Program-made: the position numbers and the translations under genes | Part shown: piece after piece, positions 1-33,672 of the stretch | How the letters are laid out: every line of letters starts with the position of its first letter | Numbering within the stretch: the stretch's first letter is position 1 | Origin: a virus | Lineage: Duplodnaviria > Caudoviricetes | Reading direction: 5' to 3' (one strand) | Virus record (IMG/VR): IMGVR_UViG_3300007255_000004 | Span: 1-33,672 of that record | DNA length: 33,672 bases | Notes under the pieces: model-generated | What the model saw: the letters and a program-made list of their open reading frames with translations, nothing else | Databases searched by the model: none | What the model was told of the DNA's origin: nothing

Positions 1-943
1 CAGCGTGTGGAACAGCGTGTGGAACAGCGTGGGGAACAGCGTGGGGAACAGCGTGGGGAACAGCGTGGGGAACAGCGTGTGGAACAGCGTGGAGAACAGT
101 GTGTGGAACAGCGTGTGGAACAGCGTGTGGAACAGCGTAGGGAACAGCGTGGAGGACAGCGTGTGGAATAGCGTGTGGAACAGCGTGGGGACCAGCGTGT
201 GGAACAGCGTGGAGAACAGCGTGGGGACCAGCGTGGTGGGCAGCGTGAGGGACAGCGTGTGTAACAGCATGTGGAACAGCGTGGGGAACAGCGTGGGGAA
301 CAGCGTGGGGAACAGCGTGGAGAACAGCGTGGTGAGCAGCGTGAGGGACAGCAGGATGGACAGCATGGGGAACAGCGTGTGGAACAGCGTAATGAACAGC
401 GTGGGGAACAGCGTAGGAAACAGCGTGAGGGACAGCGTAGTGAACAGCGTGTGGACCAGAGTAAGGGACAGCGTGTGGAACAGCGTGTGGAACAGCGTGT
501 GGACCCGCGTGGTGAACAGCGTGTGGAACAGCGTGGTGAACAGCGTGTGGACCAGAGTAGGGGACAGCGTGTGGAACAGCATGTGGAACAGCGTGTGGAC
601 CCGCGTAGTGAACAGCGTGGAGAACAGCGTGGTGAACAGCGTGGGGAACAGCGTAGGAAACAGCGTGAGGGACAGCGTGGTGAACAGCGTGTGGACCAGC
701 ATGGAGAACAACGTGGAGAACAACGTGGAGAACAACGTGGGGAACAACGTAGGAAACAGCGTGAGGAACAGCGTGGGGACCAGAGTGTGGAGCCGCGTGA
801 GGAAAAGCGTGTGGACCAGCGTGGGAAACAGCATGGTGGACAGCGTGATGACCAGCGTGTGGAACAGCGTGATGACCAGCGTGGGAAACAGCGTATGGAC
901 CAGCGTGTGGACCAGCGTGGGGAACAGCGTGAGGAGCAGCGTG
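1..943 (+). repeat. 12-bp tandem repeat array 1 (consensus AACAGCGTGNNG), about 78 units, truncated at window start
   Basis: AACAGCGTG followed by a variable triplet (TGG/GGG/GAG/AGG/GTG/ATG) with continuous 12-bp period. Confidence 0.98.
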
Positions 944-958
944 TATGAACTACGGTAA
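5..958 (+). CDS. (N-S-V-x)n tetrapeptide-repeat protein 1, 5'-partial
   Basis: Frame open across the whole array. Variants AAT/AAC and GTA/GTG are synonymous in this frame, and AAT creates TAG in the EQR frame. The stop overlaps the start of the next gene. Confidence 0.7.
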   Translation: MWNSVWNSVGNSVGNSVGNSVGNSVWNSVENSVWNSVWNSVWNSVGNSVEDSVWNSVWNSVGTSVWNSVENSVGTSVVGSVRDSVCNSMWNSVGNSVGNSVGNSVENSVVSSVRDSRMDSMGNSVWNSVMNSVGNSVGNSVRDSVVNSVWTRVRDSVWNSVWNSVWTRVVNSVWNSVVNSVWTRVGDSVWNSMWNSVWTRVVNSVENSVVNSVGNSVGNSVRDSVVNSVWTSMENNVENNVENNVGNNVGNSVRNSVGTRVWSRVRKSVWTSVGNSMVDSVMTSVWNSVMTSVGNSVWTSVWTSVGNSVRSSVYELR

Positions 959-1169
959 GCTTTATAGCTTTTTGCTATTTCTACGTCTTATTGACAAAGA
1001 CCACGGCGAACTGTCGTTGACAGATATTGGTACCTACATAGTACTTATTAAACTAGTTCTGATTAGGCAGCCTACTATGGTCGACTTGACAGCATTGCTG
1101 GCTATGCTACTATCCAGGGGATATAGGCGATATGTGACTTCACAACCCGCGTCGGAAGACGTATACTAG
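945..1169 (+). CDS. small membrane protein (two hydrophobic segments, holin-like size)
   Basis: 74 aa. Hydrophobic stretches IGTYIVLIKLVLI and LTALLAMLL followed by a basic tail (RGYRRY). Packed between array 1 and the next gene. Confidence 0.6.
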   Translation: MNYGKLYSFLLFLRLIDKDHGELSLTDIGTYIVLIKLVLIRQPTMVDLTALLAMLLSRGYRRYVTSQPASEDVY

Positions 1170-1176
1170 GAGCAAC

Positions 1177-1506
1177 ATGAAAAAGCAAGCAAGGCAGTAT
1201 AGACAAGGCGATGTCTTCATTGTAGAAGTTCTCTCTATCCCAAAGCAGGTCAAGAATATTCCTCTGGAGAATGGCAAGATTGTTTTGGCGCACGGCGAAG
1301 CGACTGGCCATACGCATGCCATCGATGCTTCCAAGCTGGCCGTGTTCGTGGTGAACGAGCAGACGCAGGAGCGGTTCCTTCAGCTGAAAGGAATGGCGAC
1401 GCTTCGTCATGAAGAGCATTCTGAGATTCAGCTGCCAGCAGGCAATTGGCAAGTGATTAGGCAGCAGGAATATACGCCGCGGGCATGGCGAACGGTGGCG
1501 GATTGA
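1177..1506 (+). CDS. small His-motif beta protein, habitual gene neighbour of DUF6745 proteins
   Basis: AGGAG RBS. Motifs RQGDV, LAHGEATGHTH, LRHEEH, LPAGNWQVIRQQEY, V-A-D C-terminus, recognised from proteins encoded beside DUF6745. Confidence 0.8.
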   Translation: MKKQARQYRQGDVFIVEVLSIPKQVKNIPLENGKIVLAHGEATGHTHAIDASKLAVFVVNEQTQERFLQLKGMATLRHEEHSEIQLPAGNWQVIRQQEYTPRAWRTVAD

Positions 1507-2072
1507 GCAGCATAAAGACCGGCGTGAATAACAGCGTGGTGAACCGCGTGAGGGCCAGCGTGTAGGAACAGCGTGTAGGAACAGCGTGTAGGAACAGCGT
1601 GTAGGAACAGCGTGTAGGAACAGCGTGTAGGAACAGCGTGGAGGACAGCGTGGAGGACAGCGTGGAGGACAGCGTGGGGACCAGCGTGGGGACCAGCGTG
1701 GGGACCAGCGTGGGGACCAGCGTGGGGACCAGCGTGGGGAACAGCGTGGGGAACAGCGTGGGGAACAGCGTGGGGAACAGCGTGGGGAACAGCGTGGGGA
1801 ACAGCGTGTGGAACAGCGTGGAGAACAGCGTGTGGAACAGCGTGAGGAACAGCGTGTGGAACAGCATGAAGAACAGCATAAGGGATAGCGTGCAGAACAG
1901 CGTGTGGAACAGCGTGGAGAACAGCGTGAGGAACCGCGTGTGGAACAGCGTGGAGAATAGCGTGGAGAACAGCGTGGAGAACAGCGTGGAGAACAGCGTG
2001 GAGAACAGCGTGGAGAACAGCATGAGTTACAACATGAGGAATAGCGTAATAAACCACTTGGAGGTCAGATGA
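1503..2072 (+). pseudogene. (N-S-V-x)n tetrapeptide-repeat ORF 2, interrupted by six 13-bp units with in-frame TAG at 1563 and 1602; distal part 1638..2072 is open
   Basis: TTG at 1503 overlaps the upstream TGA (TTGA). 1503-1562 reads LSSIKTGVNNSVVNRVRASV in the same frame as 1638..2072. The end overlaps the DUF6745 start (ATGA). Confidence 0.6.
1530..2050 (+). repeat. 12-bp tandem repeat array 2, including a 6 x 13-bp block (GTGTAGGAACAGC) at 1560-1637
   Basis: Direct reading. Homogeneous runs of GTGGAGGACAGC, GTGGGGACCAGC, GTGGGGAACAGC and GTGGAGAACAGC. Confidence 0.97.
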
Positions 2073-2938
2073 AAATTACTGAATTGACGGAAGCACAAAA
2101 GGCGCGGTTCGGCGAATTTGTTGCTAAGTGGACGGCAATTGGGTTGGAGACAGCGCCGGCCAATCGTCCTGTTGCAGAAGCAGCAATAGAGCTTTGCTAC
2201 AGGCAGGCGAATCTAACGCCTCCGAAGAAGATTACTTGGTTTGATTCCCCTGCCGCAATGGTGCAGGTACGGGCGATGCAGGCGAAGATATCTGTTTCGG
2301 AGGCGCTGCGTGAGTGTATTTTCGGTCAGCACGACGCTGGTTGGTTGTCTTTCTACGACTACTTCCGTGACGTTTGCGGCCTAAAGACTGAGACCGAGCC
2401 GCTTAGTGGTTTATTTGAACTAGCGAAGCATGCCGGCTGGGCATTGCCGTTGGAGAACGAGTGTTTGATTTCAGACCGTCCGTGTCTTCTTAAGACAGAC
2501 GCAGCGGGAAGATTACATTCTCTTCAAGGACCCGCGTTAGAGTATCGAGATGGTTATAGCCTCTTTGTCGTTCATGGAGTTCGCGTACCTTTCGAGATTG
2601 TGCAGAGACCGGACTTGATTACGGTACAGCGGATTGAGGCAGAAGAGAACGGTGAGATTCGTAGGGTGATGCTAGACCTCTTTGGCTGGAAGAAGTACTT
2701 GGAGACTTCTGGTGCGGTTGAAGTCAACCGGGACGAGTTCGGCATTCTGTACAAGAAAGACATTAAGAACGATGAGCCATTGGTTATGGTGAAAGTCCTG
2801 AACTCAACACCAGAGCCAGACGGCAGTATCAAGAACTACTTCTTGCGTGTTCCGCCTGCTACGAAGACTGCAAAAGAGGGCGTAGCTTCGACATTTCATC
2901 GGACGCTGGCGGATTACAATCCCCTTAAAGAAACATGA
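2069..2938 (+). CDS. DUF6745 domain protein lacking the internal repeat segment
   Basis: GGAGG RBS. N-terminal TAPANRPVAEAAI..Y....L.PP..I.WFDSP, central GQHDAGWLSFYDYF, GRLHS..GPALEYRDG, C-terminal V.V.NSTPEPDG..K.YFLRVPP...TAKE.VA.TF....Y.P.KET. Confidence 0.85.
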   Translation: MKITELTEAQKARFGEFVAKWTAIGLETAPANRPVAEAAIELCYRQANLTPPKKITWFDSPAAMVQVRAMQAKISVSEALRECIFGQHDAGWLSFYDYFRDVCGLKTETEPLSGLFELAKHAGWALPLENECLISDRPCLLKTDAAGRLHSLQGPALEYRDGYSLFVVHGVRVPFEIVQRPDLITVQRIEAEENGEIRRVMLDLFGWKKYLETSGAVEVNRDEFGILYKKDIKNDEPLVMVKVLNSTPEPDGSIKNYFLRVPPATKTAKEGVASTFHRTLADYNPLKET

Positions 2939-3408
2939 ACAGCGTGGGGAACAGCGTGTGGAACAGCGTGTGGAACAGCGTGATGACCAGCGTGGGGGGT
3001 AGCGTGTGGAACAGCGTGGAGACCGGCGTAAGGACCAGCGTGGTGAACAGCGTGTGGAACAGCGTGGAGAACAACGTGTGGAACAGCATGTGGGGCAGCG
3101 TGGGGAATAGCATGGCGACCCGCGTAGAAAAGAGCGTGAAGAACCGCGTGAGGGACAGCGTGTGGGCCAGCGTGTGGGACCGCGTGAGGGACCGCGTGAG
3201 GGACAGCGTGTGGACCGGCGTGTGGGCCGGTGTGGGGAATAGCGTGGAGACCGGCGTAAAGACCAGCGTGGTGAACAGCGTGTGGAACAACGTGGGGAAT
3301 AGCGTGATGGACAGCGTGGAGGGCAGCGTGAGAAACAGCGTGATGGACAGCATGGGGAACAGCGTGTGGAACAGCGCTATTTCTGCAAAGCCTCTTCCCG
3401 AGAAATAA
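2935..3408 (+). CDS. (N-S-V-x)n tetrapeptide-repeat protein 3
   Basis: ATG overlaps the DUF6745 stop (ATGA). Frame open through about 36 repeat units. 3' end overlaps the convergent ClpP gene by 32 bp. Confidence 0.7.
   Translation: MNSVGNSVWNSVWNSVMTSVGGSVWNSVETGVRTSVVNSVWNSVENNVWNSMWGSVGNSMATRVEKSVKNRVRDSVWASVWDRVRDRVRDSVWTGVWAGVGNSVETGVKTSVVNSVWNNVGNSVMDSVEGSVRNSVMDSMGNSVWNSAISAKPLPEK
2938..3376 (+). repeat. 12-bp tandem repeat array 3 (most diverged of the three)
   Basis: Same AACAGCGTGNNG period with more substitutions (GAC CGC, ACC GGC, GCC AGC). Confidence 0.97.
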
Positions 3409-3973
3409 TTCGGTCTACCGCCCCAATCTGTACGGCCTCTTCAGCGCTGAACCAGTAGTCTTTATCAGTCGTACGTTTCTTGAGCTCTTCAAATGAGATA
3501 TTCAGCCTTGCTGCAATCCCCCGTAAGTATACATCGCTCAAGTCATGCATCATTTTTGAGGCTCGCTCAATGTCACTAGGCTTGCCTTCAAGCGTTGCTG
3601 AAACTTCATGGGCTAAGTATACAGACCCTGGTGTGGCTAGACGCGTGTCGCATACTTCTAGAAGATATAGACCCGCGCTCGCGGCCATCCCATCCACTAC
3701 GCACGTAATCTTCGTGCCTCCGAGTTGAACATGTCTCATCAAAGCTGCGAAGGCAAACATGGTTCTCAACTCACCACCTGGACTATCAAAATGCAGGACT
3801 ATCTCTGGGTCACGGTGCTCTCTGGCTTCCAGAAGACGTTGGGCAGCTGGGCCCAAGGACATAAAGGAAATGTCTACAATATCCAAGCCGCGTTGTGGGG
3901 GCAACTCATCAGCGAAGCAGCTGAACGGCATGAAAGCAAGAAGGGCGGAGAGTAGAACAACAGTCGTTTTCAT
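3377..3973 (-). CDS. ClpP/S14-family serine peptidase with N-terminal signal peptide
   Basis: FDSPGG, VVDGMAASAG (catalytic Ser), LAHE (catalytic His), DYWFSAEEAVQIGAVDRI. N-terminus MKTTVVLLSALLAFMPFSCFA resembles a Sec signal. Confidence 0.85.
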   Translation of the reverse strand: MKTTVVLLSALLAFMPFSCFADELPPQRGLDIVDISFMSLGPAAQRLLEAREHRDPEIVLHFDSPGGELRTMFAFAALMRHVQLGGTKITCVVDGMAASAGLYLLEVCDTRLATPGSVYLAHEVSATLEGKPSDIERASKMMHDLSDVYLRGIAARLNISFEELKKRTTDKDYWFSAEEAVQIGAVDRIISREEALQK

Positions 3974-4566
3974 CGATGGAGTGCAGCGTCGAAAGCAGCT
4001 TGGCGTTTCAGGACATCCGAAACGTAGTCACCGCCGGTAGTTAAAGCGTCGAGTCGTTGGACTAAGGAAGTTGGGTCTCCCGGCGTGGCGCGTAGGTCTC
4101 CCGGCGTGGCGCGTAGGTCTCCCGGCGTGGCGCGTAGGTCTCCCGGCGTGGCGCGTAGGTCTCCCGGCGTGGCGCGTAGTGCTCGGGTCAGCCCGGCGTT
4201 ATAGGCCGCAATAGCCACAGCCCAGCGTCCTACCGATAGATTGTAGTAGTGGCGGAGTAGCCAGCAGCCGTATAGAATGTTGAATGCAGGAGAGCGCCAG
4301 AGTGGAACTCCGTCGAAAAAAGCAGCATCAAGAAATCTTTGATGAGTTCTATCGTCGAGTTGCATTAGACCCCGACCATGTCCATTGTCACCTGTTCCTG
4401 TTGGCCCGGGAGGAAGAAGTGCTTCTCCCCCGCGGCTTTCCCGGTCGCAGATGGCTGCTAAGAGCGTGGGCGATACTCCGTAGACTAACCCGGCAGCCAT
4501 AAAGCTATCGGCCCATTGCGCCAGCCTACTAGGCAGTATTGATTTAAGATGTGCGGAATCGGCCAT
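3970..4566 (-). CDS. endolysin, SLT/goose-type lytic transglycosylase (probable start ATG 4566)
   Basis: LLAAICDRES (catalytic Glu), GRGLMQL and AIAAYNAG motifs. Lies downstream of a holin-like gene. Confidence 0.9.
   Translation of the reverse strand: MADSAHLKSILPSRLAQWADSFMAAGLVYGVSPTLLAAICDRESRGGEALLPPGPTGTGDNGHGRGLMQLDDRTHQRFLDAAFFDGVPLWRSPAFNILYGCWLLRHYYNLSVGRWAVAIAAYNAGLTRALRATPGDLRATPGDLRATPGDLRATPGDLRATPGDPTSLVQRLDALTTGGDYVSDVLKRQAAFDAALHR
4074..4178. repeat. 5 x 21-bp perfect tandem repeat inside endolysin (LRATPGD)n
   Basis: GGTCTCCCGGCGTGGCGCGTA x5. Confidence 0.97.
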
Positions 4567-4756
4567 TGGCGCTCCGGCGGGGTTTGTAGATAGAGCCGCG
4601 GAGTTCCGCGACGTTCTCAGTAAGCCTATCCAGCTTTGAATCATGGACTTTAAGTTTATCATCGATTTGTTTGATAGACCGTTTAGACAACCAGACTACG
4701 ACGGAGAGCGAGCCAGCTGTAATCAATCCATGCTGTAAAAAAGACCAGTCTATCAT
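4544..4756 (-). CDS. putative holin (single TM segment plus coiled coil)
   Basis: 70 aa. Hydrophobic GLITAGSLSVVVWL, then coiled coil and basic tail. Immediately upstream of the endolysin. Confidence 0.55.
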   Translation of the reverse strand: MIDWSFLQHGLITAGSLSVVVWLSKRSIKQIDDKLKVHDSKLDRLTENVAELRGSIYKPRRSANGRFRTS

Positions 4757-5871
4757 GGCACAAAACCGCCACTAGTGCCGCGGATAGGAAAACGGGACAT
4801 TGTTCCGGCATTTCTTCCCATATCGTGGTAGGATGAAATAATAGACGTGTTCGTTATCACATTTTGGCTGTAATCAATGAACACCGCACCCGGTGACGTT
4901 TGGTCGTAGACATTGCCTAGTGATGCAATACTTCCAAATGTGGGGTCTGTTTGAATCATGGGAGTGGCTGTTGGGCCCATAAAGAACTGATTGGCTGTTA
5001 GGTTAATGGCCCCATAGTGGTCGACTACGACCGCTGCGCCCGTGGGAGATTGTCCATTAAATTGATTCCCTGCGAGATAGATGCAGCCCGGGTTGTTAGA
5101 ACTTCCGCCAACACCGGTTACAAACCTAGCATTATCAAAGTTTGTTTCTGCTTGACACCCTGTTATAGCAAGCGTTCCGGTCCCATTACGAATACAAGCG
5201 ATTTTGATGTTGCTGAAAATGACTCCATCCACACGAATTCGGCCGCTGTTGATAAGTCCGTCTATGCCGTAGTCGCAACCATTCATGCTACCGCCCCAAA
5301 ATGAGGCATCTTTTTGATTTCCAGGATTGCCTAAAAAGACAAAGCATGCCCCAGAATTGATGAAGGCCGTTGAGGTACCAAACTCACAGTTAACGAAACT
5401 GAGCTCTGATACTTGAAATGATTCGCTTGTGTTTCCTACGGCGACTCCGGCAGAACCCAAGCCAGACCATCCCTCAATGGTACATCTATTAAAGACTAAA
5501 TTCGAAGACCCAGACCCTCCCGCAGCTTGATTGCTTTGGAGATGAAGCACATACAATGGTTGGTTGCGGCCTTCAAAATGAACATTCTCAAATGTCGAGG
5601 TATTCATTCCGTGGGCATTAAATAGCGTTTGGCCGGCAGGGCCTAACCAAATCAAGCGCGATTCTTTACTAGAATGTCCTCGTAGCTGTAAACTGATGCT
5701 GTTAGTTCCAGTGTAGTTGAGAGGGGCTGTAATCTTGTAACGACCTTCGGGAATTTCAATAATACCGGATTGATGAGCCAGGAGGTCTAACGCTTGTTGA
5801 AAAGCTGCTGTATCGTCTGTAACTTCATCCCCCTTGGCTTGAAAAGGCATGGTACGAATATTTAGCTGCAT
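4753..5871 (-). CDS. tailspike / pectate-lyase-like beta-helix protein
   Basis: AKGDEVTDDTAAFQQAL...IPEGRYKITAPL entry motif typical of the Pectate_lyase_3 family. N/G/S-rich beta-helix composition. Confidence 0.8.
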   Translation of the reverse strand: MQLNIRTMPFQAKGDEVTDDTAAFQQALDLLAHQSGIIEIPEGRYKITAPLNYTGTNSISLQLRGHSSKESRLIWLGPAGQTLFNAHGMNTSTFENVHFEGRNQPLYVLHLQSNQAAGGSGSSNLVFNRCTIEGWSGLGSAGVAVGNTSESFQVSELSFVNCEFGTSTAFINSGACFVFLGNPGNQKDASFWGGSMNGCDYGIDGLINSGRIRVDGVIFSNIKIACIRNGTGTLAITGCQAETNFDNARFVTGVGGSSNNPGCIYLAGNQFNGQSPTGAAVVVDHYGAINLTANQFFMGPTATPMIQTDPTFGSIASLGNVYDQTSPGAVFIDYSQNVITNTSIISSYHDMGRNAGTMSRFPIRGTSGGFVP

Positions 5872-5881
5872 GGGGACAAGT

Positions 5882-6667
5882 CTATGAGTTGAAAATGATG
5901 AAACTAAAAGTCAACGCACCCGTGGTTACTGTCGCTGCTCCGGTTGCATTAACACTAGTAACAGTGAATGAGCCCGCCCCTGGAGTCACCACTAAATCAG
6001 CCACTCCAACGCCAGTAGTTTCACATTGAACAAAAATAATCGTTGTGGCTGCAACTAAAGTGTTAGTAACGACACACGCGCTAGCAGCATTGGCAATAGC
6101 GGCGCGTCCGGTAACACGACTAATGGTCGTATTTCCAGGTGTCCCTGAATTGTTAAGATATTGATTAGTTCGCCAAGTCAGTTCTCCATTTCGGTCGACC
6201 GATACGGCTTCCGTAATATTATTTTGTAACTGAAGAAGTCTGGACCCTGCGTTCGCTAGCGTATTCTGGCTATTGACTATTAAGCCGATTGCCGTCGCAC
6301 CGTCGGTGACCTGGCTATTGATTGCTGTAGCCGCACTGTTGCCTCCTATAAAGAACAGGTTTCCAGACCCGCTATCTCGCAGTGCAATAGCGGCACCAGC
6401 CCCGGTTTCTAGCCGTATCGTATTGCCGCTGAAATCTAACCCAAACACATTGCCAGTCGAACCGTTTATGCCTAGGGTTCCACTTGAAACCACGTGATTT
6501 AACGCGGTCAGCGTGAGAGTGCTAGCGCCAGCGTTGACACCTGGACTGAATAATGTTGTCCAGCGAAGAGTAGATGTCCCAATTGTCTGGCCGTTGTTGT
6601 CTGCGCCTGGATTTAGGTTACCGCTAAACAGCGTGCCGGTAAAACTACTGCCAAAAGGTTGAATCAT
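5882..6667 (-). CDS. tail fibre-like virion protein
   Basis: G/T/A/N-rich beta composition, IGTSTLRWTTLF segment, C-terminal AGSFTVT...FSFIIFN. Located in the tail module. Confidence 0.6.
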   Translation of the reverse strand: MIQPFGSSFTGTLFSGNLNPGADNNGQTIGTSTLRWTTLFSPGVNAGASTLTLTALNHVVSSGTLGINGSTGNVFGLDFSGNTIRLETGAGAAIALRDSGSGNLFFIGGNSAATAINSQVTDGATAIGLIVNSQNTLANAGSRLLQLQNNITEAVSVDRNGELTWRTNQYLNNSGTPGNTTISRVTGRAAIANAASACVVTNTLVAATTIIFVQCETTGVGVADLVVTPGAGSFTVTSVNATGAATVTTGALTFSFIIFNS

Positions 6668-6673
6668 AGCTGC

Positions 6674-7141
6674 CTAGGGGGAGAATTGAGTAGTATAACC
6701 GTCTATTCGAATCAGAACGTCCGTCCCGCCCGAAACAGCAAGACCATTTGCAGCAAAGAGAACCCGGCCGCCGGAGTGCGCAGGCAATCGCATAGGGGGC
6801 CAGGTTCGTGTTTGACGGGCAGTCGTTCCACCCGGCCCTGGCCAGTTAACGTTCAAGTCGGCTTCTGGTTCCCGCATCCAAACAGCCAAGGCATCGTGAT
6901 AGACCCAACAGTCCAGCGACCCCCCCGCCGTAATCGTCTGGCCAGAGTTGGCCTGAAGCGTAACGGTCACTACTTGTAGATTCGCGAGTCGAAGGCCGTC
7001 ACTGTATTGCGTAGTGCCGGCGCCCGGGTCGATAAGATACTTCCCTGAATCATTTGGTGGAGATGAGACAGCTGCAGGTACAGCTGGAACGCGGGTAAGA
7101 GCGCTTCTTTCGATAATAAATCTATCCGCTGAGGAAGCCAT
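6674..7141 (-). CDS. hypothetical virion-associated beta protein
   Basis: 155 aa. GGAGG RBS; start abuts the upstream stop. Beta-strand composition. Confidence 0.6.
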   Translation of the reverse strand: MASSADRFIIERSALTRVPAVPAAVSSPPNDSGKYLIDPGAGTTQYSDGLRLANLQVVTVTLQANSGQTITAGGSLDCWVYHDALAVWMREPEADLNVNWPGPGGTTARQTRTWPPMRLPAHSGGRVLFAANGLAVSGGTDVLIRIDGYTTQFSP

Positions 7142-8080
7142 TTAGCGCCTCCGTTGAAGGGCACGAGCATAACGGGCTTTTTGCTCTTCTTCTTTGTCAA
7201 GGTCATCTTGTGAAGGTCCTGAGTATGAGGTTGCTTTTTCATACGGGTCGTAGTCACTGCCCTGGATGCCCGTTTCGGTGGTGGAGGATGCATGCTTACG
7301 GCCAGTCGGAACAGAGCCGCCGTCGGCAAAGCCTTTACCGCGAGCATGGGCTTTCTGGTCTTCTTCCTCTTCATCGATGTCCGGATTCTCTTCTAGGTCG
7401 CCCATCTCAGTCCATTTCTCTGGCTCTTCTGTATTGCCATAGACGTTGGATTGGCTCTCTGGATATTCCCAATCTTCCTCGCGTTCCGAGGCCTCATCTT
7501 CGGCGTAAGGCTTGTTTAGATAGCCTCCGTGTGCATAGTGTTCTTGGTGGCCAGTATTGAACTCGTTATCGTCTTCATCGTCCTGTTCCAAGAATTCTCG
7601 TTCTTCTTCACCACGGTCAGACATTCCACCATGGGCATATCCAACTTTACCACCCATTGCCATCATGGCATCTTGATAGCCTTGGTGATATGCCGGATGG
7701 TCCTCTGGCGTCTCGTCATGTGCCATTCCTTCGCCTGGAGTATTCCGCACAGTTTCGAAGTCCGGAACTGCATCAATCTCCGACTCTTTCTTACGCTCTA
7801 GTTCCCGACCAGATTCGGGATAATGCTCTTCGTGAAGATACTCGCCTGGGTGGGATTCTCCGCCGTGCCAGTAATGTGAAGGCTCATGATGGGGGCCGAG
7901 AGATTGAACATACCTTTCGATAGGGTTGTTCATGTACTCAGCACCAGCTTCACCACCACGCATCATTCCTACCTTTTCTGGCAGTTTCTTCATGCTCGGG
8001 GTCTTACTAGCAAACTCTTTGGCCATTTCTGGCTTGCGTGCAAACATGAACCGCATCTGTGCCTTTGAACGAAACGGCAT
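7142..8080 (-). CDS. acidic, probably disordered protein with basic N-terminal MPFRSKAQ module and six xxGG motifs
   Basis: 312 aa, very E/D/H-rich. MMRGG, YWHGG, MAMGG, YAHGG x2, FADGG. Confidence 0.75.
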   Translation of the reverse strand: MPFRSKAQMRFMFARKPEMAKEFASKTPSMKKLPEKVGMMRGGEAGAEYMNNPIERYVQSLGPHHEPSHYWHGGESHPGEYLHEEHYPESGRELERKKESEIDAVPDFETVRNTPGEGMAHDETPEDHPAYHQGYQDAMMAMGGKVGYAHGGMSDRGEEEREFLEQDDEDDNEFNTGHQEHYAHGGYLNKPYAEDEASEREEDWEYPESQSNVYGNTEEPEKWTEMGDLEENPDIDEEEEDQKAHARGKGFADGGSVPTGRKHASSTTETGIQGSDYDPYEKATSYSGPSQDDLDKEEEQKARYARALQRRR

Positions 8081-8082
8081 TG

Positions 8083-10629
8083 CTATTCACCTTCTCTTGT
8101 GTTGGTAATTGGGAGCTTGGACCGCTCCGAAATCGTAAGCTTAGAGGCCCCACTACTGCTTGGCTTCTTACCGGGGGTGCCTTGGGACATAGACGGAGAA
8201 GGCCCCATTAGAGTCATTTGGTTGGATTGAAACATTGACGGCCGTAGAGACCCGTCCATATCCTGCCCAAACAGCTTGGAAAGCATCAGGCGAGTTTGGA
8301 ATGGTAGAGTCTTCTGCGCGGTAGCTTTTTCTAGTACAGCAGTCTTAATCTGCTCTAATAGTCTGGGGTGTACTACCGAGAGAGCTTCTAGTTCTTCGTT
8401 GGACAACCGGCCTTCTTTAATATGTTGGAGAATGGACAGCGGCTTATCGACTGCATCCACATACCGTTTGAACGTCGCCATTTCTGTATCATTGGGCGGA
8501 AGGGTTTTCGCAAGAGGAGTCTGTGGCGGATGGTTTGGTGCTTTAGAAGCGAGAAAGGCCACCGCAATAGACGTAGCAACGTTCAGAGCTTTAGCGGTCT
8601 CTGGTGCATGGTCTATAATCCCGCCCGTTTGTGTACTAAGATGTTGTTCCATGGCTGTAGGATTTGTAGCCAGCTGTTGAACGCGGTCAGATACCTTGGC
8701 AAGATTCGCACCTTGATAGCCGGCTGACCGCTGCCCAGCTTTCGCTCCGACTTGGAAAACTTTGTTAGCGCCAGACTCAATCTGCGCGAGAGTCTTATTG
8801 TTGAATCGTTCAAAGTAACCAAGGAGCTCAGCGACCCGCGGAACATTCTTAGACAGGCTATAGAGTGAATGTGCGGGCCCTAGCACGGTACCGGCCGGTC
8901 CTAGTGCCATATGGCCCAGCATGGACTCTCCTACCGCCCCCAGCAATCCGCCGCCCTCCGGCGACATACGTTGCATTGCTTGGGTAAGGTCTAAGTTCTT
9001 TCGCGCCTCTGCAATGTTGTCGCCGGTCTTATTAACTAAACTACGAATAGAGTCTGCGTCAAAATCACCGGTCTTCACGAGCTTATGGGAAGCTTCGACG
9101 GCGTCAGTTAGTTTCTTAGATGATTCCATCCACTGGGTAACGGTTTCAAGTTTGTCTTGTCCGGAGGCTTTGTCTAGAGATTTTAGCCAGGAGTCTACTT
9201 TGGTTGGATTGAGTTCTGCTGTACCTTTGGCTGTTTTAGACCCTAGGGCTTTCATCAACTCTTTAGTGGTCGCAATGTGTTCGGTCTGGGCGGAGTTCAA
9301 AGCAGCTTGGCGTGCCCCTGCTTGGCCCCATACCTCTTCGTTTTCTAAACCTTGTCGAAAGTCGGTATAGAGGCCTTTCATGTCCATAGCGGTCAATTGT
9401 TTGTAGCGGTCGGCGGCTTTAGAGACTTTCGTAAGGTCCCAGAGATGTCGTTTAGTCTCGTCTAGCACGTCATAGACTTCGGCCGGATTGGCTGTATTTC
9501 GTAGACGGTCTAGAAGATTGCCATGCATCTGCTCTAGTTCGGCAGCAATGCGTTCGTCTCGAAGCATGCCTTGGGCTTTGAGTTCTTGCCCCGCGGTGCC
9601 AATCCGATTGACCAGACGTTGAGCATCTGCGATGGCGGCCTCGGGCTTAATTTCTGACAGCAATAACTCCCGCTCAGCCGGCCTAATGGTCCTGGTTAAG
9701 GTCCGGGTCGTAGTTTCGTTAGCGTCGTGGAGGTCTTCTAGGCCTTTGGTAAGGTTCTTGGCGAAGGTGGCGCGATACTCTGGGCTCTTGAGTTGAGGGG
9801 CTTTCCCAGAAATGAGGTCTGAAATGACCTTTGGGGTTTCATTCAGGCGCGCAGCGGCGTAGGTAGGATAGGCTTCTCGGAAGGCTCCAGCGGCCTTATT
9901 GCCTAGGCGCGCCATCGCCTCCTTAGAGGCCGTAACGGCCGCAGGAAGGCCGACCTCTGCGGCCCCCAGCGTACCCCCTAGACCAGCGCCTAGAAGCGCT
10001 CCTAAGCCAATCTGGGCCATTGCAGACTGTGCTGTAAGGTGAGGGTCGCCTAGAGCTTGTTCATGGACGACGTTTCCACCAGCGTAAGCGGCTCCTTCAA
10101 TAGCGGACCCGGCCCCTACCTGAGCAGCGCGGGTGGCTAATCGGCTCGCCAATGATTCTCCGGCCGGTAAAGCAGTTTCGGTTAATCCACGCCCTAAACC
10201 CCCAGCGCGGGCGATTAGTGAGGGGGCGGTTAGTTCTGCGGCGCCACGGAAAGCTGTCCCACCGGCTTCGGGGAGTAAAGCAGCACCTCCAGAAACAATA
10301 GCAGGAGCCGCAATGCCGAGCCCCATTCCTATCTTTTCGGCCCAGGGGTTGATTTCTTGTCGAGCTCGGATAGCTTCTGGCTGGACACCAAAAGCTTTCT
10401 CTAAATGTGTTGACAGTCCAAACGTAAGGGCCCGCCCAGCTGCTTCCGCCCCTGTTTCGAAAACCTGCCCAGGAGTACCGTATTTTTCTTGTAATCGATG
10501 CTTTTCAATCTGTTCTGATGTAGCAGGGATATAACCATAACTACCAGCGTATTTTACATCTTCAGGTGCTAGTGTTTCCAGCTGTCCAGCCGGCGTAATA
10601 TACAAAGGCGCTTTGGATTGGTCTGCCAT
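8083..10629 (-). CDS. large internal virion (ejection/DNA transfer) protein
   Basis: 848 aa, alanine-rich helical. GRALTFGLS motif and Gly/Ala hydrophobic segments. Follows the nozzle and other internal proteins in podovirus order. Confidence 0.65.
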   Translation of the reverse strand: MADQSKAPLYITPAGQLETLAPEDVKYAGSYGYIPATSEQIEKHRLQEKYGTPGQVFETGAEAAGRALTFGLSTHLEKAFGVQPEAIRARQEINPWAEKIGMGLGIAAPAIVSGGAALLPEAGGTAFRGAAELTAPSLIARAGGLGRGLTETALPAGESLASRLATRAAQVGAGSAIEGAAYAGGNVVHEQALGDPHLTAQSAMAQIGLGALLGAGLGGTLGAAEVGLPAAVTASKEAMARLGNKAAGAFREAYPTYAAARLNETPKVISDLISGKAPQLKSPEYRATFAKNLTKGLEDLHDANETTTRTLTRTIRPAERELLLSEIKPEAAIADAQRLVNRIGTAGQELKAQGMLRDERIAAELEQMHGNLLDRLRNTANPAEVYDVLDETKRHLWDLTKVSKAADRYKQLTAMDMKGLYTDFRQGLENEEVWGQAGARQAALNSAQTEHIATTKELMKALGSKTAKGTAELNPTKVDSWLKSLDKASGQDKLETVTQWMESSKKLTDAVEASHKLVKTGDFDADSIRSLVNKTGDNIAEARKNLDLTQAMQRMSPEGGGLLGAVGESMLGHMALGPAGTVLGPAHSLYSLSKNVPRVAELLGYFERFNNKTLAQIESGANKVFQVGAKAGQRSAGYQGANLAKVSDRVQQLATNPTAMEQHLSTQTGGIIDHAPETAKALNVATSIAVAFLASKAPNHPPQTPLAKTLPPNDTEMATFKRYVDAVDKPLSILQHIKEGRLSNEELEALSVVHPRLLEQIKTAVLEKATAQKTLPFQTRLMLSKLFGQDMDGSLRPSMFQSNQMTLMGPSPSMSQGTPGKKPSSSGASKLTISERSKLPITNTREGE

Positions 10630-12179
10630 TAGGGATTTAATGACTTACGGCGTGACCCTGTCGTCACTTTCAATTCTTCATTAAGTCGTTTCAGCGCATC
10701 TTCACGAGTATAGGGGTTCATAGAAGCTATTTCTAGAACACGCGGCATAATTGCATCGGCCGCCCCGGGCCGGGTATAACCGTGGGCGCGGGCTAATGCT
10801 TCAGCCTGTTGTCGGGCCCATCCTTGAACTGCCGCATGCGTTGGCGTCCCGGGAATCTTAGCCATGATACCCAAGCCAGTTTCTGGTCGCTGTTTCAATG
10901 TTTCACGAGCTTCTGTTTCCCCGGCTTGTTGAGTACGGCGAGTCTTGGCGCCTTCGGCTGTTAACGCAGGCGCTTCTCCAGGAACTTGTCGTTCTAACAA
11001 ATGTGGTGGTAGATAGGGGCTAACTTCGCCTGTTTTCATATATCTGTTAATTGCGTCTTGTTGCAAAGCGCGGTCTTGCTCAGCCCAGCCCATCTTGGTT
11101 TGTTCGAATTGATTGGTTAGAGCCATGTGTTGTCGCTGTGCTTTAGAGGTCATTACTTGGTTAATATTAGAAGCCGCGTGGGTTGTTAGTTGGCCAATAG
11201 CAGCATCGGCCGCTGCTCGGGCTTGTGGTCCTTTATGTCGGTCAGCGGCCATATCCAGCTGTGTAGCTAGATTGTTCCGTAAGCGCGCATCGGCCAATTT
11301 ATAAGACTCGTCTGCCATATGACCCTTTTCTAACTCTGCTCGATAGTGCGTGTGTTTATTCTCCAAGTCCTTTTGTTGCGCATCGATGTCGCGGTCAATC
11401 ATCTTGTCGATAATTCCTAAAGCAGCGTTTGGTTGTCCGGTTATACCCCCACCAATACCACCAAGAATAAGACCTATCATCGCAGAGATTTTCTGCCCAA
11501 TGTTCTTTTGTTCCCAAGCGCGGTTTGGATTAATCTTAAAGTTTTTGATATCTTGACTTTCTTGCGCTAGTTGTTGCATTCGAGCTATGGTTTCAGCCTT
11601 ATGTGCTGCATCATTAGTCGCAGTATCGTCCAAATATTTCTGCGTTTGAGCAGCGCGGTCCTTGCCCATTGCTTCCGCTTCAACCGCTTCTTTGTCATAA
11701 GCAGTTTTAGATAGTTTCAGTCCTTCTTTCAACATGCCCATCGTTTCGTCTTTTTCGCCGACGCTTTTGGGCGCTTTTGGTAATTCGACGGGCGGCAATG
11801 GAGTTTCTAGTGTGGCGGCTGGTGGCGCTGTGGCAGTAGGCGTAGTTTGCTCTAAACCCATTTCTTGAAGACTTCTAGTATCTGTCTCTCCGCCCGTTTC
11901 TGGTCCCATCGTAGAGGCTGCGGCTGGTCTCGCTAAGGACTCAGCTGCACTACCGCGAGTATATTCTGGTTTGCCGGCCTCGCCCATAGCTCTAGCGCTG
12001 GGCAGGATTTTGCCCCAGACAGAACCGCCATCAGCAAACTTAGGGATATTGGCCAAAGTCTTCTTATCAAGTCCTTTCTTAGCCACACGAAACGGATTAC
12101 CATCACCGTGGTCAATCTCGAAGTGCGACTCGTCTTCTTTAGAAATTCGATAGCGCTTCAAGCCGAGTCTCCAACGCAC
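10629..12179 (-). CDS. internal virion protein (start may be TTG at 12161)
   Basis: Helical, with hydrophobic IGLILGGIGGGITG followed by NAALGIIDKMIDRDIDAQ, plus a FADGGSV motif. GGAG lies upstream of TTG 12161. Confidence 0.65.
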   Translation of the reverse strand: MRWRLGLKRYRISKEDESHFEIDHGDGNPFRVAKKGLDKKTLANIPKFADGGSVWGKILPSARAMGEAGKPEYTRGSAAESLARPAAASTMGPETGGETDTRSLQEMGLEQTTPTATAPPAATLETPLPPVELPKAPKSVGEKDETMGMLKEGLKLSKTAYDKEAVEAEAMGKDRAAQTQKYLDDTATNDAAHKAETIARMQQLAQESQDIKNFKINPNRAWEQKNIGQKISAMIGLILGGIGGGITGQPNAALGIIDKMIDRDIDAQQKDLENKHTHYRAELEKGHMADESYKLADARLRNNLATQLDMAADRHKGPQARAAADAAIGQLTTHAASNINQVMTSKAQRQHMALTNQFEQTKMGWAEQDRALQQDAINRYMKTGEVSPYLPPHLLERQVPGEAPALTAEGAKTRRTQQAGETEARETLKQRPETGLGIMAKIPGTPTHAAVQGWARQQAEALARAHGYTRPGAADAIMPRVLEIASMNPYTREDALKRLNEELKVTTGSRRKSLNP

Positions 12180-13260
12180 GCGTGCGCATTAAAAGGCGCC
12201 CAAACGGAGAACCGACTTCTCCGCCATGAGCCATTTTCTTATGCTTCCTGATGGCTCTAACAAACTCAGCTGCTTTTCTGGGTGCATCGTTATCTTGCGC
12301 GACTGTTCTTGGAAGAACAATTTCGCCCGGAGAGAGCATAGCAGGGACGTGGTCATTCTCTTCTGAATCGCCGTCAACTTTAGCTTTGCCTTTAACCTCA
12401 GCACCGTGGGCTAATGCCGCTGCAGCACCGCCCCCTTGTGTTATACCGCCGACAATTTTTCCGGTTAATGCCTTATCTGCCCCTTTCATTTGCGTATCAC
12501 TACCAACTTGTGTTTGCCAAGCACCTAACCGCTGTTTCTCTAGTTCTAATTGCGCTTGACGGTCTTGTTCGGACACTTGCTGCCCCATCCCGGCGGCTTG
12601 AAGCCGTTGTCCGGTTGCACCTAGGCCGACTTGACCAAAACCGCCTAATACATTACCTAGTTGTGCTTGTGCTGCTTGCTGTTCTTGGGCACGGAGAGCG
12701 GCAGATTGAGCCGCAGCTTGGCCCGTCGTAGTGCCTTGTGCTTCAAGAATATTCCGAAGACCAGCACCCGGAGATACGCCCGCTTGTGATTGGCCTAAAG
12801 CCATTTCCCCACGAAGATTCTGGTCGAGGGCTGATTGAAACTGAGATTGTGCTGCGGAGGGGCCCTGTCCTGCTGCGGCCTGAGCTAGTTGACTGGCCAA
12901 ACCTTGATAGCCTAACAGAGCGTTTCCGACGCCAGGGTCTCCTTGGCCGGGAGGATTGCCTACTAAGCCTTGATTAAAGGCGTTCATCTGTTCTTGCTGT
13001 TGTTGAACACCGGGTCCGCCCCGTTGACCAAGCCCAAAATTAACCATATACTCAGACCCTGGAACATAGCCGGGCGTTTGAGTCAAGATATCTCGGGACC
13101 GTTGCTGTTGCGCTAAATTTCCACGTTGAAGCAATTCACGTTGATAATCCCCACCTTGATAAGAAGAGGCATAATCTTTAGCTCGTTGAGCAGCATCCAA
13201 TCGAGCTTGCTCGTCGGGTCCATGTAGTAGACTGGGGGCAAAGCCAAACTTGAAACCCAT
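12139..13260 (-). CDS. internal virion / pilot-like protein
   Basis: Q/A/G-rich (GQGPSAAQSQ). C-terminal GDSEENDHVPAMLSPGEIVLP module and MAHGGEV. Confidence 0.7.
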   Translation of the reverse strand: MGFKFGFAPSLLHGPDEQARLDAAQRAKDYASSYQGGDYQRELLQRGNLAQQQRSRDILTQTPGYVPGSEYMVNFGLGQRGGPGVQQQQEQMNAFNQGLVGNPPGQGDPGVGNALLGYQGLASQLAQAAAGQGPSAAQSQFQSALDQNLRGEMALGQSQAGVSPGAGLRNILEAQGTTTGQAAAQSAALRAQEQQAAQAQLGNVLGGFGQVGLGATGQRLQAAGMGQQVSEQDRQAQLELEKQRLGAWQTQVGSDTQMKGADKALTGKIVGGITQGGGAAAALAHGAEVKGKAKVDGDSEENDHVPAMLSPGEIVLPRTVAQDNDAPRKAAEFVRAIRKHKKMAHGGEVGSPFGRLLMRTRALETRLEALSNF

Positions 13261-13262
13261 CG

Positions 13263-16200
13263 TTACACTGTCGCGCTCGCTGGAAGCTTAAACGCGCCTT
13301 TCTTAGTGCCAAGTTCTAGCGTGAGATTCTCGATGGAGAACTTAGCCGTTGTTTCTTGGCTAGAAATGATTCTGAATTTAATAGCTTCGCACTTCTGTTT
13401 ATAGCTGAGCATATGCCTAAACTGCCAAGGCTCGGTAATGCCTAGTGGTCCGACGGAAAAAGACTCGACAAAATTCGGTATATAATCGTAGGCGATGTAA
13501 ACCGTAAAGGAGTGGTTAGAACCATTGGTAGCGCCTGTAAATAGTGCTCTAACGACACGTTGAAAGTCTTGTACGCCTTTGACCTTAATCCAACCTGTTT
13601 CAGCTACTCCAACAATACCTTGAGTGGTAGTTGAGGCGTCGGAATTTGCCGATTCGGAATCGACCTTGACAATGTTATTAGAACCAATCTGTATATAACT
13701 GCCGTTCCAAATAACGGCGTCTGAAGCGTAGTAGTTTGTAAACGTTGTCCACTTGAACTTGTCGGATATCTCATCGGCATCAGCCGCGAGAACATCCGTA
13801 TAGTCGCAAACTAAACAAACGCCAGGACTGTCCACGACATATCCGGTGGGCGAAAAGATACCCACCGGTTTTAATGTCCAGCGAACTTGAGACCGGTCCT
13901 GAAGCAGTTGTACGGACGTGATGGCTGGGACACCAGTAAACCCTAAAGGCTTAATCAAATTTTCAACCGCGGCGCCGAGATAACGCATTTGGAGCCCGCG
14001 GTCTAGAAGATAGAAACCTTTGTTACTGAGAAACAAGACGCCAAATGGCGTAGAAACGATAGACCGTGCATCTGCACAGCCTATATCTTGGGAGACTAGT
14101 TGTGGTGTAACAAATGTGTTGTTTGACCCGAGGTCGTTAGGACCATCTCCGTACAACACCGCCGTTGCTGTTTGTTCAAAGACAATCAGCTTATCATCCA
14201 TTGAAGCGCCGCCCGTAATGTCGCCTCCCCATGGATTGACCCGGAGAGTGAAACTATCATCGAAGTTAATGCCGCCACCTGCGACATATTTGCGGCTATA
14301 CCAAAGTAAGTTAGAGTCCTCTAACCCCAGCAAGAATAGTCTATTTTGATGGGCGACCGCATAGCGTGAAGCCGGCGGTACGATATTGGCTAATGCGCCA
14401 GCGGTATATAGAATTTCATTGCTATTAATTGACGAATCGGCTGCTGCGTCAGTATAAGTCGTAGTATCGTTGGTAGTATCATTGACTATTGAATTTGTTA
14501 ATGGCGTTAGACGAAACAATGTAGAGCCATTAGAGACCGTGCGCCAAATAACGATTCGAACATCCGCTCGTGGAGAGACTTTATTCGTCCAACGTAAATA
14601 TGGTACTGTAATCGTTGTTTGGTCATTTAATGCGGCTGTTACAGACTGTGTCGGCGTAGCGGCTGATTGCCAGCGATTCCCTAAATTGTCGACCCACTCA
14701 TAAGTCAAGGCGTATTGATAGGCACCAGCGCTTAGAGAACCTCCGCCTACTACATTTTGTAGTCGAATCACTTCTGGATATTGTGGGAAGCCCATTTCAA
14801 CGGGGTCTGACCCGTCAAATAATGAGGGACTGCCACATGCCTGGAGCGCTAATCCACCAAACAAGGCTTTTTGTAAAGCAGGTGCTTGCGTATTAGTTGT
14901 TAACCTTGCGATACCAACCGCGTTTGTAGCCGTACCAGAAGCCAGTGATAAAACAAACTGGTCTAAGGCAATGGTAAAAGCGTTTCCGTTGTTATCTGTT
15001 CTAACCGCAATTGGATTTAACCCGAGTGTAAAGGTGAAGCGGGCACTGCCATATAATGCCTGTCCGACGAATCTGGCCGCTGTCCCGTCCTTTTTCGTAT
15101 CCTCAAAGAGACCAAGGGATTGTCCGAGGGTATTTTGTCCCGAGTTAGGTGCCCCGCCGACAATGCCCCAGCGTGAGAAAAGCCAAATATAGCGTCTTCC
15201 GGCTCCATCTTGGAATGGCGTTGTAGCAACTGCAGACCCGCGCACAAAATTTCGAAGCGTGCCAATAGTTCCGCCCGAAGTTAGATTCACAAACCGAACA
15301 CGATTATTGTTCGTATCGGCCCCAAAAGAGTAGTAGATATCGGAAGACGCGGCTAAAGGAAAACCGGCAGCTGAATTACTGCTGTTTGCGGTATTGGGCG
15401 TATCTACCGTGGCAGAGGCCTGCGTAATAGTCAGACTGAGATTCAAGACCGTACGTCGTAAGGTATTGGTATCAAATGCCAAGACGTACAAAAACCCATC
15501 ATTACTACTCGCGATAAAACAACCCGCCCCGGCGGGCATTGTAGTATCCACGGGCCCAGCTAGAATGGCTAGGTTCGTATCTAATTCTTCAACTTGTGCT
15601 GTTGACCCCGCGCCTTGCCGATTGACAATAAAAACACGATTGTTAACGGAAATCGCGGCCAAACCATTCGCCGCATTGCTAGACGTCACTAGGTTAATAA
15701 CAGCCCAACCTCCGTTCGGGTTGGTAGTATCAAAGGTAGAACCAAATACTTGTGTCGACCCTCTAAGCCATACGGCGATGAATACATTGGACTTGGCCGC
15801 TACTTGAACAATATTCACTGTGCTGGATGTATCCAAAATCGTAACATCGCCAACTTGGGCGCCAGTAGTTTCATCGATTATTCGGGCCTCAACAGCGGTT
15901 GTCCCAGAAGTGGGGGCCGTTACGACCAGATAACAAGTATAGCCATTCGTGGACTCCATTGCGGTCCACGTGACCGGACGTGCACTTCTGTAAGCAATAG
16001 CTTTTGTTATTGCCAACGGATTGATGCCGGTACTATGACTGGACCATTGAGTCTTTTTAGAATCATAGGTATAAAACTTCTTCCCCTGAACTGCAACGGT
16101 ATTGCCTAAAACATAACCCAGTAGACTGGTCTCCGTCGACAGCGAAGTACCACCATAAATTGTTTGGGATAATGCAGTAAAGCCTGACCGCCGTTCAATG

Positions 16201-16325
16201 GCCTTTCCACGAAAGACCATATCGGTAGCGGTCGTAAGTTTACCTGCCAGGACCAGTTTGCTAGAAGTTCGCTGGTCGAGCGACTTCGTAAAGTCAACCG
16301 AAACAGTTGTCGTTTGAAGAGGCAC
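13263..16325 (-). CDS. tail nozzle / tail tubular protein B-like
   Basis: 1020 aa beta-propeller-like. HQNRLFL..LLWYS, DDKLIVF, DIGC...SIVSTPFGVLFLSNKGFYLL. Follows the adaptor gene. Confidence 0.75.
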   Translation of the reverse strand: MPLQTTTVSVDFTKSLDQRTSSKLVLAGKLTTATDMVFRGKAIERRSGFTALSQTIYGGTSLSTETSLLGYVLGNTVAVQGKKFYTYDSKKTQWSSHSTGINPLAITKAIAYRSARPVTWTAMESTNGYTCYLVVTAPTSGTTAVEARIIDETTGAQVGDVTILDTSSTVNIVQVAAKSNVFIAVWLRGSTQVFGSTFDTTNPNGGWAVINLVTSSNAANGLAAISVNNRVFIVNRQGAGSTAQVEELDTNLAILAGPVDTTMPAGAGCFIASSNDGFLYVLAFDTNTLRRTVLNLSLTITQASATVDTPNTANSSNSAAGFPLAASSDIYYSFGADTNNNRVRFVNLTSGGTIGTLRNFVRGSAVATTPFQDGAGRRYIWLFSRWGIVGGAPNSGQNTLGQSLGLFEDTKKDGTAARFVGQALYGSARFTFTLGLNPIAVRTDNNGNAFTIALDQFVLSLASGTATNAVGIARLTTNTQAPALQKALFGGLALQACGSPSLFDGSDPVEMGFPQYPEVIRLQNVVGGGSLSAGAYQYALTYEWVDNLGNRWQSAATPTQSVTAALNDQTTITVPYLRWTNKVSPRADVRIVIWRTVSNGSTLFRLTPLTNSIVNDTTNDTTTYTDAAADSSINSNEILYTAGALANIVPPASRYAVAHQNRLFLLGLEDSNLLWYSRKYVAGGGINFDDSFTLRVNPWGGDITGGASMDDKLIVFEQTATAVLYGDGPNDLGSNNTFVTPQLVSQDIGCADARSIVSTPFGVLFLSNKGFYLLDRGLQMRYLGAAVENLIKPLGFTGVPAITSVQLLQDRSQVRWTLKPVGIFSPTGYVVDSPGVCLVCDYTDVLAADADEISDKFKWTTFTNYYASDAVIWNGSYIQIGSNNIVKVDSESANSDASTTTQGIVGVAETGWIKVKGVQDFQRVVRALFTGATNGSNHSFTVYIAYDYIPNFVESFSVGPLGITEPWQFRHMLSYKQKCEAIKFRIISSQETTAKFSIENLTLELGTKKGAFKLPASATV

Positions 16326-16327
16326 GC

Positions 16328-16756
16328 TTATTGTTCCGCCACGAAACGAATACCAGCTAAGGATAGATTTACGCCAGACCCAACCAAAGCATTAACAGCC
16401 CCTGTATCTCGAATTACAACTTCTCCAAATAACTCATTTGAAACGACAGCGAATTTTAAACGTCGAAGGGGTCGAAAACCAGCCGGGAGTGTAAAAATAA
16501 TAGAGGTACTGCCGGGCGTTCCGCCGGTCACAAGCCCGTCTAGTACTACCCAACCTAAACTGTCTAGAGTAAAACGCGCATCTCGACCATTCGGAGCACC
16601 GTTTGGGTCAAAGTTAACCCAACTGCTTTGAAAAGCCGGACCGCCCTGCTGGCCCACCAGAATCCATTGAATAGGCTGTGGCTGAAGAGCGGCAGAAATG
16701 CGGTCTAGATTTCGGTCTATTTCTGAACGGCCTGTACGAACCGGAGAGAATGCCAT
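16328..16756 (-). CDS. small tail protein with fibre-tip-like domain (probable start ATG 16756)
   Basis: GWVVLDGLV...IIFTLPAGFRP motif common in phage receptor-binding tip domains. Confidence 0.65.
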   Translation of the reverse strand: MAFSPVRTGRSEIDRNLDRISAALQPQPIQWILVGQQGGPAFQSSWVNFDPNGAPNGRDARFTLDSLGWVVLDGLVTGGTPGSTSIIFTLPAGFRPLRRLKFAVVSNELFGEVVIRDTGAVNALVGSGVNLSLAGIRFVAEQ

Positions 16757-16772
16757 TAGCGCGTGCGGAGCA

Positions 16773-17495
16773 CTAGACCCCACCCCCTCCTGCGTAACCG
16801 CCCCCTCCAGCCGGCCAAGCGTAGTTGGACCATTGCGTATCAGCTACGGTCGCGGGACTGCCGGCATCTCGATTCTCCGCCGCTGACTCAATGCGTTTGA
16901 TAAGAGCCATTTTCTGGCCTTCAAGAACAGAGACATCGCTTTCTTCTTTCTGCAATGCTTTAATGGCCGCATCAATAACAATATATTCTTCCCAACCCAT
17001 GCCGTCTGTGGCGGCTGGAAGCGCATCAGTATCATTGACTAGTGGCGCTAGTTGAGGAATGTAGTGAATCTTCACGGTCTGATTGGCAGATGGCAGAGGA
17101 ATAAACCAAATGGTTCCGGCACGAATCCGATAGCGAAGATTGGTTACGCCGAACCAAGTCTGGAAGTTGGGGATGCTGTATCTATTGCGTTCATTGAAGG
17201 TAAATGGACGCAGAGTAATGCTGATAGGATTGACACCGGTTGTTAACTGAACATCCGCACCAAGTAGTTTGTAAAAGTCGGTAGGTAGCGCAAAATTATC
17301 TGCAAGACCGTCGGTGATAAACGTTGCAGACTTGTAGAAAAAGTCGTTGCCGTATTTTTGAATGAGGATATCGTATAACTCCGCCCAAGACGCATTGATG
17401 TTATTGTTGTGCTCGCTATCGGTCAAGAAAGATGAATTGACCATGTCCGCGCGCTGCTTCGCGGCGGTTCTAAGAAAGGCCAGCGTAGTAGCCAT
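16773..17495 (-). CDS. head-tail adaptor / tail tubular protein A-like
   Basis: TLAFLRTAAKQRADM, INASWAELYDIL, LPTDFYKL, WEEYIVIDAAIKALQKEE. AGGAGAGG RBS. Podovirus gene order. Confidence 0.8.
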   Translation of the reverse strand: MATTLAFLRTAAKQRADMVNSSFLTDSEHNNNINASWAELYDILIQKYGNDFFYKSATFITDGLADNFALPTDFYKLLGADVQLTTGVNPISITLRPFTFNERNRYSIPNFQTWFGVTNLRYRIRAGTIWFIPLPSANQTVKIHYIPQLAPLVNDTDALPAATDGMGWEEYIVIDAAIKALQKEESDVSVLEGQKMALIKRIESAAENRDAGSPATVADTQWSNYAWPAGGGGYAGGGGV

Positions 17496-17503
17496 AGCCT
17501 CTC

Positions 17504-17914
17504 CTAGGTGCTAAGGGCGGTAATCGTTACCGTTTGCACTGAAGCAGCAGTAGCGCTACCGTCAGAGGTATAAACAGTAGCACCAATATCATATTGCTGG
17601 GTTGCAGCATTGGTCAGTGTTGCTCCCTGGCGCGGCGCAAAGAAGACAATATCGAATGTATAGTTATTGGTTGCGCTGTTGTTAATCAGACGAGACATCC
17701 CGATAGACGGCAAGGGCGGAAGGTACACTTCGGTGTTGCTGTTCTCTGCATTACCGCCATCCGTCTTACCGGTTCTTGCTGCCCAGAGTGAGACTTCAAT
17801 AACCTCAACCGGGGTTGCGTTGCCGTTCGTCACAGCAACGACCCCTTTGAGTTTCTGATTATTACTAATGGTCCCAGAGCCAGGAATAGTCGTAACAGCA
17901 GCCGTTATTGCCAT
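17504..17914 (-). CDS. beta-sandwich virion protein (paralog A)
   Basis: 136 aa. Shares VTN..., F..+F.AP/HG..G and YD.GA.V..SDGS pattern with two upstream genes. Confidence 0.65.
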   Translation of the reverse strand: MAITAAVTTIPGSGTISNNQKLKGVVAVTNGNATPVEVIEVSLWAARTGKTDGGNAENSNTEVYLPPLPSIGMSRLINNSATNNYTFDIVFFAPRQGATLTNAATQQYDIGATVYTSDGSATAASVQTVTITALST

Positions 17915-17925
17915 ATGACCTCAGG

Positions 17926-18465
17926 TTATGCCGAACCTTCTTCCCAAACAATTGTATACGAAAGGTTCTGAGATGCTTCAAGAGCCGCACCCATATCAAT
18001 CGTTAAGAATTGCGAGGCACTGCTCAACGTTAGGGCTTTATCTCCGTGCGTTGTAAACTCCCAACGCAAACGGTCCGGAGTCTGAGCCGTGCCCGAACCA
18101 ATATAAGCAGAACGCACAACAGCCGTTAAACTTCCTGCGGTTGGTGCTGCCGTATAATGCGTAACAACGCCTGCGGCGGCTGCATCACTCTGGTCAGATT
18201 TACCCAGCGTTGGTGTTACAGGCGTACCACCCGAAGCTGCCGTAGACCGAAGATTTAATGACATGGCTTTCACAGTCGCGGATATGGCTCCAACAAACGC
18301 CAGCTCAACATATTTTATGCGCATCTTCGTCGACGCAGCGCCCGTAAGTTGAACAATAGTCGTGGGGGCAGCACCAGGCACAATGGTAGCACTGGCCTGA
18401 TATTGGGGGTCATACAGAGGAAGATTCTGATTTGTACCGTTTGCGTCTTTAGCGAGGAAGGACAT
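17926..18465 (-). CDS. beta-rich virion protein
   Basis: 179 aa, A/T/G-rich, AAGGTG RBS, within the head-tail cluster. Confidence 0.65.
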   Translation of the reverse strand: MSFLAKDANGTNQNLPLYDPQYQASATIVPGAAPTTIVQLTGAASTKMRIKYVELAFVGAISATVKAMSLNLRSTAASGGTPVTPTLGKSDQSDAAAAGVVTHYTAAPTAGSLTAVVRSAYIGSGTAQTPDRLRWEFTTHGDKALTLSSASQFLTIDMGAALEASQNLSYTIVWEEGSA

Positions 18466-18485
18466 CTAATTCACCTTGGTTAGCT

Positions 18486-19049
18486 TTAAAATCCTGGGAT
18501 TATAAAGTTGAGATTGCCACTAAGCAGATTCGACTCAAAACGCAATTGCCCTGCTACTGGCATATTGAACGGCGATTGCGCATTCTGGAGATTCGTTACA
18601 GAGTTCTGGCTTCCGGTATAAGTGTCTTCTGGTATGACGTTGACGGTCGCTCGGTTGGAGACATTCACCGAGTTATCATCGCCGTTCACTACCGCGAAAC
18701 AATCGTAGAAATACTTTGAGCCTTGACCCGTAGTAGCAGTTCCACCAATCTGGCCATGGAAGACTTCGCCCCACGAGAAATTAATGGTAGAGTTGGCAGG
18801 AATCACGACCGAAGCATTACCAGCAGCAAATGCAGTCGGAATATTGTTTCCCGGCTGATATGCCGCGGCTGAATCTTGTGCTTGGCCGCCATTGCTGCCA
18901 GTCGTGTTTCCAACGCGAGAAACATACGGTTGAATATAATTCGCTTTGATAGACGAACCAGTATTGTTCGTAACAGATAGAACCACGTTAATCTGCTGAT
19001 TGTTAGTTACGCAAGAGTTGGTAACGCCGAGTGCGAGCGCTAGAGCCAT
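18486..19049 (-). CDS. beta-sandwich virion protein (paralog B; probable start ATG 19049)
   Basis: GAGG upstream of ATG 19049. Pattern shared with 17504..17914 and 19081..19686. Confidence 0.65.
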   Translation of the reverse strand: MALALALGVTNSCVTNNQQINVVLSVTNNTGSSIKANYIQPYVSRVGNTTGSNGGQAQDSAAAYQPGNNIPTAFAAGNASVVIPANSTINFSWGEVFHGQIGGTATTGQGSKYFYDCFAVVNGDDNSVNVSNRATVNVIPEDTYTGSQNSVTNLQNAQSPFNMPVAGQLRFESNLLSGNLNFIIPGF

Positions 19050-19080
19050 TAGAAAATCCTCGATTTTCGCGTGGTATCCA

Positions 19081-19686
19081 TTATTGGTATCCTCCTGACG
19101 TTGTCGGAGTGCTAGAGAAGTGAGCCGGGGCGGTTGACACAATAAGGCCATTGTTAAAGCCGAAGACAATTCCACCTGTCCCCGGACTGGCCATGACTAC
19201 GGATTCTGCTATGGTCGTAGCCTGGAGATAACTCCCATCAGAACCAGCGACCCATGCGCCTACAGTTAGTATTTGTGTCTGCGGATTTACTAAAGAGGCA
19301 GTTCCTGAAGCAGATGATGTTCCAGTAGTTGAACTGCCCTGGCCGCCGACTTGGGGAGCATGGGGAATGATTTCGAAGTTGAAGTACAGATTGCCGTTGG
19401 CACCGCTTGCAACAGCTGGGACTGAGATAGTTTGTCCTGGTCCTAGATTTGGTTTACCGATGCTACAAGCTACAGGCTGTTGCCCGCCGTCAGGACTGGC
19501 CACATAAACATAAGGGTCAATCGCCGTGACGTTCACTATGCTAGCGGACGGATTCGCGACCTGCACCGAGCAGAAGACCCTCGGCATCTGCTGATTCGCG
19601 GTTGGTGAGACGTTACCAGACGAACCAATACCTAGCTGGTTCTTATCTGTCGACATCGTCAGATTTGCGAGAAGCGCGCCGGCCAC
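19081..19686 (-). CDS. beta-sandwich virion protein (paralog C)
   Basis: GTG start with GAGG RBS. VANPS..VNVTAIDPYV, FNFEIIPHAPQVGG, VGAWVAGSDGS. Confidence 0.65.
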   Translation of the reverse strand: MAGALLANLTMSTDKNQLGIGSSGNVSPTANQQMPRVFCSVQVANPSASIVNVTAIDPYVYVASPDGGQQPVACSIGKPNLGPGQTISVPAVASGANGNLYFNFEIIPHAPQVGGQGSSTTGTSSASGTASLVNPQTQILTVGAWVAGSDGSYLQATTIAESVVMASPGTGGIVFGFNNGLIVSTAPAHFSSTPTTSGGYQ

Positions 19687-19717
19687 TAGGAAACCTCTGG
19701 TTTACGCGTGCTTTGCA

Positions 19718-20152
19718 CTAGAAGCTCGTAGAGTTGGAGAGAACGATTTCTAGAATCACGATTTCACCGCTTGCTGGGTCTGTCGCTACGCTGGAGGTAT
19801 TCAAAAACGTCAGACTACACTTTGGCGTTGTCGTGCTGGCCAAGTTCGTATCTGGGGTTTGAACAACTACAAACGGGGCTGCTGACGCAGAAGCGTTCTC
19901 AAAAGTATAGTTCAAACTCAAGAAGCGGTTGTAGCTGTCTTGTAGAACTACATCAAAGACACCAGTACCGGTTCGCGTTATGGTTTTAACGCCTTTAAAT
20001 CCCGTTGCACTAGCTGCAGAATAAGACCGGGCCGCCGGGTCCCACTTCTGAAGAGTAGGAGCGCCAGCGGCACCGAATTTAACAACGGCGAAAAGAGTTA
20101 CAACGTTTTTTTCGAGAGACTGGTCAAGCTGAAAAAAGAACCGATTTGCCAT
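19718..20152 (-). CDS. putative capsid decoration/cement protein
   Basis: 144 aa immediately after the major capsid gene. GVKTITRTGTGVFDVVLQD beta motif. Confidence 0.55.
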   Translation of the reverse strand: MANRFFFQLDQSLEKNVVTLFAVVKFGAAGAPTLQKWDPAARSYSAASATGFKGVKTITRTGTGVFDVVLQDSYNRFLSLNYTFENASASAAPFVVVQTPDTNLASTTTPKCSLTFLNTSSVATDPASGEIVILEIVLSNSTSF

Positions 20153-20194
20153 ACATCCTCGGTGAGGCCACTCACCACGTCTACGACGAGGGTA
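20153..20194 (-). promoter_or_regulatory. structured intergenic RNA sequestering the RBS of the gene after the capsid gene
   Basis: mRNA CCUC...GAGG outer stem enclosing the GGUGAG-UGGC-CUCACC and GUC-GUA-GAC hairpins. Confidence 0.5.
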
Positions 20195-21421
20195 CTAAAC
20201 AGCGAAGTCAACGTTACAGTTCCAGCCTGGTGCACGGCACTCAAGGTTTGCGTAGTACGCGCACCGGAGTTCCGCTGCATCCTGATTGTAGACACGGAGC
20301 ATCTCAAGACCGTCCAAGTACCGAACGATATGAGGCGCCTCGTTCAGCGAGTCTAGACGCCACGTATTCATCTGAAGCATCCAGCCCTTCGCGACCTGAG
20401 AAGACCGGTCTGGGAAGACTTTGATGGTCGTATTAGCGCCGTTGACCTCAATGCCTCTGAAGGCAATCTCAGCGGGGCCTTTCACTCCGACGTACTGAAT
20501 CTTTGCGCCCAAAGACTTTTCAAGAGCTCCGAAACTAGCGAAGGGCATAATCACATGGTCCGGCTTTCCACCTTCTCGGGCGGTCAGCATCGAGGCGTCA
20601 ATCAAAGCCTCTTCCAAAGACTGGGACGCGCCATTGTAATAAACACCGGCGAGGCGGATACGGTCTGCGGAGCGGTTTACGCCGTAGAAGTTATCCGTTG
20701 AGCTAGGCGCCGTAGTAGGCAACCAAGCAGATAGACCCGAGATAGTGTTGTTATTATCACCCTGAACCAGCAGAAAGTCGTTCGCGGTCCAGCCAGTTGG
20801 CGTACCAGCACTTCCGCCAAGTGCTGTCGCTGAGACTGTCACCGTGCCGGCCTGACGGTCAACTGCCGTCACATAACCCAGAGCAGCGCGTGGAGAAGCT
20901 CCGCCGTCGGTCGCATTGGCTTGAAGCGTCATATTGACTTCAAACTGAACAACATCTGCGACGTTAACAAGTGTAATCACGCCTGAGGTGATGGAAGAAA
21001 TCTGACCTCTAGAACCAGAGCCACTTCGGAATATTTGTGCAGCGAGGTTGAGGGTAATGGCTCTGATGGCTCCATCGATTACGACTTTGGAACCTTCGAT
21101 GAAGGCCATCTTGTCAGTCTTGCTGGCGAGCAGCGTTTGGTTATCAATCGTCGCAATTGAGTAGTCAGTCTTCCTGGTCAGCAAGAATGACTGAATCTGA
21201 ACTGGCGCCTGGTTACCGAGCGCGTTACTAAAAGTCGCGCTTCGGCCCTGAGACACGCCAGTGATGATAGGAACGGGAAGATACTTGCCGCCGAATTCCG
21301 TAAACTTGGGAACCATTGCCAAGAACGGGTTATCAGCGTAGACCAAGTTCTCAACTACTTGGCCATCATACAATTCTTTTAGAGCCGCGTTTGCAGCTGT
21401 AAGGTCAAAATAAGCACCCAA
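20195..21421 (-). CDS. major capsid protein (probable start TTG 21421, 408 aa)
   Basis: Follows the scaffold gene. AALKELY...VENLVYADNPFLAMVPK N-terminus, FYGVNRS, YANLECRAPGWN C-terminus. Size fits an HK97 fold. GAGG 5 nt before TTG. Confidence 0.85.
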   Translation of the reverse strand: MGAYFDLTAANAALKELYDGQVVENLVYADNPFLAMVPKFTEFGGKYLPVPIITGVSQGRSATFSNALGNQAPVQIQSFLLTRKTDYSIATIDNQTLLASKTDKMAFIEGSKVVIDGAIRAITLNLAAQIFRSGSGSRGQISSITSGVITLVNVADVVQFEVNMTLQANATDGGASPRAALGYVTAVDRQAGTVTVSATALGGSAGTPTGWTANDFLLVQGDNNNTISGLSAWLPTTAPSSTDNFYGVNRSADRIRLAGVYYNGASQSLEEALIDASMLTAREGGKPDHVIMPFASFGALEKSLGAKIQYVGVKGPAEIAFRGIEVNGANTTIKVFPDRSSQVAKGWMLQMNTWRLDSLNEAPHIVRYLDGLEMLRVYNQDAAELRCAYYANLECRAPGWNCNVDFAV

Positions 21422-21489
21422 GGGAGCCTCTAATACCAAGAGACGGCTGTGCCGCTCTTAGGAGAAAGAAAAGTTAGATTGAGTCCCGA

Positions 21490-22455
21490 CTAGGAGTGTC
21501 TGTCGAGGGCAGCTTTGGCTCGCTCAATGCGCTCTTTTTCTGTTCTTGGAGCGTTCATCATTGATGGCGTGCTAGCTGTCATATCATTGGACAATGTACG
21601 TCTCTGCTGCTGTCCAACATCCTGCTTCTCTTCCTTCGGCTTCTGATTGCGTGCTGCCCACTTCTTTGTGGCTATACTTCTCTCGACGGCTTGCTCTAGA
21701 TAAGATTCAACTTGGTCTGCTGCTTCTTTAGGAGACATGACTTTGCCGGTTTTTTGGAAGTATGCCTCGATGGTCTGCGCTACTAATCCATGGCCGTTGT
21801 GTAAGTTGGTTAATTCGTAGGTCTCCGGATTAGCAGTAACAAACTCCGAGACTTCTTCGTTGAACTCCTGGATAGCAGCACGCTGCTCTCGTACAACCGC
21901 CTGACGTTCTGCTGCCACGGCCCGCTGTTGCTGTATTCTCTGCTGAGCCTGAAAACGTCTCAGTTCATCCTGGAGTGCCTTAACTTGCATATCGGCGGCT
22001 GGTTTACCATCATTCAAAACAGCCTGCGTCAGGTCGTCATATGACACACCGACTTGTTTAAGGGCCTCAAGCGGCTTTGACTTAATCTGCGACATAAAAG
22101 AACGGGCACGTTGAGTCACCACCGCTTCTTGACGCATGCGGTCGGCTTCAATACGCATAGCCCGCTGGCGCTGGACCAGTTCTCGTTCTTTTCGTGCTAG
22201 TTGTGCGAACCGTACTCGTTCTTGTTCCTGCTCCTGCGTTAGCTTCGGTGCTTCGGTTTTTGGTGCTTCAGTTCCACCAGCAGGTGCTGGCGTCTTGACC
22301 GCTTCAGCCACTGCCGCAGTTTTCGCCGCTGCATCAGCCGCAGTTTTCGCCGCTGCATCAGCCGCAGTTTTCGCCGCTGCATCAGCCGCCAACGAATCTT
22401 TAGTAGCAATGGGAGCAACTGCGCCTTGAGAGGGATTAAGCGTTACTTCTGTCAT
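21490..22455 (-). CDS. capsid scaffolding protein
   Basis: Between portal and capsid genes. Low-complexity N-terminus, coiled coil, C-terminal TLSNDM...ERIERAKAAL. Confidence 0.75.
   Translation of the reverse strand: MTEVTLNPSQGAVAPIATKDSLAADAAAKTAADAAAKTAADAAAKTAAVAEAVKTPAPAGGTEAPKTEAPKLTQEQEQERVRFAQLARKERELVQRQRAMRIEADRMRQEAVVTQRARSFMSQIKSKPLEALKQVGVSYDDLTQAVLNDGKPAADMQVKALQDELRRFQAQQRIQQQRAVAAERQAVVREQRAAIQEFNEEVSEFVTANPETYELTNLHNGHGLVAQTIEAYFQKTGKVMSPKEAADQVESYLEQAVERSIATKKWAARNQKPKEEKQDVGQQQRRTLSNDMTASTPSMMNAPRTEKERIERAKAALDRHS
22313..22389. repeat. 3.2 x 24-bp tandem repeat (DAAAKTAA)n in scaffold
   Basis: GCCGCAGTTTTCGCCGCTGCATCA x3 plus a partial copy. Confidence 0.95.
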
Positions 22456-22499
22456 TTCAAAATCTTCCTTAATTGCTGTATGAAGAAATGGATTTTCAT
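22452..22499 (-). CDS. 15-aa bridging mini-ORF MKIHFFIQQLRKILK
   Basis: AGGAG RBS. TAATG overlap with the upstream ORF and ATGA overlap with the scaffold start. Not in the ORF track. Confidence 0.4.
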   Translation of the reverse strand: MKIHFFIQQLRKILK

Positions 22500-22678
22500 T
22501 ATCTTGACTCCTGGTATTTCTCTCGTTCAGACATCATTGCTGCTGCAACTTTGTAAGCCCGTTGTGCAATCGCCTCAATCTTGTCAAGGCTGATATCTTC
22601 GCGGGTAATAATGCTCTGCATCGCTTGCATAGCAAAGTTATCGAAAAGCATTTGAGCGCTGTAATGTGTAACTATCAT
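22499..22678 (-). CDS. 59-aa phage protein of the 'D.FA..AMQ...A..AY..A.AM..ER' type
   Basis: MIVTHYSAQMLFDNFAMQAMQSIITREDISLDKIEAIAQRAYKVAAAMMSEREKYQESR. ATG overlaps the portal stop (ATGA). Below the ORF-track cutoff. Confidence 0.75.
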   Translation of the reverse strand: MIVTHYSAQMLFDNFAMQAMQSIITREDISLDKIEAIAQRAYKVAAAMMSEREKYQESR

Positions 22679-24672
22679 CGCGTACGTAGCACTATTGTGG
22701 ACCTGCGGCCTGGCACGTTCGGTACTGCGCCTGGCACGTTCGGTACTGCGCCTGGCACGTTCGGTACTGCGCCTGGCACGTTCGGTACTGCGCCTGGTAC
22801 GTTCGGTACTAAATCGCTAGGCTTCGGTGCAACGGGTGGCGCCTGCGGCGAAGCACCGGCTCCAGGAACAGCGCCTTGGGGCGGAGGAGGCGGCATTGCT
22901 GCCTGTTTAAGGTCATCTATCTGCTGCATGAATTGCCGCAGCATGTCTAGCCGCTCTGGCTCAAGTCCCTGATTCTTACCAAAGGAGTAATATTCTAAAG
23001 CCATTTCTTGAGCGAGTTGAAGATTGTCATAGGGTTCTGGGGCGGTATACTCGCCATCGTCTACAATCTTGTCTAGGACATTTGATAGATACTCTTCTGA
23101 AGCATTGGCAAGCCCTTCGTCTTTTTCAAGGTCTGGAAAGTCCAGAAGCTTCCTCGCCTGTCGTGGATTAAGGTAGCCAGCCTGCGCATATTCTTGAACC
23201 GTTTGTAAACGGCCTTCCGGGTCGTTTGGCAGACTAGAGATTGGAAAGCACTGCATCGTGAATTCATCTTCTTCCAGGTCAATATCTGCCCATTCAATAG
23301 TTTGTAGAAAGGATTTACCCGGAACTTTTACGGCGTACTCGCCATAGTCTTTATCTTCGCTGATATCTTTAGCACAGTTTATAGACAGCTTCGCCAACTC
23401 TAGGAAGAACTTATTATACTCTTGTCCGATGACTTGGAATCGGTCTGATTCAATATTCTCGAACGTCCGAAGCGCTTTCCCAGAGTTCAGACCCATCGGC
23501 TTTTCCCCGGCGACTGATAGTTCTGAGACTGCGCCGGTGTCGTATCCGCGTTTGATTAACGTTTCGAGGTGCGTATAGATTTCTGGCTGGACGATGGGCG
23601 CGAGTAGATACTCGGGTTTTTCGTCGGAGGAGATGATTGAACCGATATCGTTATTGAGGTGTTCTTTGGAAACCTTAGAACCGTTCTTGAGCCATATCCG
23701 GAATGTGCCAGCGAGATGCATACTCCTTTGGATGACCCATAGCAGCTTATTGATTTCAACTTGGACGTTTTGTAACTGCTCAGCCAGTCCTTGAGACCAG
23801 TAACCGTAAAGCCGGGGAGACCAGCGGAATCGAGCAAAAGGAAAGTAATCGTGTCCATAATCTTCCATGGGTGTTAAATTGGCACCATCGACGGTAATAA
23901 TGTGTTTGCCATCGTTTGCATCGGGTCCTGACGGAAGATGCCACGACTCGCGAACGGTAATCATGTCTGCGACGTTTGGAAGATAGCCTTTGTCGTCTTG
24001 CTTGGCCGGGTTGATGTTTTCTAAGGCTGCTTTGTATCCAGGATAGATTGCCTCCAAAACTCTCCGGTCAACCTGCATGACCCGATGCATTTGGCGGGGT
24101 CGGCCATACCAGCCTTCGATTTCATCTACGAATAACTCGGATGGTATTACCCGTTCGTAACAAATACGACCGTGTCGCGCAAAAACATGTATAATACCGT
24201 CTCCAAAAATACAGCCATCACGGAATATTTCAGGACCATAGTCATAGGCTTTGTTCTCATAGAAGATGCCTTCGACGAACTTGTTTAGCTTCTTGGCTTT
24301 CCTCTGGACGCAGTAATCACCGCCCGAAGTCAGGAAGTATGGCTTTGGTTTGTTCTTAGCCATTTTCGACGTAACAGTGTCTGTAACCGTTTGGACGATA
24401 TTATAGGTGACACGGTCACGCATTCCTGATTGTACGCTTGCCAACTTTGAGTAGTTAATACCCGAAAGCCCAAGAAGTGCAAGATTGCCGTATAAACGCG
24501 AACTGATAACATGCTGAGTCACCCGTGCAGCTTGATGCTGTTGGAGATAAGAAAGAATGCCGGAGATAGAATCAGCAGCTTCTTTCGCTGATAGTTTCCA
24601 CCACTGAAGTTGCTTGCGAGTCGCTTCTGCTTGGGGACCAGAGCTGAAACTACGAAAGTCTATATTAGCCAC
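22675..24672 (-). CDS. portal protein
   Basis: 665 aa between terminase and scaffold. YNIVQTVTDTVTSKMAKNKPKP, YFPFARFRW...YWSQGLAEQL...Q.EINKL, GLNSGKALR, Pro-rich tail. Confidence 0.85.
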   Translation of the reverse strand: MANIDFRSFSSGPQAEATRKQLQWWKLSAKEAADSISGILSYLQQHQAARVTQHVISSRLYGNLALLGLSGINYSKLASVQSGMRDRVTYNIVQTVTDTVTSKMAKNKPKPYFLTSGGDYCVQRKAKKLNKFVEGIFYENKAYDYGPEIFRDGCIFGDGIIHVFARHGRICYERVIPSELFVDEIEGWYGRPRQMHRVMQVDRRVLEAIYPGYKAALENINPAKQDDKGYLPNVADMITVRESWHLPSGPDANDGKHIITVDGANLTPMEDYGHDYFPFARFRWSPRLYGYWSQGLAEQLQNVQVEINKLLWVIQRSMHLAGTFRIWLKNGSKVSKEHLNNDIGSIISSDEKPEYLLAPIVQPEIYTHLETLIKRGYDTGAVSELSVAGEKPMGLNSGKALRTFENIESDRFQVIGQEYNKFFLELAKLSINCAKDISEDKDYGEYAVKVPGKSFLQTIEWADIDLEEDEFTMQCFPISSLPNDPEGRLQTVQEYAQAGYLNPRQARKLLDFPDLEKDEGLANASEEYLSNVLDKIVDDGEYTAPEPYDNLQLAQEMALEYYSFGKNQGLEPERLDMLRQFMQQIDDLKQAAMPPPPPQGAVPGAGASPQAPPVAPKPSDLVPNVPGAVPNVPGAVPNVPGAVPNVPGAVPNVPGRRSTIVLRTR
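22708..22810. repeat. about 5 x 21-bp tandem repeat (VPNVPGA)n at the portal C-terminus
   Basis: GCCTGGCACGTTCGGTACTGC x4 plus a partial copy with one synonymous change. Confidence 0.95.
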
Positions 24673-24674
24673 GA

Positions 24675-24914
24675 CTACTCATTACTTGGTTCTGGAAGGT
24701 CCGGGGATGACCAGAAGAGCATTGCTTCCTCTGGCATCGGCTTTGTTTCGAAGGGATTCACAATGGTACTAGACTTCGTGACAGTATAGCCCGAAGGATT
24801 AAACGCCGTCTCAGACATTTCGATTTCGACTAAATCCATATGTCCTGGCAATTGACCCCGATATCGTTTGACTTTGTGTTTCGTCATTGTTTCTATCAAT
24901 TCAATGAGAGTCAT
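24675..24914 (-). CDS. hypothetical protein upstream of portal
   Basis: About 79 aa, ends EEAMLFWSS.., fills the gap before the portal start. Confidence 0.6.
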   Translation of the reverse strand: MTLIELIETMTKHKVKRYRGQLPGHMDLVEIEMSETAFNPSGYTVTKSSTIVNPFETKPMPEEAMLFWSSPDLPEPSNE

Positions 24915-25007
24915 GGCCAAAGATTCTTTCCCAACCGTCGAGAGTCATGGCCAAAGATTCTTTCCCAACCGTCGAGAGTCATGGCCAAAGATTCTTTCCC
25001 AACCGTC
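24906..25007. repeat. 3 x 34-bp perfect tandem repeat across a gene junction
   Basis: GAGAGTCATGGCCAAAGATTCTTTCCCAACCGTC x3. Confidence 0.97.
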
Positions 25008-25133
25008 TCTATATGCGTCCGTCGTTCCTTTAGGACCGTCTGAGAGAAACTGTCGCATCAGCTTTTCTTTCTTTCGCAGTTCCGTATTCGTGAACCGGTC
25101 ATGAATCTCATTGCCTTTATCACTGGGGCGCAT
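24945..25133 (-). CDS. small hypothetical phage protein (AYRDGWERIFG motif)
   Basis: 62 aa. Start overlaps the upstream gene end. C-terminus altered by the 34-bp repeat. Confidence 0.55.
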   Translation of the reverse strand: MRPSDKGNEIHDRFTNTELRKKEKLMRQFLSDGPKGTTDAYRDGWERIFGHDSRRLGKNLWP

Positions 25134-25587
25134 TGAGAATCTCTTTTTTGGCCTGAGCCGGCGTGATTGCTTTGTTATAGAGACTGCTAGAAAGCCTACC
25201 GGCGATATGTCGAAGAGCTTGAAACCGTACTTCGCGGTCTTGCGTCAATTCACAAATCTTTTGATACTCCGCACGATGTCCAATGATTTCCTCGAAGAGG
25301 TAGAAATCAGGGCCGTTCATATATTTCTTCCACCAACCTGCAGCATCTTCTCCTTGTCTTTGGCTGTGGGCCTCTTCATGCGCTAAAAGCGGTTTTGAAA
25401 CTACGCCTCCCGACGGATTGTAGAGAGTCTTTCCGTAAGTAAACACGACCCCTTTGGCGGTCGCATTTGGGAAGACCTTAACAATGTCGTCGAAGTTAGG
25501 CGGCAAGCCTTGTACAATCTTCAGGAAGTTAGGCGGCAAGCCTTGTACAATCTTCAGGGCCCTAGGCCCGCTGTCCTTTAGACTCAT
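25120..25587 (-). CDS. HExxH putative zinc metallopeptidase
   Basis: VFTYGKTLYNP...LLAHEEAHSQRQ...W..Y....FYLFEE. ATGA overlap with terminase. Confidence 0.65.
   Translation of the reverse strand: MSLKDSGPRALKIVQGLPPNFLKIVQGLPPNFDDIVKVFPNATAKGVVFTYGKTLYNPSGGVVSKPLLAHEEAHSQRQGEDAAGWWKKYMNGPDFYLFEEIIGHRAEYQKICELTQDREVRFQALRHIAGRLSSSLYNKAITPAQAKKEILNAPQ
25492..25557. repeat. 2 x 33-bp perfect tandem duplication (LKIVQGLPPNF x2)
   Basis: GAAGTTAGGCGGCAAGCCTTGTACAATCTTCAG x2. Confidence 0.95.
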
Positions 25588-27053
25588 TCGAATTCACCAT
25601 ACAATGCTTCGACTTCCCGTTTCTCTTGTCGCCGTTGTTCATATTGCTGAGTCGCAACCTCAACCATTTCGTCTTCGCTGCGCTTCAGCCAATCCGGTGT
25701 TCCTATCTCCGGAAGACGTGGCGTAGGCGGCGAATGCAACCAATGTAAAGCCTTGCGATACGCATAGAGGGCCGCGTCACAAATGTCAGAGTGGAAGCGG
25801 TCGGATATCTTAGGTCGTTCGGGTTTACTGTGGTCCCATTCGACCAAGCGCGAATCGTGCGCAAAGGTACCGGTGGGCCGGGCATAAAATCGGCCGGTTC
25901 GAAGCGAGTCATTGAGAAGTTCAATATGTTCCAGCTTTCGGACCTTGTCGGCTGCTTCGAGGAAGATTCCGGTACGCTTTGAGATTTCTTCTGCAATTTT
26001 CTTCCCCAATCCGCCGGTGTCGACAACGATGCTTAGAGGCTTGTACTTGTCTCTAAGGACGCGTAGGCGTTCGCCTAATTCAGTGACGGTTTGCTTTCTT
26101 CCGGTCCACTCTTCGACCAAATAAACCGAGGGAGCATCTTCTGACCAACCCAAGACAGCGATAGCATCCGCGTCGTCCCAGCCCAAATCCACACCAAAGA
26201 TATATTCATATGGCCGCTTTGTTGGAGGAACATCAGTGAAAGCATTCTTCTGAGCGTCGTAACGGAACACAAGACTATTCGGGTCATAGACCCACTTGGC
26301 GAACCATTCGCGTTGAATGACCGGGTCCGCGTCTGTGACGCCTCTACGTCTAAGTTCATTGTTGAGATGCTCTCTCGGCGTCTTATGAGACTTTATTTCA
26401 ATCCAGGGGTTTGAAAAAACAGTCCACTCATGATGGGACCATTCGGTGGAGGTCACGCAGGAATGAAAGTAGCCATTCGGGACCGGGCTTGGAGTACCTA
26501 CGAGAGCAAGACATCCGTCGAAGTCCATGAGTCCGGGTACAAGCACGGCATCCACGAGTTCTTCAAGGTAGGCGGGGACAGTCTGTGCTTCATCGACGAT
26601 GACGATTCCAAGAGGTAATCCACGGTATTTATCTATTTCGGTCTTATCCGATAATCCTGCTAAATAGATGTTAGAACCGTTTGGTAGACGTATAGCCAGT
26701 TCTGATTCGTTTACAACTCCCCCGATTTTGTAGTCTCGATGCATTTCTCTAAGAGTGCGCCATACAATGCGCTTCGCGTTGATTCGACTGAGTGTAAGGT
26801 AGAGGGAGACCGACCCGGGACGTCGTAAGGCACTATCCAAGAGGGATGCGGAGCAACCCACTGTTTTGCCAGCTCTCCGGCTACAAACCGCTGTTTTATG
26901 ACGTGCACTATCGAGCGCGAATTGGGCTTGTTGGTCAAAGAGCAGCTTTCCCAGGTTCATCTGGATTGGAGGCGCTGACCGAGCAGCAGCTTCTACTACT
27001 AATTGATTGACTTGTTTTTCTAAAGAGGTTAACGACCTCGCATCGACTCTCAT
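25584..27053 (-). CDS. terL: terminase large subunit
   Basis: Walker A SRRAGKT, Walker B IVIVDEAQ, coupling motif GTP, nuclease FGVDLGWDD and HSDICDAALY. Confidence 0.95.
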   Translation of the reverse strand: MRVDARSLTSLEKQVNQLVVEAAARSAPPIQMNLGKLLFDQQAQFALDSARHKTAVCSRRAGKTVGCSASLLDSALRRPGSVSLYLTLSRINAKRIVWRTLREMHRDYKIGGVVNESELAIRLPNGSNIYLAGLSDKTEIDKYRGLPLGIVIVDEAQTVPAYLEELVDAVLVPGLMDFDGCLALVGTPSPVPNGYFHSCVTSTEWSHHEWTVFSNPWIEIKSHKTPREHLNNELRRRGVTDADPVIQREWFAKWVYDPNSLVFRYDAQKNAFTDVPPTKRPYEYIFGVDLGWDDADAIAVLGWSEDAPSVYLVEEWTGRKQTVTELGERLRVLRDKYKPLSIVVDTGGLGKKIAEEISKRTGIFLEAADKVRKLEHIELLNDSLRTGRFYARPTGTFAHDSRLVEWDHSKPERPKISDRFHSDICDAALYAYRKALHWLHSPPTPRLPEIGTPDWLKRSEDEMVEVATQQYEQRRQEKREVEALYGEFE

Positions 27054-27295
27054 GCAATTTTAAGCTTTTCTCCTGCATCAAGCTGTTTCTGCATCTTGTC
27101 CAAACGTTCTGTTGTCGTTACATCGTTGATTAATTGTCCAAGGGTTTTCGCTAGTTGATTCAGAATCACAGCTTTCTTTTCTAAGGCTATGGTACTGTTC
27201 TCGACATCTCGAATCGTCTTAGCGACTAATGTTCGAACGTGGCGAATGTGGCTTAGTTTCCGCCCCTTCGGTTTGAATGGTAGTGTCTCGCCCAT
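27050..27295 (-). CDS. putative terminase small subunit (probable start ATG 27295)
   Basis: 81-aa basic helical protein with ATGA coupling to terL. Assignment is by position only. Confidence 0.4.
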   Translation of the reverse strand: MGETLPFKPKGRKLSHIRHVRTLVAKTIRDVENSTIALEKKAVILNQLAKTLGQLINDVTTTERLDKMQKQLDAGEKLKIA

Positions 27296-27548
27296 GGCTT
27301 TGCCCCTTCCCTTGTGTGAAAAGGATGTTTGCCCAAGGAACGAACATCTCATGTCGTGTCTTGGTGTTGTTGTTTGGGTTAGTCATGACGTATTCAATCG
27401 TGACGCCACAGTCACTAGTCTCAAAGACAGCCTGGTTCTTGCCACGAATTAATGTCTGAACAACCTCACCGCCAAACTGTACAGCGTGCTTCAACCTGAC
27501 GCTGTCAACTTCCATTGGGGTGTCGCGCCTGACGCTGTCAACTTCCAT
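27219..27548 (-). CDS. hypothetical protein (start at 27548 or 27515; MEVDSVR duplicated)
   Basis: ORF overlapping the GNAT stop. FVPWANI motif. 21-bp direct repeat at 27495-27515 and 27528-27548. Confidence 0.5.
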   Translation of the reverse strand: MEVDSVRRDTPMEVDSVRLKHAVQFGGEVVQTLIRGKNQAVFETSDCGVTIEYVMTNPNNNTKTRHEMFVPWANILFTQGKGQSHGRDTTIQTEGAETKPHSPRSNISR

Positions 27549-27948
27549 GCAGCGCTCCATATGGATTGTAGACAACGTTTGGGAACTTCTTCATCAACCC
27601 AGCACAGTCATCGGTCCAATGCGTGAACTCTTTCCACGGCAGGGCCGTCAATAACGCCTTACCAATGCCCATACGTCGGAACGACTGCTTGACATAGCAA
27701 TACTGTATGACAGACGCGTTGGTGTGGACGAGATAGCCTACGATTAAATCATCGCCCAATGGTGAAGCTATCAGTGTCTCGCCTTGCTTCAGAGCATGGT
27801 CAATGACCTTACGCTGACCAGCGTAATAGACGTCCGGTCTAACCCGACGGCCTAAACTGCTAGAATGTTTATAGTTCTCTAACCACGTCGCCCATATAAG
27901 GTTGTGGTCATCTGGGATGGCTGGACGGATATGGACTTCTACAGCCAT
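27538..27948 (-). CDS. GNAT-family acetyltransferase
   Basis: IRPAIPDD start; YCYVKQSFRRMGIGKALL acetyl-CoA binding motif A. Confidence 0.85.
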   Translation of the reverse strand: MAVEVHIRPAIPDDHNLIWATWLENYKHSSSLGRRVRPDVYYAGQRKVIDHALKQGETLIASPLGDDLIVGYLVHTNASVIQYCYVKQSFRRMGIGKALLTALPWKEFTHWTDDCAGLMKKFPNVVYNPYGALHGS

Positions 27949-28073
27949 TGGCTCTGCTTGCAGTTCATCGGCACAAGGATATGACGCACGCGCTCATACT
28001 TTAGTCGCGACCATTCCCAGCCGGCGATAAAGCCAAACAACCAGAATAACCCTACGGCGAGGTAGATTCGCAT
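27939..28073 (-). CDS. 44-aa single-pass membrane protein
   Basis: MRIYLAVGLFWLFGFIAGWEW hydrophobic segment; overlaps both neighbours. Confidence 0.45.
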   Translation of the reverse strand: MRIYLAVGLFWLFGFIAGWEWSRLKYERVRHILVPMNCKQSQWL

Positions 28074-28240
28074 TGGTCTGCGACAGGCGGCTCTTTCTTC
28101 TGGGCCGCCTGCTGATTCAACCGCTTCATCTGGCCATATGCCTTCTGTATCTCGGCCTGGAAGACATGGATACGATAGGACGCCTCGCCGACTTGGGCGC
28201 ACAGCTGCATGTATTCCTGTTGAATAGCTTCAAGGGTCAT
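28052..28240 (-). CDS. small coiled-coil protein, first gene of the late operon
   Basis: 62 aa, IQQEYMQLCAQVGE helical pattern. Confidence 0.6.
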   Translation of the reverse strand: MTLEAIQQEYMQLCAQVGEASYRIHVFQAEIQKAYGQMKRLNQQAAQKKEPPVADQCESTSP

Positions 28241-28305
28241 AGGCGGGCTTCAAGGGTCATAGGCGGGCTTCAAGGGTCATAGGCGGGCTTCAAAGGTCAT
28301 AGGCG
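28227..28305. repeat. 4 x 20-bp tandem repeat containing the start codon of 28052..28240
   Basis: GCTTCAAGGGTCATAGGCGG x3 plus a fourth copy with one mismatch. Confidence 0.95.
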
Positions 28306-28431
28306 TCCGTATTCCGCTGGTCTTACATTATATGTAGTGTAGGGCTTGCCTCACGTAGATAGCCATTGGCGCCGACGGGAAAGAAGCTTTTGCTTCTCGG
28401 CCTTTCTTGGCCCGGAACCGCCCGCGCTTAT

Positions 28432-28460
28432 AGTATAAGCAGGACTGATTAGATTGTCAA
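28432..28460 (-). promoter_or_regulatory. sigma70-type promoter facing the structural operon; -10 box lies within the palindrome GCTTATA-G-TATAAGC (28426-28440)
   Basis: TTGACA-N17-TATACT on the - strand. Confidence 0.8.
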
Positions 28461-28569
28461 GTATTATGCAACCGGAGCAACAGTAGGCCGCCGGGTCCCA
28501 CTTAGTTCTTGCAAAGGACCATTGTGTAGGGAACATCCTACATGCATAGGCCGCTACGCTGCGTATTAC

Positions 28570-28584
28570 GCAAGAATCGTGCCT
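28570..28584 (-). promoter_or_regulatory. sigma54 (-24/-12) promoter
   Basis: AGGCACGATTCTTGC with exact GG-N10-GC spacing; close to consensus TGGCACG-N4-TTGC. Confidence 0.65.
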
Positions 28585-28625
28585 GGTTTTGGGGTGTCGC
28601 GGGAAACGCCGATTCCATTACCTAA

Positions 28626-28638
28626 AATCAACCACTTA
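28626..28638 (+). promoter_or_regulatory. IHF binding site
   Basis: AATCAACCACTTA matches WATCAANNNNTTR exactly, about 45-55 bp upstream of the sigma54 -24 element. Confidence 0.55.
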
Positions 28639-28720
28639 GCCAAATAGGCCTTAAAACCGCCAAGGATTCAATATGAGCCTTGATGGCCCCTTGAAGCCAC
28701 TCCACCATTTCCCCACCCCT

Positions 28721-28782
28721 TTTAACGCGTCCTGAACCTACCATGGCCAGATTTAACGCGTCCTGAACCTACCATGGCCAGA
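28721..28782. repeat. 2 x 31-bp perfect tandem duplication
   Basis: TTTAACGCGTCCTGAACCTACCATGGCCAGA x2. Confidence 0.95.
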
Positions 28783-28828
28783 ATTGGCGTCATAATCGCC
28801 GCCAACGCCGCCCCAATCACCATCCCTA

Positions 28829-29326
28829 TCACTGAAAACGCCATTCTGGCCTCGTATGGTTCTGGTCCACAATACCTAAAGCACATTTCTGGAGCCAATG
28901 AATAGTCTCATGTTTGAACGTAGACCCGCGAGGGCCGTCTCCGCCATACGCATTATAAGGCATAGCACCGATATGGATATCCTCATTTACTGCCCAGCCG
29001 AAGCAATCATGACCAACGCCATTGCAATTCCGTATAGGCCAATCCTCAATCGTATACAATGCCTCGAATAAACAATACGTTGCTTGGCCGAGGTGTGGGT
29101 CCACAAAGCCTAAATCAACGCCGGTCGGATGGACCAGGTCATACATCAAAGCACTCTGCAGTTCTGACAATTGTATAACATTTGTCCAATCGCTGTGCCC
29201 CGTCCAATCGCTGTGCCCATTCAGATACACATAACTGCCTGCATCTGTCACAAAACTCGGCGTCAGACGAGGCATTCTCCCGCCACACGCCAATGCCGGT
29301 AAAATAAGAAGCCAGAACCATTTCAT
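28829..29326 (-). CDS. lipoprotein with HExxH motif (putative membrane-anchored metallopeptidase)
   Basis: GGAGG RBS. MKWFWLLILPALA-C lipobox. FKHETIHW. 18-bp duplication (GHSDWT x2) at 29184-29218. Confidence 0.65.
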   Translation of the reverse strand: MKWFWLLILPALACGGRMPRLTPSFVTDAGSYVYLNGHSDWTGHSDWTNVIQLSELQSALMYDLVHPTGVDLGFVDPHLGQATYCLFEALYTIEDWPIRNCNGVGHDCFGWAVNEDIHIGAMPYNAYGGDGPRGSTFKHETIHWLQKCALGIVDQNHTRPEWRFQ

Positions 29327-29526
29327 AACCGCCTCCAAAATGGATAAACGTGCGCTCCTTTATCCGGCTCCCATTTAGGGCCGATTTGGCCTTCTCGGAC
29401 GCGAGGACCAAAGTACATACTCATCGCATGGATAGCATCCGCCTGCGAACAAGCCGCTAATTCCATGATTTCCTTAATGGTCCAATTACCATTAGGGATT
29501 TTATCAATGATTTCTTGAGGGTTCAT
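29323..29526 (-). CDS. small hypothetical protein, possible HTH
   Basis: 67 aa from ATG 29526. WTIKEIMELAACSQADA resembles an HTH. ATGA-coupled to the next gene. Confidence 0.5.
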   Translation of the reverse strand: MNPQEIIDKIPNGNWTIKEIMELAACSQADAIHAMSMYFGPRVREGQIGPKWEPDKGAHVYPFWRRL

Positions 29527-29606
29527 CTTTCTTTCGAACGATTCCGTAGAGGTTGGTCTTATCCCATTCCTGAATGATATCGCGGCTATACTGTGCGTCT
29601 TTGAGC

Positions 29607-29789
29607 TCAACAAAGTGTCGAATCACGGGGCAGAAGGTTAAAGTTTCTAAGTTCAGTTTCCAAAGAGCCCACATGTAATCTCCCTGTCTGTTCATATTGT
29701 TGAATGATGAACTCTCCGACTTCATCGCCATATTCATACTGCAATCGCGTACGTAATGCAAGCAGCTTAATTGACCGAAATTTGCGCAT
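29607..29789 (-). CDS. hypothetical protein
   Basis: AGGAG RBS before ATG 29789. An overlapping alternative ORF ending at 29504 cannot be excluded. Confidence 0.35.
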   Translation of the reverse strand: MRKFRSIKLLALRTRLQYEYGDEVGEFIIQQYEQTGRLHVGSLETELRNFNLLPRDSTLC

Positions 29790-29796
29790 GGCGTTT

Positions 29797-29878
29797 CTCC
29801 TCATATCGTTTCCAAGCCTCTTCTTGTTCTGGTGTCCTCCTCATATCGTTTCCAAGCCTCTTCTTGTTCTGGTGTCCT
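29797..29878. repeat. 2 x 40-bp perfect tandem duplication (frameshifting)
   Basis: CTCCTCATATCGTTTCCAAGCCTCTTCTTGTTCTGGTGTC x2. Confidence 0.95.
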
Positions 29879-30001
29879 GCTACCCGCATTGAAAATACCA
29901 ACCGAAATTGGCCAAGCAGCCAGACCGAGTAAGAAACCAATCCCTGGGTGAACAAAAAACATCAGAATCGCGAAACTCCACATCGCAATGATTCTAAGCA
30001 T
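29801..30001 (-). CDS. small membrane protein; C-terminus shifted by the 40-bp duplication
   Basis: AAGGAG RBS. Two hydrophobic segments. Without the duplication it would end EEKRHAQISVN at 29767. Confidence 0.6.
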   Translation of the reverse strand: MLRIIAMWSFAILMFFVHPGIGFLLGLAAWPISVGIFNAGSRTPEQEEAWKRYEEDTRTRRGLETI

Positions 30002-30029
30002 TTGCTGCTCCTTTCAAATCCATAGCTAT

Positions 30030-30045
30030 TGCAATCTGAGTACCA
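30030..30045 (-). promoter_or_regulatory. second sigma54-type promoter
   Basis: TGGTACTCAGATTGCA, GG-N10-GC spacing, placed so the transcript starts just before the RBS of 29801..30001. Confidence 0.55.
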
Positions 30046-30234
30046 TTGTATAAACACTGATTATTCCTTACTGAATGGTTCTATATACGTAGTATTAGTC
30101 GACTCATCTGACGTCTTTTGCGACCCCGTTGTATCATATCTCAAAACTCAGCTTTCTCTTTAAAGGGACCATAAGTATAGAGGGGAGTGTATCAAAACCC
30201 TACCTATTTTTAAATGAGTTTTGTTACAACCCCG

Positions 30235-31719
30235 TTAATCCTGATTTCTCTGCCATTGCCGCCATTGAGTCATCCTAGACCCCTCTCCGTCAGGAAGACG
30301 AGGACGCCCCGTTCTGTTTCGATGGCGACCTTCCCGGATATGTTCCTCAAGCATATCTCGAGTCCAATTAGACGGCATCGAGCTAAACCGTACCAAAGGT
30401 GCGCCATCTTTATCAACCAAGCTGAATGCTTGTTCAATAGGTGCTCTTTTACCTATGCTGTGTTTAAGACTGAAGAGAATCTTGATATCGCGGTCGTCGG
30501 GGTCAGCCACAATGGCTCTAATACATCTAACTACATTGCTCTGCTCTTGAGAGCCACCAGCACGATAGATGAACTCTTGGTCGGTCTTCTTGTTCCAATG
30601 TCGAATGATTAGGAAAGCGCAACCAGTCTTATGTGCTAAGTTCTTGAGACTATTGACTACTTCCCGAGCATGTTGATTTGTATTGATATCCCGACCGAGT
30701 TCGATATGGTCCATGAGGGGGTCAATAACTATCAGCTTGAAACCATATTCAGTAATACGTTCTTCTAATAGTCTAATATCTTTAGGAAACTTTAATGATT
30801 CTGATTCAAGAGCTATGCGGTCGGCGGCATTGACAGCATCAGCCTTTGGTTTCCAGACACTGGCGGCATCTTCTTCCTCGGATACAAAAAGGGTACGACC
30901 AGGATGAGCCGCCGCCCAGTAGAAAGCTAATGTACTTTTTCCGGTTTCCATATCGCCGTCTAAATAGGTAAGTTCTCCGGCTGGGACCCAATCGTCGATT
31001 AGCCATTTGACCTCCTCGCGCTTGATAGTCTGGGCAAAGCGAGGCCTGGAAGTTGGCATTCGTAACGTTAGTGTATTTGTACGATGCTTCTCAGCTTGGG
31101 ATACTTTTTGAAATACTGTAGCTGCTGGTAGAGGTGGTCGATAGGTTTCATTTTGCGCAATAGCGTGTTGTGAAACCTCAGCGGTGGACCATCCCTTGCT
31201 AACAGCCCAACAGCAATACCGATAGAGTGCATTATCTCTTCCACCTTCTTCGACCCCTGGCCCGAACTGACCTTGGATGACATTTGTTGACCTTAGACTT
31301 TCTGGCCATGGCGCTAGTGGTCTATCTGGTCCAGCAACATATCCCGGACTAGGAGGGGCGATAATATACCCGCCCTTAGCGCGGACATCAATCCCCGGCT
31401 GAATTCCAACCATAGAACTTTGTCCAGTTGTTTGGAAATAGTAATGTCGACCGCGAGGAGTTTCCACTTGATAGGTGTTGAAGGAAGGCGCATCAATTCG
31501 GTCGACGTCAAGAACGTCCAACCCTGATACTTCGCCTGTAGAAATTGCCACGTTAGCATTTGGCCACTTAGTCCACCACATTACAATGGTTCTAGAATCA
31601 ATGCAAGCATCCTTGAAACCATGTGGAGTTAAAGGGGTTTTACCGCCTGGGACACAAGGAAAGATGTACCAACCGCGCGCAGCATATGTGAGCGCAGCTT
31701 CTAAGAGTTTGTTGGACAA
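30235..31719 (-). CDS. bifunctional primase-polymerase (Prim-Pol) + PriCT + AAA_25/RecA-like helicase (probable start TTG 31719)
   Basis: GWYIFPC..GGKTP, NVAISTG, LDVLDVD, TPRGRHYYF, IDVRAKGGYIIAPPS; EGGRDNAL; Walker A GDMETGKST, Walker B LIVIDP. GGAGG 5 nt before TTG. Confidence 0.92.
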   Translation of the reverse strand: MSNKLLEAALTYAARGWYIFPCVPGGKTPLTPHGFKDACIDSRTIVMWWTKWPNANVAISTGEVSGLDVLDVDRIDAPSFNTYQVETPRGRHYYFQTTGQSSMVGIQPGIDVRAKGGYIIAPPSPGYVAGPDRPLAPWPESLRSTNVIQGQFGPGVEEGGRDNALYRYCCWAVSKGWSTAEVSQHAIAQNETYRPPLPAATVFQKVSQAEKHRTNTLTLRMPTSRPRFAQTIKREEVKWLIDDWVPAGELTYLDGDMETGKSTLAFYWAAAHPGRTLFVSEEEDAASVWKPKADAVNAADRIALESESLKFPKDIRLLEERITEYGFKLIVIDPLMDHIELGRDINTNQHAREVVNSLKNLAHKTGCAFLIIRHWNKKTDQEFIYRAGGSQEQSNVVRCIRAIVADPDDRDIKILFSLKHSIGKRAPIEQAFSLVDKDGAPLVRFSSMPSNWTRDMLEEHIREGRHRNRTGRPRLPDGEGSRMTQWRQWQRNQD

Positions 31720-31732
31720 CCGCGCCTCCAGG

Positions 31733-31761
31733 TTGACAAGATAACCCATAGTCGTTATAGT
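31733..31761 (+). promoter_or_regulatory. sigma70-type promoter, probably giving a leaderless mRNA
   Basis: TTGACA-N17-TATAGT, 6 nt before ATG 31768, with no Shine-Dalgarno. Confidence 0.75.
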
Positions 31762-31767
31762 TGCCAC

Positions 31768-32256
31768 ATGAAAGCTGGGTTGATGGAACTCGGTGTGGCA
31801 TTGCTCGCATGTGTTGTGGCCTATGGCTTTGGTCGCTATGCGCAGCCGGCCAAGATTGTAATAAAGACTGAAACAGTCATGGTTGAGAAGGAAATCATTA
31901 AATGGCGAACCAAAATCGTTCGTGACCAACATGAATACAAAACCGTCGTTGAACATAAATTTCCAGACGGCACTTTAGTGCGAAAGAGCACCGATGAAAA
32001 AGACTCTACGACAAAGATAGACCAAACAGAAAACAAGACAGACAACAAGCGAGATAGTTCAACCTCATCGAAAGTTACTGAATGGCGGCGCAGCAATTGG
32101 CGTATTGGAGCATTGCTTGGCGCAGATATACGACGCTTGGGAAGCGGGTTTGATTACGGAGGAAGAGTGGAACGTCGCTTACTTGGGCCTATATGGTTCG
32201 GCGCGGAAGGCAATTCTACGGGCCGGGTTGGGGCTTCAGTCTCGGTTGAGTTCTAG
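31768..32256 (+). CDS. membrane-anchored protein with C-terminal amphipathic beta strands ending in Phe (spanin-like candidate)
   Basis: N-terminal TM LGVALLACVVAYGFGRY, K/T/E-rich linker, WRIGALLG..FDYGGRVERR..PIWFGAEG...VGASVSVEF. Confidence 0.65.
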   Translation: MKAGLMELGVALLACVVAYGFGRYAQPAKIVIKTETVMVEKEIIKWRTKIVRDQHEYKTVVEHKFPDGTLVRKSTDEKDSTTKIDQTENKTDNKRDSSTSSKVTEWRRSNWRIGALLGADIRRLGSGFDYGGRVERRLLGPIWFGAEGNSTGRVGASVSVEF

Positions 32257-32259
32257 TCG

Positions 32260-32763
32260 ATGAGCATTCACCAATTTGAGGAATCTCTTGCCCGTGCGAG
32301 ACCAGCAGAAAAACGGTTAGACCAATACCTTGTCGACCTTGGTTATTCTGATATCACCTCTGTTTCAATGGACGATGAACGACGTGGAATTGACCGCATT
32401 GCAGTTAAGGCCGGAGACCGAATAACGTTTGAGTACAAAGCAGACTTTAGAGCAGCGAAGACTGGTAACGCTTACATAGAAACGGTAAGCAACAATGTTA
32501 GTAATAAACCTGGATGGCTTTTCACTTGTCAAGCTGATTGGATTCTGTATTATATCGTGGCTCCTGAGCCTTATGTCATGTGGCTGAAACCAAAAGTACT
32601 CCAACAAGCGTTGGATGGTTGGCGTGAGTTGTATAAGACGAGCTCCGCTATCAATCCTGGTTATGCTTCATATGGAGTTCTAGTACCGTTGGATGTTGTG
32701 AAGCAGATTGCCGACCGAGTGGAATTCCTAGGACAAAGCCCGCGGAAACAGAGTTTCCTATGA
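32260..32763 (+). CDS. PD-(D/E)xK-fold nuclease-like protein
   Basis: GIDRI...FEYKAD..A.KTGNAYIE..SN...PGWLFTCQADW. Confidence 0.75.
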   Translation: MSIHQFEESLARARPAEKRLDQYLVDLGYSDITSVSMDDERRGIDRIAVKAGDRITFEYKADFRAAKTGNAYIETVSNNVSNKPGWLFTCQADWILYYIVAPEPYVMWLKPKVLQQALDGWRELYKTSSAINPGYASYGVLVPLDVVKQIADRVEFLGQSPRKQSFL

Positions 32764-33116
32764 ATATCTACGTCGCTGGTAAATGGGAAGAGACCGAAGC
32801 GGTTCGAGCGGTACAGGAATTAGTGCGCCAAGCTGGCCATATCGTTTCTTATGATTGGACGCGGTACTTGAAAGACTTGCCGCTCCGTCTTCAAGCTATC
32901 GCAGACTTGGAAGGCGTTCTACAAGCTGATGCTGTTATCTTCTTGAACCACCCACGATGCGCTGGTGCTTTTACCGAAATTGGAATTGCTATTGGTCAGC
33001 AGATTCCGGTTGTGGTAGTGAAGCCAGAACTTAAAGACAATATCTTCTTTAACCTTGACCGTGTGTATTCTTGTCAGACGGCGTCTGAGGCTGTTCAGTT
33101 GTTAGGGCACTTATGA
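32760..33116 (+). CDS. nucleoside 2'-deoxyribosyltransferase-like / nucleotide N-glycosidase
   Basis: IYVAG, DLEGVLQADAVI, GAFTEIGIA (catalytic Glu), IPVVVV, NIFF. Confidence 0.8.
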   Translation: MNIYVAGKWEETEAVRAVQELVRQAGHIVSYDWTRYLKDLPLRLQAIADLEGVLQADAVIFLNHPRCAGAFTEIGIAIGQQIPVVVVKPELKDNIFFNLDRVYSCQTASEAVQLLGHL

Positions 33117-33196
33117 TTCTGTTTCTAGTTTTTCTGTTAGCATTTACTGTGTCATTCTTTACGACAGTTCTTCTTCTGAGGCTATTGAACAAATGA
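33113..33196 (+). CDS. 27-aa hydrophobic peptide MILFLVFLLAFTVSFFTTVLLLRLLNK
   Basis: ATGA overlaps at both ends; one TM helix; not in the ORF track. Confidence 0.55.
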   Translation: MILFLVFLLAFTVSFFTTVLLLRLLNK

Positions 33197-33522
33197 GAAT
33201 GTTTGACACCGGGGCTACTAGAGATGATGACACCACGAAAATCGATTATGAAGGTTTTCTTAGCCCATTGGTTCTTAAGCGTTATGCCGAGTACATGGAA
33301 TCATGCCGAAAGCAAGCTGACGGTACTGTGCGCGCTAGCGACAATTGGCAGAAAGGGATTCCGTTGGACGTCTACATGAAGTCTATGTTTCGACATTTCA
33401 TGGAAGTCTGGACGTTGCATCGTGGGCGCATTGCGAATGAGCCGATTCTCGTTCGAGAGGCGCTCTGTGCTCTGATGTTCAATGTGCAGGGCTATCTCCA
33501 CGAATCCTTGAAGGGTCGATAA
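33193..33522 (+). CDS. DUF5664-like dATP/dGTP diphosphohydrolase
   Basis: FDTGATRD, NWQKGIP, YMKSMFRH, ALCALMFN. Confidence 0.75.
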   Translation: MRMFDTGATRDDDTTKIDYEGFLSPLVLKRYAEYMESCRKQADGTVRASDNWQKGIPLDVYMKSMFRHFMEVWTLHRGRIANEPILVREALCALMFNVQGYLHESLKGR

Positions 33523-33626
33523 TAATGAGTGAGCAGGAATGTTTGGCTACTTCAGGACCAATACAACAAATTACGTTACGCATCCTGCTTTCAGTGTCTC
33601 GCCTTGCTTCAAACCCGGGTCCATGG

Positions 33627-33672
<46 letters not shown>

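Follow-up and report, generated by a model that had tools for sequence, protein, structure and literature searches.

Gene content of the locus

The window is the whole 33,672-nt stretch analysed, a linear record from an uncultured soil phage (IMGVR_UViG_3300007255_000004) with an estimated completeness of 76%. At its left end, on the plus strand, a repeat gene, ORF1 (2..958), is followed by a gene for a small hydrophobic protein of 74 aa (945..1169), a His-motif gene (1177..1506), a broken repeat gene, ORF2, a DUF6745 gene (2069..2938) and a third repeat gene, ORF3 (2935..3408). This order and strand confirm the first-pass annotation, as do the gene overlaps of 14 nt at 945-958 and of ATGA at both 2069-2072 and 2935-2938. 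The TTGA at 1503-1506, in contrast, does not couple the His-motif gene to a single ORF2. The proposal of three coupled repeat genes thus holds for ORF3, joined to the DUF6745 stop, but not for the second array, which is interrupted by a TAG codon. Shine-Dalgarno-like words lie ahead of positions 945, 1177 and 2069; position 2935 has no evident one. Two sigma-70-like promoter matches (1086-1113 and 1139-1167, plus strand, 10/12 each) lie just upstream of the His-motif gene. They are consensus matches only, and the region 900-4100 holds three such matches against 1.7 +/- 1.5 in shuffled sequence.

The 74-aa protein had been described as a membrane protein of the same system. Its hydrophobicity is borderline (best 19-residue mean 1.61) and it is a passenger outside the DUF6745 module. 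It has no match among the comparison loci examined, and a homologue (33% identity, E 2.6e-6) occurs in a complete capsid relative devoid of DUF6745 and repeats. A word-index search returned only the protein itself; its Atlas matches, at 0.90-0.91, are borderline.

DUF6745 and its histidine-motif partner

The DUF6745 protein has 289 residues and is repeat-less. Its proposed identity was borne out by a profile check: residues 79-289 match PF20530 with 216.7 bits, where the cut-off is 27 (E 2.7e-64). The locus shares with its nearest relatives in the family (PF20530; phrog_31813) the same two core genes, the motifs and the xSVx unit. Unlike family members with an internal tract, the protein lacks the tract, which is encoded here by separate genes. 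Internal tracts had been named as a trait of many family members, and 87 of the 120 best homologues indeed carry at least six [SQ][VL] units, while 14 carry three to five and 19, the query included, none to two. Tract-bearing or otherwise known examples are gene 38 of prophage prophiGD102-1 and the gp174/gp175 pair of Ma-LMM01.

In most homologues the tract sits between the W.DSP and GQHD motifs. Here this linker (residues 62-85; 2252..2323, plus strand) is non-repetitive and free of xSVx units, as first described, but is 24 residues long, not 22. What it keeps before GQHD is a short stub in which hydrophobic residues are spaced by four; of 37 short linkers, 78% have such residues at positions -2 and -6 relative to GQHD.

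The partner next to DUF6745, with its RQGDV, HxH and HEEH motifs, is a 109-aa protein of PHROG 27831 (phrog_27831), predicted to be all-beta. Residues H47, H78, H81, D12 and D109 are invariant, and H45, E41 and E80 nearly so; from this conservation, the protein likely holds a metal site. Its gene adjoins DUF6745 in 161 of 164 loci with 1 kb flanks, and the two proteins are fused in an Atlas cluster of 50 members and also in P0123. The protein itself has no PF31129 match in the Pfam version searched; its Atlas structure neighbours (TM 0.79-0.81) carry PF31129 on the aligned part.

The predicted structure model of DUF6745 is confident. Neither it nor the partner has a Foldseek match among solved folds at E<=0.001. 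In VIA no match of either reaches Z 5, the best being 3.8 for DUF6745, where the matches listed mainly tested residues 193-282, and 4.1 for the partner. The BFVD search returned DUF6745-like proteins only, NCBIfam and PADLOC gave nothing above cut-off or credible for either protein, a single-protein scan of viral contigs found no relative, and the partner's profile matches no PDB sequence. The literature searched, mostly open-access texts, held no paper on DUF6745 or PF31129 and no published function for them, nothing relevant on Ma-LMM01 gp174/gp175, nothing on this family among the papers listed for phage tetrapeptide repeats, and, among those listed, three passing mentions of STM4011-4015, genes considered below.

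The repeat arrays

Arrays of a 12-nt unit occupy 1-943, 1530-2021 and 2937-3376 on the plus strand. The first-pass annotation read three (N-S-V-x)n arrays of about 150 units; we count 146 in-frame units, 62 of them distinct. Copy numbers and lengths are provisional, as no contig spans any array, and the lengths may be off. A single run holds the locus, in which unitigs join unique sequence to the array ends (856-1585, 1992-2966 and 3038-3376/3347-4103). Perfect tandem duplications abound on the contig, and slippage is frequent there; two tandem repeats elsewhere on it recur unchanged in a second record. Within the arrays, identical units follow one another in exact runs.

ORF1 encodes at least 318 residues with 78 N-S-V-x units; it starts at base 2 of a linear, roughly 76% complete record, so its 5′ end, cut by the contig end, is unseen. 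ORF3 (157 aa, 36 units) is intact and begins with M-x-S-V, as other stand-alone repeat genes do. Its 3′ end overlaps a convergent Clp-like gene by 32 nt, a neighbour not common to other loci. ORF2 shares a 79-nt exact word with ORF1 and is broken. Its TTG start overlaps the stop of the His-motif gene, and the frame ends after 20 codons (1503..1565) at the TAG of 1563-1565, because 6.5 exact tandem copies of a 13-nt unit (1556..1640), the 12-nt unit plus one base, carry this stop. A 730-nt unitig, from a run that is perhaps the source sample, covers 856-1585 with no letter different and contains the first two 13-nt copies; the stop is therefore present in the reads. Recoding of TAG is ruled out; 11 of 35 genes checked end in TAG. 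The distal open part (1638..2072) spans 144 residues, and its stop overlaps the DUF6745 start. Translation may possibly restart there at GTG 1638, 1650, 1662 or 1674, behind AGGA or GAGG words.

In the Val codon, the second base changes once and the third base 13 times across the 62 distinct units (p 0.001). The fourth residue is most often tryptophan (42 of 146 units), and no stop occurs at the Trp position in any of the 146 in-frame units. Judged from these codon patterns, coding selection acts on the arrays at the protein level, in the frame of the family.

The idea that the arrays serve as a recombination reservoir found no support: their longest shared word is 10 nt with the DUF6745 gene and 7 nt with its linker. 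The arrays thus share no DNA with that gene, which is evidence against a donor reservoir, and the donor-cassette model is rejected. A diversity-generating retroelement is likewise disfavoured. Units often differ by G-to-A at positions 7 and 9 and by C-to-T at position 3, so the variation is not confined to template adenines, and the record, about 76% complete, has no match to the reverse transcriptase profile PF00078.

Internal tracts and stand-alone repeat genes exclude each other

We compared phage loci de-duplicated at 90% identity, cellular genomes being left out. Stand-alone repeat genes flank 26 of the 37 DUF6745 loci with a short linker, the remaining 11 having none, and they are found beside none of the 68 tract-bearing loci (Fisher p 3e-16, a statistic that ignores lineage). 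The claim of a split system is thereby supported over many phages. The present locus belongs with the 26, having a short linker and same-strand repeat ORFs under coding selection.

Whole records show the same pattern. In 30 of 30 tract-bearing records searched (12 of which have a completeness of 90% or more), the repeat matches fall exclusively within the DUF6745 gene. Ten short-linker records had been scored as without stand-alone genes. Five of these have repeat matches, three seen as stand-alone ORFs; in the other five, mostly fragments, neither form is seen. Conversely, among 10 records with stand-alone SV genes, seven hold a DUF6745 without visible tract (five full linkers of 41-62 aa, two cut by the locus edge), none holds a tract-bearing one, and three, all partial, have no DUF6745.

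The stand-alone state requires 13 changes on the tree, and 17 of the 26 split loci form one clade. A lineage-corrected test on well-supported branches leaves six independent pairs, with 3.4 concordant and none opposite; at p 0.125 it is underpowered. The unit type agrees with that of the closest relative carrying a tract in 22 of 26 loci, but in only 6 of about 10 lineages.

The 25 further non-redundant split loci have the same short linker, His-motif partner and coupled repeat genes upstream and downstream; a similar layout recurs in phage loci L117, L049 and L069. Stand-alone genes can lie more than 10 kb from DUF6745. Elsewhere, 89 stand-alone ORFs have coupled starts and family-like N-termini. 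They measure 29-116 aa (median 64), against 144, 157 and at least 318 aa here. The present arrays are thus more than twice the usual length, their DNA units are far more uniform, and one repeat gene is broken by the 13-nt unit.

Distribution

DUF6745 occurs in one of 23 capsid relatives, and four complete ones lack both DUF6745 and repeats; the module is accessory. The tract also lies inside a second, unrelated phage family, in 22 of 80 loci; neither Pfam nor PHROG gives a match for this family. The tract is therefore a portable module that need not bind DUF6745. An NSV-specific DNA pattern search found one locus only, a tract inside this second family. The tract is not universal either, since some DUF6745 genes were seen with neither form and the linker of Ma-LMM01 gp174 is non-repetitive. 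In four cellular copies, non-repetitive linkers of 168 aa keep a period-4 hydrophobic signal (reached by 0-1 of 500 shuffles); the rhythm is therefore a protein constraint. The core pair is found in the cultured phages Ma-LMM01 and MaMV-DC, in actinobacteria and in Obscuribacterales, and is therefore open to study. Actinobacterial copies lie near the STM4011 and STM4012 radical SAM genes and near STM4013, STM4014 and STM4015 in three of 14 cellular loci scanned.

Comparison with known systems

In the accessible text of PMC2884959, phage Tweety gp54 has a 12-bp unit with a fixed and a variable half, encoding a tetrapeptide repeat of variable copy number. The number of units tunes escape from Phrann gp29/gp30, an effect that the accessible text of PMC9262239 explains by domain spacing in cis. 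Such spacing cannot operate in the split form. Like gp54 and Bordetella phage Bbp36/VR2, the present arrays have a 12-bp unit with fixed and variable halves. They differ from gp54, whose AAxx units form an internal tract between two domains; there is no homology (hhalign probability 0.3%), and the N- and C-terminal domains are not shared. A split form is absent from the descriptions in the accessible text of both papers.

BURP peptide cyclases, as described in the accessible text of PMC12874468, resemble the present locus in that a repetitive peptide is either fused to a four-His protein or separate from it. The cyclases are enzymes of plants that have CH motifs and a domain of 230 residues. 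The His-motif protein has 109 residues, no repeats of its own and no Cys, and therefore none of the four CH motifs of the cyclases. The BURP chain 8sy2_A ranks 30th in its fold search (Z 2.7, rmsd 3.7, 71 residues aligned), which is at noise level.

A favoured reading and its alternatives

In the records examined, the tract is either internal or separate and never both, so the separate repeat proteins are likely the detachable variable part. We can reasonably infer that they would act in trans on the DUF6745/His-protein pair. The repeat may well be a variable helical subunit supplied to that complex, a reading we favour tentatively. A caution applies: mutual exclusion is also expected from plain gene fission with independent function. 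The repeat proteins would then act alone, as self-assembling helices, decoys or host-target binders, and lie beside DUF6745 through fission, not through rebinding. The tract within a second family, the genes more than 10 kb away, and a copy number per genome and an array length here beyond the need of a 1:1 subunit all favour such independence. We nonetheless consider it rather unlikely, as many lineages retain an intact repeat-less DUF6745 and partner next to the repeat genes, as none of the 30 tract-bearing records has extra stand-alone copies, where free-acting genes could be expected, and as the four complete capsid relatives lack both parts. It is improbable that the repeats are instead substrates, presented by DUF6745 to a di-metal His-motif enzyme that would cross-link or oxidise their Trp or Tyr units, fused or split as in BURP. 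The four conserved His and the acidic residues of the partner, the BURP-like architecture (PMC12874468, accessible text), the frequent Trp, the nearby STM4011-STM4015 genes and the 8sy2_A match would suit an enzyme of this kind. That match is at noise level, however (best Z of the search 4.1), the protein lacks Cys, the stand-alone genes show no conserved leader, cleavage site or linked protease, and the cellular linkers are non-repetitive.

Explanations at the level of DNA or of the assembly fare worse. The broken ORF2, the exact runs of identical units, the word common to ORF1 and ORF2 and the wealth of perfect tandem duplications would all be expected if the arrays were DNA elements with no protein role, either a recombination reservoir or decaying slippage products of a lost tract. 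This is very improbable given the codon-position bias, the open frame of all 146 units, the coupled starts and family-like N-termini of the 89 ORFs elsewhere, and the lack of homology to the DUF6745 gene; a retroelement source is opposed by the lack of a reverse transcriptase match in the record and the frequent G-to-A changes. Hardly credible, finally, is an assembly error that turned one locus into three arrays or made the arrays far too long. No array is bridged by a single contig, only one run holds the locus and the contig begins within array 1; yet unitigs tie unique sequence to the array ends, the arrays differ in unit make-up, the layout recurs in other phage loci and a second record has two tandem repeats from elsewhere on the contig in identical form.

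Proposed model

A variable subunit acting in trans would imply the following steps, in order of falling confidence from translation to the tuning of a host target. The arrays would be translated, ORF3 and ORF1 fully and ORF2 only from a restart near 1638-1674. DUF6745 and the His-motif protein would form a complex with a metal site. This complex would need the tract, supplied in trans and docking near the short stub before GQHD, where it would serve as a variable and probably helical surface for contacts. The free fourth residue and the number of units would then tune binding to a changing host target, likeliest a defence protein. Splitting may allow the phage to carry several variants together, and slippage may lengthen or break arrays, as in ORF2, with the core gene unharmed. 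A host-interaction or counter-defence role is suggested by analogy with the non-homologous Tweety gp54 only.

Phage genes with variable short repeats are, to our knowledge, common and nearly all unexplained. Tweety gp54, the one studied case that we found, acts in cis. A family whose tract is built into the protein in some phages and separate in others, never both in the records examined, offers a direct test of exchangeable binding subunit against substrate against spacer. On a wider and more doubtful reading, the family may be an undescribed, widespread host-interaction machine with two folds unlike solved ones. Its period-4 helix, the specificity part, would have been freed repeatedly into separate genes that change fast. 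These would form a plug-in library, supplying variable subunits (or a new metalloenzyme's substrates) with which to track changing host defences.

Genome setting of the repeat/DUF6745 locus

The window covers a virus record from end to end; the record is linear, 33,672 nt long, has an estimated completeness of about 76% and was found in one soil-metagenome run. The minus strand carries terminase, portal, major head, tail-like, lytic transglycosylase and Clp-like genes, from 27053 down to 3377; at the left end, the repeat/DUF6745 locus is encoded on the opposite (plus) strand, convergent with the Clp-like gene. Since complete capsid relatives span 37.5-43.5 kb, several kb are absent from the window, including the start of ORF1. 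The DUF6745 module is found in 1 of 23 capsid relatives and in 0 of the 4 complete ones; it is accessory in this phage group.

The gene order, the overlaps and the arrays at the left end all match the first-pass annotation. Its inclusion of a 74-aa gene (945-1169, plus strand) in the module does not hold: the gene is a passenger, with zero matches among the DUF6745 loci examined for it, and a complete capsid relative lacking DUF6745 and repeats encodes its homologue. We take this small hydrophobic protein to be possibly holin-like. Its RLID..LSLT motif recurs in capsid relatives (e.g. L485:1447-1725, minus strand), and two promoter-like sites for downstream genes sit within the gene.

DUF6745 and its histidine-motif partner

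The product of 2069-2938 belongs to DUF6745 (PF20530; E 2.7e-64), as proposed, outside the tract-bearing form. Its linker, from the W.DSP segment to GQHD, is indeed repeat-less, with 24 residues rather than the 22 or so first estimated. Among the best 120 of 1036 homologues, 87 carry at least six tetrapeptide units, 14 three to five and 19 two or fewer. In the predicted model (pLDDT 95.7), helices 61-72 and 76-80 bracket the tract position. Of 37 short linkers, 78% retain hydrophobic residues at positions -2 and -6 relative to GQHD. The non-repetitive 168-aa linkers of four cellular copies retain a period-4 signal, which is absent from several other long linkers. In loci L062, L232 and L233 another period-4 unit, ATxx, replaces xSVx or xQVx.

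The His gene (1177-1506) adjoins DUF6745 in 161 of the 164 loci with 1 kb flanks, and fusions of the two exist (an Atlas cluster of 366 aa with 50 members, and P0123). Across 106 His protein sequences five residues (H47, H78, H81, D12 and D109) never vary and three more (H45, E41 and E80) are almost as constant, which suggests a metal site. The His protein is predicted to be all beta (pLDDT 89.6); fold searches with these two confident models against solved structures gave zero matches. Of the 14 cellular loci scanned, 3 have members of the STM4011-STM4015 families close by. Near actinobacterial pairs (L167, L168, L234) these are STM4011/STM4012 radical SAM, STM4013, STM4014 and STM4015 family genes, an uncharacterised cluster.

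Stand-alone repeat genes and internal tracts exclude each other

Five scans with three alignments fetched 390 loci, among which short linkers are enriched because short-linker proteins were the source of two alignments, A2 and A3. Of these, 388 were scored, with both domains in 292; 105 remained once the set had been clustered at 90% and three kinds of locus dropped: those in cellular genomes, those lacking a repeat gene with flanks under 1 kb, and 17 whose non-repetitive linkers were intermediate or long. Stand-alone genes accompany 26 short-linker loci (window counted) and are missing from 11; they accompany 0 tract-bearing loci and are missing from 68 (p 3e-16). L144 was scored "without", since what looks like a stand-alone gene there is the tract inside its second DUF6745 copy. 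In 30 tract-bearing records searched whole, all 85 matches fall on the DUF6745 gene (frame lengths verified for 24). Whole-record searching also turned up matches in five of ten short-linker records that had been scored "without", three confirmed as ORFs.

A DNA pattern search from the repeat side gave 122 loci, 80 of them analysed: 31 inside DUF6745, 22 in a second family, 7 at edges, 5 unread and 15 stand-alone. These 15 are spread over 10 records: seven have DUF6745 without a visible tract, none has a tract-bearing one and three partial records have no DUF6745. Three of the seven resemble one lineage.

As counter-evidence to a general rule, a single clade holds 17 of the 26 split loci, and supported branches give only six independent pairs (3.4 in the same direction, 0 opposite, p 0.125). 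The stand-alone state requires 13 changes on the tree, 4 forced by supported branches. For 22 of 26 loci, or about 6 of 10 lineages, the closest relative with an internal tract has the same unit type.

The complete 170-kb phage G067 (L609, L610) has two repeat-less DUF6745 copies more than 10 kb from a stand-alone repeat gene. The second family, unrelated to DUF6745, carries an internal xSVx tract and terminates in a GxVPSFDGxxWRLH motif (e.g. L243:1649-2494, minus strand; also L488, L507, L516, L535, L552 and L566); Pfam and PHROG gave no match for the one member tested.

Coding selection and integrity of the arrays

Open frames alone are poor evidence in such repeats, antisense frames being likewise open. 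The 146 in-frame units comprise 62 distinct ones, in which the second position of the Val codon varies once and the third 13 times (p 0.001, only indicative since units are not independent); first-base variants yield Met or Ile only. TGG stands at the Trp position in 42 of the 146 units and a stop in 0. The selected frame is that of internal DUF6745 tracts, and the N-termini of ORF3 and the ORF2 remnant resemble those of other phages' stand-alone genes.

ORF2 (1503-2072) is not the intact gene it was taken for: a 13-nt unit present in 6.5 exact copies (1556-1640) places a TAG after 20 codons. This phage uses TAG as an ordinary stop, with 11 of 35 genes ending in it; the first two 13-nt copies are covered by an assembled unitig with zero differences. 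Translation might restart in the residual 144 codons, where AGGA/GAGG words precede several GTGs. ORF1 (2-958) is truncated by the contig end. A unitig with 255 loose letters absent from the window enters array 1 at 229; these may be the missing ORF1 start or a fourth array. The three repeat ORFs of the window measure 144 aa, 157 aa and 318 aa or more, against 29-116 aa (median 64, n=89) for stand-alone genes elsewhere. ORF3 (2935-3408) hits PDLC03396, the PADLOC model of a type II nicking endonuclease (E 1.7e-8, 80 residues), probably through low complexity; the model may include a similar tract.

The contig holds many perfect tandem duplications (4074-4179, 22313-22389, 22708-22797, 24906-25007, 25492-25558, 28227-28293, 28721-28782 and 29797-29878). 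Four in genes have periods of 21, 24, 21 and 33, each divisible by three; four between genes have periods of 34, 20, 31 and 40, none divisible by three (p 0.03). Counting only periods not divisible by four, the contig has about 1.8 such duplications per 10 kb; the density in 114 other viral loci is 0.38, about five times lower. Two recur identically in a second record, possibly from the same sample. The duplications suggest slippage-prone replication, as in Borgs, which would account for the long arrays and for the ORF2 break alike. The in-gene duplications recall the frame-keeping repeats of Borg elements (PMC9879509).

Role of the repeats

We tentatively favour the tract as a variable, probably helical subunit needed by the DUF6745/His pair and supplied in cis or in trans. 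Beyond the gene layout, tract exclusion, coding selection and core-gene linkage shown above, the arrays would be translated, DUF6745 and the His protein would form a complex, and the repeat subunit would dock on the pair and act on a host target. A rather unlikely alternative, in which repeat proteins act freely and were simply left next to their parent gene, gains from the tract's presence inside a second family and from copies distant from DUF6745. Less likely still, the repeats would be substrates of a His metalloenzyme, BURP-like: the architecture agrees, but motifs and fold do not. It is improbable that the arrays are a DNA reservoir or debris; the recombination reservoir suggested earlier lacks support, the longest word common to the arrays and the DUF6745 gene being 10 nt. 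Misassembly of the arrays is highly improbable.

The unit design resembles that of Tweety gp54 (PMC2884959, PMC9262239), without homology to the window module. The locus is real and the variant new, within a family that is known but unstudied. Neither DUF6745 nor PF31129, carried by structural look-alikes of the His protein, is named in any paper found in the literature searched. In cultured Microcystis phages the pair lies amid replication genes with a non-repetitive linker; in Ma-LMM01, gp175 and gp174 (L391:4968-6499) are flanked by the genes for DNA polymerase and uracil-DNA glycosylase. This cultured cyanophage, carrying the His/DUF6745 pair, is a possible test system.
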